DNA of 63,739 nucleotides, the filler included, from Guillardia theta CCMP2712 (taxonomy: Eukaryota; Protista; Cryptophyta): the NCBI RefSeq assembly GCF_000315625.1. It is 9 parts of 9 records of this genome, joined end to end, with 100 filler letters (N's around TTAATTAATTAA, not from the genome) between each part and the next. Parts side by side here need not be neighbours in the genome. Positions count along the whole stretch, not along the records: positions 1 to 11,658 come from NW_005434592.1; 8 more parts are not named here. One strand, written 5' to 3'. Positions 1-63,739 of the stretch are shown here, piece after piece. Below the pieces are notes generated by a model, which made no database searches, had not been told where the DNA came from, and saw nothing but the letters and a program-made list of their open reading frames with translations. Positions within the stretch are counted from its first letter, which is position 1; the number at the start of each line of letters is the position of its first letter. A program made the translations under genes and the position numbers.

Positions 1-547
1 CACGCACTTCAAGGCGGGAAGTGCAAACTAGCCGACACGACAGCATGCCCGAGCTCACTGCCATGCCTGTTCGTCCTCTCTCAGCCCGAGACTTGAGACG
101 AGCTGCGGGTACCTAGACCTCTTTCCTCCCTCATCTCCCCCTCCTCCATCATCTCGTTTCTCCTTGTTGTTGTTCCAGGCATCCGATCCCTCCCCTCCTC
201 CATCTCTCCCTCGATCGCTCTAGCATGAATTTCGTCTGACATGTTTGTACTCGTGTAGAGACAGGACCCAAGTCAAGTCGGCGCAACTCTGATCGAGCTT
301 TCTTCGATCCCTCACAAGACTTCCGGTGACGTTTTTCCCATTCCTCTTCCTCCTCTTCCTCCTCCTCGTTCTCCTTTCCTCCTCCTCCCCCTCCACCCCC
401 TCCTCCCCCTCAAGCTTCTTTCAGGCCACAGCCTTACCGCCATCAGTTGGAGCGGATGAAGAAAGCGTCTGCTGCCCTCCAGCACTCGCCGACCCCCAGA
501 GAGGCGACGACGTTCCTCTTCTGACCGCCATGGCGCAGCAGCTGTAA
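1..547 (+). CDS. 3' end of a multi-exon hypothetical gene (partial)
   Basis: Coding-like blocks separated by pyrimidine-rich GT..AG intervals; converges on the next gene. Reading frame not resolved. Confidence 0.3.
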
Positions 548-674
548 ACGTGTACAAAGATGGGAGAGGTGTAATCGACTGTAAACATGTTCATGTGTGA
601 GATAATGAATATCAGCAACTCAATTCATTACGATCATCTTGACTAGTTTTACATTAACCGAAGCAGGGCTCCTC

Positions 675-2340
675 TCAGTAGATCCATCCTGCCTGCATGT
701 AGACCGGAGGAGCGTCCATGGCCTGGCAGCGGACCCTCTGTGAGGGTCGTTGTTTGATATCCATGAGAGGGTAGGGAGAGACGGCGATGGCAGCAGCGGC
801 TCTCTTGACGCTGCCTTTCATCTGATAAGGAACGAGAATGCTCAGCTGGGGCTGATGCCTCGCCGGCAGCTCTTGACGGTATCGCTTGCTGGCGTTCACC
901 TCGCTTGATCGCCTATCTGACTGAACGATGGGCCTTGAAGTAGAACCTCGAGAGCTCTGAGAGCCTTGCGAGGTCAGCGAGCCTGGACGAGTTTGAGGTC
1001 GAGGAGTATCAAGATGGTCGACGTAGCTGACGTGACTGACTGGATGTGTGCGGGTCTTGTGGGTGCCTGAGGTGGTCAGGCCGAGGTTGGTGCCGTACTT
1101 GCGCAACAGGTCCTCCTCAAGCTTGTGCAGCGAGTGATGGTAGAGCTTGGCGATCTCAGGGGCCTCAGACACCTTGGCGGGGTTGTGCTTGAGGTAGAAC
1201 TGCTTGAGGTAGAACTCCACCTCCTTGCTGTGCAGCCTCGCAGGCGGAGCCGGGTTGTGCTTCGGGACGTGGCTTGTGAGGGGGGGACTGAACCTCCCGG
1301 CAGGTTGAGGATACCAAGAGTCCAGCGTGCTGCTGTTGCTTGCCACGACTATGTGCTCAGTTGAAGCATTCTGACAAGATCGAGAGCGTTAGCGATTCCG
1401 TGGCAACGTAAGGAGTGATACCTGATGATCAGTGCTCGATGCCACAACCATCTTGTTCCTCTCCATGAAGACAACCTTGCACGGACTAGATTGCGTGAGA
1501 ACGATGGCATCTTGAACGTCCTTCTCCTCGTCATCTGAAATCTTGGGGCTCTGAACGCAGCAGTCAACAGCAGCCAACACGATCAAGCAGATCGATCGCT
1601 CGTCGTCTAATGTCTCCTCACCTCAGTGACATGGTGCGAAAGCTTCGCCTTCTTCGACTCTTGCATGCTCCCGTCCTCCACGACCGTGGTGGAGTCCGAG
1701 GACAGCGAGCTGACGGCATCATCTGCTGCAAGTCAGGTCTCGTCGCATCACGGCATGCAGGGGCTGACCGATATCGAGCAAGATCGCTGCATTGACATCA
1801 TGCTCTTTGTCATCCACGCTCGTTAGAGTGGACCTCCAGTCCTGCCAGCCCACCGTTGGTTGGCTGCACATCTACATGGCAGTCAGAGCTGTGAAGCAAC
1901 ACAGCCGTCTAGCCGACCTGTACTTCAGCTGTGTTGACTCGATTCGATGCCATGGACAACATCTGCACTAAACCATGAGCTCATTCTGAAGTTTCTTCGA
2001 ACTTGGTATTGATGAATTCGCTTTGTTTGAATCAGGTGTCTTTCACAGAACTTGTAGCTTCTTTCAAGAATGTCGTTTACAGAGCTATCAGTCGAGAATC
2101 GTTGAAATCCATTGTTCATGATTTCGATTTCTCATCTGGCCTCTCAACATATGACTTCACCTTCTCACATACTGAAATCTCTCCGCAGCAAATGAACTGA
2201 TCTTCTCACCATGACTCGCAACATTATCCAACACTCCGCTCATAATTTCACTGCATCTCCACGTCCTTGGTTCCTGTGCACGTCCTGCTGCTGCACTACA
2301 ACCTCACACTCTCAGAGGCGTTCTAATTATCCTCATATCC
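675..2340 (-). CDS. Multi-exon hypothetical protein with a small helical 'FY.KHNP.K....I...Y....L...L..KYG' module
   Basis: ORF 675-1346 contains EFYLKQFYLKHNPAKVSEAPEIAKLYHHSLHKLEEDLLRKYG, a module recurrent in protist proteins. Upstream coding-like exons lie at ~1420-1570, ~1620-1830 and ~1920-2300; the start is uncertain. Confidence 0.5.
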
Positions 2341-2579
2341 ATCGTCATTTTATCTTCACATGTTTCTAGTTATGATCGATAGCGACTGAAGCATTGGACC
2401 CTATCTCATGCCCTCTCCACCTCTCTTTGTTTCTCTTCGCTCCTCTTGTCTCATCTCCTCGCTCCTCTTGTCTCATCCTCGATCTCTTTCACTCTCTTCA
2501 TTTCGTTCGTCTTTTCCTCTCTCGCTCGCATTCTCTTCGCTGTCGTAATGCCCGATGTTTGCATTCCCTAAGGCTAGTC

Positions 2580-3780
2580 CTATTGCCACCCCTTTCGTGA
2601 CCCACCCCCACCCCTCTCCCCTGGTACATCCCATCCCGATTCGACTTTATGAACGCTACCCCCACCCCTTCTTGGATGGATCCAACCACCCCTTGCATCC
2701 CCTTCGGCGACCACCCCGTCAGGATTCGAGCCTCTTTGAAAATTGTCATGAAATTTACGGTTCTCCAGGGGGTGGGTTATGGTACCCACCCTCCCACAAC
2801 CACTTACGACTGAGTAGATCGGACCACCCCCGTCACGCCAACTCGGTACCCCACCCCTTGACCCCCCGGTGCTACCGTGATCAGACCTCCTTGGGGTGCG
2901 GCAAAGCCTGACAACGGCGTTGGGATTCTCACTAGGGGTACTTTAGCAGCTTAAAGAAGGGGTGATATGGTTACAAATATCCATCAGCCTGCGCGGGAGG
3001 GGTAGTCCGATGGTACGTGACCAATGATTTCGTCCGCCCCACACCCACCCTACCCTTGAGTCGGCAGTGATTTCTATCTTCCAGTACCCCACCCTACATT
3101 AAAACTTTTGACTCCTTTAGAGTTTTCGCCCCTACCCCCTTTCAGAGATCCGCCACGTAAACCGGAACTGTACCAGTCACGTGGGCCTACAAATACTGGT
3201 AGAAACTGTGTAGCAATTCTGGGAGGGGAGGGGGAGGGGTTGTAGGATGAGTCTCGGAAAGGACCGCAGCTCATAAATGAGGGGGTAGGGGTGGGGTGAG
3301 GCTCTGGGGCCTTGGCGATGTGAGTTGAAGATCACGAGGTTCTGGCGACCAGCGGCCACCAGAGGTGATGGCCCAGCCAGAGCTGTCTAGGTCGAGGGTA
3401 GTGCTCTCTTACTTAGTGATTCAATCGATAAATAATCTGAGTCTGATAGGAGCTCAGGGTGCAGAACTTTACTGTCACTTTCACGCTGTTGTAAACTGGA
3501 GGATATCCATGATGACATACGAGTTGGAATCTGGCAGCCTACCTACCCCCTGACCGCACTCTGACTCCCACCCCTTCAAACACCACCCCCTCGATCAAAT
3601 TCAGCGTCATGGTCACTATCGCCACCCCCGCATGGCACCGTTGTACGGTACTCTCACCCCGGCCGGTCACCCGAGTCGGGGTGGGGGGTACCATTTCCAT
3701 ACACCGGTAGTTCTTACTCATGACTACCCTACCGTTGGGCCCAACTTCCGATGTTCCGACTTCCGACTCACCGTACTGAC
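2580..3780. other. TACCCC/CACCCC- and GGGGTA-rich intergenic tract
   Basis: Dense C4-5/G4-5 runs preceded by TA/CA; no credible ORF. Confidence 0.6.
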
Positions 3781-4885
3781 AGGACTTGGGCCCCATGACC
3801 GATGACCCGTCGGAGGGGGGCCCGGGGGTCCGAGCAAGCCTACTACTCACTTTGAGTAAAGACTCACCCGCTCAGCTCAGCCTGTCCCGCTGGTCCGATC
3901 CCCGGCGGGGGGTGGGAAAGGTACCGTACCGTACCGTACGGACATGATCGGACCGTACAGGGTACTGAACTCGGAATGGCCCTACCGTGTGATCATGGTA
4001 CCGGACCCGGGAGGCGTCAGTGACAGTCAGAGGTATCTGATTGGAGGCCGCGGCCTTTTTGAGAGTTGATTTGGGACCTTTTTTTTTTCTTTACTTCCGA
4101 TCACTGTCACTCTGTTACTCTTTACTCAAAGTTGAGTTAAAATTCAGTACGAGGACATTTGCCAGTCGTCACTCACCGGTGGCACCGGCGCTGCACTCCG
4201 ACACAGGCTGCCGCCGAGTCCGTCAGGCACCGTCGGTACCTGCCGGTACTGGCGGCAGACTGTCACTCAGCCGTCGGCCGAGAGGCCGAGTCACGTTGAG
4301 AGTCTCGGAGCGCCGCGGTCACCGGGTGCAGGCCGACCTTTCCGACCTTTTCAGTCCCGGCCGGGCCGTCCAACGGTTCAACGGTTCAAGTCCCGAGTGG
4401 CCCCGGGCCGGGCCGCGCCCGCGGCCGCCGCTGGCCCCCCCAGAGCCGAGTCACGACGGTCACCGGCACCTGACTCAGTGAGCCGCGCACTGCGGCACTG
4501 GCCGTGACGGTGACTGTGACCGTACGGTGACTGCCAGTTGGCATGCCATGATGACATTCGCCGGGACTGAGCCTGAGGGACCGGTGACCCCGCCCCGGCG
4601 GCGCCGGCGGCTCGGCGGCACTCAGCGCGCGGCCGGGCCGGCGGCCGCGGGCGGCGCCGTCACAGTCACGGTGGCACCGGATCGGACGGTACGGTCACGG
4701 TCGTACCCCGGGCGGCCGCTCGTACCCGGTAGTTCGGTGAGTTCCCGAAGTCACGGAATCCGGCCCGGCCGCCGCCCGGCGATGGCATGGGCCTGACTCT
4801 CACGGTCAGTGCCACCATGTACGGTGAGTAGCTCCCGGCTCGGAGTCCGAGTCCGACGCGGCCGGCGGAAGCCAAGTTCGCCGCG
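3780..4885. other. GC-rich intergenic island 1 with the conserved AT-rich motif at 4121-4156
   Basis: Rich in CCGG, GGCC, GAGTC/GACTC, GTCAC/GTGAC and CCGTACGG; contains TTTACTCAAAGTTGAGTTAAAATTCAGTACGAGGAC. Confidence 0.7.
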
Positions 4886-5046
4886 GGCCAATCATCATAA
4901 TAATGTACAAAAGTTCACTGATGCGGTTCAGTTATGTAGTAGTACAGTTAAGAATTCTACAACAAATTGGCAAGAGCGATGCCATGTACATTACTGAGCT
5001 TATTGCAGTTGCCTCAAATAGTGTCTTGGCTCGATCTCCTGTCCTC

Positions 5047-7264
5047 TTACTTCACGTCAACAGCAGGTTGCATCATGGAATCATGCATTCCGTTCATGCC
5101 ATTCACGTTGGAAAAGCCTGGGATACACAATCAATCAATCACGTTCAGTTTGTCAGACTCGCAGTCATCACCTTGCATGCCATACGCTCCCATCAGATCC
5201 ATGCCGTACATGGATGCATTTGCTGGCATATAACTGAAGGCACCAGACCCATTCTGATAAGCACCGGCAGCAGAAGCCATCTTCATCATATCGCGATAAT
5301 TGTTCATGTCTGGGTGCATCATATGGGGCGCGTTGGGCATATTTCCAGTGAATGTTTGCTTCTGTGCAGACAGGATTATTTTTGACCCTCAACAGAAAAC
5401 AGTTTCAGGACTGACCTTATTGAGGTTGGAATATCCCTTCTGACCACTGAAGGCATTTTGTTGCGGATATGGTTGTCCTCCATACATCTGACCGTGCACC
5501 GCACCATAATTGGTGAATTGGACGGGAAACATGGGAGTCATCTACCAACTAACATCATTTACAATATAGGGCTATTGATAGACAGACCTGTGTTGGAGCC
5601 ATGTTCCAGTTCATCATGTTCGCTTGCCAATTCATCATGGTAGCCTGTTGCATCATTTGCTGCTGTACACTTGCAGCCCCCGCGTTCTGTTTCATCGACA
5701 TCTGGCTCTGACCATCCCTGTTGACCCCATATGAATCCATGCGAGACTGCCCATTGACCTGAGGCAGCCTGCTCTGGTTTGAAAACATTCCACTCGCTCC
5801 CATGCCATACATCGGTACCCCGCTGTCGGCAGGAATATTTGCAGAACTTTGAACACCCATCGCCGACGACATCATTCCCATGGGATACATCTTTTGAAAC
5901 TGGTCGTGCGCAATATTCTGATTGAGGTCTTGATGCGCAGGATTGATCTGTGCAGGATTTGTATCGTTCTTGCCAAGAGTGTGTTCCTCCGCAAAACTGC
6001 ATAATTCCTACTTACAAACGCTTCCTTGATATACACAAGTCTTACCTCGAAGACGTGTTAGGCAAAATGTTGGCATTTTGGTTCTCTTCTTTGCGGTTGA
6101 CTTCGACTTCAAGCAGATTCTCGCTTTGGGTGTTCTGCGATGATTTCGCCGACTGTTGAGGTTCAAGAGCTCGTTGATCTGAGTTGGCGCTTGCCGGGTC
6201 TGTAAAAGAGTGTCAGTAAAATGACAAATGAATTCAACATCAAATGAGTAGAAAATCTACCCAAAGTATCCATGGATGCCGCATTTGCAGAACCATCTGC
6301 ATCGTTCTTGCCGTTTTCGCTCTTTTGACTCGTTGATGCTGGAGAAATCGGCTTTGGTGCAAACAAAGATTTGCTCTCAGCAGCATTACTCCAAGCTGGA
6401 GTAGTGCGTGAAGGCAATGGTGGGCTGGCATTGTTCTGCTTCAAGTATTAAAAATAAACTTTAACCAGGAATTCATGTCCAACCGTTTCTGCCGAGCGAA
6501 CGGGAGACGGCGTGGAAGCCATGCCTCCTTGGCTGGAGGCTTCAAGTTCTTGAGAGCGCACTTGCTCTGGGCCAGGAGATTTCTTTGAGCGGTAACCACT
6601 ATCAGGTGACTGGGCAAATGTGCTCGATCTGGAGAAAAAGTCAGATATTGCGCTACTTCATGGTCACAGCCAACCGGTCAGAATGTGCATTCCTGTCCTG
6701 CCCGGAAGGAGACTTCGACTTGTCCTTAGCAAAGTTTCTCTTCTTGTCACCATGCTTGTCATCTGCATGTACCTCTTTCAGACACTGATCGCGATCGACG
6801 AGTCTATGGTTACCCTTGTTCCTTTGCCCTCGGCCCTTTGGTGATTTCTCATCCTTGCTCGGAGACTTGTCAGACTTCTTCTTGCTGCGAGTGGTAGTGG
6901 TCCAAGTGCATCCTATCAAGTGATGAGTCAGTGATGTATCACGAATGACAGAGAGGGGAACAATCTCTAATGATAATCTCTCATGATCTTCATCTGACAT
7001 CTACACTAGGGCAAGACGATCGGGTGTGTAACTTACTGGTCAACTCCTCCTCCAACTCGGAGAAAGCCTTGTCATGATCCATGTTGTTGTTCTCAAGGGC
7101 ATCCATGACACGCTGTTCAGGAATAACATCGGTACCTTCGCTTGCAGGTCAGAACCCTTTCATCTTGCCAGGGCGAACAAACCTCCGAATCTCGCATTAA
7201 GAACTTCAAGGAGGACTTTGCAGCTGCTGGCAGCGGCGTCATCAACTTTGGACGCGGGAGGCAT
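5047..7264 (-). CDS. N-terminal UBA-like domain, low-complexity (M/Q/G/N-rich) protein, UBAP2/GIP1/Def1-like architecture
   Basis: Spliced: MPPASKVDD...ARFG|TDVIPEQRVMDALENNNMDHDKAFSELEEELT|..CTWTTTTRSKKK. The AL..NNMD...A...L pattern followed by W....KKK matches the UBAP2/GIP1 N-terminus. A prion-like C-terminus ends ...MMQPAVDVK* (TAA at 5047-5049). Confidence 0.6.
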
Positions 7265-8021
7265 GGAGGACGAGATCAGATGGATACGCTTCTGTCGGGT
7301 CGATCACGAGTGGGGTGGCGAGGGGGAGGAGAGGGGCGGCAGGGAGACTTGCTGGCTCGCGAACGGAGGGGGCGGTGGTGGAAGAGGGGATCGGGCTGTG
7401 GAAGGCGGGAAAACAGCCCCCTCGGGGGGTAGGGTAGTACAAGTTGCACTGTCATAGTGGGTGGTTGGATATTGGTACGGGTACTTTAACAATGAAAATT
7501 TAGGGTACTTGCCTCAATGGCTCACGGGAGTGGGTAGGGTAGATGGTGAGAGGCTTTTTTGGGGCGGAGGGGAGGGTCCGTTTTCCCGCCCTTTTTCCCA
7601 TTTTTGTGGGTCGCATTTTAAAAGTAGGCGACTGAAATTTAAAGGTTTCCTTGGTCTGGTAGTTTCTGGGGAAAGTGGTGATATTAATAAAACTAAATTA
7701 TTTTTAATGGCCACAATCCCTCTAAGAACTGGAATAAACTATTGTAAAATTTCTCACTCTTCCATTATAAAAATGCCCCTTTTGTACCAGAAATTGTACT
7801 GGCGCCAAAACGGTTAAAACCATTCCAGCACGCGAGCATTTCAGGCCCAGCGGTAGCGAGGAAGAGGAGGCAAGGACAGAGGAGACAAGGATAGGTGCGG
7901 GCGGGCGGGGGTGAGGATGGGAGAGGTTGTCGGATCAGGGAGGGAGTGAGAGGAAGAGAGTGTAGTTGCGTGTAGCAGTAGACGAGGAGAGAGTGCTGTG
8001 AAGGAGAAGAAGTTGACAAGA

Positions 8022-8501
8022 ATGCTGGGGCAAGCACAACCTGTCCCTTGCTGACTCCGTTGGCTCAGGAATCAACAAAGGAAGCGAGCAGCTAGGTTCA
8101 GGATACATCGAATCATCGAGCTGTGCAGGTACGAGCTCGACGGCGACCCTCTCCCACCATTGCATGTGCCCTATGATTACTCCTTCAAACATAGAAAATC
8201 AAAATCAAGTCTGAGAACCCTTGAGGATAACGTTGTAATGAGGGGCTGTGCCTGTGTTGTCTGCACGTTCTAGCAGCGACTTGATTTCCTCCTGACGGAC
8301 CATGCAGGTCACTGCAGAGCCGGTTGCCCGCCCACCTCCCCGTTCCACCTTGGAAGTCTTTTTAGTCTTTAATGATCTACACTGCAAGCGTCTTGAATGA
8401 AACTGTGAGGAGCTTGACAGGCAAAGTTGAGAGGTGTGTGTGCGGGACGGTATCAGCTGCATCTCTTGCAGAGCTTCTCCTCTTTCATGCAACTTTCCTG
8501 A
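8022..8501 (+). CDS. Possible small multi-exon hypothetical gene
   Basis: Tentative splice gives MLG|NQQRKRAARFRIHRIIELCR|KSKSSLRTLEDNV|...; needs a GC donor and has no recognisable homology. Confidence 0.25.
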
Positions 8502-8535
8502 GAGCTCCATGGCACCGACTTGGTTCTGGAGAGTC

Positions 8536-11065
8536 TCATGGTACTGCCCCGTAGTATCCAGCGAGGCGCTCGGGGCCGTAGGAGGAGTTGGAAGGATTTT
8601 TGCCCTTGGACTGCAGGAGGGTCAGGGGTGCAGGATAAAGGAGGGGAGTGGGAAGGAATGGAAAGGAGCAGGAGTTCGAGGAGGGTGTGGAGGCAGTGGG
8701 AGAGGGAGAGGGAGGGGGAGAGGGAGAGGGAGAGGGAGAGGGAGAGGGAGAGGGAGAGGGGGAGGGGGAGGGAGGAGGGGAGGAGGAGGAAGGAGAGAGT
8801 GGGGGTGCAGGGGAGGGGAAGCGAGCATTTTGCATCACCTTAGACCGCGCGAGTTTCTCTTCCCTCTCGTGCCGACGTTGGTAGTAGAGGTTGGCAAAGA
8901 TGCCGATGACGCTGCAAAGGACCTGAAGGCAGGGCTGAGCGGAAGGAGAGCGCGAGAGAGCATCGCTCACAGCGAAAGTGAGGATCATGATGGCGCCCTC
9001 TACCAGCATCCCGCTGCCTCCTGATGATCCTCCTCCGAAGGTGCACCTGTTTCACGTCTTGAGCTCTCCTGGTGCTGCTGCTGCTCCTCCCCCCTCCCCC
9101 TCCACAGCTCTTTCTTCCTACTCTCTGTTTCCCGCCTCCCTCCCTTCTTCTTCTCCCTCATCCCTGAGCGCCCTCGATCAACTTACTTGCCGTACGACGG
9201 TGCGTTGGGGATGCAGCGCGTGAAGATGCCGAAGACACTGGAGCCTGTGGCATGGTGAGACGATTGAGAGAAGCGAAGAGAGGGTGGGAGAGGGAGAGGG
9301 GAGGGAAGGAAACAGAGATTGGGGAAATGAGAGAGATGGGGAGAAAATCGTTGAGGTTGTGCAGGAGAGCGCCCTGGAGGAGGAGACCTGTGTCAAAGAT
9401 CACGGTGAACTGCTGGCGCGGAGTCCCGACGGACACGTTGATGAAGTACTAAAACACAATGTGAGAAAAGAGGGAGAGGGAGAGGGGGAGGGAGAGGGGG
9501 AGGGGAGGGAGGAGGAAGAGGGGGAGGGGGAGGAAGGAGGGGGANNNNNNNNNNNNNNNNNNNNNNNNNNNNNNNNNNNNNNNNNNNNNNNNNNNNNNNN
9601 NNNNNNNNNNNNNNNNNNNNNNNNNNNNNNNNNNNNNNNNNNNNAGAGGAGGACGAGTAGAGACCAAGACGCAGAGAGTAAGAAGGAGGAGGAGGAGGAG
9701 GAAGAGAGGAGGTAGGTAGCAAAGGAGGGAAGGGGAACGAGAGGAACAAGAGAGTTTGGATTCCAAGAAACGGAGCATGTTGATAAGACCTTGGAGATAG
9801 TCGCATGGCGCTGAGCTGGGATGTAGTTCTTGTTCTGCTTGCCGATGCCGATGACTACTGTCTCGGGATAGTGCCTGGTAGACGGAACATACTTACTTCC
9901 TCCTCCTCCTCCTCCTCCTCCTCCTCCCTTTCCTCTTCCTCGAATTCCTGTAACCCTCTGCCACTCCACTTCATTGTTGCCTTCCCTCCCCCTATTCCTG
10001 ATTTCCCCTCTCATCTTAACTTCACAACTCCTTTCCCCTTCCCTTCCCCTTTCCCTGGGCAGCCCTCCTCCTCCCTGCTCCTCCTCACCTGAGGTCGAAC
10101 AGTACCACAAAACGGCGAAAGAGAACGTCGCCGATAAGAAGACCTCCGAAGCCAGGAGGAGCCTGAGAAAGAGAGTGAGCACGAGCAGAGGAGACAAGCG
10201 AGGACAAAGCCGAGAAGACGAAGAGAGGACAAGACGGAGTTAGGTAGACGAGGAGGGTAGGAGGAAAGAGAAGAAGAAGACAGGAAGGAGAAGGAGACAA
10301 AGAGGTACGACAAGGAGGAGGAGGAGGAGGAGGGTGAGGAGGATAGGCAGGCAGGTAGGTAGGTAGGTAGGACCTTCTGGACGCAGGATTGGTTGGAGAG
10401 GGACAGCCACCAATCGTCGTAGGGGATCTCAAACGTGGCGCCTGGGTTGCCGCGTCAGGTTGCAAGGGAGGAGGAGGTGGTGAGAGCTGATGGCCGTCGC
10501 TGCAGCACCTGCGATGTTGAGGTAGAAACTTTCCTTGACGGCAGGCTTGTGGGTGTTCTTGACGAGGCCCTTCCACTGGTGCCGGGGCGAGTCAAGGGAG
10601 GCAGGGCACTGAAAGATCTGCTCCTTACCTTGGCGTACGGGGACTCCTTGAACAGCCCGTTCATGGTGTTGTCCGGCATGACAAGGCAGCTGATGGGGGG
10701 GGAGGGAGACGTCAGGAGGAGGGTTTGAGAGGGAGGAAGGGAGGAGGAGAAGATGACGGTGGGATGGGTTATGATGGTGGGATGGGAAAAGAACTTGTTG
10801 CAATGTTGATGACAAGAACAAACATAGGCCTTCACCTGGTCCCGCTGTCCATGATGGCAGGGAGGTAGCGAAGACGCTGGGGATGTGAAGTGAGCGACGA
10901 AAAACAAAATTTCCTTCCTCTTACGGGATTCTTCGGAGTGAACTCCAAGAGCTCAACGTCCCCGAACCTGAACATAACCACATCAACCAGCCATGTGGTC
11001 GATGATTACATGCCATCATCGTCAACATTACAACACTATCGTTATCAACATTACTATCATTGTAG

Positions 11066-11108
<43 letters not shown>

Positions 11109-11515
11109 TTTCATCTCACTTGAGCGAGAGCGCAACGACGACATAATCGTTGATCGTAATCGAGGGTGTGAGGAACATCTACGGACCAAAAGTCAACCCC
11201 TTCCTCCTCCTCCTCCTCCTCCTGCTCCTGCTCCTCCTGCTCCTCCTGCTGCTCCTGCTCCTCCTTCCTGCTCCTGCTCCTGCTCCTGTTCCTGCTCTCC
11301 AGCTCATCCTCTTCACCTTGCCGTTGACTGCCGCCGGGTCGTAACCCCCGAGTTGGATCTCAGCTTTACACTCTCTCTGAGGAGACTGACGGCAAAAATC
11401 AATCTTGACAGTTCTTCCCAGCTCAAGTCCACCTGCTCCCTGCTGTGCGTCGTGTTGCAGTCGGTCGAGAGGAAAGAGAAGGCGCGTCGACGGAGAAACT
11501 TGTTCCTGATCGACC
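8536..11515 (-). CDS. Pepsin-family (A1) aspartic protease with C-terminal transmembrane anchor, 5'-truncated by scaffold end
   Basis: Spliced exons: AFSFLST..|..EIQLGGYDP..|MFLTPSITINDYVVVALSLK|FGDVELL..|LPAIMDSGTS|CLVMP..|..FEIPYDDWW..|GLLIGDVLFRRFVVLFDL|..|YFINVSVGTPRQQFTVIFDTG|SSVFGIF..|..GAIMILTFA|VLCSVIGIFANLYYQRR..|..GYYGAVP*. Confidence 0.85.
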
Positions 11516-11658
11516 CTTGAGAAGGAGGAGCGGGGAGGAGGAGCAAGAAGAGGAGGAGGGAGTGGAGGGAAGGGAGGGAAAGGGAGGGAGGGAAGGGAGG
11601 GAGGGAAGGGAGGGAGGTTGGAGTGGATGGATGGATGGAGTGGAGTGGAGTGGAGGGA

Positions 11659-11758
11659 NNNNNNNNNNNNNNNNNNNNNNNNNNNNNNNNNNNNNNNNNN
11701 NNTTAATTAATTAANNNNNNNNNNNNNNNNNNNNNNNNNNNNNNNNNNNNNNNNNNNN
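11659..11758. other. Artificial scaffold linker (N44-TTAATTAATTAA-N44)
   Basis: Six-frame stop 12-mer flanked by fixed-length N runs; identical at 8 places. Confidence 0.95.
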
Positions 11759-11929
11759 TCCTCCTCCTCCTCTCCTCCTCCTCCCTCGTACCCCTCCTCC
11801 TCCCCCCTCCTCTCCTCTCCTCTCCTCTCCCCTTCCCTCTCCTTCCAGCTTCCCTCGCATATTCGCATGCGCATTTCCCCTCACTAGATGTTTCGAAATC
11901 ATCTCCCTCATACTGTCCCTCATAAGTCC

Positions 11930-12325
11930 CACGCAGCCTGCACGCAGCAGCCCACGCAGCAGCCCACCGGCGCAGTCCGACCGCCAGGCCCGGCACGGGC
12001 CGCCGCCGCCGGGCCCGGCCCCGGCTTTCACGCCTACTAAGTCAGCGGCTGGCCGCCCGGCGGTCACCGGGTGGGCAAGCCGGGACGGGCCAGTACGGTC
12101 ATTGTGTGGAGGAGCCGCTCGGACTCCGAGGCTCCGGGCCCCCGGCAATGATTGAAGTCGCTGAGCTTGAAGTCACTATTGCACTGAGTGCCACGGTGAC
12201 TGAGCCTCGGGACTGACTCAACCGTACGGTACCGTAAGCCATATTGATCAGGCCCGGGCACTCAGTTCAGTACAGCCCGCCATCTTACTTTACTCAAAAT
12301 TAAGTTAAAAAGCAGTACGAGCCAT
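11930..12325. other. GC-rich intergenic island 2 with the motif at 12289-12321
   Basis: Same vocabulary as island 1; contains TTTACTCAAAATTAAGTTAAAAAGCAGTACGAG. Confidence 0.7.
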
Positions 12326-12818
12326 CAGGTTACACTCTCTGTCTTTTCTGTACAGTGCGAGTCGCCGTGTGGCTAGAAGCTTGTTAACGGATCGCTGCCA
12401 GTAGTGTAAAGCCCGCAGGGGGCGGCAGTGGGCCGATCGCCGTGCAATCATAGACCCGGTCATCGACTCCCTTGCGAGCCTTCCAGAAGTTGACGGTTGC
12501 CATCAAGGTACGTGGTCAGTCACGACTTGGATGTTGAATTTCCTGCGAAAGTAATTTAAAGCGCACGGGGTTTTATCGGCACCGCCGGAAGCGACGCGAG
12601 TTTAGGGAGCCCCAAGTCTCTCCGGATCTCCAAGACAACGTAAAATTTGAAAAGACTTCTTTTCGAGGAATATCCCGTACCAAACGACTCCCTTAAGACC
12701 TTTTGACTGTTTAATGCTGGCACATCAGCTAAAAACAAATTTATGATGTCTAAAATAGTTTTAAGAACAGATATAACTGGGGGAATCACTTCGGTAAACG
12801 TCGTGACGCCCCGCCGCC

Positions 12819-13458
12819 ATGGAGGGAGGGAACGGCGAACCGCCGCTCGATTCAGTCTTCATCTTTCCGAGGAGGAAGAAGAACCAGCCAAGGGAGAGGA
12901 CTGTAGTAACGCTCTCCCGCGCCGACGTCGTCAATCTCTTCCACCTGAAGCAAGAGCAGGCCGCCGAATCCTTGGTAAGTGCTGTCCGTTCCACTGTTCC
13001 TCTGCACCTGCCTACCTCGCTGATAGGACGTGCGCTTGCAGGGTGTCTCGTTGACTGCCTTCAGAAATGCTTGCCGGAAACTTGGGATAGCCCGCTGGCC
13101 CTACGAGAGATCAGGAGGAACTCCAGAGAGTTCTGAGGATGGGTCAGAGGTGGCGATGGAGGTCGATACAACCCCCTCCGGGGCCCATGCACCGGAGCAG
13201 GCAGACTCGCATGCTTTGGGTCACGCTCACAGTCAGATAGGAGAAGATTACTCGCACGTGCTTGTACATTCTGATGCCTATCAACAACAACCAGCGGCAG
13301 TGGGTACGAGTCAGCCGCTCACAGACTATGGGGGAGTAGGGTCGAGAATCAACCCGGGTTTGCTGGACCGACATTTCATCGAGTGGTATGTGAACCAGCG
13401 CGATGAAGACTTTGAGAAGAATCTAGCTGGAGAGGGGCCAGTCAAGGAGGGGCGATAA
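12819..13458 (+). CDS. RWP-RK domain transcription factor (RWP1); exons 12819-12974 and 13042-13458
   Basis: IFPRRKKNQ...LSRADVVNLFHLKQEQAAESL|GVSLTAFRNACRKLGIARWPYER; 67-nt GTAAGT..GCAG intron; C-terminal FIEWYVN. Confidence 0.92.
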
Positions 13459-13500
13459 CAGCTTGTCACCTGAGCTCGCTGCGGCGATCACTTGTTGTGG

Positions 13501-13575
13501 ACAACAACAACAATAATGTTAACAACAACAACAACAACAACATCAGCATCAGCGTCGTCGTCGTCGTCGTCGTCG

Positions 13576-13616
<41 letters not shown>

Positions 13617-13617
13617 G
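13501..13617. repeat. Compound microsatellite (AAC)n-(GTC)n-(ATC)n
   Basis: Directly visible. Confidence 0.95.
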
Positions 13618-13699
13618 AAGATGTGCTCACGGTGCAGGTTGTTAGATATCAGAAGCGACGAGACTCATGTGTTGTCCTAATGGATAGACGCATGATCAT

Positions 13700-14565
13700 T
13701 CAGTCTAGCTTTACCAAGGGGCTCTGGTCCAATACCCAGTATGCCCTCTTGTTTCCTCCATCCCACACGGTCTCGCGCAGTTTCAGTGTCAAGCTCGAAT
13801 GGTTTCCAAGAAGGTGCACAAGATGCGAAACAATCAGCAGGTTGTACGAGGTCCTTCTTTACAGCTCTTGGGATGAAATAGTCTTACTTGGACCAGCCAC
13901 TGTGGAGTTCGACAAGCTACTGGTCCTTTTTCGACGGATTTTATAACATTCAGATAAACGGGACTGTCAGGATTACCTCTACATGCTACAACTCCATTTG
14001 TCTAAGCGTTGGTCTCTCCCTTCCCTCTCTGCCTTCCCTTAATCCTTCATAAACGCCGCACGTGCCCAGCACAATCAACAACATTGGACGTGGGAGGACT
14101 TCATTCCAACATTGTTTGAGCGTGTATTCCCCGTCCCTCGTCAAACACACCGTCAGGGTTTGCTCTGTCTCCTCCGCCTCGACCCTCGGACCCATCCTCT
14201 CTCACCTACGATCGTGCTCGACACTTGCTGATCCTTCCGAAGGTGGTGTGCATATCCAGGCCGAGCACTCGATCTTCCATGGAAGATCCTTGATGTTGCT
14301 TCCCCTTGCGTCTTGATGTTGATTTTATTCCACGAAAAGTAATTCCTCGAAAAGTCAATGTCAAACATCGAGCTGCAAGGCAATGATGATCGAAGTCGAA
14401 ACAGATTGGAGGATGTACAAGTACTGTTGCTATTCCCTTCATCTCAAAGATCCGAGGTAGATATATGATACAAGATATCAGATGGAATTCCTTCAGGAGC
14501 CACGAAATGGAAATCTCAATCTCTCACGGGAGATCGAAAGAGTGTCGCCGGGCCGGACCAGCCAT
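13700..14565 (-). CDS. Possible multi-exon hypothetical gene
   Basis: Coding-like composition; plausible last exon ...LVHLLGNHSSLTLKLRETVWDGGNKRAYWVLDQSPLVKLD*. Structure not resolved. Confidence 0.3.
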
Positions 14566-14740
14566 AGCGCAGCATCGTACAGTCGATGCGAACAAGAGGC
14601 AGCAAGAGGCGACATGATCAGAAGACTTCTGAGGCCTCGACCCTAGCCGCTGCCCTCCGATCTCCCCGCATGATCCACAGGTGTTCGTGACTACCTCCTA
14701 CCCTATAGGGACACCCTCTGATAACCCCTACCACCCCCTC

Positions 14741-14880
14741 AAATACTACCCCTTATTTCTCCGATGACCAAATATCACCCCTTGTTTCTCGAATGAATAC
14801 CCCCTTCCCAGTGAAATACTACCCCTTATTTCTCCAATTACTACCCCCTACCCTGTCAAACACCACCCCTTATTTCTCCA
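14741..14880 (+). repeat. Four degenerate copies of AAATACTACCCCTTATTTCTCC with variable spacing
   Basis: Copies at ~14741, ~14770, ~14814 and ~14858 within a TACCCC-rich tract. Confidence 0.8.
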
Positions 14881-14985
14881 TTAACCACCCCCTACACCAT
14901 GTCACGCCCCCTCATGTCTCACGGTTCTCAACCCGACGTGCCAGAGCCTCATCCCCTCACTGACCATCCCTGCAAGCCCTCTACC

Positions 14986-15760
14986 GTAGTACTGCAAACA
15001 TAACTTAACTTTGATGAGTAAAAACCTTAGCGCGCCCTTTACTGCTGCTTACGTATAATCAGTCCCCGGCCTCCGAGGCTCCGCCCCCGGGCCATGGCCG
15101 GCACGTGACTGGACCCCGCAGTGCCGCCTTTAAGGCAGGCTTTCCGTGCCGTGCCGCCCGTGCGGCCGGGCGCCACCGATTGTACGGTCACGGGCCTGGC
15201 CCTTCAAGGCTTATAAAAATAATTGTCGGCAAGACTCCTTCTTTACTCCAAGTTAAGTTAAAGATCAGCCTACCGAGGACAACGAGTCATCATAGTATAG
15301 TCTGTCAGGCTGAGGAGACTCACTGTCAAGTCGAGGACTCCGGCTTCAGTGACTCGGACCCGCCCGCCGAAGGAACTTGGAATGAGACGCATACTACGGG
15401 CCGGGATGCTCTAAGTACTGAAGCCTCGTACTGATGATTTTAACTTAACTTTGAGTAAAACGATCAAAGTAAATGCATTAAACTGAGCGTTTGGCCTGTG
15501 CGACACTGTGTCAGGTTCAAGGCAAGCCTTGAAGCCTCCTGGACTCTCCTGTCCTCGTACTGATTTTTACATTAAATTTGAGTAAAGATCAAAGTTTTTA
15601 ACTCAGGTAACTTTGAGTCAACTGAGACTGTCCACTGAGCCGGGGCCACGGCCCGGCCCGGGCCGGCGGCGGCCGGGCGGCCGCTGAGGGCCCGGGGCCG
15701 GCCGGTCGGCCCGGACTCCGGGGATTCACCATGGCCGCTCACTCACTACAGTGAGGGCCC
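14986..15760. other. GC-rich intergenic island 3 with at least 4 copies of the AT-rich motif in both orientations
   Basis: Motif at 14986-15023 (-), 15242-15280 (+), 15424-15459 (-) and 15551-15586 (-). Confidence 0.8.
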
Positions 15761-15951
15761 TGACTCTCAGAAAGATTGACTTGGCGGTTGAAATGGCAAT
15801 CAGTAGCTGGTGCTGGTGCGATGTGAAGTCAGCCTTGCGACAGCGTAGGAGCCACTGACAGACAAGACAAGACAAGTCAGGACAGGACAGGACAGACAAG
15901 CCTCACAGGCCCGGATAGAACAGGGGAAGAGGGAGAGTCGATTGCTGAAGG

Positions 15952-18900
15952 ATGAAGTCCTTCATATTCCTCCTTTGCATACAGCTTGCGCGGTGCATCG
16001 TAAGGGAGGGGAACTTTCGAGCAGGTGAAGAGACGAAAGTCCTTGAACAGATACCAGATACCATGGTGAAAATGCAGCAGGTGCAATATCTTGGAGACAG
16101 GTTCAAGGAAACCTAGTTGAGCTGCGCTTGCAATCGGAATGGAGGTATTCGTCAAGTGAGGGGGAGAGGAGGGAGGGAGGGAGGGAGGGAGGGAGAGACA
16201 GGGACAGAGAGCGGGACAGAGACAGAGGGAGGGATAGGGTGGAGGCAAGGTCCAAGGGGAAGGGAGGGTGGGGAAGGTTGGGAGGGTGGGGCTGAATGTT
16301 GTTTTCCTTCAGACGGTCGTTCACGGGATACACTGGAGAATTTGCCCTCAACGATACGACCAAGGCTGTGGTGAAAATCATCCTCACCCCTCAAATGCAT
16401 CCCTCTGGCCTGATGCTGTGTGGTAGATTGGAGATGTGGTTGAGATCTCAGGGCAAGGTTGAACAAAATATCTTTGTTCTTGAATACACCTCCCTCCTGC
16501 TGTTCATGGAGTGATGGGCGTGTTTCTGTGTTCAGAGACCCCTTACATTTTCTGGGGCGACGGGACTTTCTCCATCATTCGCATGGTAGTGGACACGTAC
16601 TCGGCAGATGAGGACTGGTAGGAGCTGATAAGTGTTTGATGAAGCGGTGGAGAGGAGGAGGAGGAGGAGGAGGAGGAGGAGGAGGAGATGGGTAACAACC
16701 TTACAGGATAAGAGGCATGACGACCATCACTCACGAGTACGCTACTCCTCTCGACTCATCCTCCTCCTCCCCTTGGATTGTTAACTTCACCGGTTGCTGC
16801 CGAGACAACAGGTGAAGCGTTTTCACTGAGCGTGTTCCCCTCCTTGCTAACATGGGGCAAAGTACCGTGAACAACGTCGGGATAGCCTGGTCGATCCTTT
16901 CCCAAGTGGATGTGACAAGTTCAAAGGGATTTCCAGAACTCTCCTCTCCTCTCCTCGTCCCGTTGACGAGGACAACAACCGTCGCAGCTCCCGGTGTCTG
17001 CCTCATGCCATCGTCGTCTGGATCGACAGGGCCTTGTAACGTTATCAAGCTCTCGACGTCTTGCGGTCAGTTGGAGGAGCGTGGGGTCGTGGGTGACATT
17101 CATGGGTTTGAGTGCAGGTGTGGATTTCACTGCCAAGTTTTCTCTCAATGGGGACTGTCAAGGTGGGAAAGTTGTCTGAGAATTTTGTGAAATTGTTCTG
17201 ATGCATTCTTTCCTCCCCTCCCATCTTCTCTTCTCTCTCCTTTCCCACCCTCCCCTCTTCTCTCCCCTCTTCTCTCCCCTCTTCTCTCCCCTCTTCTCTC
17301 CCCTCTCTTCCACTCTCAATCTCCTTTCCTCTCACTCTCCTCTCCACTTCCGTCCCCTCCCTTCCCTGTTCCATCATGTACACTCAGGTGGAACAAGCTT
17401 CACCCAGCCTCGCTTGAACGTCCCAGCAACGTGAATCCCTCACATCACAGGGGACGCATTGATGCTAATGTTTCCCCAGCTGCGTTACGAGCTCGTCCAC
17501 CAACACATGGCTCAACCTGTTCCTGTACGTCTTCTCTGATGACATCGTGCGTGACCAAGTCATGACTTGACTACCGTGACACGCAGGGATGGAACTTTAC
17601 AGCTGACCTGCCAAGGGAGCTGCCCCACCTTCGGCCTCTACTCCTTCAAGTTTACCATCACCAACGCGGCGACCTCCCAGTACACGCAGGTGGGCCAAAT
17701 GGAGCGTTTTCGCTGACTTGCTGACCTGAGAATCTCTCAACAGGCTGAACTCTTGGTCAAGGTGAGAATGTGGCGACGACGCTGCCTTGTTGCGGCTTCT
17801 GAAATGACGCCTTTTGGTCTCCTCAGGTGCAGGAGAAGCAGTCGTGCCAGTCGATCGCTGCTGGAATCCTCTGCGTACCAGGTGAATGAGGAGAAACTGA
17901 ATCGAGAACGTAGGAGATAGCACGAGCAGGAGTAGATAGCACGAGCAGGAGTAGATAGCACGAGCAGGAGTAGATAGCACGAGCAGTAGTAGATAGCAGG
18001 AGCAGTAGTAGATAGCAGGGGCAGGAGTAGATAGCACGAGCAGGAGTAGATAGCAGGGGCAGGGGCAGGGGCAGGGGCAGGGGCAGGAGTAGATAGCAGG
18101 AGCAGGGGCAGGGCAGGCGATGAACACAGAAAGCATTCATCATCTTTTCCTGCTGATGATAATCATCATCAACAACAACAACATCAACAACAACAAAAGC
18201 ACCATCTGCATGATCAACATCATCATAATCATAATCATCTCCGTTATGATCATCATTATCATCATCTTGACTCTGTTCTCTTGACAGATGCTACTTTCTC
18301 TGGAACTCCTTCTCCGTCCTTCGTTCCCAACACTTTCCCTGGAGATGGTGGGAGGAGGAGGAGGAGGAGGAGGAGGAAGGCCGCGCTGGAATCTCTGCTG
18401 ACATGCCGTGAAGGTTTGCAATATGACCCGATTACACATGCCATCGTTCCAGGGTCGAACACGACTATCCCTGGTGAGAAGAAGGATGGTTGCGGGGGAG
18501 GGTTGGAAAGGAGGAACGAGAAGAGGAGTGAATGGGGGGCTGCAGGAGGAGGACAGAGGGGGAGAGGACGGAGAAGGGATAGGAGGAGGAGAAAGGGGAG
18601 GAAGAGAGAATTCTACTTTGATTCTAAGAGAAGAGCTGGCAGGTGCTGAAGGGAACATGATCGCGTACAGCGGCTATCCTGTCCAGTTCAGGTTTGTGAG
18701 GAATGAAGGAGATGGACATTGTTGATAAAATCATGATATGAGAAACGCTATCAGATGTTTCGTTGTACAATCATATCTAAATGTAAATGAGCTGCATACA
18801 CAACAAACTTGAGATGTAAACATTGCATAGTACATGATACACAACATGACGTAACGTGATGAAAGATAACATCGGGTCTTGTCAACAGCTTCAACATTAC

Positions 18901-19285
18901 GAACAACTGGTGTCAAGATCAGACAGGAGCTCTCTCAGATTCATGGCGGAACGCGACATGCTTGGTGAGGAGGAGAGGAGGGGAGTGTTCCTTGTAAGAA
19001 CATGACACAACGTCAGAGGTATGATGATGTTCTAGGATTCTGACTTCGGTGCCCAGCCTGCCATCACTGACATCAAGATTTCCGATTCGTCCGAGCAGGA
19101 GGTGAGAAGATACATGTGAAGGTTTGCAAGTTGAGAAGAACAGAGGAAAATTGATGAATATGATCATGATTATGATCATGAAGATGGTGGCGATTTCAAT
19201 GGAGATGATGATGAAAATGAAGGAGTAGGAGATGATGATGATGATGATGATGATGATAGAGATGATGAGAGACGAGTATGATTAC

Positions 19286-19326
<41 letters not shown>

Positions 19327-19650
19327 ACGTCAAGATGTAAATGAGAGAAAGTGTAATGCTTTTCATTTCACTCTCAGTCTCTCCTCGCTGCCCTCGGATA
19401 TCACAGGGTGGATGGGAACCTGAACGAAGGAACAAACGGGAAACAGGTGAGATGAGATGGTTGAGATGTGAAAAGAGGAAATTAGAAGCAGCAAGTCTTT
19501 TGATTCAGTCTTAAAGTGATGAAGACGAAGTCTAATAATTGTCATTGTCTTGTTACAATTACAACCTTTCAGCTTCTTATTCTTGTGATCTCTGCAGACG
19601 TTCTTGTGGTACAGGAAGAATTCAGGAGCAATGGAATACGACAAGGTCAA
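15952..19650 (+). CDS. Secreted/surface adhesin-like protein ('RxGxIxW...WGDG...H.Y...CCR' type), 3'-truncated
   Basis: MKSFIFLLCIQLARC (signal peptide) IVREGNFRA|GAISWRQV...|..PYIFWGDGTF..|..THEYATP...WIVNFTGCCR|..NNVG..FPELSSP..; many further short exons up to the scaffold end. Confidence 0.6.
17914..18110 (+). repeat. Intronic 19-bp minisatellite AGATAGCACGAGCAGGAGT (~8 units)
   Basis: Head-to-tail units decaying into (GCAGGG)n. Confidence 0.9.
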
Positions 19651-19954
19651 TTTTCTTTCTTTCTTTCATACACACATTCACACATCCTTGCATTCTTTTG
19701 TTCCTTTCTTTTCTTTCTTTGATGGTTTATTGGTTTGTTTGTTTTTTGTATTGAGATCTGTAGCAGCAAATTGCAAGTCAGAAGGGATTAAGAAGAGGAA
19801 TCGTTGAGATCAGAATTCAATCGAGGTGAGATAACAAGACCCCAGAAGTTCAGATGCTTTCCTGCCTAGAATTCTATCCTCTTGTCACTTCCGCCCCTCT
19901 CCTCTCCTCTCCTCTCCTCTCCTCTCCTCTCCTCTCCTCTCCTCTCCTCTCCTC

Positions 19955-20054
19955 NNNNNNNNNNNNNNNNNNNNNNNNNNNNNNNNNNNNNNNNNNNNTT
20001 AATTAATTAANNNNNNNNNNNNNNNNNNNNNNNNNNNNNNNNNNNNNNNNNNNN
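19955..20054. other. Artificial scaffold linker
   Basis: N44-TTAATTAATTAA-N44. Confidence 0.95.
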
Positions 20055-20320
20055 TTCTACCTTCTTCCTCCCCCTCCTTCCTCTTTCTCCTTTTTCCTCC
20101 TCCTCCTCCTCCTCCTCTTCCTCCTCCTCCCGCTCCTACTGCTCCTCCTCCCCTTCTCTTCGCTCTCCTTCTCCACATTTTCCTTTTCCTTCCTCTTCTT
20201 TCGCTTCCTCTTTCCTCCTCCTTTCTCTGCCTCCTCATCTTCGTCTCCCTCATGAAACACATCCTCTTTATGTTTTCCAATGCCTCCTTCTCCTCTGCTC
20301 CTCTGTTGCTCCTGTCACAG

Positions 20321-22686
20321 TTCTCTCCCTCTTCCTCCCACATCGCCTCATCAGAGTTTGTCGTCAGATCAAGAATTTTATCGGCTACCGTCATCCCATC
20401 ATCGGGGTCCACATACGACATGGCGACGCCTGCATTCATGGTCTGTCACTGATTTCTTTTTCTCTTGCTTCAAGATGAGCAAGCTTACCTTGGAGCAACA
20501 GGCTCCCTCTCCTCCTATCGCCCTCCGTGTAAACTCGTCCCGGAGTATTTCAAGCAGGCAAGAGGAGGGCGGGGAGGTCGAGGCTGAGAAATACAGGGAG
20601 GAGAGGATATGAGAGACAAGTAGGTAGGCAGTGCAGGCAGGGAGGCTGGGAGGGAGAGTGGGGAAGAAGGTAGACGGGAGAAGGGAGAAGGGGGAAGGGA
20701 GAGATCAAGGGGAGGGGTGGTAGAGAGTGACGGGAAGAAGGGAAAGGAGAGAAAAGACAAAAGGTTGGATAAAGAAAAAGAATCCATGGGAAGTAAATGG
20801 AGGGAACGGCAGGTCGAAGATGTCGCAAACAAGTATGGAGTGCATCGTGTCTATCTTGCTACAGATGATGAATCGGCTGTGCAGTATGTCCGGTAAGCAG
20901 TTGATGATGATGATGATGATGATGATGATGAGGATGAGTATGATGATGAGGATGAGGATGAGGATGAGGATGAGGATGAGGATGAGGATGAGGATGAGGA
21001 TGAGGATGAGGATGAGGATGAGGATGAGGATGAGGATGAGGATGAGGATGAGGATGATGATGATGATGAGGATGAGGATGAGGATGAGGATCAGGATGAA
21101 AATGTCAAGGATGCATATGATCATGACAATAATGGTACTAGTGTACATGGTGCCTACTTAGATGCACAAGATGAAATCGGAGACTCACACTCTCTCACTT
21201 GGATTGCAAATCAACTTGTTGTTCGCTTCTTATCTTCATCTGTGTTTCTCTCAGGGCCGTATATCGAGAGCTTGACATCATCCACATCCAGATTGATAGA
21301 AGAGGTATGATGTCCTCCTTGCTGCTTCTCTCGTCCCCCCCCCTCCTCTTGCCTCCCCTCCTTCTCCTTTCCCTCCTCTTCCATCTCCTTTTGCCTATCC
21401 GGTCTCTGTTTCTCCTCGTAAATTATCTCATATTCACTGTACCTCCTCTTTTGTTTGATGATTTTTGCTCCTCTCCTTTTGACTTTCCACTTTCTTCGTT
21501 GGGTCCCTTGAATGCGTCTTTGTCCTGTGCTGCTGCCATTCTCCTCGTCTCCTTCTGCCCCTTCTTTGCTCTTGTATCTCCTCCTTTCTTTCCCGTTCTT
21601 TCCTTCGTTCTTCTCAATTCTTCGACGTTGTCCTCCTGTGTTCTCCTCTTGTCTCTTCTTCTATCATTCTTACCGTTCTCTCTGTAGAGTTTCACAGCAA
21701 CTGGTTCATCGAGTATCGTATGAAAGCCTCGATGGAGTCCAACGACGCGAGCTTTCTTGATCTGCAGATGGTGAGAGAGGAGAGTAGAGGCAAGGAGAGG
21801 AGGGGAGAGGAGAGGAGGGGAGGGGAGGGGAGGGGAGAGGAGAGGAGAGGAGAGGAGAGGAGAGAGCATAGCTGAGCAGTCTAGAGGGGAGGGGACAGGA
21901 GGGAAGGGAGGGGTAGGAAGGGGAGAGAAGGGGGCAGTTAATTCTTTAGGACAAGCAGAGGAGGGTGGAGGAACTCGGAAGTGTTTCACATGCTTTTTCC
22001 TTTCAGGTTGCAGACTCAACAATCATCGATCTTGCTCTGCTGGCAGAGAGCGACTACTTGGTAAGTTAAGAGAGGAAGATGAAGGCTGGAGCGAGGGAAG
22101 AGGACCAATGGGAGAGGAGGGAGGAGGGAGGGGGAATGGGAGGAAATGGGCATGAGATGAAGAGATCAAGAATCTGAATGTTTTCATTGTTAGATCGGCG
22201 CTTTTTCATCTCATTTTTCTCGTCTCGTGCTTGAACTGAGTGTCAGCATGAAAGGATACGTTAGTCAACCCCTCCTCATCCACCACTTCTTCCTCCTCTT
22301 CCTCCTCCTCTTCCTCCTCCTTCTCCCTCCTCTCCCTCCTCCTTCCTCGTCCTCTCCTATGAAAGGTCACGTGGGTCAACTTCTCCTCCCCCCTCCCTCC
22401 TCTTTTGTTGTCTTGTTGTATCGCTCGTCCCCTCCTCGTCTGTCTTCTGCTTCCGTATCCTGCACTGTTCCTCACTCTCCTTCTGCCCCGCTCCCTCCTC
22501 TCGTCCCCTCTCCTGCCCTCTCTCCCTTCCTCGCTCTGTCCATTCTCTCCCCTTTCCTCTCTCCTCTTGTTTTCCTTTCATCTCCTTTCACTTCTCTCAC
22601 ATTCGTCTCAGGTCCCTCCCTATGTCTCTCTCGATTACGCCTACGGCATGCCAGGAATTTTCCCTCCTTACGCTCGACCCCAGTAG
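20321..22686 (+). CDS. GT23 / alpha-1,6-fucosyltransferase (FUT8/NodZ-like) family protein, 5'-partial
   Basis: Spliced motifs: GYRHPIIGVHIRHGDAC (motif I), HRVYLATDD (motif II), IIDLALLAESDYL|IGAFSSHFSRLVLEL (motif III), PPYVSLD..*. Confidence 0.85.
20902..21098. repeat. Intronic (GAT)n/(GAGGAT)n microsatellite
   Basis: Directly visible. Confidence 0.95.
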
Positions 22687-22870
22687 CTTTTATGTACAAA
22701 GATAAATTACCAGACAGCAAGCGGGAAAGGTTGTTCCACACTCATTCCTCCCTCCTCCATTACCACATGCTCCTCCGTATCCTCTCGCTCCGCTTCCTCC
22801 GCTTCCTCAACATCCGCCGCTTGCGCTTCCCTTTTTCCCGTCGCTCTTTTCTTCCTTGTCCTCAGACCCT

Positions 22871-25800
22871 TTACGGGTTCCCCCGCTGCAGCAGCGTCTG
22901 TGCTCGTTCTATGAGGGCGGAGAGGTGGGTACTTCTTGTCTCTTTCCCCCTCCTCTCAGGCGGGACGTTCTCCTTTCCCATCCTCCTCTGCTGCCGGAGC
23001 CCCCGGTCGCCATCGGAGGACGGCGGATCCAGCGGACGACACCTTGCCATGTCGTCTTGCTGCCTGGAGGTCAGGAGGGAGAGCTCGGGCAGGAGAGCAG
23101 TGTCGTTGTAGTCCTGGAGGGAGCAGACAAGCTGCTGAAGTATCCTGTTCTGTTCCATGATGAGGTGGTTGGAGGATGCGGAGCTGTGCGAGTGTGAGAA
23201 GGCAGAGGGAGGAGAGGAGCGACTACCTCTTGTCTTGTTGAGATGTGCTGATGGCAGCAGGTTGAGGAGGAGGAACGTCTGAGGGAGAAGGGTGAGAGAC
23301 CGAGAGGGGGCAGGAAGATCAAAGAGGGAGAAGGCAAGGGAGGGGCAAGGAGAGACAAAACTTAAGGCGAGGAATGAGGAGAGGAGGAAGGAAGGAGAGG
23401 AAGAGGACTCTCAGGAGAGGGAGGGGAGGAGATTTCAAGGAGCCATACCGTGTGCCTTCTTCTTCAAGGCCTCTGCTTGTTTTCTAAAGTCTTGCTCAAG
23501 TTTCTCCGCGTCTTCTCGCGCTCTTCTCGCCTCCTCCTCCAGCTCTCTAGCCCTCCTGGCACAGACGCTCCGCTCCACCATCCTCAAGTGAACCTCCTCC
23601 TGCATCTGCTTCGCCTCTTTCTTCCGAGCGCTGAGCTCCTCCACCAGAAGCTGACGTGACCAAGACATCTCCGCCAGAGCCTTCTCGATGCACACAACTC
23701 GTCTCTCCTCCTCCTCCTCCCCGCCTCTTCCCCTGCCTCCTCGTTGCTCGCACTGGCATGCAGCATCGACTTGAGCAGGAGGAAGGGAGACGCTCCTTTC
23801 ACGCTCCTTCCTAGACAGCAGCTGCTGCACTGCAACCAGCTCCTGCTTGTAGTACTCCATGAGACCCGCAGCGTTGCTGAGCTCCTTCTCAAGACGCTGC
23901 CGGATCCCTGCCTGCTCCAACGCCTGCTGCCTGAACGCCAGCGTCTCAGCCCTGACCTTCTCTTGCTGCGTCCTCCGCCTCTCCAGCTCTCCTTCAGCTT
24001 CCCGCAGGTTGCACTCGAGGTGGGAGAGCTTGTTAGAAGTCGCGACCAGCTCGATCTCAACAGATCCCTTCTCAGCTTCCAGGAGCATGTGGAGATGCGA
24101 CAGGTGCGCACAAACCTCCTCCTTCGTCCTCTTCTCCTCAACCAGGCACGCGACCTTGCCTGCGAGCCGGGAGCAGACGACGGAGGCAAGCGCTGCCGCC
24201 TGCTCCTCCACCTCCTGCACCCTCCAGTCCAGCTCAGCCTGGGCTGTCTGCCACTCCTCCGCCACCCTCAGCTTCCTCCTCAGCCTCTTCACCTCGCTCC
24301 GGCACTGCATGAGAGCAGCACGTCCATCCTCCACCTCCCTCCGTAGACTCGCCGACTGCGCGAACTGATCGCGAAGGTCCTCTGCAAGTTCCATGAAGCA
24401 CCGACCAGACATCTCCACCTCTTTACCCAGCTGCACTGCAGAGGCCGCAAACTTGACGTTCCTCTCCTGGAAGACCACAAACCTATTGGAGAGCCTGTAG
24501 AGGTCCAGCTGGAGGGCTTCGCACTTGTCCTTCCACTCCCTGCAGGAGCAGGGCCGGCACCCGCCCCTTGCACTGCCCTCCTCCTCCCTCGCCCGCAGCA
24601 CTTCTCTTCGTTCCTCCTCCTTCGCTGCCTCCGCTGCCCTCAACTTCTTGCTCAGCCTTATAACCTCCTCCCTCCTCCCCTCCAGCTCCCCGAGGACAGA
24701 GCGATGGACGGAGCTCAAGTCAGCCAACGCTTGCTCGAGACCAAACACCTTCTTCTCATTCTCCAGCAGCCACACACTGCAGGTGCACAGCCTCTCCCCT
24801 CCCAACCGCAACCTCGCGAGGGAAGACATCTCAGCACGTAGCCTCTCCTCCGCCTCCCTCCGCCCTGCCTGGCTCGCCTCCAGCTCCCTCTTGCTCTCCC
24901 GCATCGCCTCCTCTACCTCCGACAGCCTCGCTCGCGTCTCCTCTGCCTTCCGCGACCAGAACTCCGCGTCCTGCCTCGCCGCCCCTGCCTCGTACGCAGC
25001 CTTCCTCAGCTCCTCGTCCCTCCTCGCCACCTCTCGCTTCAGCTCGGCCATCTCCTCCTCGCCTCCTCCGCTCCTCCTCCCTTCCTTCGTTGCCCCTCCT
25101 TCTGCTCTCCCCGCCCTCTCCTCCAGCGCTGCCTGCTGCTGCTTCAGCTCGGCTTCTAGCTGGCCCATCGCCTGCCTTGCTTGCTCCGCCTCCGCCCTCG
25201 CCAGCTCCGCCTCTCTTCGCTCCTCCCTCAATCGCGCCTCCTGGCCCGATATTGCCTCCTCCATCTGAGCTCGTGCTCCAGCAAGCCTCTCCTCCGCCTC
25301 CCTCCGCCCTGCCTGGCTCGCCTCCAGCTCCCTCTTGCTCTCCCGCATCGCCTCCTCTACCTCCGACAGCCTCGCTCGCGTCTCCTCTGCCTTCCGCGAC
25401 CAGAACTCCGCGTCCTGCCTCGCCGCCCCTGCCTCGTACGCAGCCTTCCTCAGCTCCTCGTCCCTCCTCGCCAACTCTCGCTTCAGCTCGGCCATCTCCT
25501 CCTCGCCTCCTCCGCTCCTCCTCCCTTCCTTCGTTGCCCCTCCCTCTGCTCTCCCCGCCCTCTCCTCCAGCACTGCCTGCTGCTGCTTCAGCTCGGCTTC
25601 TAGCTGGCCCATCGCCTGCCTTGCTTGCTCCGCCTCTGCCCTCGCCCGCTCCGCCTCTCTTCGCTCCTCCCTCAATCGCGCATCCTTGGCCGACATCTCT
25701 TCTTGAAGTTGCTTTAGAGTCTGTTGGTTTCCAATGTGCGTAAGTGCCATTCTGGAGTTGTGACAGTCAATCGTGATCATCCTTTGGAGAATGAGCTCAG

Positions 25801-28339
25801 CTTGCCTCTCCAGCTCATCAACGAGTTCAGAGGTTGACGCCAACATGCGCAAGCTTTTCTTGTCCTCCCTCGCTACCTTTTCAGCATCTTCGCACATTGC
25901 CCTCATTCTCTCTACCTGAGCTTGAAGAGCTTCCGACTTCTCCAGCAGCCTCCCCCTCTCCCCCTCGACCTCCTCAAGCCTCCTCAGAAGCTCAAACCGC
26001 TTAGTCTGATGCGACGGTGACATCAGGAACGATGCCGCCTCCTCCAGACGCTGCTTCTCTCCCGTCAAGCCCTCCACCCTCTCGACAAGCTTTCTCCTCT
26101 CCTCCTTCAGCCCCGCTGCTTCCTCCTTGCCTGCCTCGGCCTCTCGCCTGCTCTCCGCAAGCTCGCCCCTGACCCGATCTAGCTCCTGGCCAAGGGACTC
26201 GAGCTCCTGCCTGACCGACTGATGTTGTTCCGATAGTTCCTCAAGCTGCGCTCTGCTATCCTCAAGTTTGGAAGCAAGATTGGCTTTCTCGTTTTGTACC
26301 TCTTCCAAAATGATTTGCAGGCCATGGAGACTCTGCTGGTAGTACGAGGAGTGCGTGCCAATCTCCAAGATTTTCTTTTGCTGCTGCTCGAAGACCATCA
26401 TTGCAGACTTGTTCTCCTCTTCCAATTCACGAATTGATTCAGAACAGGATCGGACGGTGGCGTGGATGTAGTCTACAAACTTGGAGACTTCGCTGCTGCA
26501 AGCTTGTCGTTTCAAGGTCAAATCGCTGATCGTCTTTTTGGAGTCGTCCAGCAGCGTGGTAAGATTATGTTTCTCCTTCTCAAGAGCCTCAAACTGCCTG
26601 TCGTTCTGCATCTTCTTTGCCTGATGGGAGGGAGACATCAGAAACGCTGCCGCCTGTTCCAGCGCCTTCTTTTCATGCTCCAACTTCTCAATCCTTAGAG
26701 TAAGAGCCCTCTTCTCTTGGATGTGAGTAGAAATTTCTTGCTCATGGCAGGAGGCTTGCACCAACAGCTCTGAGAATCGCGTGTCAACATCAGCAGCCTC
26801 CCGTTTAAGCTGTTCCATGTTCGACATCAGTCTTGACACCTACGTCGACCCATCAAACGATGAATGAAGGGATGACATGGAGCAGATGTGGAAAGGAAAC
26901 TTGGGGGTGGCTGAAGAGAGTAAGAAAGATCGAACGGAAGGAAAGAGAAAGAGGGGAGGAGCAGAGAAGAAGCAGATTGGCACCTGCAATTCGACTGATC
27001 CCTTCTCTTGATTGAGATGTTCTATTTCCTTGGAAAGTTGGTCTTTCTCTTTCTTCTGTCTGCCGATTTCAACCTCAAGATTTTCGTTTGTCCTAGCCAG
27101 CGTCTTCGACAGCAACCTGAGCTCATCAAGCTCTTTCACCTGCGCCTGGTGTCTCTGCTCTAGTTCAAGATACTGCTTCCTCCAACGAAAGTCCTCTGAC
27201 ACGTGAGGATCTGGCGGAGCAAGTGCCTGAGAGGAGGGTTCATATCATGTTGGCGATGAAGGCAAGGAGCAGTACCATCGGTCGATCGGGCAAGCTCTCC
27301 AAAGAATGCTTCAGGTTCTCAATCTCTGAGGCGAGGATCTGCTGGTCCTTGACAAAAGAGGATTCTTTCATCGAGTGCAGCAGCTGCTGGACTTCGCAAA
27401 CGAAGATCCGACTGCCCTCCATGCACACTCCAGTCTTCCTCGAGAATTCCTTGTAGGGGGACACCAGCTTCGGAAAGAACATGTGCTTGGCTCTCTCGGA
27501 CAACGAGCTCTTGAGTTTCTCAGTCTCGGCAAGATCTGTCTGTGCAAACATGGCGTTGACAGTCTGCCGATCGTTGTAAATTCCAGTGAGAGACAAGGAC
27601 CGAAGACTTACTTGGATGGCTTGCATCGCTGCCATGCTGATCGCCTGCTTCTCTGCTAGCCCCTCGATGATAGCGCACACTCGACGACGATGGCTCACTG
27701 TCGGGGAGAACTCTGGCTTTGCCGGGCTGGACACCTGGCGGACGAGTCGTCAGCACTGAGTTTCAGCAGCCCTTTATCGTCACCTGGCCAAACTGTGTGC
27801 TGAGTGAGATTACGATTCCTGCATACTTCTCCTTGGGATGATCCATGGCGGCCTCGTCTGCAGCAACGTGCCGACGTCAGGCATGGTCAGAGGGAGAAAT
27901 GCTTCCCACTTGAGCTCGTGTCGGGAGTGCTCAAGCCTTTCAAGGACGGATTGTCCTCCATCTCGCTTTGGTTCGCTGTTTCCGTGTCTTTGTTCTTCTT
28001 CTTATTCCATGGCGGAGTAAACACCTTCTTTGATTTGCCTGATCCATTGGAGGTCAATACAACACTGTCATCATCGGATATCGTGGCAAACCAAGATTGT
28101 TCATTGCACGCAGAGTGTATGTCGGTAGAAAATTTCAGCTCCCACTACTCCCAACTGAAAACAGATGCCACGGACAAGTCAAGCACAGAAAAAAACACAT
28201 TCAAGTCCCCGAGTTCATCCTAATCTTGCCGCGCTTCGATTCTTTCAGTGATCGGCGTCAACAACATCATCAGCAGACATAGTGTCTTCGTCGATCTTCT
28301 CCTACACTTCTCCATGACATGCGACTGCTCACCTGACAT
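22871..28339 (-). CDS. Very large coiled-coil protein (E/R/A-rich; centrosomal or golgin-like)
   Basis: 1134-codon uninterrupted ORF 23435-26839 with heptad character, plus coiled-coil exons at 26990-27200 and 27240-28220 and a 3' exon near 22871-23160. Ends approximate. Confidence 0.8.
24840..25681. repeat. In-frame intragenic duplication, period 444 bp (148 aa)
   Basis: 24840-25237 is nearly identical to 25284-25681. Confidence 0.95.
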
Positions 28340-28442
28340 GGCTCGCCACTCCTGCCATATTCACCCGCCTTTTCTTCCGGAAACCTCAAATTCAAAAACT
28401 CGTTTAGCTCCGACTTTGAGGGACTATCATTAAAATCGATTA

Positions 28443-28490
28443 GCTCAACCGTGCACGGTTGAGCCCGGGGTCACCGGGCCCGGGGTGACC
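28443..28490. promoter_or_regulatory. Tandem palindromes upstream of the coiled-coil gene
   Basis: Perfect 22-bp GCTCAACCGTGCACGGTTGAGC followed by GGTCACC-GGGCCCGG-GGTGACC. The regulatory role is inference. Confidence 0.45.
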
Positions 28491-29709
28491 TCAACTTGTG
28501 GGCCCGTGACCAATTTTTATTGTATTAATGCTACGTCCTCCATTCACGCGGAAAGAGAGTTTTTCGAGCTGAGATTGACCGGAGATGAAAGCAAAAATCT
28601 TGTAACAAATCAGAGCTGATGCCAAAAGACTTATTTTGAGTTATCAATATATATGTTGCATTTCAGATCTGAATCGCCTCTTCTTCTCTTCGTCGGCCTC
28701 CCTTGTCTTTGGGGTCGCATCTATTGGATGTACCCGTGGTTACACAAGGGAAAACCACCGGCCGATAGGTCTTGCAAAATTGAATGCTCGCTTGGTAGTC
28801 CGGTACCGGTACTCCCTGGGTGACTACCGGACGAATTCTGGTAAAATTATCCGGTTCAGACGTACCCTCTGTCCCCTTTCTTTGCTGTTTTTGCACCCGT
28901 GGCTTCTAGGATCTACTTCACCGGTGTATGGAACTTTGGCACCCGTAGTTTTTACATGAGAATAGACCGGTGGTAAACGTTCCAAGGTCCAAGTTTTTGT
29001 TTTGAAAATGAAAAGTGTTATATAATAAAAAAATCATTTAAATAAAAAATAGTTATTCTTGTATATAAGTAGTTATTCTTTTACGGAGGGATCTACAAAT
29101 TGTCTTGAATCCAAGGGGTAGGGGTCAGTGAGCAGCACTACCACCATTTGGCATATCATATGGACCGGTGGATTGTGATCTTTGCAATGGGGACACCATA
29201 ATTTCATGGGTGGGGTGGAGCGAGGCATTGCAGACGAAAAGCACCCACCCCAATGACGAGAATGTGTCCCACCCCATGCACCAACAAAAGTAAACTCTAC
29301 CCCTATCAATTACCCAAAAATCACTGGGTTCATACCCCTCCATTTTACTACCCCTACCTACAACAATCCAACACCCTTGCTGCGATGCACCCCACTCATC
29401 AAATCCTTTACACACTACCCCACCCTCATGAAAGAAAAGAATCTCTGGCCAAGTTCCCAATGTACCCGTCCATTTCGTCATCCCCACCCCCATAAAAGAA
29501 TCTTCTGTGGCATCGAAAATTCTTCAGCACTAAGTGAGCTAATATATTAGAAACAATAAGCTCAAATTGTCATATAGTATGCACCCTCGCCCTTTGCGGG
29601 AATGATTGCTGTACCATCATCGTTCCATTCCATTTGAAGTACCCTACCCCTGTATTTCTATTACCCACCCCTGGAATCCAAATCGCCGCAACAAGGTTTG
29701 AAACGCTGT

Positions 29710-30626
29710 GATGATGCATCCTTTCAGCCCCCCAAAAAAGCTTACTATAAAAGTGCTCTTGCTACAAGAGCATGTGGCAAGGAGAGATGAGAGAAGAAGG
29801 CTGGAGCACGAAGGAGAGTGGAAGGAGAAGAGGCAGGAGGAGGATACAAGGGTAACCAACACGATTAGCTACAAAGCTACTTGTGCATGAAGATAGATTG
29901 TGCAAGGAATCGAATAACATGGCTAGGAGCAGCTACTTGCATGTACACCTAAGGTGGCAGATGCGTGTTTTGTAAGATAGTCCTGAAGGCTGAGAAAAAT
30001 GAATGCCATACGATCACCATACGAGAAAAACATAGAGAAACTCAATTTCAGACGAGATGCAACTCATTTGATGAAAGAGATAAGGGGGGTGACCGCGTAG
30101 GTCCCCAAGAGTGTTTCATGGATACCCAGCAAGCACGTGATCATATCCTTGAAAGGCTTTGTAGCCAGCATGATGTCTCAAGTATCCTTCATTGTGATAG
30201 ATTGCACATGCCACGTCGTTTTTAGTCACTTTCCCCTGTGTTTCTTTCATATTCTCCTGTTGTTTTCCATAGCGCAATGGAACCGGGGATGCGGCTCCTT
30301 CAGGGTGTGTGACAGTGGTGTTGCTACAGATGTTTACTTCTACTTTGAATCGCATCCCGCGTGGAGCCCTCAGGGCCCAACAGTCACGTGCAAAATCAGC
30401 TGCCATCGCTGCTCAGCAGAAGTGGCAAGACCTTGTCAAGTAAGTGCTATGATATACCACATGTACCGTAATACAAAATGACAGGAACAGCACCAAGGTG
30501 GAGCAGACTGTCAAGGATGGCGCCAAGAATGTGCAGTCTGATTGGCAGGACCTTGTCAGAGCTGCCAATAAGATCATTCCAGATGAGCCAGTGGTGACAG
30601 AGGCCAAGGTTACTGTCAAGGTATAA
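29710..30626 (+). CDS. Hypothetical multi-exon gene
   Basis: Last exons read AAQQKWQDLVK|NSTKVEQTVKDGAKNVQSDWQDLVRAANKIIPDEPVVTEAKVTVKV*, with an internal WQDLV repeat. 5' part uncertain. Confidence 0.45.
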
Positions 30627-31287
30627 AACAAAGTTGAATGATCGCTCAACAGATCGTTTAACGATTCTCGCAGGCAGTCCACGGTGTCAGCATGTAAATT
30701 GTAGTCATATAATCCTAAATCTTTATTGTTTGATCGCCTCTTCGTGAGAATTTTCTACGGTTTTGTAATATGGTAAATTGTGTTTGCATGAAATTTGGAG
30801 CATGTTTAGTTTCTGGCAACACGCTCTCCCCTGAACACATACGTGATGGTCAAAAGAATGTCTCGACAAGATCGGTACATATTGCAGAGTGCGTGGGTTG
30901 GATCAATATATTGTTCTATATCATACTGGATACTAGCTGCTAGTATGCACCCAACAGGGGCAATTAAAAATCAGCTTGATGTTTCTCAAGGGATGGAGTC
31001 CTCTTCTGTAACTGTAATGCGCTCAAACGCAACACGGGCTTGGAGATTGAGAATTCTTCTAATTGTCTTCACGCGTAATTATCTTGCAAGTAGAATTGTC
31101 TAGTCATGAGTCTAAAGTACTATCTTGGTAGAGTAATATTTTGCTCACTAAGACTAGAACCACGTTGAGATTGAGGCCCAAGGATATCTCAAACTATTCA
31201 CATGCATGTTCATCATGGTTGATTTGCCACAATTTCATTTCCAATCCCTCTGCCCCCAACAAGGGGCGAGCATATTGCCAAATCCAG

Positions 31288-31683
31288 TCATCTCGTGCCA
31301 GCTTGTTCTCTGTCAAGCACTCCCTCTTCAAGGCACATCATTGTAGTCTCCTTGAGTTCCAACTGGCATGCTCCTGTCTGAGTTGCAGGCCTCGAAGTCT
31401 CATCCTCCGTCATTCCCGTAGCCTTCGCTCGTGCCTTCATCACGCTGTTCCACAGCAGCTCGCCCGTACCCGCACTCTGCCTTCGCTTCTTGGACTGCTC
31501 GGAGGGAAGACTGTCTAGCTGTGGAAAGCTTGCCCTGCGACTAGGAGCAGCATGCTGGGAGAGGGTCCAGTCGGGAGAGGGCTTGATGGTACGCCGGAGC
31601 CGGATGTCGTTTGGCTGAGGAGTTTGATGGGTAGGAGGAGCAGAAGGCGCTGCAGGTGAGGCATGGATCGAATCTTGGACCAT
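31288..31683 (-). CDS. Unknown small protein family 'X', copy 1 (divergent from RWP2)
   Basis: MVQDS...NDIRLRRTIKPSPDWTLSQHAAPSRRASFPQLDSLPSEQSKKRRQSAGTGELLWNSVMKAR...; differences between copies are mostly synonymous in this frame. Confidence 0.7.
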   Translation of the reverse strand: MVQDSIHASPAAPSAPPTHQTPQPNDIRLRRTIKPSPDWTLSQHAAPSRRASFPQLDSLPSEQSKKRRQSAGTGELLWNSVMKARAKATGMTEDETSRPATQTGACQLELKETTMMCLEEGVLDREQAGTR

Positions 31684-32196
31684 CTTGGCTAGTGGAGCTC
31701 CTGAACCCGTGCAGTTGAAGTTCGTGCTTGTGGTGGTGGTGGTGGTGGTGGTGGTGGTGGTGGTGGTAGGGGGCTCGCAACGTAGAGATTTTTCCTCAAG
31801 AATCACGAGGGCGGGGAGATAGAATTTACACTTAAAAGAGATACAGCTGCAAGATATGCCTTAGGGTACAATGATAAAATTGACAGTCAGAGATGTGGAG
31901 GGTCAGAGAAGTTGCGGGGTCTTGGAATCTAGCGATACACGTCTGGGCCTTACAGCAGTCACGAGGGACATGGGTCTACTCGACCTTCTCAAGTCGCAAA
32001 ACTAAGTCTTTTCGTCAAGAAGGCGCAATGTAGTAAAATGAGAAACTCCGAAAAGACTGCGTCTCGTGTTCACGTGCTCACTGCGTTAAAACGGATTCGG
32101 ATACAATCCCTGCCGCAACCCTCAACTCTCCTCTCCTCCCTCCTCCATTCGTCTTGGAAGGCTCTGACATCCTCGGCCCTCCCGCTAGAACCTCTC

Positions 32197-32697
32197 ATGC
32201 ACACCATGGAGACGATGCCTCTCAAGATCTTTCCTAGGAGGAAGCAGGGTCAGACCACCAGGGCGCCTGACGTCAGCCTGACATATGAACGAGTATCCTC
32301 CTTCTTTCACATGCGACTAGAAGATGCTGCGCATGAGCTGGTGAGAGCAATGCTCATTCAGTATGATAAATTCTTTGATCTCACGCAGACATTGCAGGGA
32401 ATCTCTTTGACTGCCTTAAGAAGCGCATGCCGGCGGCTAGGAATCGAGCGATGGCCATACAGCAGGAGTGGAAGAGAGGCAGAGGAAGCAAACATCACCC
32501 TGGAAGACAACACAGTCAGCATCGACACAGAGCGTGGAGATGGTGCAACAGAAGTGAATATTGCTGAGGGGGAGTCTCACGAGGACATTGAAATGGAGGA
32601 GCAGCAAAATCCAGACTATGAGGTTCATCCTCGGAGTCCAACTGCCTCTTTTGTAGAGTGGTACGTGAACATACCTCTTGACTCTGAAGAAGTCTAG
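32197..32697 (+). CDS. RWP-RK transcription factor (RWP2); intron 32341-32397
   Basis: LKIFPRRKQGQ...LTYERVSSFFHMRLEDAAHEL|GISLTALRSACRRLGIERWPYSR...FVEWYVNIPLDSEEV*; same intron position as RWP1. Confidence 0.92.
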   Translation: MHTMETMPLKIFPRRKQGQTTRAPDVSLTYERVSSFFHMRLEDAAHELVRAMLIQYDKFFDLTQTLQGISLTALRSACRRLGIERWPYSRSGREAEEANITLEDNTVSIDTERGDGATEVNIAEGESHEDIEMEEQQNPDYEVHPRSPTASFVEWYVNIPLDSEEV

Positions 32698-33430
32698 GGA
32701 ATCTGGACGATTCTAGCTTTCAACTGCTCGACGCGCCTTTCATGCCTTCATGCGTGAATGTGGAGAACAGCACTGAGTGTATTTTGAAAGAGAGTATTAC
32801 TGTCTGTTATGCATCATTATTTTCTCGACTATTCCCCTTCAATAAGTTTTTCTTGTAAAGTCCTACCTTCTACTTCTTTTGAAAGTTTGTTTCTTTGATT
32901 GTACTGCTCTCAAGGAGCCATGAGACGCCTTGTTTGATGAAAAAAAGTAAGTGGTTGCTATCCATTGCTCCAGTGTTTCTACACGCTTCAATGAGAGCTA
33001 ATTGGACGCGCTCTTTCATTCTTTTGTGAAAGGTCACGTAGACCCCATACCGACAAGACCAACGTGTGACTGATGAAACATTGTCATGTGCCATCTTACG
33101 TGCATATTTTCTCACCAACACGTTTCTGAGCAATCACAACGTAGCATCACTTGACACTTGATGTTCCGATTTTCTACCATTCAATCGACGTCAGCCTGAC
33201 AGACCCGCCTCAGTGCCTTATACATGTAATACTTATAATACTATAAGGTCACGAGGCTGCAAACAGAAATTTGAAAAGACCTGTTTTCCTTTCAAGTATG
33301 CTACGTGACCAGAGGACTCGATTTCTGCCATCTTTATCTCCCCCAACACGTAGGAAGGGAAGCCAGGGAAGCAAGAGAAAACGTCCGCGAAAGCATCAGA
33401 TCTGCTAATAATTTCTGCATCATAGCTGAT

Positions 33431-34086
33431 ATGGAGCAACGCCCGATCAAGATCTTCCCCCGCAGGAAGCAAGGTCAGCCCTCCCGAGGCCCCGACGTCT
33501 ACCTCACCCACGACCGCCTCGCCTCCTTCTTCCACATGCGCCAGAAAGACGCTGCCGAGAAGCTGGTAAGACCTCCTCTACACCATGCTTGAGTGAGCGT
33601 GGTTGTAAGAGCCAAGGAAAGGGGAGCGGGGAGTGTGGGGGGGGGGGGGGGGGGGGGGGGGGGGGGCGGATCTAAGAGGATCTGAGGGGGAGTGAGAGTG
33701 CGACGCAGGGGATCTCGCTGTCGGCGATGAGGAGCGCCTGCCGGCGTCTGGGGATCGAGCGATGGCCATACAGCAAGAGCGAGCGGGAGGAAGAGGAAGG
33801 AGGCAGCAAGGATGGCGACGAAGAAGACCAAGAGGAGGGAGAGATCCCTGGATCAGAGCCTGACAGGATGCCTGTAGAGCAAGTCGCTGATGCTATGGCA
33901 ACTTCGAGTGAGGGTTCTCCTGTCATGGAGGACGCAACAACTGCAGCTGCTTCTGGAAGCTCCAGTGATCCAATCATGTGGGGAGGCCAAGACGAGGTTC
34001 CTACGCCTGAGGTGCTGCCCCGGCCGCCGTCGGAAGCCTTCATGAAATGGTATGCGAGCGTTCCTAACGAGTCTGAGGATGTCTAG
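33431..34086 (+). CDS. RWP-RK transcription factor (RWP3); intron 33566-33708
   Basis: MEQRPIKIFPRRKQGQ...FHMRQKDAAEKL|GISLSAMRSACRRLGIERWPYSK...FMKWYASVPNESEDV*. Confidence 0.92.
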
Positions 34087-34875
34087 TGTGTAGCACGGTG
34101 GTCTCAAAGAAGATAAGACGAGAGGATGCAGACAGCATGCGACGATCGAGAGGAAGGTGGCAGAAGCTTTGAAGCATTACCACATTCATAAAGATTGCAT
34201 GTTAGACATTACATTGCTCCCTTCCATGGCAATCATTTCCAGACATTTCAATGATGTCTATTCTGTGAAATCAATTTATTGGGCAGCATTTGCTCATCGA
34301 GGAACTGCTTTCACTCTGTTGTTTCAACCGACTCCTGAGACTTTGATCCTTGAGAAATGGAAGGAAACGTTTCAAGGCAAGGGCGGGCACAGCCTGTAAG
34401 TTGGAACATGATCAGATATAACGATTTGTTCGCATGAGATGTCTTGAACGAATGATGTTTGGAGCTATTTCAAGGTACAAGGCAACTCCACTCCTTTCTG
34501 TTTGAGATGTCCACAAGTAGAAAGCTGTGAAATGTTCGTTGCAAAGAAATGAGGCACCTGGAACTAATCGTTCCATGAAAACATCTTGCCCTGTAGATTT
34601 TGCGTCGAATTGAGGATTGAAATGAGCTCTTGTTTGACGGTTTTTGGCTTCGCACACTCCAATATCATGCGGATTTTTGAGATGTAATCCTTTGCTAGAC
34701 ATGCTTCATGACAACGCGGACAAGTAGGGTTACGAGTTGCCGTCCATGATACTGTGCATCGAAAGAAAAAGAAAAAAAGAAAAGAAACCAAGGTAAAACT
34801 TTTGCCTGCGTTGTTTTATTATTTATGGGGAGAAGATATGGGGGAGATCTGACTGCTGACTGCTTCGGAGTTGCT

Positions 34876-35037
34876 TTCCCAATGCCTGTTTTGAACGCAA
34901 CGTTTCGAGCTAGGGGGAAGCACTAACTGCTTCCCAATGCCTGTTTTGAACGCAACGTTTCGAGCTAGAGCTTTACTATACGTTGAGATGCGGAGGTCAT
35001 TCCCGCGTGACCTCTGTCATTCCCTCGTGACCTCTGT
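34876..35037 (+). repeat. 38-bp direct repeat plus 20-bp tandem repeat upstream of X2
   Basis: TTCCCAATGCCTGTTTTGAACGCAACGTTTCGAGCTAG at 34876 and 34931; GTCATTCCC(G/T)CGTGACCTCT x2 at ~34996-35035. Confidence 0.9.
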
Positions 35038-35099
35038 ATCTGTAAATCGCTCAATCTCCACAAGACAAAGCTCGGAATCCTCCATACTCCTACGAACCC

Positions 35100-35531
35100 A
35101 TGCTCAGCGATGAGCGGCAGGAGCCCTCGACAAGCAGCCTGCCACGTGCTCACTTCCCGTTGTCTGGCATACCTGCTCCTCCAAACACTGCAACGAGCAA
35201 CAACACAAGCGATCATCCATTTCTCCTTCTCCATACTCCTCTTCACCTCGCTGACGACATCCGGCTCCGGCGTACCATCAAGCCCTCTCCCGACTGGACC
35301 CTCTCCCAGCATGCTGCTCCTAGTCGCAGGGCAAGCTTTCCTCAGCTAGACAGTCTTCCCTCCGAGCAGCCCAAGAAGCGACGGCAGAGTGCGGGTCCGG
35401 GCGAGCTGCTGTGGAATAGCGTGATGCAGGCAAGATCTAAGGTTACGGAGTCAGTGACATTTGATATCACAAGCTTACATGCTCGATCAAACCTGGCGCC
35501 TTCGCTGGAAGCAAACTTGTCTGCGTCCTGA
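35100..35531 (+). CDS. Family 'X', copy 2
   Basis: Same ~62-aa core, with unrelated N- and C-terminal flanks. Confidence 0.7.
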   Translation: MLSDERQEPSTSSLPRAHFPLSGIPAPPNTATSNNTSDHPFLLLHTPLHLADDIRLRRTIKPSPDWTLSQHAAPSRRASFPQLDSLPSEQPKKRRQSAGPGELLWNSVMQARSKVTESVTFDITSLHARSNLAPSLEANLSAS

Positions 35532-35925
35532 GTGAGAAACAAGGAAAGCCATGGTCTCGGCTGACAGCTTCGTAGGCTTCAGCCCATTAGGGCCCTTGAA
35601 CCACTCCGTTGACTTTGGTGTGCCTGAGTGCCTGAACTTTTGTTGACTTAAATCACGTCTATACTTGTTCGTGAGACTTGCTGAGGTCATGTTGCATGTG
35701 ATTCACGCTGATCGAACAGTAGTAGACAGTTTCTTCGTAATTTGAATGAACTACTCTCCATCTCCACCTCCACCTCCACCTCCACCTCCACCTCCACCTC
35801 CATCTCCACAGCGTTGCTCCATTTCCTCCTTGTACAAACCGTCTGCCCCTTCTTGCAATTTTGCTGCTCCACCTCAGGTGAAGAAGCAGAAGCCTCCATG
35901 AGCATCTCTCCTTCCCTTCAATGCA

Positions 35926-36040
35926 CGTGCCATCAAGCCAACTTTTCCTCGGCTAGACAGTCGTCCCTCCGAGCAGCCCAAGGAGCGACGGCAGAGTGCG
36001 GGTCAGGGCGAGCTGCTGTGGAATAGCGTGTTGCAGGCAA
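35926..36040 (+). pseudogene. Family 'X' remnant (copy 4) with an internal deletion
   Basis: RAIKP-[SPDW...RRA deleted]-TFPRLDSRPSEQPKERRQSAGQGELLWNSVLQA; in-frame upstream TGA and no ATG. Confidence 0.7.
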
Positions 36041-37278
36041 AAGAAAATCAAACAATCTGCAAATATTTTCATTGGTTTTGGCCTTATTGGATAAGAGGGT
36101 TCGTGGTGCCCAGCAAACACGACACTCTACGAACAAAACACGTACAAACTCTGCAGAGCAATCAGTCGTTGATCTCAGGGACTCTGTCTCTACTTGTACT
36201 TACTTAGCAGGATCCGACATCTGCTCTTGACCTTGATCAGTTAGCGATGGCTGCTTGTAGGTACAAGTCCCAACCTATGCTTTGAGAAATGGAATTATTT
36301 GCATGAGGTACCATAATGAAACACGAAAACAGACAGCCACACGCATACATTCCCTCTCTTGTCTGGAAAAAGGACATGGCATCTGGTTTATTTGACAGAG
36401 AGAAAACTGTTCTCGTGATGAGATCATTTGCTTGATGTCTTGAAAATCCAAGTCGGTTGTATATCATGATTCAATGAGCCATAGTCAGAATATGAGAAGT
36501 GGCTCGATGATTTTTAGTGAAACTGGTTTCCAAAATGCATTATTCTAACCCGAAGTCTCATGACCTTCTTCTCCGCTCCATTTTCAAGCAGTTCATGTTC
36601 AGTTTTACACACACCATCGCATCCGTAGCATTCGAAATCTCTTGTTTTTATTGCGGAGCCGTACGACCACCAAATTTCTAAAGTCAACCAGGACAATATC
36701 AAAATCGAATCGTCCCAACGACTGTGTCTTTCGATTCGCATGACTGTGCACAACCACAACAGACTTTCTTTGGTGACTGTTAGCTCGTAATTTTTCCATG
36801 CCTCACACAGCTTGACGTGTGAGAGAGTGAATGAAATCACACACCTTCCCATGCTCTGCAAAATATGAATCAGTCACACCATGAAAAGCTGTTGGTTGTG
36901 CAATCACCGTTCTTCTATGCAGACTCATGACAGTGTAAGGAGATCAAGTAGATTCCATCAATAAGGCAGAGCAATGAAGTTTGCTGATCACTCGCCGGGA
37001 AGACAAAGACGGTGATGTCGTTTCGATGTGATCAACAAGGCCATGTGAACTCGTTAGCTCCCTATCCTCCGCATCGCAATCAAGGGGAAAAATAACGAAT
37101 GCTCTATTTCCTATGTGGAAGGCAGCAATCATCATTCCTACTGGAAACTAGATGTCCTCATCAAGATTTCCAATCATTTGATGAGGCAGGCCCGTTCAAT
37201 TAAAAAAAATGCAGCATGACTTTTGCCTGTTAGAAAAAAAGACTAAAAAACACTTAGCACATCCCCCCGGAGCAGCGC

Positions 37279-37943
37279 ATGGAGCAACGCCCGATCAAGA
37301 TCTTCCCCCGCAGGAAGCAAGGTCAGCCCTCCCGAGGCCCCGACGTCTACCTCACCCACGACCGCCTCGCCTCCTTCTTCCACATGCGCCAGAAAGACGC
37401 TGCCGAGAAGCTGGTAAGACCTCCTCTACACCATCCTTGAGTGAGCGTGGTTGTAAGAGCCAAGGAAAGGGGAGAGGGGGGGGGGAGGAGTTCTAAGAGG
37501 ATCTGAGGGGGAGTGAGAGTGCGATGCAGGGGATCTCGCTGACGGCGATGAGGAGCGCCTGCCGGCGTCTGGGGATCGAGCGATGGCCATACAGCAAGAG
37601 CGAGCGGGAGGAAGAGGAAGGAGGGAGCGGGGATGGTCAACAGGGGGAGCCGGCATCAATGGAGAAGTCATATGGGTCAAAAGCCAGTGTCGCCGAAGGA
37701 AAGGTGGAAATGGGTGAAGGAGCAGGGCGATCGCAACCTGATTTCGTTGAGCTGAACCAATTTGAAAGCTCTTCTTCCTGTCAGACCATCGATGGCAGCG
37801 TTGAGGGTACGGGAAGGAGCGATGAAATGTATGCTTGGATCAGCCAGGACGAGGTCCCTACGCCTGAAGTGCTGCCCCGGCCGCCGTCGGAAGCCTTCAT
37901 GAAATGGTATGCGAGCGTTCCTAACGAGTCTGAGGATGTCTAG
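37279..37943 (+). CDS. RWP-RK transcription factor (RWP4); intron 37414-37529
   Basis: Exon 1 identical to RWP3; GISLTAMRSACRRLGIERWPYSK; same C-terminus. Confidence 0.92.
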
Positions 37944-38599
37944 TGCGCGCCTGGAGAGTCACAACACAAGGAAGACAATTACCGGAAAGTCTTTTACTCC
38001 CGATGACGTCACTGGCCGTTTGCTGCTGCATCCTCTTGTTTAAAAGGATGGCAGGTTGGGTCGCAGGGGGCCTTGGTAGGCTTTTGTTGACTTTACGCTG
38101 CTGAGCATGAAATATGGCATTGTTGCTTGTTGCGTGTTGCCCTCGATCGGCGAGGCAACCATTTAACCTGTTTGTTGCTGATTGCAAGATTTGCAAGCAT
38201 GGATTTACCCAGTAAACATCATGGAGTGTGAAACCTTGATTGAAAAACAAGAAAAAATGATGATAAGTTTGATGATAGAATTGTGATTGTTTTCAGAATA
38301 CACACGAATGTTCCAGTTTACTTGCAAGATAGAATACAGTTCAATGATCCCTCACCTTTGACATCTCAAAACACTGGCATGCTCGTTTTTGCGCTACAAA
38401 TTCTCTTCTAAGCTCCAGAGCAACCATTCCCTAACAATGTCTACACTAAGAAAAGAGTCGTGAGAGTGATCATGCTCGATCTTTAGAATCTCTAGAGCAC
38501 AACATGCATTGGACATGCTCAGCACCTTCCCCTCCGCGATTCATTCTCTAGCGAACCATACATTGCAATATTCTTACGTGTGCTCATGCCTCTGCGCAT

Positions 38600-38920
38600 C
38601 CTCTATTGCATAGTCAGTCTTCGTCGCAAGTATACATGACGTCATAGCGATCGCAGTCCTCTTGCTTCTCCTCTTGCTCTGCAGTCACCTTATCTGCCGA
38701 GACAAAGAATGGTATTCGGTAAGATCAACCAGCTCTAGAGCGTCGCAGAAAGCATCTCAAGTTTCCTGTTCTTCTTCAAATCATACCTTGCCAACCAGTT
38801 GACAGGCGACGATGATGTTCGGAATGAGCTGGTGGCAGCTCGTGCTGACTGGGTAGTAAGGAGCGTATCGTTGTTCAGCAAGTTGCAAAGCTTGATTGGA
38901 CCAGCAGACACGATGCGTTG
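38600..38920 (+). CDS. Possible small single-pass membrane protein gene
   Basis: IHDVIAIAVLLLLLLLCSHLICRDKEWYS|SVAESISSFLFFFKSYLANQLTGDDDVRNELVAARADW|...; canonical GTAAG donor, start not found. Confidence 0.3.
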
Positions 38921-39255
38921 ACAAGAGGAAGACGAATTGTGACTGATGAAGGGCAGGATGACCGCATGGGATGACCGGGAGGGAGGGGGAAGGGTTGGCC
39001 AGTGACTCTTTCGGAGTTCGATTCCTTCTGGCTCTCTGTATCGCAACGCTTCCACCCAATGTTTACTACATGAATTTAGAGTGATACAAGAATACATGTT
39101 TTCAGCTTCTTGGGTCTGTAAGCTTCAATATCCGAAGATTCTAGAACAGTTGTAGAACGAACGTGTAGCACCTCCTCGTTTGCTCGGCAGGCTGCGCGGA
39201 AGGGAAAAGTTGCTCGTCTTTCACGAGCGGCGACCAAAACCATCCAGCATTCAAC

Positions 39256-39774
39256 ATGGCATCCGATTCGAGTACATGCCAACATGCGCACGATCAGCAC
39301 CAACAGCATCGACAACAACATCATCACCATGAGCCTCTACAGTCCGATCCATCTGAATCACACGACACTGATTTACAAGACCTCCCTGATGGACTCATAG
39401 CTGCAGTTTCTGCTCCTCTTGCCCCTGCTCATTCATCTCAGAACCCCACACTCGTTTCAATTGACATTCACCATTACATGCCCAACTCTCCTGCTCCTAT
39501 CCCCGCTTCTCCTCCTCCTCCTCCTGCTCCTACAAATCTGATAGAACTTGATCCAAACGACATCCGTCTTCGGCGTACCATCAAGCCCTCTCCCGACTGG
39601 ACCCTCTCCCAGCATGCTGCTCCTAGTCGCAGGGCAAGCTTTCCTCAGCTTGACAGTCTTCCCTCCGAGCAGCCCAAGAAGCGAAGGCAGAGTGCGGGTC
39701 CGGGCGAGCTGCTGTGGAATAGCGTGATGAAGGCAAGATCTAAGGTTACGGAGTCCAACTCCGAAGATGTTTGA
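39256..39774 (+). CDS. Family 'X', copy 3
   Basis: H/Q/P-rich N-terminus, then the conserved core; ends TESNSEDV*. Confidence 0.75.
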   Translation: MASDSSTCQHAHDQHQQHRQQHHHHEPLQSDPSESHDTDLQDLPDGLIAAVSAPLAPAHSSQNPTLVSIDIHHYMPNSPAPIPASPPPPPAPTNLIELDPNDIRLRRTIKPSPDWTLSQHAAPSRRASFPQLDSLPSEQPKKRRQSAGPGELLWNSVMKARSKVTESNSEDV

Positions 39775-40229
39775 GCAGCTTTGCTGGGAATCAATGACGA
39801 AGGAGTTTCTGATGAGAGCCCGACTGGAGACTGCTAGAGGACGATGCCGTGAGTTAGGGTTTATTTTCTTAGCGTCTGTTACCTGTGTGCGCGAATATGC
39901 TAGGGGCGGAGGGAGTGCGCTCAAATGAATGAAAACTTTCAAAAGTTGGCAACTCTTTGATTGTCTGTGGGATGAAGAAATCATTGTATTAATTGCCTCC
40001 ATGAGAAGCAGCACCTATGGCATCATCTTCAAGGTCGCACTGGCGGCATCCAGGTTGAACTAGTAACGGCACGTAGAGGATTCCAGCAGGCTTCTTGCAG
40101 GACCCAGCATCTTTTTCGCAACTTTCGTTACGGAGATTGAACGTATCATCGAGTCGTCGTATGGCGACAGTCTGATGAAGTGAGTGTTCGCAACTTTCAC
40201 TTGCAACTGTTGAACGGAGGCTCAGTCAC

Positions 40230-41060
40230 TAGGCGCTGAGCGGCGTACGGTCGTGTTTCGGTAGTATCATGCTCAGTTCACCACTGAGTCCGACTCTCAC
40301 TGCCGTCACTGTGCACTGACGGCGAAAGAGCCTCGCGGCAGTGCGCCGGCCCCACTCAGTGCCCAGCTCCAAACTTCCGGCAAGCCGCTCCCGTTCAGTA
40401 TGAAAAGTCACAAGTTACTTCCGAAGTTAGTCACTGGGGCTTGCCGCGTGCGGGGCGGCCACCCCGTGACCGGGTCACCTGGGTCGGAACTCGTCGGAAC
40501 TTCGGATCACCTCGGTGATCATAGTAAGCCGGCCGCGCTGGTAACCAGGTTGAGGGGGCCCGGACTCCGGGATCATCACTGCGCCGCGCCCGAACCGTTC
40601 AACGGTCGAAGGCTCCGAGTCACCGGGTTTCAAGCCAGAAGTTGACTGCTTCCGGCGCCGCCGGGCGGAGCCTATGACCCGGTCACGGTGGCAAGTTTAA
40701 GTTAAATTGGCTCTTAGATGATTCCATTATGATGCGGGCCGGCGCCCCGTGACTGCCCCCGGCCACGGGCCCGGCCGGCTCGGCGGTGACAGCGCCCAGC
40801 CGCCGGCGGCGGCGGCGGGCCCCCGGGGCGGCGGGGTGGGCTGTCACTCGTCAACCACACCCCCGCAGTGGCGGCCCCCCCCGGCCGGAGGCTTAGGCCG
40901 GGCCCGGACTGACCGTACCGTACGGTGGCAGCGCGGCCATTCAAGATTGATCAGATCGGACCGTCCGACCGGCGGCGGACCGGTCCGACGGGCCCCCCGG
41001 GGCCCGGGGGGGCCTGAGCGGTGACGCGGCCGCCTCCGTGATTGAGGGCCCTAAGGTCGG
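40230..41060. other. GC-rich intergenic island 4
   Basis: Same vocabulary; partial AAGTTTAAGTTAAA at ~40693. Confidence 0.7.
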
Positions 41061-41311
41061 GTAGGACTATTGACAAGATCGACATCATGGTGAAAGGTAA
41101 AAGGATATGCTTTATGGCATAGAGGATCAAATATAAACTTCTAGAGCTAGGGGTGGGCATACCGAGTCATGTGCTGATCTGGATTTCAGTGGGGTGGGGT
41201 ACCCAAGGCTCGTTTTGACCGGGGGGTGGGTGGACGATAACGGTCAAGTCAAGACACGATGATGCTGGCGATCGGAGGAAAACCTAGAGGATGCCGGCAT
41301 GCGGACAGGAA

Positions 41312-41455
41312 AGAGCAGGAGAGCAGGAGAGCAGGAGAGCAGGAGAGCAGGAGAGCAGGAGAGCAGCAGAGCAGCAGAGCAGCAGAGCAGCAGAGCAGCA
41401 GAGCAGCAGAGCAGCAGAGCAGCAGAGCAGCAGAGCAGCAGAGCAGCAGAGCAGG
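41312..41455. repeat. 8-bp microsatellite (GAGCAGGA)n/(GAGCAGCA)n
   Basis: Directly visible. Confidence 0.9.
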
Positions 41456-41667
41456 AGGATGACTGAAGGGATAGGAGTGATCAGACAGAGCACAAGCACG
41501 AGAAGGAGCAGAAGCGGGAGGTAAAGAACGAGCAGAGGTAGATTGGGCCCGAGGAGAAAAGAATACCTTAGGGACAACAAGATAGCAGGCAGAGTCGCGG
41601 GAAGCAGAGGCAGACATCAAACGTTGACTTCTTCATCCTCAAAGTGATCTTTCTCAGACACATAGGC

Positions 41668-43430
41668 ATGTTGCCAGGGAGCGTGTACGTGACGGAGAGA
41701 CCAGCGATGTCTGTCTTCAGCCACAAGGAGGTGAGAAGATATAGAGAATGCCGTCCTCCTTAACCTACTACGCATGCAGGCGCCTCCTGCCCACGAGCTC
41801 GATGCTATCGCTGGGGATATGTTCAGCCTGATCCAGGAGCTTAGGAGAATGTCGCAAGAGATCGGGCATCGTCACATCAGCAGAAGTATGGCACCAACTT
41901 GCCTTCTTCTTGGTACTGACTCTCTTGCGCAGTAGCAGATGATCTTGACAGGACTTTCTTCCGCCTCAAGGACTGGCAGAGTCGAAACTGCGCAGGGGCG
42001 TCGGGAGCAAGGAGCTCGTTGCTACTCCCTAAGTGCAGTCGGGAGCGGGAGGGAAGGAGGAATGGAACCCCCAAGCTCTTGAGTCCCTTCCTCTCAAGCG
42101 TTCGCTTCACTCCTCGACAGCTCTCTCTCTCCTTCTCAGCCCCTCCTGCCAGCCCCAGCACTAGCTGGATCCCTTCCTACCACCCAATGTCTGCTACACT
42201 CGGGAGAAGGGAGGAGCAAATTTCTCCTGTGCTCGTTGACTCTTCCTTCTCCTCTCCTCTATTTCCTTCGGGACAGGAACAGCGCAGGAGCGAGGGAGGA
42301 GGAAGGAGAGGGAGGGAGGGACAGCTGGGGCTCGAGGTGGACAAGCCATGGGGAGAGGAGGAGGAGGAAGAGGAGGAGGAGGAGGAGGAGGAGGAGGAGG
42401 AGGAGGAGCTCTGCAGTCTCATCTCAAGATCGCTGCACAGGGTGGGAGGGAGGAAGGAGGCAGAGGTTTCTATGTCTTCCCCTCCTGAACCTCCTCAGTC
42501 TCCCCCCAACGCACTCTTCTTACCCCCCCAGGCTATTGTCGACGACCATCCTTCCTCTAACCAGCCTCCTCCTCCTCGTTTTCCAAGCGCTTCAGACTCC
42601 TCCTCCTTCCCCTATCCTCTTCCTCGATCGGATCATAGACCTTCGTCGGCAGTACAGCTCCAGCCTGCTGCCTCCATCTCTCATCTTGCAGCTGCTGGCA
42701 AGCAGCTGGGACAGGCCAGGAAAGCTGAGGGAGGAGTAGCGGGCCACGTGAACAGCCTGGGGCTTTCTCCAACCGGCGTGCGAGGGCAGCAACGGAAGGG
42801 GGACGCGGAAGTGTGGCACATCAGAAGAGAGGAGGAGAGAGCAAAGAAGCAAAACAAGGAAGAGCAGCAGAGTCAGAGTCAGAGTCAGAGTCAGAGTCAG
42901 GGGAAAGAGGGCGACGAGGATAAGCTTAATCTGTTCACATGCCACAGTCTGTTCAACCTTCAGACAGCAGTGCCGAAACTGAGCATTCCCATGAGAGCTA
43001 AGGTGTACTCCCTTAGTTCAGCTCCTCCTCAGCCTCTGCTCTCTTCCTCTGTCTCCTCCTCTTTGCTCCCTTGTCTTCGTATCCTTGCGGTCTACTCCGT
43101 TCTATCCTCTCCTTCGGGCTTCCTTCCTCTTTCACCTCACAAGCCTTACTTCTTTCAGATCCCGCGGCTCTGGGACGCTGGTTCTACTCCCAAGAACCAG
43201 CACGAGGCAGAAAGAACGTCGGAGTCTGATGAAGAGGAGATGTTGATGGTTCAAGGTGAGCCCCCGTTGTTCTTTCATCCTCCCCCTCACCCTCATCTCC
43301 CTTCTTTGCCTCCTTCTATCCATCTTTGCTCTCCTTGCTGGCCATACCTCCTCCTCCTCCTCCTCCACCACCACCATTTGGAGATTCGTTTTCAGGCAAC
43401 TTTTGGGTATGAGGGTCATGAATTCCAGGG
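41668..43430 (+). CDS. Hypothetical low-complexity protein
   Basis: MLPGSVYV..HKE|APPAHELDAIAGDMFSLIQELRRMSQE..|VADDLDRTFFRLKDW.. then a long S/P/E-rich exon to ~43000. Confidence 0.5.
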
Positions 43431-43568
43431 TTCCCGAGTTCAGGGCCCGCTGTCCCCATCACCGTCACCGGGGTGACCCGGGGGCCGGCGCCGCCCGCCG
43501 GGTACAACTTCACTCGGCCGTCCCGGGCGCCCGGGGTGCGGGGCGGCCCTGCGGACGGTGTAGCTCAA

Positions 43569-43668
43569 NNNNNNNNNNNNNNNNNNNNNNNNNNNNNNNN
43601 NNNNNNNNNNNNTTAATTAATTAANNNNNNNNNNNNNNNNNNNNNNNNNNNNNNNNNNNNNNNNNNNN
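43569..43668. other. Artificial scaffold linker
   Basis: N44-TTAATTAATTAA-N44. Confidence 0.95.
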
Positions 43669-45805
43669 AGCTTGATAGTCGGATATAGCAGCGATCCACG
43701 AGCCCGTTCCCCCCCCTTGGTGTACTGACTTCGGGCTCTGGAGTTTTGCCTGGGATGCTTCGCCTCCTCCTCCTCCTCCTCCTCCTCCCTCCTCCCTCCT
43801 CCCTCCTACGTCCTCCCTCCTCCCTCCTCCCTCCTCCCTCCTCCCTCTACCCTTCATCCTAACCGTCTCCCCGTCCTCCGTTCGCCCCTCGTTGCCCCTG
43901 CCCCTGCCTTCTCCCTCCGTTTCTCGTCCTCCTGTCTTTCCTTGCTGGTTGTCAAAAGCCTTACGAGGCTTCCAGGTGTGTTCTGTGCGAAGAAAGAGAG
44001 CAAGCGAAGATTGTGCATGGCGACTGAAGTCACAACAACAACATTCATAACATGTACATGACATCTAGAACATGACCATGACGACTGAGATGATAACGTA
44101 GATGATGGCGGAATGCAGACAATCGGGCTAAGCACGGCAGTGCTTCATCAACATGTGTAGATAGCAGAGGTGAGATCTGCAATGATGTCATCGCTTTCTT
44201 CTAGACCCTCCCTTCCCCCTCCTTGTACTCCCTTGTTCTCTCTCTTTCCCATCCCCATCTTTCCTCCTTCCTTACTGTTCCTAGTCATAAAGAGCATGCG
44301 CTTCTCCTCCTCCACAGAGACTCCTGCCCTTGCTAGCCTTTCTCTCCTTGCTTTCTTTTCTTCTTCCTCTCCTCCTCCCCCACCTTCTCTACCTGCCCGC
44401 GAGTTGTCATAGCTGGAGGCTCCATTAGTCCGGGCAAGCAGAGCTGGAAGTTCCATCAGCAGACTCCAGCACTACCCCACCTGGTCCTCCTTCACCTTGG
44501 TGCTGCTCGTATAGCTTGTCAAACTCCACCTCCGCCGGCTCCAGCTGGAGATGGTCGTCCAGCACCTGCCCAGCTGGATTGCTGTCAAGAGCTGCGCCAG
44601 CGCCCTGCCTGTGCCCCGCCGACTGGAAGCTCGAGAGTCCGTAAGTGGACCCGGAGAACTGAGGGAGAGAGTGAGTGAGGCAGGCTGTGAAGCCCAAGCT
44701 CCCTTGGACTCTCCTTCCTCTTCCTTCGCCCTCTTCTCTCCAACCTTCCCCCATCCTTTGCTCCGTTTTCCTCCCTCCTTTCTCTTCCTGCTCCTTCTGC
44801 TATTCCTCACATTTTCCACAGCCCCTGTCCACATCCCCTCCTCTCCCTCCTCTCTCTCCCTCCCTCTCTCCCTCCTCTCTCTCCCTCCTCTCTCTCCCTC
44901 CTCTCTTCTCTTCCTGACCATGGAGGGCGGAGTGTTTCTCCTGCTCCCCTCGTCGAACAGCAGAGAGCTGAGCATCGCAGTCAACGGGACGCTGGCGGGA
45001 CGAGGAAGAGCCAACCCAGACGTGAGAGCAACAAGACAAGCAGGGAGGAGGAGGAGGAGGTCCAGGAGAGCAAGGCAGAGCAGAGCAAGGTGGACAGCAA
45101 AAAAGATGATGAGGAAGACGGGGAGGACGACGACGAGGACGAGCATGAGGATGACAAAGAAAAGGCAAGATAGAAGAATGTACCTTGCTTCACTGCCGGG
45201 GGTCGGACTTCTCAGCCTCTCCGAGTGCCACTCGGCCAGCTAAAGAGCGAAATCAAACTCCTCCTCTGCCCTCCCCTCCCCCTCCTCCTCCCCCTCCTCC
45301 CCCTCCCCTTCCTCCTCTCCCTCCACCGCCTCGCCTTCTCCTTCTACCCCTCGGACCTTCTCTGCAACGAGAGCTCCATGCTTGGAGAGGCGCTGCTGCC
45401 GATTCCTCCATATCCTGAGGAAAGGTAAGACAGAGAATGAGAGGGAGGAGAGGAGGGGCAGGTGGAATAAAATCGAAGGAGAAGAAGATGATGAGATGGG
45501 GAAGAGGGAGGAGGGAGGAGGGAGGAGAGGGGGCGAGAAGGGGAAAGAGGTGGGAGGGTGGAGGGAGNNNNNNNNNNNNNNNNNNNNNNNNNNNNNNNNN
45601 NNNNNNNNNNNNNNNNNNNNNNNNNNNNNNNNNNNNNNNNNNNNNNNNNNNNNNNNNNNNNNNNNNNGCCATGGATGTCCCCGACACTGCTGGTCGGACA
45701 GGTCTGGGAGAGAGAGAGTGCAGCCGCTCCCGCAGCTTCTTGATCTGATGCCCGTCGCAGTGAGCCATGCGGATCAAGTTGCTTCTACCAAACAGCCAGC
45801 ACTTA
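43669..45805 (-). CDS. Partial multi-exon hypothetical gene
   Basis: Short exons (GYGGIGSSASPSMELVAEK|LAEWHSERLRSPTPGSEA|SGLALPRPASVP..|..VLDDHLQLEPAEVEFDKLYEQHQ) between purine/pyrimidine introns. Confidence 0.4.
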
Positions 45806-45905
45806 NNNNNNNNNNNNNNNNNNNNNNNNNNNNNNNNNNNNNNNNNNNNTTAATTAATTAANNNNNNNNNNNNNNNNNNNNNNNNNNNNNNNNNNNNNNN
45901 NNNNN
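45806..45905. other. Artificial scaffold linker
   Basis: N44-TTAATTAATTAA-N44. Confidence 0.95.
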
Positions 45906-46175
<270 letters not shown>

Positions 46176-46520
46176 TGAAGTTTCGAAGTGGGCAGGTTTA
46201 TTTTCCTTCCGACCCATGGCAGGCGGGAGCAGGTGCGGAGGAGGAGGAGGAGGAGGAGGCGGAGGCGGAGGCGGAGGAGGAAGCGGAGGAGGAGAATGAA
46301 GAGTGGAGGAGATCATGATGGAGGAGGAAGATCAGGAGCAGGAGCAGGAGCAGAAGCAGAAGCATGAGCTGGCAAGAGAAGAGGGAGGAGCATGAGAAGC
46401 AGGCGATGAACTCGGAGGAGGCTAGTGGAAAAGAAAATTTGGAAGTGGCGGGAAAGAAACATCTCTATCTTTCTCTCTGTTTCTCTTAACCTTCATCTCG
46501 TTGACTTGCTCCCTTGGCAG

Positions 46521-47711
46521 CGGAAGCCGCAAAAGGCTTGCGGAATGCACTTCGATGCTTCTGGAACACTTCTCCGTACCAGGAGACTGTGCTACTCTGT
46601 TCCTGAGGTGAGGGGGTGGTGGTGGGTGAGGTGGAGGGAGGAGAGGAGAGGAGAGATAGGAGGACTGAGCGGATGGTAATTGGGGGTATGGGCAGCAGAA
46701 GAGGTGAAAGGAAGAGAGGGGGTGACGGGAGGGGCTGTGGAGGAGGGGAAGTTGCCGAAGAACTGCAACGGGATGAGAGAGTCGGGGAGAGTTGAGCACG
46801 GGACATGTGAGAAGTAGACTCGATGAGAGGATGAGAAGAAACCAATGGCGAGGAAGGGAGATGATAACAGGGGCAGAGGAGAAGAGGAGGGAGTTTGAGA
46901 GAGGTGAAGGGTGGAAGAACAGGAGATAGAAAGGAAAAGCAGGACTGGAGGACGAGAGGGAGAGGAGGATGAAGGAGGGAGGGAGGGAGGGAGGGAGGGA
47001 GGGAGGGAGGAAGTGGACAGAGACGGGAGAGAGCAAGGAGAGGAGGAGCTTACCTGACCTGCTCTATGGCAGCAAAGTCTTGGGCTACTGCGTGATGCTC
47101 GGCGGTATCGCCTTCAAGGTCCCTCAGATCCTCAAGATCCATCGCAACAAGTCGGCAGGAGGAGTTTCGGTGAACAAAAACTGCCCTCCTCCCTTTCCTC
47201 CTCCTCCCCTTCCTCCTCCTCGTCTTCCTCTCCCTTCTCAGCTTCCTCCTCCTCGTTATCTGCCTTCTCTATCCCTTCCCCCTCCTCGTCATCCTCTCCC
47301 TCCTCAGCTTCCTCCTCCTCTCCCTCCTCTGATCTCTCTGTGCAGATCTCGCAGTTTGCACTGGAGATGTGTGTCTCGGCAATCACGCTCTCCTTCAACT
47401 ACCACATCGCAGCCCCGTGAGTTCTCTGACAGACAGGAGGAAGAGGGAGAAGGAAGGAGAGGGGCGGGGCAGGAGGAGGGAGGAGGGAGGAGGATTGTGA
47501 TGGGTTCGAACAGGTTCAGCACCTACGGAGAGAGTTTCTTTATCCTCCTTCAGAACATCGTTCTTGTCTTTCAGATCAGGTGAACTTGGACAGACTGAGC
47601 CCTCCATGTTTTGTGATGCCCGCCAGGCACTACCAGCAGATTCCTTTCTCCTCCTTCGGGGCCGCGTTTGCTGTCTGGATCGGGTTTCTTGCATTTCTGT
47701 ACAGCAACCAG
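46521..47711 (+). CDS. MPDU1: Mannose-P-dolichol utilization defect 1 protein (PQ-loop family), partial
   Basis: ECTSMLLEHFSVPGDCATLFL|SKVLGYCVMLGGIAFKVPQILKIHRNKSAGGVS|ISQFALE...NYHIAAP|FSTYGESFFILLQNIVL.. matches MPDU1 SK.LG...KLPQI.KI...KSA.GLS and FS..GE..F...Q. Confidence 0.85.
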
Positions 47712-47754
47712 GTGAGCGAGTTACCCTCCCCCTCCTCCTCCTCCTCCTCCTCCT

Positions 47755-47854
47755 NNNNNNNNNNNNNNNNNNNNNNNNNNNNNNNNNNNNNNNNNNNNTT
47801 AATTAATTAANNNNNNNNNNNNNNNNNNNNNNNNNNNNNNNNNNNNNNNNNNNN
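47755..47854. other. Artificial scaffold linker
   Basis: N44-TTAATTAATTAA-N44. Confidence 0.95.
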
Positions 47855-49321
47855 CGCATCCCTCTACCAGCCGGACGATCATACGGCTTCCCCCGCTGCT
47901 GATGATGACCTCGAAATCCTGAGCCTCTTCCCCGAAAATTATTCCCTTGAAAACCACCGGCTCTTTCTTGGTGATTTCGAAAATCATTCGATCCAGCACC
48001 AGCGGAGCCTCCACGACCGTAGNNNNNNNNNNNNNNNNNNNNNNNNNNNNNNNNNNNNNNNNNNNNNNNNNNNNNNNNNNNNNNNNNNNNNNNNNNNNNN
48101 NNNNNNNNNNNNNNNNNNNNNNNNNNNNNNNNNNNNNNNNNNNNNNNNNNNNNNNNNGGCGGCGACTCATTGCTGCCTCTCGAGTCTCCCTTTTCCTTAC
48201 CACCCTGTCCTCCACTTTCAGACGCCTTGTCTGCATTCGGTTGACTAACCGTAGCTTGCACCTCCGAGGCTGCCACATTAACTGACGCAGTACCCGACTG
48301 TGTTTTCTCACCCCCAGCAGTAAAAAATACCTGTTCATCATGCAAATTCACAGCCCAAGAGTCACTCCTCCTCCCAAGTCAATTCGGTTGACAACTTGGA
48401 CCGCTTATTCAAGCGCGCGACATCTCGAATATCAATACAATNNNNNNNNNNNNNNNNNNNNNNNNNNNNNNNNNNNNNNNNNNNNNNNNNNNNNNNNNNN
48501 NNNNNNNNNNNNNNNNNNNNNNNNNNNNNNNNNNNNNNNNNNNNNNNNNNNNNNNNNNNNNNNNNNNNNNNNNNNNNNNNNNNNNNNNNNNNNNNNNNNN
48601 NNNNNNNNNNNNNNNNNNNGAGATTCCCACTGCGCTTTCTCCCACACGATATCATATAGGGCAGAGCTTTGATCGGAGCCAACTTGGACTTGAATCCTCC
48701 TGACATAGCCCATGGAACAGGAAATAATGGCTTCAGATAGGATCGAAAGTATTGGCCAAGCTCCAGGAGAAAATATTCAACGTCTTCATATAACGCGTTA
48801 ATCATCGCGGCATCCATCTCCTTGCCATCAGAATCCCTTCGGCTTACCCCCTTCTTTTTCTTCTTGCCAGAAGCACTCACTGGATTGCCGGAATCACCTT
48901 CATCAACAGGACTACCATACTGATCCGACACCGTCTTGGACAAATTTTGCAACTGCTCCACATAATCTCGAATCTGCCCGCTCTTCCTCCAACAAAATTT
49001 GGCATTCAGGAAAAGCAAAACGACCTGCCTTTTCCATTCCTCCGTCAACTCGCCATCCACATTCACACTCTTGTTCTTTTCCCATACAGTATGAAACTCA
49101 CCACCAAAATTACCGAGTTGATCGAGTGGAAACTCTCGTATCAGCGGGAACAAACACAAGCCCAATCCTGTCCGATATCGATTCATTGCATTCTGAATCG
49201 GAAGCAAAAGTTCATCCAATTCCTCCTGTGACGTCACAGATCCTTTGAGGAATGTGTCCATCTGTAACTCAGGATGAGTCTTGATCAATTCTTCACTGAG
49301 GTCCAATTTTCCTCCTCCCAT
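47855..49321 (-). mobile_element. Gag-like ORF of a putative LTR retrotransposon (gapped; apparent frameshift near 48365)
   Basis: Intronless ORF in an intron-dense genome, downstream of an LTR-like unit; helical region ..LTWEE.. then an RGG-rich nucleocapsid-proximal segment (FRGRGSGFRG...GRG). pol not in the scaffold. Confidence 0.55.
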
Positions 49322-49578
49322 GGTGAAAGCAATGTCGAAAAATCAGTAGCAACGTTCCACACAAGAATCGACTCCGACAGCGTAAAAAATGCAAAAAAAT
49401 CGAGTCCAACTTCCAAACAACGATTTCAAAAACAATCGAATCACCGACTCAAACAGTGAATCTGTAACCACAATGAACCGAACTTACTCTTTGTTCCAGT
49501 TCAGACCGTACGGTAAATCACAGTTGCGCAACAACAGTAAAAAAATGAGAACTGAGAACAAAGAGAAAATTTTCTCTT

Positions 49579-50012
49579 TGTAATCGAATCAACCTCCACC
49601 TCACTGGCCAGAATCTATTTAACCCAAGATCCACCAAAGACTAACTCTCAGTACACCTGAGATCCTTACACCAACCTTATTCACCTCAACGATACACAGC
49701 TGTGCAGTCTCTAACACCTTCACTGATGATGATAGAACTCTCAGAAGAACCACACAACACCACCAACACTTCCTTTATTCACAGCAGTCACCTTCCCTTC
49801 AGTCCCTTGCAACCCAGTACGATGCACAGCGCTCAGTGGACACGTGTCCTCCTAACCCCCTCTTCGAGTCTCCGCCTGACCCTCAGGCTCGTCGATTCCT
49901 TAATTCCAGACCTATGTCGAAACCCACTTCCATCTCGCTGAGCTTCGTCCATCGATGAGACGCAATACCCTGAACTTCTCGCCGTCTCCAAGAACTTATC
50001 CGAGTTCTTACA
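49579..50012 (-). mobile_element. Putative 5' LTR (434 bp)
   Basis: Bounded by TGTAA...TTACA inverted termini; AATAAA on the minus strand at ~49774-49779; abrupt compositional junction with the GC island at 50013. Confidence 0.55.
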
Positions 50013-50460
50013 CTACTCAGTACTCAGCGACCGGCGCCGGGCCGGGCCGGGCTTGGCGGCTGACTCCGAGTCACACTCGGGAGTCCCGGAGTCCGGCCCC
50101 GGCGGCCGGCCGCGCTGGCACTGAGGCTCCGAGGCGGCTCAGCCTGGCAGGCCGGGCCGGGGCGGCCGGTGGTAGGCTTGAACTTCGCTAGTACGGGGGC
50201 CCTCGAGTCGGCCCCGGCCCCAGGCCGAGCTCGGCGATCGGACCGGCGTAGGCTTGCCACCGTGACCGTACTACCGTAGCACCGCCGTCGGAGGCTCAGG
50301 CTAGTAAGCTCCCGCCGGGCCGGCGAGTTCGCTTGGCCCTCACCCGGCCGTCCGACTCGGCGATCACGGTTCAAACGGTTGCCACTGAGTTCGGACTCGG
50401 AACTCGGGACTCGGGAAGCCTAGCACGGTAGATGTGTCCGGTACGAGACTCGAATTGTCG
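50013..50460. other. GC-rich intergenic island, followed by a TACCCC-rich tract to ~51000
   Basis: Same vocabulary as the other islands. Confidence 0.7.
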
Positions 50461-51019
50461 ACAGTTTTCCATCGGCGGCTCCGCCAGCACACCGCTCAGT
50501 GTCCTCACACCACCCCTCCTTTCTACCGCTATCACCCCCTTCCCCCTAGTGTACCCATTGAGGACACTTCTCGAGTACCCCCCTTTTCGGAATTTCCAGT
50601 CCCCTAGGACCCCCATGTATCCATTCGACCACCCCTACCCTCTTTCAAAGTGAGTTGGTGATAATTCAAAAAGTAGATGGGCCCTTCATTGACCCACCCC
50701 TACATTTGCCTACCCACCTCACTTTTGATAACCATTGTATCGATGTACCCCCATAGTTCATTGCATGAGTATTTCAGACCAGAATCCTCGTAGCTTTTGA
50801 ACTTTATCTTAACATCACATTTGTAATTATCTCTATCTTCACCCCATATGTTGCATAGCGCCCTGCAAGATTACCACCCTACCAGGTAGATTACACCTGT
50901 GAGTTTGAAGCACCTGTTTTGCTTATGTACCCCATACTTGTCCAGGCATGAATGGAACCCCCTACCCCCAGCTGCTTCAATGAGCCATCCTACCCCTCCA
51001 CCGATACCTCCACGCCCAA

Positions 51020-54000
51020 CAATGCAAGCTTGATTCTACAGCGCCGGGATGTGTAGGAAAGGAGGCAGTGTATCAGAGAAATGTTGTTTTTCGTAGACAA
51101 TATGATGCATCAAACAGATGCTGTGTTGTTTGTAGCAGTTGTGATGATGTTTTTATCTAAAATTCAAGTAGATACAAGTCAGAATGACAAAGCTCAAAGC
51201 AGTTGTGAACACATGGGGGAATCGAAAGTAGCGATCTTTCCTCTGTGTCTTTAGTGAACTTTCTGTTTGTTCCAAGCTCGCTAGGATCCTATTGAGTTGA
51301 TCAACCTGAGAGGCATTGATCTTTGCGAGCGATTTGCTTTCGTATACGAACGAGTCTAGCCGAGGCGATGACTTCAGTATTTGCCTTCTGTACCCTCTGA
51401 TACCGTCAAGATGGTAAAGGGAACAATGCTGTATTTGCATTACACAACTTTTCTACTCATGCTGTTGATAACTCAACGATCCTGGCTTCTGGAGAGTCTC
51501 CTCGACCTCCCTTTGTTCAAAGCCTCCTTACATCATTGACCCGATCGTGTTGATTCTTGTATCTTGGACATCTATAACGATTGCACTTTGTTCTCGATTG
51601 TCTCTGTAATGGCTAAAACTCTATTCAACCATCACTTACGAGTTTTGTTCCTGCAGACTTGATCATGTCCGGATGGTATTCGACAGGAAGAGTAATCGAA
51701 TTTTCCCAACCTTCCCTGTTCATGACTTGGGTTTGAATTGTAGCCTGAAGGGATGAGAAGAGGAGGAGTCGGACTAGTGCTTGAAGGTATGACAGGAATC
51801 TAGTCTCTTGACCTGCGTTGACGAGTTTCTCAGCTCGCGGAAGAGGACCGGCATTCGTGGCCGAGCTAGCGCCAGGTCGAATCTGCTGGTACTTGTCTAG
51901 AACGAAGGATTGAGAATGGTGCATGTAGGAGGAAGTGCTGAACGCTCCGGGAGGATCAGAGTTGGCGATCGATTGGAGAAAGTAGATGGGCAGACTGTGT
52001 TTGGGTTGACGCCAGCCGAACTTTCACAGGTGTAATGTGATCCCTTATACCCGAGACTGCAGCTGACATCAGCAAACAGATCATCTCTGGTCCTGATGGG
52101 ACTACAGTTCGTCTTGGTTTCCGGAGGATTACATCTTCATTCTTTGCTGAGAATGAGGAACTGTTTGAAGGTTGAAAGTTTGGTGGCCCATGACGTCGGG
52201 GGTAACTCTCTTACCAGTCTCGTTGATCCGATCGCTTCCTGGTGCCGCCCACACGAGCCGTACAAGCATGCAAGAATCATCTTCAGAGATGTTCGAGGTG
52301 GTTGTGAGAGGTGGTCGGTGCGATGATGTACTGATCTCGAACTCTCTGCTTTCTCAGGGAAGGTTGTCGATGCAGGTTGTTTCTGTTCATTGCCAATCTT
52401 TGTCGTTGAGCTATACGCTCCATCGCGAGTTCTGTTGTGTGATGCATGGGTACAGCAGACCAAAGATCAGCAGCCATACTACCAGCAGAGACAAGAGCCG
52501 AAGTACGAAGCAAATGTTCCTCTCCTCTCTGTCCTCAAGGCTTTCTGGCAGAGTCTTCGAATACACGCCGTCCCCTCAGTTCAATCGGTACTCCGTCCCA
52601 TCGCAAGCATATCCTGTGAGATACTCCCGGCCCCCGTCCTGTCTACTCATCGCTGCCTGTCTGCAGTACGCGTCTCCTGCTTTGCACCAGGCAAACAATG
52701 GCGTATCTGCCATAGGAGGCGACCTCTCAGCAGGAGAAATCCTCGATAGAGGAGCATCACAAAAGCTTGCTGCACCAAGACCTGCAGAAGGTGAACCCTG
52801 GCGCTCCTGTAGCAAGGTTTTCAAAGTTTCGTCGGTAGCAGGGCGCGTGGTGGCGGAGATGTATCATTCCAAGGAGGAGAGCAGAACGCACAGGGACGGA
52901 AAAGATGAGTTGGTTGAAGAACTCAACGCACTGCTCTCCTTCGTCAAGAGCGGATTCACAAGCTCGAATCAGCAGGACTCTTCTCAGTTCCTTAAGGTCC
53001 CCCAGCTCTCTCCCAGCTCAGAGCTGACCTCCCTGCAGAGCAATGCGCCAGGCGCAGAGATCCTCCGAGAGCTCTACCGTGAAGGTGACGCAACTGACCT
53101 TCCCATCCTCCTCCTACTTGCGGATCATCGTCATCTCCTCTGCCTCCGTCTCCTCTTCCATCATGGGCGCTCTCCTATCGCCATCCGTGATTGCATGTTT
53201 CAGTCTCGGCGTTGAAGAGCAGGGAAGCTTCGAGTGAGAACGTGCTACGGGTAGGTCACCAGACTGTTCTGTCGCCTGTTTCCCTCTTGCCCATCCTTCC
53301 TCCTCTTACGATGCACGGGGCTCTCAAGCTCTCCTCACCTTCAGTCTCCCCACTCGCTCCTCCTCAACTTGTTGATTTCCCCGGAGGACTTTGACTGTGA
53401 ACCTTCTTCTCATCGTCCCCTCCGCCTGCATCCCGCCTCTTACCTTTTGCTCCCTCCTGGCAGGTTGCTAAGGAGACACTGGACGCACGCAAGAAGCAGA
53501 TCAGGACCTTGACGATGGTGATGAACAAAGTTCCTGACCTGCGAGTCTGATCCCTTCCATAAGACCATCAAGAAATTGCAAGGGAAAGGATCTCTGGCCG
53601 GAATGGGTAGAACACCTCTCCTCCCTCCTCCAATCCAAATCCAAATCCCACCTTGCTCTCAGCTATCTCGTCTACCTGTACTTGCTGCTGCGTCCTCCTG
53701 TTGCAAGCTCGCTGCTCTCCTCCTGTGCCTGAATTGATCATCCGCCTCAGGCCTCTCTGGATCCATGGACAGTGGCAACTTGCAGGCAGGAGGAGGCGGA
53801 GGAAGAGAGGGAGAAGTTTGAATTCTTGACGTTGCTGGTAGGCGTCTGATACTCAGTTGGGGGACAGCAGCATTCTAAGTGACCTGGGGGCAGACCTGGG
53901 GGATGCGGAGACGAAGAGAGCAGGTGAGATGTGTGGGAAGAAGGAGGAAGAGGAAGTCTGACGGACGAGCTCGAGCAGAGCAGGCAGGCGGTGGAATCAG

Positions 54001-54590
54001 GTGCCTAGTGAATTTGCAGGAGTGCGAGGAGGAGCAGGTTGTGACCACTGCTGGGTAGGATGGAGGAGGGCAGCTCTGAGAAGGAGGAGATGAAAAAGGT
54101 CATCGTCGAGCAGACTTCACAGATCCGAGCGCTGGAGGTGAGCAAGGAGGCGACGAGGCCTGGCAAGTGAAGGAGGGGGATACAGGAGAAGCTGCACTAC
54201 TTGGAGGAAGATCATCGACAGGTGCGCCCGCTCCCTTCCTTGCTGTGCCAGGAGCCTGACAGGCTCGAGCAGAGGTCGGAGAGGATCACCGAAGTGTCGG
54301 AGAGGCTGATGCAGAAGAGGAAGGAGGAGAGGTACGCACCGTCTTTTCTCTCCCCCTCCCTTGCTGCTGCCCTTGCTGCTAGTTTCCTTCCTGATGTGCT
54401 CGTAGGGAAATGATTGAGAGTCTGAAGCTCGAGCTCAACGAGAAGAACGAGATCATCCAGAAGCTGCAGGCCGGCGAAGTCGCCAGCTTCGCTGAGGTCA
54501 AGCTGCTCCCTCTTGCTCCTCCCCAGCTGGCTGACGGGCATGCAGTACGACCAGCAGGGCTACTCGCAGTACCCCGAGACGAGGATCTGA
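51020..54590 (+). CDS. PDZ-domain / C-terminal coiled-coil protein
   Basis: GGVGLVLE|ARGRGPAFVAELAP|GGSAERSGRIRVGDRLEKVDGQTVFGLTPAELSQ|IISGPDGTTVRLGFRR is a canonical PDZ; coiled-coil exons 53460-54500; ends YDQQGYSQYPETRI*. Start approximate. Confidence 0.8.
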
Positions 54591-54759
54591 TGCTTGAGGG
54601 GCATCACGTACATGAAGGAGATGAGGAGAAGCTCCCTCTTGGATGGTGGGAGGAGAGCAGGGAGAGGAGAGGTGGAAGTTAAGAGGCAGAGAGCGAGGGA
54701 ACGCGGAGCAGGAGAGAGGAGGTAAGAAACATCACAAGAGTCGTCTAGCTGTTTTTAAT

Positions 54760-57587
54760 CCTTCAATCTGTATTCGACTTCCCCGACAAAGGCATGACCC
54801 ATTCTGCAGAAGGAATTTCACACCCCATCCTCCCCCTCTCCTTATCCTCCCCCTCCTCCTCCTTCTCCCCTCTTCCTCATCCACTCCTCTTCTCCTCCTC
54901 ACTCACCTTCTGCGGACGAAATGGTCTGGCTCATAGGTGACGTTCTCATTCACCGCTAAGAACTTCTCTTCGTCTTGCGTCTCAGTGAAGGGCTCAACTT
55001 CTGCAGACGGACAGTCAGAGAAGAGAGACGATGAGAGCAGAGAGATCTCGAGCAGAGAGATGCGCACATGTGCACTAGGGGGCCTCAAAGTTGCCTTACC
55101 GGGCATGGCGCGCATGGCGAAGAGCCGAAGGTGGTCGTTTTCGTCGGAGATGGTGTTGAGAATTGACTCAGAGTCTGTTGGCCATCGATTTGCCACTCCG
55201 TACTCACAGCTGCGTGCAACAGTGACCACCTTCCTCCTTCCCCACTCGCTTCACCCACTCCTATGAACTTCACCACTTTCATGTGTACTCAATCTGCCTC
55301 CCTCCTCTAATTTCTACTCCTCCTCCACCACCACCACCACCACCTCCTCCTCCTCCTCCTCCTCCTGTCCCTACCCCTCCCCTAGAGCGCCGTGACAGGC
55401 GTCTCGGGTACCGTACTGGCAGGATGCCTGGCCTGACCGGAGGGTCTCGACAAGTCTCTAGTTGATCTCGATTGGTACATGTTGACTGTTGTGCAATGAA
55501 ACGCACGTGTGATACTTTCCGGCTAAAAGGGAGGGAGTCTGCCCTTCATCTTGACAATGTCATCGCGCAGTCCTCTATCCTCCATAAGATGAAAGGTACG
55601 TCATGACCATTGGAGCCTCATCAGTATGCTGTGAGNNNNNNNNNNNNNNNNNNNNNNNNNNNNNNNNNNNNNNNNNNNNNNNNNNNNNNNNNNNNNNNNN
55701 NNNNNNNNNNNNNNNNNNNNNNNNNNNNNNNNNNNAGTGAGAGAGGAAGCGGTCAGAGGGAGTGGGAGGGGGAGGAGGGAGAAAATGGTGAGAGCTGTGG
55801 CAGGGGAAAGGAGACTGGTACAGAGATCGAAAGAAGGACCCGTTGTATGCTGCACTTCCCATGGATGAGACGTGAGCTACTCCCTCCTGCCCCCCCATGG
55901 CCCTTAACCCCCTCAGGCTCCTCCTGGCCCCTTCCTCCCTACTCCTCCTCCTACTCCCCCCCCTCCTCTCCCTCCTGTCACTCTCCCGTTACCTGGTGTG
56001 GATTAGGAAGCCGCGTCGTTCTCCCGGGGCCAAGAGGAGCCTGAGGGGGTTCAGGGCCATGGGGGGGCAGGAGGGAGTAGCTCACGTCTCATCCAAGGGA
56101 AGTGCAGCATACAACGGGTCCTTCTTTCGATCACTGTACCAGTCTCCCTTCCCCCTGCCAACAGCTCTCACCATTTTCTCCCTCCTCCCCCTCCCCCTCC
56201 CTCTGACCCGCTTCCTCTCTCCCTATCTCTCTCCCTCCCTCTCCCCCTCTACCGTGCTCCTCCCTTTCCTCCTTCCCCAACAATCAGAATCCTTGCTTCT
56301 CCTACAGCACTTACGTAGGAACCTTGGGATCGTCAGGGATCCAGTCTTCAAGCATGTGACCGTCCCAGTCCTCTAGCCCGTTGATTCGCGGCATCTGCTC
56401 CCCTTCAGCTGGTTTTCCGCACAAGTCTCCTCCTACCGTCACGTTGCAAGCCCGTCCAATGACGCGCCAATGCTTTGGGGTCATTTCTTTCCCGCGGCTG
56501 AGAGAGAGGGTGAGAGCTGGAGATGAGGATTTGAACAAAGAGGATGACGAAAAAAGCAGGAGGACGAGGAGGGAGAGGGACGAGGAGGAGGATCAAGAAG
56601 AGGAGGAGAACCTGGTCCCTTCGCACGTGTACACTGTGATGTTCATGGGATACGAAGGCTCCTGCAACACGTACTGATGCACAAAGTCCTTCTCGGCCGT
56701 TGTTTCGCTGCCCAGAGGTGAAGGTCAGACGAACCCGGCGGGGAGGAGAAGCTCAGGGCTCACGAGGCCTGCGGGTTTGAGAAGCCATGGGCTGCTGTCT
56801 TGATGGCGAAGATTTCAATGCTCTTGTTCTTCGCCTGCACATCTGCTGGGGCAGTCAGCAATCTGGCGAGCCTCCCGTTGCATGTCGACCGAGAAAGAGT
56901 CCTTGCTCGGCTCCGATGCTGCAGCGATCCATCCTTGTGGTGCAGAATCGGTAAGTGCCGTTTTTGAAATGGCATGTCTTGAAGGTCGGAGGGTCTAACT
57001 CGATCGGAGGCTCGTCATCCGACTGCAGAAACTCTCAGCTCACAACAATGTTGCTACAAGGCTGACTCGTCCACGCCACTCTCACCTTTCTTGCCTTGTT
57101 GATGACTCTGCATCACAGCATGTCATTGTCAGGCCAGAGATGGGGAAGACGATACTCACTCCAACGACCGGTTCTTGAAGTATTCGATGATATCCTCCTG
57201 CTTCACGTTGTACTTGTCCTCGAAGTACTCGATGGGAAGGTCATCAAAGGATGGTTTGCTCCAGTCCTTCTCTCCTTCAAAGTAAGATGTATTGATATCT
57301 ACAGGAAAGCTCCACGCTATGTAATCTTCTGTGACCTCCTCCGTCACGTTCGGAATCTGATCGCCTACCAAGCCATCGCTTTCTTGTATCTTCCCACCTC
57401 TCAGCCTCAAGGCACATCCCGACGAGACGGCAGGAGGAGGAGCGAGCGACGAGTGTCTTGTCGCCATGGACGTCGAGAAGGACCCGAAGCTCATCGGACT
57501 GAGCGAGCACACCAGCAGCAGCATCACCTGCTGCAAGCTGCCCGCCATTGCGCCCACATTCATCGCCCACATGCACCCCTTATGCAT
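54760..57587 (-). CDS. Signal-peptide + LRLRGG-leader protein of unknown function
   Basis: MAGSLQQVMLLLVCSLSPMSFG...CALRLRGGK..; later exons QGLFL|DVQAKNKSIEIFAIKT..NITVYTCEGT|..GKEMTPKHWRVIGR..|..LPLDE|TLLLAPGERRGFLIHT. 3' end approximate. Confidence 0.6.
55739..56221. repeat. ~190-bp inverted repeat (55739-55931 vs 56026-56221)
   Basis: Arms are reverse complements with a handful of mismatches; the same peptide appears on both strands in the ORF track. Confidence 0.9.
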
Positions 57588-57599
57588 TGGAGGCTTGCT

Positions 57600-58290
57600 G
57601 GGAGGCTTGCCAGGCTGGGACTCGCCGGGACGGAGGCTCCGGGAGTGGCTGACGGAGCCTCAGGGCCTCGGAGGCTTGACTCTCAGCGCGCCGCCGCACT
57701 TCAAGCGGCCCCGGCCGGCCGCACTCAGCCGTCACGCGGGGCCGCCGCCGGTACCGGACTTGAAGATAAGGATTGCCAAGCAGAGTTCGAGTCGCGGCCG
57801 CCCTCGCCGCCCGGCGGCGCGGCGGCGGCGCCCGGCCCGGCCCGGCTGGCCGCCACACCGGGCCGTGAACTTCGAAACCGGGGGCGCCTGGCGCGGCTGC
57901 AGCCAGCCCCCCCGCGGCCGCCGGCGGTGCCGAACTCCGAGCCTCGCCGGACTCGAGGGGCAGTGCCACGGTGCTCAGTGCGCGAACAGGCTTGGATGAG
58001 TCACAGTGAAGGCCGTACCATTGATCACTGTCATGTCGGCGGCCCCGGGCCTGCCCCCACTCTGACCGTGTGCCAGTGACCGTACTCACTGAAGTGACTT
58101 TCGTGAGTCACTAAACTTGATCGTATCGCGTTGCCGCTGGGCCGCTCGGAGTGCCAAGTTTACCGACCGTACTCACTGGCTGGGACTCCGACTCGGGGCG
58201 GCCCGGGGCCCGGCTCGGTCACGGAAACTTTGCCAGCTCAAGTTGAAGCCGACGGTGGAAGGCTCAGGGCCGGGGAGGCACTGCAGGGCA
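57600..58290. other. GC-rich intergenic island, followed by a GGGGTA-rich tract to 58620
   Basis: Same vocabulary; directly upstream of the LRLRGG gene. Confidence 0.7.
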
Positions 58291-58622
58291 GGGGTATGAT
58301 CCCGGCGGGGTACTAGGAAGGTTCAAGCAGGTACTGTTAGGAATTTTGCTCTCGGTCATGAGGGGGTGGTCCTGACTAGGCCCTACCCTAGCGGATACTC
58401 TTAAGTACCCCTGGAGGTGGTGGTGCTGATACCCGGGTTACCGGGGGAGGGCTGATTGTGATGCCAAGAAGTTCCCGGCCGGAGCCTCCGACCATGGGGT
58501 AGGGGTCATCATGATTAGACCGGTGTGAATATGATCCGGCAACTGAGACCGGGAAGATGTGCTGGGTGGTTGGGTTCGCGGTTCTCTGTGAAGGTGTGTG
58601 GCTGTCTGAGACGGGATGGAAG

Positions 58623-58722
58623 NNNNNNNNNNNNNNNNNNNNNNNNNNNNNNNNNNNNNNNNNNNNTTAATTAATTAANNNNNNNNNNNNNNNNNNNNNN
58701 NNNNNNNNNNNNNNNNNNNNNN
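58623..58722. other. Artificial scaffold linker
   Basis: N44-TTAATTAATTAA-N44. Confidence 0.95.
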
Positions 58723-58824
58723 GATGATGATGGAGATGATGATGATGATGATGATGATGGAGATGATGACGACGATAGTACGATAGACGATGATGATGAT
58801 GATGATGATGATGATGACGATGAC

Positions 58825-58909
<85 letters not shown>

Positions 58910-58910
<1 letters not shown>

Positions 58911-59613
58911 GCATACATCAAACTCCTCATTCAACGAAAACTTGATCATCATCGCAAGAGTTGTTGTGTCTCCCTTTCCATTCATGTTCGAGGCTGAAGG
59001 AGAAGTTGATTGCAGGAGTTGAGCATCCAACTGATCTGAAAGTAAGACCAACAAGAAACAATCTTGCTCTCTGACCTTCATGGGCAAACATGCTGGGAAT
59101 GACTTGAAATTTTCCTTCTCAACGGAATATTTGACGAGCACAGCATGCTTGCTAACATCGTCGGAGGAGACTTGAAGGAGGAGAGGAAAAATAATCTCCT
59201 CCCCTTTCTTTCCTCGCCCGTTCGCCCGCTCAGCCATCAGGATAGTTTGAGTTGGCAGGATTTTGACTTTCTCCTGTCACGGTGAAACGATGAGACTGAA
59301 ATGGTGATATTTCTTCTCAACATGCAGCAAGGAAGGAAGATGAGAGATGAAGAAGATGAAGGAAGAGAAGTTCTGTGATGAGATAAAGATGCAAACAAGA
59401 TATCACGAGGGTCAGAAGATAAGACGTTGGAGAAAGTTGAAGATTATTCCATTTGTGTGATAACACCTCGAAGGAGGAGGAAGATACTGAGGAGGAGGAG
59501 GAGCAGGAGGAGGACGAGGACGAGGAGGAGCAGGGAGCAGGAGAAGGAGCAAGGAGCAAGGAGCAACGAGCAGGAGCAGGAGAAGGAGCAGGAAGCAGGA
59601 AGCAGGAAGCAGG

Positions 59614-59659
<46 letters not shown>

Positions 59660-60470
59660 GTGTCGAGGGGAGAGCGCTAGAGAGAGCGAATACCTTGATC
59701 CCTGACAGCTGTTTGATCTCTGACTTGTTCGCGGGGAAACACAGACACATCAAGATTTCCTTCATATGAACAATCAGGTTGAACAACAGAATTGATATCA
59801 TAATCATCATCATCATCATCATCATCATCAACCACAACAACATGTCTTACCTCGAAGTTCATCTCACTCATACCCTCGACATAACTGAAAGATATTTCTC
59901 CATCCACTCGACATCGTTTGACCTGAGATATCGTTTTATCCATTGCCGTCACCTCAACATATTTGCAACCTTGTTGTTCTGTGAAAATTCAACAATCATC
60001 CTTTCCCGCGTGTTCGCGTACAAACACGGTCCTTTGGTCATCAAGACATCCATTGCAAAGAACTGATTTTCTTGCATTCTTGCTGATTTTCTCGTGATTG
60101 TAGTGAGGGGCGTTGATGAAATATTCAACACTGCGAAACAAACAAGTCAAGACAGCGCGTCCGACATTCAAACCTGATACAAACAGGCAAAACATACCTC
60201 TCTTGTCATCATCAAAACCATTTGGAGAATCTCTTCTGTCCGTCAACAGCTGATCGTCTGTCGTATTGTTGTCAACACAACAACACATAACATCCTTCGC
60301 TCTTTTCCTTTCTCCTCCGTCGCGCTGATCTCACTTTGAGGAATTTCGTCAAGTTTGTTCATGTCTGATTGGAAAGTTTAGAACAAGAACAAGAAGCGAG
60401 TGAATTGCCATTGATGTCATGATGTAAGAAATCTTCGAAGCCATCCCGAGACGAAAGTCGACTGACAAGA
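58910..60470 (-). CDS. Internal part of a multi-exon hypothetical gene
   Basis: Coding-like exons (FFAMDVLMTKGPCLYANTRERMIVEFSQNNK; VSSDDVSKHAVLVKYSVEKENFKSFPACLPMK) with GT..AG introns. Confidence 0.45.
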
Positions 60471-60688
60471 CTTGAGACAGAAGCAGGGGAGGGGGCACGA
60501 GGAAATACGGAGGAGAGAGGGAGGAGGTTTGGAGAGAGGTGGTGGGGTTGGAAAGGGACAGAGGGAAACAGATCATCGGGGGAGGAGGAGGGAGCCAGGA
60601 AGAAGGAAGGAGGAGGAGGAGGGAGGAGGGAGGGGAGGGAGGGGAGGGAGGGGAGGGAGGGGAGACGGGAGACGAAGGCAAGAGGAGT

Positions 60689-60788
60689 NNNNNNNNNNNN
60701 NNNNNNNNNNNNNNNNNNNNNNNNNNNNNNNNTTAATTAATTAANNNNNNNNNNNNNNNNNNNNNNNNNNNNNNNNNNNNNNNNNNNN
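60689..60788. other. Artificial scaffold linker
   Basis: N44-TTAATTAATTAA-N44. Confidence 0.95.
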
Positions 60789-60789
60789 C

Positions 60790-62058
60790 TGTCACGGTTG
60801 GACGCAGGAGGCGTCCTCTTGCCGTTCTGAGCTCCCTGCAAGACGGTGTAGACCTCGATGTCTGGGTCCTTGGCTCCGACAGTCCGTATGATAGGCAGAA
60901 CCTCTTCTCAGGTAGGTTGGCCTGACGGTTGGAGGACATAGGAGAGCTCTGCCTGCAGACTTGATGGGGTTGACGCTGAGGCTCTATCACGGACGCAGCT
61001 GGTCATTCAGCTCTCGAGCAGCTCAGCCTCACTTGATGGGACCATACTCCTTCGCCTTGCATGGCACCCTCCAATGCCTCTCACCACCTGATCGCACCTC
61101 CCTTCCACTTCCCTCCCACCCTCCCTCCTCCTCCTCCCTCTCTCCCCTCCCTCTTTTCCTCTCCCTCTCCCTCTCCCTCTCTTCCTCGCCCTCACGATCC
61201 AACCTCCTCCCTCTCCCTCTCTTCCCTGCCTCCTTCTCTTACTGTCCCCTGTTTTCTCCTCCTCTCACTGTCCTCTATCCTCTCCTCCTCTGCATGCTCC
61301 TGCCCTCCCCGCCTGACTCAACCCGCTCGCTCCCTAGCTAGCATATCCATTCACTGCCCCGAATTCCCGAATATTCTGATCTAATGAAGTTTCTATTTCT
61401 GAAATGCTGCCCTTCATAAATGCGTCTGCTCGCACAGATTCAGATTCTGTTTCCCCTCTTTCAGCACTGTTCCCGCCATTCCCGCCCTCCCGCCCAGATT
61501 CCCGCCATTCCAGCGCCATTCCCGCCATGGAAGGAGGGAGTGTACAGGACGACCTATGCGGTGAAGGGCGACCTCAAGACAACCAATTCGACCAATTCGA
61601 TTACTTATCATATTTATCGTCATCAGCATCCGAGTCAGGTGACGAAGAACTGAGTCCAGAAGAGAGGCGATGTCCCATACGCAAGTTACAAAAATTAATT
61701 CGCTTCGTCGACGATCCATTGGGTGAGTTGACCGGCAGTTTATCCCGTCCTACCTTGCCTAAACGCCAGGTGTCTCTGCCGCGACGGAAACGGCAAAGTG
61801 AGTCCGGTAGACTTGACGGGTTCTCTTGGCAGCCTCTTGGAAACGGCCCTAAAAGCCGCAGGACAACAGGAGGACGAGGAGGAGCAGAAGGAGCAGCAGG
61901 AGCAGCAGGAGGGGCAGAAGGAGAAGGAGCAGCAGCAGGAGCAGCAGCAGGAGGAGGGGCAAGGGCAGGGGCAGGAGTCCAACCGAGAAATGGCGAGCAA
62001 GAGAATTCAAAGGATGGCGAAAGGGAAGTCGAGCGATAGGGGGCGTGGAGATGTGTGA
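60790..62058 (+). CDS. Partial hypothetical gene(s)
   Basis: Coding-like blocks at 60800-61075 and 61400-62058; no recognisable domain. Confidence 0.3.
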
Positions 62059-62528
62059 ATCATCTTGCCTTTACCGATTTGAATCATATTAAATCATTCG
62101 ATGATTCATTTGTGAGCTATCTTGTCATTGCAATTATGAATTGATTTGTTGTACTCTAGGATTCGATCGGAACGAACAGGTCAGAACAGATCAGATCTAG
62201 TGACTACAAAATCAACCTCATTTTGATCAGTGAGTTGTAACATAGAATCCATCTCTGGCTCCTATTTCAAGATGTCGTTGTTGATGAGGATCATGACGTC
62301 CAGCCGTGCTCACGAATAACTTTGTAACTGTTCCTCCTGCTCTGTATGCTGTTCCTCCTGCTCCTGCTCCTGCTCCAACCTCTATTTCTGGACTTACTCC
62401 TGAAATATGCGCCTGCTCCTCCTGCTCCTCCTGCTCCTCCTGCTCCTCCTGCTCCTCCTGCTCCTCCTGCTCGTTGGTCCCTCCCTCTCCCTCTCTCTCT
62501 CCCTCCCTCCCCCTCCCTCCCTCCCTCC

Positions 62529-62628
62529 NNNNNNNNNNNNNNNNNNNNNNNNNNNNNNNNNNNNNNNNNNNNTTAATTAATTAANNNNNNNNNNNNNNNN
62601 NNNNNNNNNNNNNNNNNNNNNNNNNNNN
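62529..62628. other. Artificial scaffold linker
   Basis: N44-TTAATTAATTAA-N44. Confidence 0.95.
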
Positions 62629-63540
62629 GTAGTCGCGACTCCGCACGTCCCTCGATTGCATCGAAGAGAGCCTGGCGGTCGAGGGAGTTGAAGGCGTTCT
62701 TTGCATCCAAACTCACCAGCACTGTGGGGTTGGCAACATCCTCATCATCACCGCGAGCGTGAAGGGGCAGGAGCGCTGACGCGGTTTGCGAGAACTTCAG
62801 ACAGCCGTCTCGATCGAGTCCGAACTGAATCGCTCGAGGGTGAGACGAGAGGAAGTGCTGGTCAAGAAATGAGCGAATCGCTGCCAAAGCAAGCTTCGTC
62901 GCGAGTCGACGGTGTGCAGAACCGATGACAATTGGCCGGAGACCAGGTTTATCAGCTCCCTTGGAGAGGGGAATAAATCTGCCTCCTCGACGAATGGCTG
63001 ACAGGGCAGGAATAAGAAGATCCGGCATCCGGCCAAGAAGGACCCCTTGGAGGATATGTTTGCAGTCTCGCTGTGGACTGTGTACCTGCCGGTTCAGCTT
63101 GTTCCTGCTTTGTTTTGCTTGAGGCACTTTTTATCTTCTGCCAGTAAATCCTATATCCTCCTTTGCAGTAGAGCTTCAAAGCTGCAGGATGACTAGAAAG
63201 GGGTGACAGGTGTTGCCGAATCCTGCCAGTAAATCCTATATCTGTCCTCCACCCTTGGTCATCGGTCCCCGCAAAGGAGCTGTAGCGCTTGATCGCCTGG
63301 ATCAGGCTAGTGGTGTCGAGGATGTCAGTCAAATCCACCTGCAATACTGCAAGCGCTTGCTGGGTGAGATGATCCGCGGAAGCACTTCCAAAGGCAGGCG
63401 ACGCACCATCAGGGAACTTCTCTTGTGCTTCAGCAAGAAGATCAGCGAGCGCCAAAGACAGTTGGCGATTCATCAGTTCACTGCGGGTGACCTTCATCGG
63501 GCGGTACCGGGACACTACTGAGCTCCGGCATCTACAGGGC
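62629..63540 (-). mobile_element. Degenerate non-LTR retrotransposon reverse transcriptase, CRE/SLACS-like
   Basis: GWR..H, IPLSK...LRPIVIGSAHRRLATK, QFG...DG and LVSLDAKNAFNSLDR are RT domains 0-3 of CRE-type elements; interrupted by two insertions. Confidence 0.85.
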
Positions 63541-63548
63541 TGAATCTT

Positions 63549-63739
63549 TCGCTGATCTTCTTGCTGAAGCACAAGAGAAGTTCCCTGATGGTGCGTCGCC
63601 TGCCTTTGGAAGTGCTTCCGCGGCTCATCTCACCCAGCAAGCGCTTGCAGTACTGCAGGAAATAGGATTTACTGGCAGAAGGTAAAAAGTGCCTCAAGCA
63701 AAACAAAGCAGGACAAGCTGAACCTCCTGGCACACAGTC
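63549..63739 (+). mobile_element. Inverted partial copy of the CRE element joined to a third copy of the short insert
   Basis: 63549-63659 is the reverse complement of 63338-63448; 63661-63739 is the reverse complement of ~63077-63153. Confidence 0.8.

Follow-up and report, generated by a model that had tools for sequence, protein, structure and literature searches.

A nuclear gene of the cryptophyte alga Guillardia theta, whose 3′ two thirds lie in the stretch of DNA analyzed here (63,739 nucleotides; the window), very probably encodes a membrane-anchored, naturally circularly permuted pepsin-like aspartic protease (MEROPS family A1) with a luminal or extracellular catalytic part. Few enzymes have been studied as much as the pepsin-like proteases, whose fold is a textbook case of half-domain duplication. 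In canonical A1 proteases, the D[TS]G hairpin of the N-lobe opens the mature chain, and the D[TS]G motif of the C-lobe follows approximately 180 residues later. Compared with pepsin, the segment equivalent to residues 1 to 46, which includes Asp32, is found here after the C-lobe rather than before residue 47.

The gene is located on the minus strand of scaffold C82 (396,975 bp) and comprises at least 25 exons (Table 1). Its spliced product was taken from the database protein P0260 (583 residues) and from the transcript contig L038. The contig aligned to C82 as a series of 23 exon blocks, in order and with 100% nucleotide identity, crossing both assembly gaps of the locus, and P0260 matched every exon of the locus exactly. 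Expression is documented by a single assembled contig, the first 1.7 kb of which are chimeric, and by orthologous transcripts. The elements listed in an earlier, sequence-only reading of the window (FSF..GGYDP, DSGTS, a pepsin-end motif, the hairpin, a transmembrane [TM] helix, and a tail ending in GYYGAVP) were all found on the minus strand where that reading had placed them. ORFs from window positions 1 to 8400 yielded no Pfam match.

Table 1. Features of the protease gene in the window (transcript, L038; protein, P0260)
Feature	Position	Strand	Support and remarks
FSF...GGYDP	exons 11505-11433 and 11385-11317	-	seen in the window
Exon for RNKFLRRRAFSFLSTDCNTTHSREQ, P0260 286-310; the first of the gene's exons to lie in the window, in the region where N-lobe and C-lobe join	11433..11505	-	L038 2447-2521 at 100% nucleotide identity; exact protein match
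Exon for SPQRECKAEIQLGGYDPAAVNGK, P0260 311-333	11317..11385	-	transcript and protein match
Exon for MFLTPSITINDYVVVALSLK, P0260 334-353	11120..11178	-	transcript and protein match
Exon for FGDVELLEFTPKNP, P0260 354-367	10925..10967	-	transcript and protein match
Exon for RLRYLPAIMDSGT(S), with the C-lobe catalytic Asp (P0260 D377, codon 10849-10847, pepsin Asp215 equivalent); DSGT at 10849-10838, S codon split by the next intron	10836..10876	-	transcript and protein match; D invariant in the family
Exon for CLVMPDNTMNGLFKESPYAK; first Cys corresponds to the invariant Cys in the family signature DSGTSC	10629..10689	-	transcript and protein match
Exon for WKGLVKNTHKPAVKESFYLNIA(G)	10510..10575	-	transcript and protein match
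Exon for ATFEIPYDDWWLSLSNQSCVQK, with the second family-invariant Cys	10374..10441	-	transcript and protein match
Exon for APPGFGGLLIGDVLFRRFVVLFDL(R), including LIGDVLFRRFVVLFD; C-lobe hydrophobic-hydrophobic-Gly-Asp motif, equivalent to pepsin ILGDVF	10089..10162	-	transcript and protein match
Exon for HYPETVVIGIGKQNKNYIPAQRHATISK; last C-lobe strand, equivalent to the C terminus of pepsin, then the beginning of the linker; exon end in phase 0	9790..9875	-	transcript and protein match
Assembly gap, 100 N	9545..9644	.	flanking exons at 100%; L038 nt 3089-3202 without genomic counterpart
Exon for YFINVSVGTPRQQFTVIFDT(G), including YFINVSVGTPRQQFTVIFDTG; relocated N-lobe catalytic hairpin, catalytic Asp P0260 D556 (codon 9394-9392, Asp32 equivalent)	9388..9448	-	Pfam Asp; genome Asp HMM match at C82:172393-172455; transcript
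Exon for (G)SSVFGIFTRCIPNAPSYG(K), SSVFGIFTRC...; strand past DTGSS and Cys...Cys loop, which we take, from the known pepsin sequence, to be the counterpart of the Cys45-Cys50 loop	9186..9243	-	transcript and protein match
Exon for the Gly/Ser-rich stalk and first half of the TM helix	8971..9047	-	transcript and protein match
In-frame GT-AG intron of 48 nt within the TM-coding region	8923..8970	-	spliced out in the transcript
Exon for the remaining half of the TM helix and for the basic stop-transfer residues (QRRHEREEKLARSK)	8839..8922	-	transcript and protein match
Last coding stretch; cytosolic tail SKGKNPSNSSYGPERLAGYYGAVP, ends in GYYGAVP; stop 8538-8536	8536..8610	-	transcript and protein match
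3′ UTR, continuous with the last coding exon	7993..8535	-	L038 3480-4099 equals window 8612-7993 at 100%

Read from its N terminus, P0260 is a type I membrane protein that starts with a signal peptide and an acidic extension of approximately 70 residues. These are followed by the equivalent of pepsin ~47-326, i.e., the remainder of the N-lobe, including the flap tyrosine and the GILGFG motif, and the complete C-lobe, including DSGTS. A linker of approximately 40 residues, poorly conserved, then leads to the equivalent of pepsin 1-46, made up of the first strand, the DTGSS hairpin with the Asp32 equivalent, and the Cys...Cys loop. A Gly/Ser-rich stalk, the TM helix, and a cytosolic tail of 45 residues complete the chain. 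The Pfam Asp model (PF00026) matched P0260 with its positions ~40-306 first and its positions 1-29 later. The hairpin segment by itself corresponded to positions 1-29 (E 2e-8), and the window exons upstream of the hairpin corresponded to positions ~148-306. Positions 40-309 of the HMM thus precede positions 1-29/34, a departure from the canonical linear order of A1 enzymes.

The sequence-only reading had proposed either a circularly permuted pepsin or a full canonical enzyme carrying a third, spare catalytic hairpin for domain swapping or auto-inhibition, the enzyme's own DTG then being in the missing 5′ part. The spare hairpin, which drew on that reading's caveat that the 5′ end was out of view in the window, is now extremely improbable, as the full transcript product contains exactly two D[TS]G motifs, DSGTS at residue 377 and DTGSS at residue 556, 179 residues on, with the TM helix and the cytosolic tail coming after the latter. 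Rather than being cut by a scaffold boundary, as had been supposed, the 5′ part of the gene is interrupted by a gap of 2,559 N inside C82, just past the window, into which 49 residues of P0260 fall. Eight more 5′ exon blocks lie beyond it (window-equivalent positions 14218-15760), and the 5′ exons encode the signal peptide, the acidic stretch, and then the equivalent of pepsin ~47-50 (FYPKNSTVYDP...), with no DTG. Likewise, two motifs and no more are present in over 200 complete relatives. The motif count in the full transcript, the 5′ exons devoid of DTG, and the family-wide order of segments all support the circularly permuted pepsin.

The smaller gap falls exactly between the end of the C-lobe and the hairpin exon, and gap lengths are merely estimates, so that an assembly artifact had to be considered, in which two unrelated genes, or a C-lobe and a misplaced copy of N-lobe exons, would be fused across the gap. 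A mis-join or a separate gene at this place had likewise been envisaged in the sequence-only reading. However, the exons on both sides are continuous and in frame, because L038 is identical to both of them, in order, with 114 nt between. This stretch represents a coding exon of 38 codons in phase (P0260 500-537) that is concealed by the gap; it encodes the remaining part of the linker and the strand corresponding to the opening residues of mature pepsin (..VDRIPIHNQEMTQ). In addition, paralogues on C9, C40, C15, C8, and C28 show the permuted order in gap-free single ORFs, and transcriptome-derived orthologues of other genera are collinear with the window gene. There is therefore almost no likelihood that the order of segments is an artifact.

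Genome-wide searches with the Asp HMM revealed at least 15 other G. theta loci with positions ~40-310 and, farther downstream on the same strand, positions 1-34; several of these loci are single uninterrupted ORFs of 450-776 aa. One paralogue, GUITHDRAFT_161360, is intronless. With a canonical pepsin query, no canonical-order locus was found in the G. theta genome. The order was also sought in other cryptophytes, as the sequence-only reading had suggested, and it was present in Hanusia, Rhodomonas, Hemiselmis, and Baffinella; outside this group, permuted relatives occur in the jakobid Andalucia godoyi and the provoran Ancoracysta twista. All 221 fetched relatives with both signature motifs are permuted, with a median of 177 residues between the two aspartates and a TM helix starting at a median of 50 residues past the hairpin Asp. 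A hydrophobic N terminus and a single TM segment after the hairpin, indicative of type I topology, are shared by P0260 and 181 relatives. At ~40 to ~170 residues, the linker is long; it is poorly conserved and modelled with low confidence. Homologue searches with the Andalucia protein or a profile of divergent members returned almost nothing, the preselection by shared short words failing at such divergence, and searches of the ESM Atlas by features and by shape returned canonical A1 clusters only. The database names of the permuted proteins are limited to 'Peptidase A1 domain-containing' or 'hypothetical'.

Comparisons with known structures point to the same permutation. When compared with the PDB, the family profile matched chymosin in two pieces of reversed order, profile positions 39-321 corresponding to chymosin 52-321 (i-E 1.4e-12) and positions 367-407 to chymosin 2-42 (i-E 1.3e-8). 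We examined the AlphaFold model of P0111, an orthologue at least 90% identical to the window protein (mean pLDDT, 81.5; hairpin 456-496, pLDDT 90-98; helix 519-563). In VIA-align, its residues 89-415 were superimposed on porcine pepsin 47-326 with a Z score of 23 and an rmsd of 2.2-2.4 Å over ~261 residues; human pepsin also gave a Z score of 23. Foldseek assigned the pepsin fold with an E value of ~1e-11 and a probability of 1.00. Similarly, residues 37-338 of the Andalucia model matched pepsin 51-326 with a Z score of 22, the hairpin having a pLDDT of 87-96 and the linker one of <50. The bilobal fold of family A1 is thus found (Z 22-23), with one D[TS]G catalytic Asp per lobe, a flap Tyr, and psi-loop partner motifs. 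Pepsin, chymosin, cathepsin D, and renin share with the permuted proteins this fold (Z 22-23, rmsd 2.2-2.6 Å, ~255-265 residues), the two Asp motifs, the flap Tyr, and the hydrophobic-hydrophobic-Gly partners. Unlike canonical A1 enzymes, the permuted proteins have no recognizable N-terminal propeptide and possess a family-specific invariant Cys pair.

The window protein is likely an active enzyme, a prediction from sequence, because both catalytic aspartates are invariant. They are so in 67 diverse members, as is the DTG of the hairpin, and also in 84 members of the cryptophyte type. Among the diverse members, the C-lobe motif is nearly always DSG, with DSA in Andalucia, and the Gly of the psi-loop partner motifs and the family-specific Cys pair (DSGTSC ... 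CVQ) are invariant. In the cryptophyte-type members, conservation reaches at least 90% for the flap Tyr and for the GILGFG and GD motifs; Y118, G160, I161, G163, G387, and D388 are invariant or conserved to at least 90%. The Tyr of 'YAD' aligned with the flap Tyr of chymosin in the family profile.

We weighed the possibility that the permuted protein is not an enzyme but a membrane-anchored binding protein or pseudoprotease with a pepsin fold, similar to the TAXI-type xylanase inhibitors. The hairpin also matches Pfam TAXi_N, under the cut-off, and some G. theta paralogues (C226 and C19) have lost both D[TS]G motifs, so not all family members are enzymes. Furthermore, no A1_Propeptide (PF07966) was recognized in the whole protein or in linker segments at E values up to 10, a weak negative given that this model is short and divergent. 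However, the TAXI-type inhibitors are inactive, with their catalytic residues lost and with TAXi_N and TAXi_C above cut-offs, whereas the permuted proteins keep the catalytic residues, and their TAXi_N matches span only the 25-residue hairpin, below or barely at the 30-bit cut-off except in one protein. The conservation of the aspartates, the hairpin DTG, the nearly constant C-lobe DSG, and the partner Gly in the window gene and the 67 diverse members, together with that of the flap Tyr, makes a non-enzymatic role quite unlikely, as purifying selection acting on catalytic residues in lineages as distant as Cryptista, Discoba, and Provora would be difficult to account for if the proteins were not catalytic.

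The C-terminal hairpin is predicted to insert into the N-lobe of its own chain. The confidence of AlphaFold and the order of the strands suggest that its Asp would lie beside that of DSGTS in an ordinary two-aspartate active site, and the protein would then be a predicted active acid endopeptidase. The hairpin might instead complete the N-lobe of a neighboring membrane chain, in a swapped dimer only, such that activity would need oligomerization. The variable, low-confidence linker could permit intra- or intermolecular insertion, and the TM helix would concentrate the chains in two dimensions. We give this arrangement a slim chance, as the hairpin has a pLDDT of 87-98 in models of monomers, and intramolecular closure needs only a short linker because the first and last strands of pepsin are adjacent in the interlobe sheet.

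A single origin of the permutation is most likely. In a core-only tree, 47 permuted and 8 canonical domains were split by one branch (SH-aLRT 99), the permuted proteins forming their own group; the tree came from a quick search with few canonical outgroups and contains several long branches. The proposed origin would be a tandem duplication of an A1 gene, with subsequent loss of both ends. Tandem double pepsins (e.g., P0242 of Entomortierella beljakovae, 853 aa) represent the intermediate expected under duplication-then-truncation, because they contain the permuted order internally, i.e., the rest of an N-lobe, a C-lobe, a linker, and the next hairpin. BLASTP and the family profile yielded a single contiguous alignment spanning the junction of the two units of such a protein. 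In contrast to the permuted proteins, the tandem proteins consist of complete canonical units. We rejected them as direct ancestors, as they cluster with the canonical pepsins in the core-only tree; moreover, in two of the three examples, P0194 and P0250, the halves are identical, and these two may be artifacts of assembly or annotation. The tandem proteins serve as a precedent only.

A broader scenario, which we regard as unlikely although less so than the pseudoprotease or the obligate dimer, is that of an ancient clade of permuted pepsins, spanning at least Cryptista, Discoba, and Provora, with an inverted zymogen logic and in G. theta a replacement of canonical A1 enzymes. In such proteins the variable linker, which lies directly before the first mature strand and thereby at the place of the pepsinogen propeptide, would be a built-in pro-segment tethered at both ends. 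Its cleavage would activate the enzyme and generate a protease of two chains, the smaller one consisting of the catalytic Asp32 hairpin joined to the membrane anchor. The permuted clade, with more than 20 paralogues, seems to have displaced all canonical A1 enzymes in G. theta. Separately, we rejected the linker as a vestigial A1 propeptide, for which there was no Pfam support, and keep it as a low-probability idea.

In the literature, we found no description of a permuted A1 catalytic domain; the only A1-associated natural circular permutation found was that of swaposin, the plant-specific insert of phytepsin-type aspartic proteases. There, a saposin-like insert is permuted, whereas the catalytic domain of the plant enzyme stays canonical in order. 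The permuted pepsins show that the strand with one of the two catalytic aspartates of the A1 fold can come from the opposite end of the chain, a new topology for a known fold. Eukaryotes that are only very distantly related have kept this permutation, along with invariant active-site residues, and it has expanded to more than 20 genes in one alga. The folding order, zymogen control, and evolvability of the A1 fold can be studied here as in a natural experiment, and the permutation offers a plausible route to two-chain or membrane-tethered designs. Annotation that depends on order, such as domain HMM coverage or active-site rules, will under-call or mislabel permuted proteins. For cryptophytes, the results indicate a large unstudied family of membrane-anchored proteases.

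With its signal peptide, luminal pepsin fold, single C-terminal TM helix, and short tail with a sorting-type motif, the protein resembles BACE1 and BACE2, the memapsins of animals, and BACE structures were among the structural matches (Z ~21). No specific sequence relationship that would indicate orthology was found, as the E values of BACE1 and BACE2 against the family profile (1e-13 to 2e-15; BACE2, ~2e-15) are no better than those of other pepsins. Moreover, in BACE the order is canonical and the TM helix comes after the C-lobe, whereas in the permuted protein the helix follows the relocated N-lobe hairpin. This hairpin lies only ~20-30 residues away from the TM helix, which would keep the cleft near the membrane. 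Like BACE in animals, the enzyme would probably act on substrates in the lumen or near the membrane, within the secretory or endolysosomal system. The tail, described as YxxPhi-like in the sequence-only reading, fits that description loosely, as the orthologue group conserves a tyrosine motif near the C terminus, but its hydrophobic position is sometimes lost.

The gene lies on the minus strand, where short exons, alternating with pyrimidine-rich GT-AG introns, run from window position 11520 to 8536 and encode the segments tabulated below at the coordinates that a sequence-only reading of this DNA had given them. The hairpin, i.e., the relocated N-lobe catalytic segment carrying DTGSS, matched by itself positions 1-29 of Asp, the Pfam pepsin-family model PF00026 (E 2e-8), and the part upstream of it matched positions up to 306. 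Judged by these profile matches, the resemblance of the window segments to pepsin is not due to chance.

Elements of the permuted pepsin gene in the window, in chain order
Feature	Window position	Place	Strand	Basis
Pepsin mid-section (..FSFLS.., ..QLGGYDP..)		First in chain order	Minus	Exon translation
C-lobe catalytic motif AIMDSGTS		After pepsin mid-section	Minus	Exon translation
C-lobe closing motif LLIGDVLFRRFVVLFD and last strand ..VVIGIGK..		Before 100-N gap	Minus	Exon translation
100-N gap	9545-9644	Between C-lobe end and hairpin exon		
YFINVSVGTPRQQFTVIFDTG/SSVFGIFTRC, the usual start of mature pepsin		After 100-N gap	Minus	Exon translation
Gly/Ser stalk, transmembrane helix, basic stretch, tail ending GYYGAVP-stop	Down to 8536	Chain end	Minus	

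We analyzed the spliced product through the database protein P0260 (UniRef A0A6U6BKH4), a Guillardia theta transcriptome protein that clusters at 90% with the best-matching orthologue, and its transcript contig, L038. The G. theta CCMP2712 genome comprises 87.1 Mb in 669 scaffolds, and the window piece corresponds to C82:163008-174721 on a scaffold of 396,975 bp. P0260 matched 23 exon pieces of C82 exactly, and L038 aligned collinearly with these 23 blocks over window-equivalent positions 15760 to 7993; 22 blocks were 100% identical at the nucleotide level, the other, a 5′ block that lies outside the window, carrying a single mismatch. Only residues 1-46, 237-285, and 500-537 of P0260 had no genomic cover. 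The last of these fall in the gap at 9545-9644, which hides 114 nt (38 codons) and exceeds its nominal length of 100 N. As the hidden stretch both begins and ends in phase 0, compatible with the flanking exons, and L038 matches on both sides, the two sides of the gap belong to one gene in one frame. A mis-join at this point, which had been a concern of the sequence-only reading, is ruled out, the exons of L038 being continuous across the gap and a single transcript covering both sides in frame.

Residues 237-285 (147 nt, 49 codons) are hidden in a second gap of 2,559 N (C82:174666-177224), at which the window piece ends beyond window position 11658. The 5′ end, once taken to be cut by a scaffold boundary, is actually interrupted by this gap inside C82, past which lie eight more 5′ exon blocks with the start codon (C82:177225-178767). 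The gene therefore crosses two assembly gaps and has at least 25 exons. Simple repeats crowd its introns (window 11060-11112, 9900-9935, 8640-8830, and others), including one run each of (GAT)n and (GGA)n as well as long CT-rich tracts, and they probably account for the gaps; CT-rich sequence at 11613-11650, upstream of the first in-window exon, plays no part in the finding. The missing genomic cover of residues 1-46 is explained by the initial 1.7 kb of L038, probably a chimeric assembly; residues 1-71 of the database protein would accordingly lie outside the real product, whose true start is M72 (MRILPFLL). Two other ORFs, one of them an antisense Ribosomal_S17 ORF, are found in L038:1-1728, a region that does not map beside the window gene.

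The product of the 5′ exons begins with a signal peptide, followed by an acidic stretch of ~70 residues, after which P0260 goes directly into ..FYPKNSTVYDPSKSKSF.. and ..LAYADNSHLKGF.., corresponding to pepsin after residue 47 and to the flap. The segment order had been attributed either to a circular permutation or to a full enzyme with a third DTG in a spare hairpin. The D[TS]G motifs of P0260 number only two (DSGTS, residue 377; DTGSS, residue 556), which rules out the latter. Along the chain, Pfam matches came in the order Asp 40-309, then Asp 1-29/34. A profile of 84 family members matched chymosin in two significant pieces of reversed order, with profile 39-321 equivalent to chymosin 52-321 (i-E 1.4e-12) and profile 367-407 to chymosin 2-42 (i-E 1.3e-8). 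BLASTP against a natural tandem double pepsin yielded a single alignment, from DSGTS of the first unit across the junction to DTGS of the second. The permuted order was common to every method applied, and the first explanation, circular permutation, is correct.

An AlphaFold2 model of P0111, an orthologue at least 90% identical to the window gene product, was built with the family alignment (mean pLDDT, 81.5; pTM, 0.74). The pLDDT values exceeded 90 in the core, were 62-73 in the linker (421-450), and reached 90-98 in the hairpin strands (456-496). Foldseek with this model retrieved pepsins only. With VIA-align, residues 89-415 were equivalent to residues 47-326 of porcine/human pepsin (Z 23; rmsd 2.2-2.4 Å; ~261 residues); the alignment stopped at the last residue of pepsin, leaving pepsin 1-46 with no sequential partner. 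By sequence, the four modeled strands 456-463, 467-474, 479-486, and 492-496 correspond to the first strand of pepsin, the two hairpin strands ending at Asp32, and the strand after DTGSS. The match between model and pepsin thus places the new termini just past a Cys...Cys loop that follows the hairpin, which, judging by the pepsin sequence, we equate with the Cys45-Cys50 loop of that enzyme; in the orthologue group the loop is retained (..TRCIPNAPSYGKC..), directly ahead of the stalk. We infer the geometry of the aspartate dyad from the strand order and the confidence of the prediction. A model of the relative from the jakobid Andalucia godoyi matched pepsin 51-326 with residues 37-338 (Z 22), with pLDDT below 50 in the linker and of 87-96 in the hairpin.

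The Asp HMM gave 37 matches in the G. theta genome. At least 15 loci showed Asp ~40-310 and then, 150-700 nt further downstream and on the same strand, Asp 1-34; on scaffolds C9, C40, C15, C8, C28, C11, C59, and C55 both parts lay in a single ORF of 425-776 aa without interruption, DSGT preceding DTGS by ~177-185 residues (284 in C15). The G. theta family numbers at least 23 loci, including GUITHDRAFT_161360, many of them intronless or nearly intronless single ORFs in contrast to the exon-rich window gene; another intron-bearing relative is found on C392. A canonical pepsin query returned permuted loci only, and neither it nor the Asp HMM detected a canonical-order A1 locus in this genome, in searches that intron-rich genes could escape. 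Judging from these searches, G. theta may possess permuted pepsins only. Two paralogues, L023 (C226:50063-51160) and L027 (C19:210072-210845), have a permuted pepsin core with no D[TS]G motif and are likely pseudoproteases.

Beyond G. theta, a word-based search collected 161 relatives, and an exhaustive profile search collected 139 clusters (E ≤ 1e-30; 50% identity representatives). Both signature motifs were present in 221 of the 326 proteins collected, all 221 in the permuted order. Among permuted relatives, the median Asp-Asp spacing was 177 residues, and the transmembrane helix began at a median of 50 residues past the hairpin Asp. Cryptophyte sources were Guillardia, Hanusia, Rhodomonas, Hemiselmis, and Baffinella; permuted relatives also occur in Andalucia (ANDGO_05950) and in the provoran Ancoracysta twista, where they are just 25-31% identical to any of the G. 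theta paralogues. Circular permutation is well supported at the sequence, transcript, family, and predicted-fold levels.

In a tree restricted to the core, the hairpin being left out so that segment order has no influence, one branch divided 47 permuted from 8 canonical domains (SH-aLRT 99). This tree, from a quick search with a small outgroup and several long branches, is compatible with a single origin. The most economical origin would be that an A1 gene was duplicated in tandem and then lost its first hairpin together with all sequence past the second one. Tandem double pepsins with two complete canonical units exist in P0194 and P0250 (Cymbomonas tetramitiformis) and in P0242 (Entomortierella beljakovae). 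The halves of P0242 have diverged, making it a natural example; in P0194 and P0250 the two halves have the same sequence, which may reflect recent duplication or an artefact.

The family shares fold and chemistry with the A1 pepsins, but its linear order fails their canonical definition. Membrane anchoring is reminiscent of BACE, to which the family has no specific relationship, and the swaposin insert of plant aspartic proteases is a different domain from the permuted catalytic domain described here. Searches of openly available full-text papers found no permuted A1 catalytic domain, the matches being swaposin and general circular-permutation papers, and pepsin is absent from the main text of a 2026 systematic survey of circular permutations. 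Within the full-text literature searched, a circularly permuted catalytic domain is thus, to our knowledge, previously undescribed and new for the A1 proteases.

Members have a type I layout, with a signal peptide, one transmembrane helix after the hairpin, and a cytosolic tail. The catalytic Asp is invariant in both motifs, as is DTG in the hairpin; the C-lobe motif is DSG in nearly all members and DSA in Andalucia. The flap Tyr and the GILGFG and GD partner motifs are conserved. A family-specific Cys pair (DSGTSC ... CVQ) is invariant in 67/67 permuted members of alignment A3; in the member P0192 it comprises C226, right after DSGTS, and C297, in ..CVQ... The pair suggests a family-specific disulfide, one that has no equivalent in canonical pepsins at the first of the two Cys. 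We propose that the C-terminal hairpin folds into the N-lobe of the chain that carries it, so completing a two-aspartate site of the normal kind. On this view, the protein is predicted to be an active acid endopeptidase, with its cleft kept within ~20-30 residues of the membrane, and would act in the secretory or endolysosomal system.

A Pfam search detected no A1 propeptide in the protein. The linker, whose length ranges from ~40 to ~170 residues, occupies the sequence position of a propeptide, directly before the first mature strand; that it is an internal pro-segment cut on activation seems to us rather unlikely. Within the orthologue group, different genera share a well-conserved tail (..NPSNSSYGPERLAG[YLM]YG..P), which suggests a sorting signal; the YxxPhi-like tail proposed earlier held up as to this conservation, whereas the strict YxxPhi pattern is sometimes absent. 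Finally, a 48-nt in-frame GT-AG intron (window 8923-8970, minus strand), absent from the transcript, lies in the middle of the region coding for the transmembrane helix and, if retained, would place 16 polar residues inside it.

What the first reader, a model, noticed from the sequence alone, without database searches (positions are those of the whole stretch)
31288..39774. Array of RWP-RK transcription factors each paired with an unknown small gene 'X': candidate undescribed two-gene regulatory module
Seen: the order is X1<- ->RWP2 ->RWP3 ->X2 ->X4(remnant) ->RWP4 ->(possible small ORF) ->X3 within ~8.5 kb of one scaffold. Every RWP-RK gene has an X neighbour within ~0.5-1.3 kb, while the intergenic DNA between pairs shows no visible homology. 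Established: RWP-RK proteins include the volvocine mating-type determinant MID, plant RKD gamete-fate regulators and NIN/NLP/NIT2 nitrogen regulators. Inference: X is a dedicated partner (co-factor, inhibitor or target), and the array could be a gamete/mating-type or nitrogen-response locus in a lineage where sex is poorly characterised.
Basis: partly seen in the sequence, partly recalled or inferred. Interest (0 to 1): 0.85.

Follow-up and report, generated by a model that had tools for sequence, protein, structure and literature searches.

The report
RWP-RK genes interleaved with orphan gene
In the cryptophyte alga Guillardia theta, three small RWP-RK transcription-factor genes really do sit interleaved with three copies (plus one relic) of a lineage-specific, expressed orphan gene, but the pairing is best explained by repeated duplication of one ancestral gene pair, and nothing yet shows that the two proteins work together.

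Summary
The piece is Guillardia theta CCMP2712 scaffold JH993015.1.

**RWP-RK genes.** It carries three small RWP-RK genes, RWP2, RWP3 (GUITHDRAFT_111329) and RWP4 (GUITHDRAFT_111330). Each has an intron at the same position inside the domain.

**X copies.** It also carries three intact copies and one truncated relic of an unknown ORF, X.

**X is a real gene:**
- Its roughly 66-codon core evolves under purifying selection (omega 0.17-0.36).
- It has a homologue in a Hanusia phi transcriptome (E 5e-21) and an orthologue in a metagenome relative.
- X3 is transcribed as an unspliced mRNA of at least 1 kb.
- X has no Pfam family and no detectable similarity to the RWP-RK proteins.
- The model is disordered, with two conserved RRxS sites, a KKRR patch and one C-terminal helix.

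**Origin of the pairing.** The three pairs trace to one ancestral adjacency that was copied as a unit. Gene conversion has since homogenised the X cores and RWP3/RWP4.

**Partnership is unsupported:**
- X3 is well expressed in libraries where the RWP genes are nearly silent.
- The closest RWP-RK paralogue elsewhere (GUITHDRAFT_103347) has no X within 10 kb.
- The complex prediction gave no verdict.

**New lead.** A 9-mer, TTCGGAGTT, lies about 240 nt upstream of every X ORF.

A mating-type or nitrogen role remains untested speculation. Interest is moderate to low.

The parts
31288..31683 (-). X1 coding sequence as annotated (131 aa, P0001). The mechanical ORF runs on to a GTG at 31806 through an (ACC)n tract. 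Conserved core at about 31411-31614.
32044..32052 (-). TTCGGAGTT motif, in sense orientation for X1, in the X1/RWP2 divergent intergenic region. It lies 246 nt upstream of the X1 ORF start and 154 nt upstream of the RWP2 ATG.
32206..32697 (+). RWP2, a small RWP-RK gene. Exon 1 is 32206-32340, the GT-AG intron is 32341-32397 (57 nt, in frame) and exon 2 is 32398-32697. Spliced product 144 aa; the database model P0012 keeps the intron (163 aa). The protein ends in SEEV.
33431..34086 (+). RWP3 = GUITHDRAFT_111329 (170 aa). Exon 1 is 33431-33565, the intron is 33566-33708 (it contains a 30-nt poly-G run) and exon 2 is 33709-34086. The protein ends in SEDV.
34864..34872 (+). TTCGGAGTT motif 237 nt upstream of the X2 ATG. 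It is followed 23 nt later by CGCAACG, the same spacing as upstream of X3. It is kept in the metagenome orthologue L001.
35100..35531 (+). X2 ORF (143 aa, not called in the gene table for this scaffold stretch). Core at 35253-35453; the tail after the core is not conserved. Only weak transcript evidence: a 169-nt contig at 35041-35209, depth 2.5.
35935..36069 (+). X4, a truncated relic of the X core. It keeps only the 3' half, at 86-89% nt identity. It has no in-frame start codon and almost no transcript signal.
37279..37943 (+). RWP4 = GUITHDRAFT_111330 (182 aa). Exon 1 is 37279-37413, the intron is 37414-37529 and exon 2 is 37530-37943. Exon 1 is identical to that of RWP3, the middle acidic linker is divergent and the C-terminal 103 nt are 97% identical. 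The protein ends in SEDV.
38532..38886 (-). Low-level transcript between RWP4 and X3 (contigs of depth 2.7-3.3). Strand is inferred as minus from a few stranded reads. It may be a divergent transcript from the X3 promoter. The overlapping 120-aa ORF has no Pfam hit.
39010..39018 (+). TTCGGAGTT motif 241 nt upstream of the X3 ATG and about 155 nt upstream of the 5' end of the X3 transcript contig.
39172..40000 (+). X3 mRNA: collinear and unspliced. The contig is 1063 nt, so it runs past 40000. CDS is 39256-39774 (172 aa), and the first ATG of the transcript is the ORF start. Core at 39553-39756. The protein ends in SEDV.

Best explanation
This is a lineage-specific tandem gene cluster in Guillardia theta. 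It arose when an ancestral two-gene unit was duplicated repeatedly. The unit held one small RWP-RK transcription-factor gene and one orphan gene, X.

Steps that are shown:
- RWP2-4 are bona fide RWP-RK proteins. Each has an N-terminal DNA-binding domain split by an intron at a conserved position, an acidic disordered linker and a short conserved C-terminal motif.
- X is a separate, single-exon, protein-coding gene with its own transcript.
- The X product is a small, mostly disordered basic protein. Its roughly 66-residue core is conserved in the Guillardia/Hanusia clade. The core holds two RRxS-type sites, a KKRR patch and one C-terminal helix.
- The copies evolve in concert. X cores have dS of only 0.11-0.16, and RWP3 and RWP4 share an identical exon 1 and a near-identical intron. 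By contrast RWP2 versus RWP3 is saturated (dS about 1.75) and all flanks are unalignable.
- A block of sites in the core groups X2 with X3, but groups the X2 orthologue of a relative with X1. That is a signature of gene conversion.

Steps that are inferred:
- The recurrent RWP-X adjacency is historical. It is one ancestral neighbourhood copied two or three times, with a local X2/X4 duplication and an inversion of X1.
- X is regulated from its own promoter, which carries TTCGGAGTT about 240 nt upstream of the ORF start in all three copies. X3 acts as the expressed member under standard culture.
- The RWP genes are condition-specific regulators that stay silent or low in such cultures.
- Functional coupling between X and the RWP-RK proteins is possible but has no direct support.
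For: - Organism and gene identities.
- RWP-RK domain: PF02042 at 45.6-59.7 bits against a cut-off of 29.3. The AF2 model shows a folded N-terminal helical domain (pLDDT 79-92), a disordered linker and a short C-terminal helix.
- X copies and relic.
- X is coding and conserved. HMMER against 1.84 billion representatives returns only X1, a metagenome orthologue and Hanusia phi P0006 at E 5e-21. Omega is 0.17-0.36. In-frame N-terminal extensions of 50-100 codons starting from an ATG are present in all three copies.
- X3 transcript: held at 0.91-0.96 in three RNA-like runs. A collinear 1063-nt contig has depth 42.6, with no joints to RWP4.
- Unit duplication: the RWP3-to-RWP4 spacing is 3821-3857 nt and the X4-to-X3 spacing is 3696 nt, in the same orientation. 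There is no intergenic homology.
- Gene conversion: dS contrasts and the site pattern at core positions 165-191.
- Promoter motif: 4 occurrences against 0.15 expected. Three are sense-oriented at equivalent distances upstream of X, and the motif is kept in the orthologue L001.
Against: - Both genes have been retained in all three units for long enough to randomise the intergenic DNA. Linkage is also apparently kept in a relative. Both facts would fit selection on the pair as well, so a purely historical adjacency is not proven.
- RWP3, RWP4 and X3 share the C-terminal tetrapeptide SEDV, and RWP2 ends in SEEV. This is unexplained and could point to a shared interactor.
- I could not search the rest of the G. 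theta assembly for unannotated X copies.
- RNA evidence comes from assembled contigs of runs whose RNA nature is a guess, plus only 27 raw reads.
Confidence: 0.7

Rival explanations
1. A functional two-gene module. X would be a dedicated cofactor, inhibitor or direct target of the neighbouring small RWP-RK factors. The array would then be a life-stage, gamete or nitrogen-response switch.
For: - Both genes are retained in three old duplicate units.
- Contigs from a relative hint at collinearity.
- All X promoters share a conserved motif that could be a common regulatory input.
- X3 and RWP3/4 share the C-terminal SEDV.
- X has phospho-site-like and NLS-like motifs and an amphipathic helix, typical of small regulatory adaptors.
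Against: - The adjacency is a single evolutionary event.
- X3 is expressed where the RWP genes are nearly silent.
- The closest RWP-RK paralogue elsewhere lacks X within 10 kb.
- There is no sequence relationship between X and the RWP proteins.
- The land-plant NLP half-site occurs only at chance frequency in the piece.
- There are no data on sex, strains or nitrogen.
Confidence: 0.17
2. The X core is not a protein-coding gene. It would be a conserved non-coding or repeat-derived element, such as a mobile fragment, a regulatory DNA or a structured RNA, that happens to lie in open frames.
For: The core is 94-97% identical at the nucleotide level, has very sharp boundaries and has unalignable flanks.
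Against: - Changes are mostly synonymous (omega 0.17-0.36).
- Conservation with Hanusia phi is at the protein level, 56% identity.
- ATG-initiated ORFs are maintained in all three copies.
- Only three or four copies are known, all within 8.5 kb.
- There is no Rfam hit.
- X3 is the first-AUG ORF of an abundant mRNA.
Confidence: 0.04
3. An assembly artefact. The array would be a mis-join or an expansion of fewer real copies.
For: None positive. The copies are highly similar and the assembly is a 2012-era draft. A 30-nt poly-G run lies in the RWP3 intron.
Against: - The 9-kb stretch is held at 0.96 and 0.83 of its words in runs filed under two studies. One of them may be the window's own source, so independent support may rest on a single data set.
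- RNA contigs and the metagenome contigs are collinear with it.
- Each copy has unique flanks and copy-specific substitutions.
Confidence: 0.03

Closest known systems
Small RWP-RK-only transcription factors (volvocine MID, plant RKD class)
   Same: The proteins are short (144-182 aa). The RWP-RK domain is their only recognised domain.
   Different: - The domain is N-terminal here.
- The motif reads RWPYSK/RWPYSR, not RWPxRK.
- There is a clade-specific C-terminal motif (F-x-K/E-W-Y ... SE[DE]V).
- No phylogeny with MID or RKD was made, and no sex-limited distribution or gamete expression is known.
NIN/NLP/NIT2 nitrogen regulators
   Same: They share the RWP-RK DNA-binding domain.
   Different: - There is no GAF-like or PB1 domain, and the proteins are far too short.
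- The NLP half-site TGRCYCTT is not enriched in the piece: 5 found against 5.5 expected (consensus taken from PMC13170786).
Tandem gene arrays under concerted evolution (gene conversion between paralogues)
   Same: - Coding cores are near-identical between copies whose flanks are unalignable.
- The identity tracts are mosaic.
- The site patterns are incongruent with orthology.
   Different: Two unrelated genes are interleaved here, and each is homogenised separately.
microProteins / truncated-paralogue inhibitors of transcription factors (Id, LITTLE ZIPPER type)
   Same: A small protein is encoded next to a TF gene. In principle it could titrate the TF.
   Different: microProteins are homologous to the interaction domain of their target. 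X shows no similarity to the RWP proteins: BLASTP finds nothing, hhalign probability is 0.2% and the shuffle tests are not significant.

Membership tests
RWP-RK domain family (Pfam PF02042) | Significant match to the RWP-RK profile above the curated cut-off | tested here: met
   Scores are 59.7 bits (RWP4), 58.8 bits (RWP3) and 45.6 bits (RWP2, intron retained) against a cut-off of 29.3.
RWP-RK domain family (Pfam PF02042) | Invariant RWPxRK signature | tested here: inconclusive
   RWP is invariant, but the following residues read Y-S-K (RWP3/4) or Y-S-R (RWP2). The paralogue GUITHDRAFT_103347 has Y-R-R. This is a variant of the signature.
NIN-like proteins (NLP/NIN/NIT2) | RWP-RK combined with an N-terminal GAF-like region and (in NLPs) a C-terminal PB1 domain | tested here: not met
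   Only PF02042 is found, and the proteins are 144-182 aa.
MID/RKD-type sex or gamete regulators | Small protein with RWP-RK as its only domain | tested here: met
MID/RKD-type sex or gamete regulators | Phylogenetic grouping with MID/RKD, and mating-type-limited presence or gamete-specific expression | not tested
Only one strain is available, and no life-stage RNA data could be identified.
microProtein (truncated paralogue of its target TF) | Detectable homology of the small protein to a domain of the TF | tested here: not met
   BLASTP gives no alignment at E<=100. hhalign probability is 0.2%. Smith-Waterman against 2000 shuffles gives p of 0.2-0.99.
Any described protein family, for X | Match to Pfam, or to proteins outside the Guillardia/Hanusia clade | tested here: not met
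   - No Pfam hit at E<=10 for any member.
- The HMMER profile search finds only clade members, and the remaining weak hits are repeats on bacterial contigs.
- The best Atlas score is 0.83.

The most novel reading that the evidence does not exclude
X is a clade-specific, phospho-regulated small nuclear protein that partners with, or is directly controlled by, the adjacent MID-like small RWP-RK factors. The possible links are its amphipathic C-terminal helix, the shared SEDV terminus, or the TTCGGAGTT promoter element. The cluster would then be a life-stage or mating switch in a lineage (Geminigeraceae cryptophytes) where a haploid-diploid alternation is known but no regulator has been identified.
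Probability: 0.12. Interest if true: 0.75.

Novelty: new member of a known kind. Interest (0 to 1): 0.35.

Why it matters
Cryptophytes have a haploid-diploid dimorphism (PMC7486100). Small RWP-RK factors are the obvious candidates, because MID and RKD play that role in green algae and plants.

A compact cluster of three such genes gives a concrete locus to test:
- it evolves in concert;
- it is silent in ordinary cultures;
- it is interleaved with an expressed clade-specific orphan gene.

X itself is an undescribed gene family with a recognisable conserved core and a candidate promoter element. As it stands, though, the two-gene module is only a hypothesis built on one ancestral adjacency.

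Tried and rejected
- **X as a degenerate copy of the RWP-RK domain or of the RWP C-terminus** (a by-eye resemblance such as PDVYLT..LASFF against PDWTLS..RASFP). Rejected: BLASTP, hhalign and shuffle tests show nothing.
- **Distant X homologues P0007, P0008 and P0011.** These are translated tandem repeats on bacterial contigs and are chance matches.
- **JGI metagenome scan with the X profile.** No relative found.
- **Language-model Atlas search with X3.** Best score 0.83, uninformative.
- **Complex prediction of RWP4 with the X3 core.** No verdict (score 0.00, controls not run). This is neither support nor evidence against binding.
- **Land-plant NLP half-site TGRCYCTT.** One exact copy abuts the X3 motif, but the pattern occurs at chance frequency in the piece. 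No support.
- **Motifs shared between the X and RWP promoters.** None found; RWP upstream regions share nothing above shuffles.
- **Rfam scan of the piece.** Nothing found. The sigma-70 and terminator scan is irrelevant for a eukaryote and was empty.
- **Literature search for the locus tags.** No paper found.
- Two scripts at first mis-registered the metagenome X copy by one codon. One search corrects this. The values involving XL should be ignored.
Full report
**What is there**

The piece (20055-43568) is part of Guillardia theta CCMP2712 scaffold JH993015.1, which is 553,741 bp long. A protein search returns RWP4 as GUITHDRAFT_111330 (182 aa) and RWP3 as GUITHDRAFT_111329 (170 aa). The gene table for this scaffold stretch lists three RWP-RK genes and one 131-aa gene that equals X1.

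The three RWP-RK genes lie on the + strand:

| Gene | Exon 1 | Intron | Exon 2 |
|---|---|---|---|
| RWP2 | 32206-32340 | 32341-32397 | 32398-32697 |
| RWP3 | 33431-33565 | 33566-33708 | 33709-34086 |
| RWP4 | 37279-37413 | 37414-37529 | 37530-37943 |

In each gene a GT-AG intron splits the RWP-RK domain at the same codon boundary, after the conserved Leu of ..EKL/..HEL and before GISL. Pfam PF02042 scores are 45.6-59.7 bits against a cut-off of 29.3.

The AF2 model of RWP4 has three parts:
- a confident N-terminal helical domain (residues 1-70, pLDDT 79-92);
- a disordered acidic linker (residues 74-148);
- a short C-terminal helix inside a conserved motif that ends in SEDV.

**The X genes**

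- X1 is at 31288-31806 on the minus strand; the annotated CDS is 31288-31683.
- X2 is at 35100-35531 (+).
- X3 is at 39256-39774 (+).

They share a core of about 66 codons that is 94-97% identical in DNA. Everything outside the core is unalignable. X4 (35935-36069) keeps only the 3' 106 nt of the core at 86-89% identity, lacks an in-frame start and has essentially no transcript signal. It is a relic.

**Is X a gene?**

Yes, on four lines of evidence.

1. Substitutions among the three cores are mainly synonymous: dS 0.11-0.16, dN 0.02-0.05, omega 0.17-0.36.
2. A full HMMER profile search of 1.84 billion representative proteins finds exactly three real relatives:
   - X1 itself;
   - a metagenome protein, P0002;
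   - a 113-aa protein from the Hanusia phi transcriptome (EukProt), at E 5e-21 and 56% identity over the core.
   
   The weaker hits are translated repeats on bacterial contigs.
3. All three copies keep ATG-initiated N-terminal extensions of 50-100 codons. These are low in complexity and unrelated to one another. Open frames of that length in three places would be unlikely by chance.
4. X3 is transcribed.
   - The 751-nt X3 stretch is held at 0.91-0.96 in three runs. Those runs hold only 10-14% of the 9-kb region, so they behave as transcriptomes.
   - Laying the runs gives collinear, unspliced contigs: 1063 nt (39172 to beyond 40000, depth 42.6), 692 nt (depth 19.2) and 379 nt (depth 8).
   - True RNA-seq raw reads lie over the 3' part.
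   - The ORF start is the first ATG of that transcript.

X has no Pfam family. The AF2 model of the core is disordered except for one helix, at residues 52-73 with pLDDT about 81. Read directly from the sequence, the conserved core carries:
- two RRxS sites, RRASF and KRRQS, both also basophilic in Hanusia;
- a KKRR patch;
- a hydrophobic face, LLWxxVM, on the helix.

Reading these as kinase, 14-3-3 or NLS motifs is inference from general knowledge. It was not tested.

**How the array arose**

RWP3 and RWP4 are 3821-3857 nt apart. X4 and X3 are 3696 nt apart, in the same orientation. X2 lies 607 nt upstream of X4. This fits a tandem duplication of a unit [RWP then X], a local X duplication in which one copy decayed, and an older unit (X1/RWP2) in which X is inverted.

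A sensitive blastn finds no intergenic homology. RWP3/RWP4 similarity begins exactly at the ATG and ends about 30 nt after the stop.

Divergence is strikingly uneven:
- RWP3 and RWP4 have an identical exon 1 and introns that are 93-97% identical, but a middle linker at only about 50% amino-acid identity.
- RWP2 against RWP3 is saturated at synonymous sites (dS about 1.75).
- The X1 core, which sits next to RWP2, differs from X2 and X3 by only dS 0.13-0.16.

If the units were duplicated together, X must have been homogenised afterwards. Direct evidence comes from core positions 165-191. There X2 groups with X3, while the copy on metagenome contig L001 groups with X1, even though L001 is the positional orthologue of X2 by its flanks. 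The cluster therefore evolves in concert by gene conversion, together with strong purifying selection on the core.

**Does the pairing mean partnership?**

The three adjacencies descend from one ancestral adjacency, so they count once.

Points for some constraint:
- Both genes survive in all three units despite intergenic turnover.
- Two contigs from one metagenome project map collinearly to 33644-34489 (RWP3 and its downstream region, 85% identity) and to 34615-35746 (the X2 locus). Only about 125 nt separate them on the window. This hints that RWP3-to-X2 linkage is conserved in a relative.

Points against, or neutral:
- In the RNA-like assemblies X3 is abundant. RWP3, RWP4 and X2 appear only as fragments of depth 2-3.
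- The pieces laid on 34001-40000 already account for each run's whole share of the 9-kb region. X1, RWP2 and the RWP3 exons are therefore essentially absent.
- The most similar RWP-RK paralogue outside the cluster is GUITHDRAFT_103347, which has the same intron-bearing architecture and the same W-x-W-Y C-terminal motif. It has no X-like sequence within 10 kb on either side.
- A Rhodomonas study reports 56 RWP-RK-like transcripts, so X cannot be a general partner of the family.
- X is not a truncated RWP paralogue.
- The complex prediction returned no verdict.

**A new lead**

The 9-mer TTCGGAGTT occurs four times in the window, against 0.15 expected. Three copies are in sense orientation at equivalent distances upstream of the X ORF starts:
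- 246 nt for X1, measured to the GTG of the long ORF;
- 237 nt for X2;
- 241 nt for X3.

The X2 and X3 copies are followed 23 nt later by CGCAACG. The motif is kept in the X2 orthologue L001. It is the only intergenic similarity that survived, and it is a plausible shared promoter element of the X genes. The RWP promoters share nothing comparable.

One exact land-plant NLP half-site (TGACTCTT) abuts the X3 motif. That pattern is at chance frequency in the piece (consensus from PMC13170786).

**Comparison with known systems**

RWP2-4 are members of the RWP-RK family. They are not NLP/NIN-type, because they have no GAF or PB1 domain. They resemble MID and RKD only in being small, single-domain proteins. 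Their phylogenetic placement and any sex or gamete link are untested.

X belongs to no described family. No paper mentions these loci. Cryptophyte haploid-diploid dimorphism is documented (PMC7486100, listed). That is why a silent cluster of small RWP-RK genes is worth testing, but nothing here ties this locus to it.

**Verdict**

This is an ordinary kind of genome feature, a tandem cluster under concerted evolution, that contains an undescribed orphan family. Interest is 0.35. The most novel reading not excluded is a dedicated RWP-X life-stage module, at a probability of about 0.12.

Noticed in passing
window 34063-34086, 37920-37943, 39751-39774, 32674-32697: RWP3, RWP4 (and the metagenome RWP3 orthologue P0005) and X3 all end in the tetrapeptide SEDV, and RWP2 ends in SEEV. 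Most of the four shared codons differ at the third position between RWP4 and X3, so this is not a recent DNA copy. X1, X2 and the Hanusia X do not end this way. It could be a shared C-terminal short linear motif, or it could be coincidence.
   Followed up: partly
window 33637-33666: An uninterrupted 30-nt poly-G run lies inside the RWP3 intron. The paralogous RWP4 intron has only about 11 G there. This could be G-quadruplex-prone, or a place of assembly or sequencing uncertainty.
   Followed up: no
window 34876-34913 and 34931-34968: A perfect 38-nt direct repeat (period 55 nt) lies in the X2 promoter and contains the CGCAACG element. Identity to the metagenome orthologue L001 collapses over 34855-34914, and its motif-to-ATG distance is about 55 nt shorter, so it apparently carries only one copy.
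   Followed up: partly
window 38532-38886 (also 36908-37098): Low-depth transcript fragments lie between RWP4 and X3, probably on the minus strand and divergent from the X3 promoter. More fragments lie about 200 nt upstream of the RWP4 ATG. The overlapping 120-aa ORF (38735-39097, minus) has no Pfam hit.
   Followed up: partly
window 23435-26839 (-): A large coiled-coil ORF (1134 aa in one frame; the annotated gene is 1373 aa) contains a near-perfect internal tandem duplication of about 150 residues. Its only Pfam hit is sub-threshold (CENP-F_leu_zip). The region is GC-rich (0.61-0.67) with strong negative GC skew.
   Followed up: no
window 41312-41454 and 40200-41200: There is an 18-copy tandem repeat of the 8-mer AGAGCAGC. 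Next to it is a GC-rich (about 0.64) block with long ORFs on both strands and no family match.
   Followed up: no
window 33607-33614 and 37455-37462 (-): The land-plant NLP half-site variant TGGCTCTT sits at the paralogous position in both the RWP3 and the RWP4 intron. The overall frequency of the pattern is at chance, so this probably reflects paralogy only.
   Followed up: partly
L001 against window 34615-35746: The metagenome relative is mosaic against G. theta. It is 95-100% identical across the X2 5' region and core (34975-35394), but only 32-88% identical in the adjacent DNA. Divergence along the locus is unusually uneven.
   Followed up: partly
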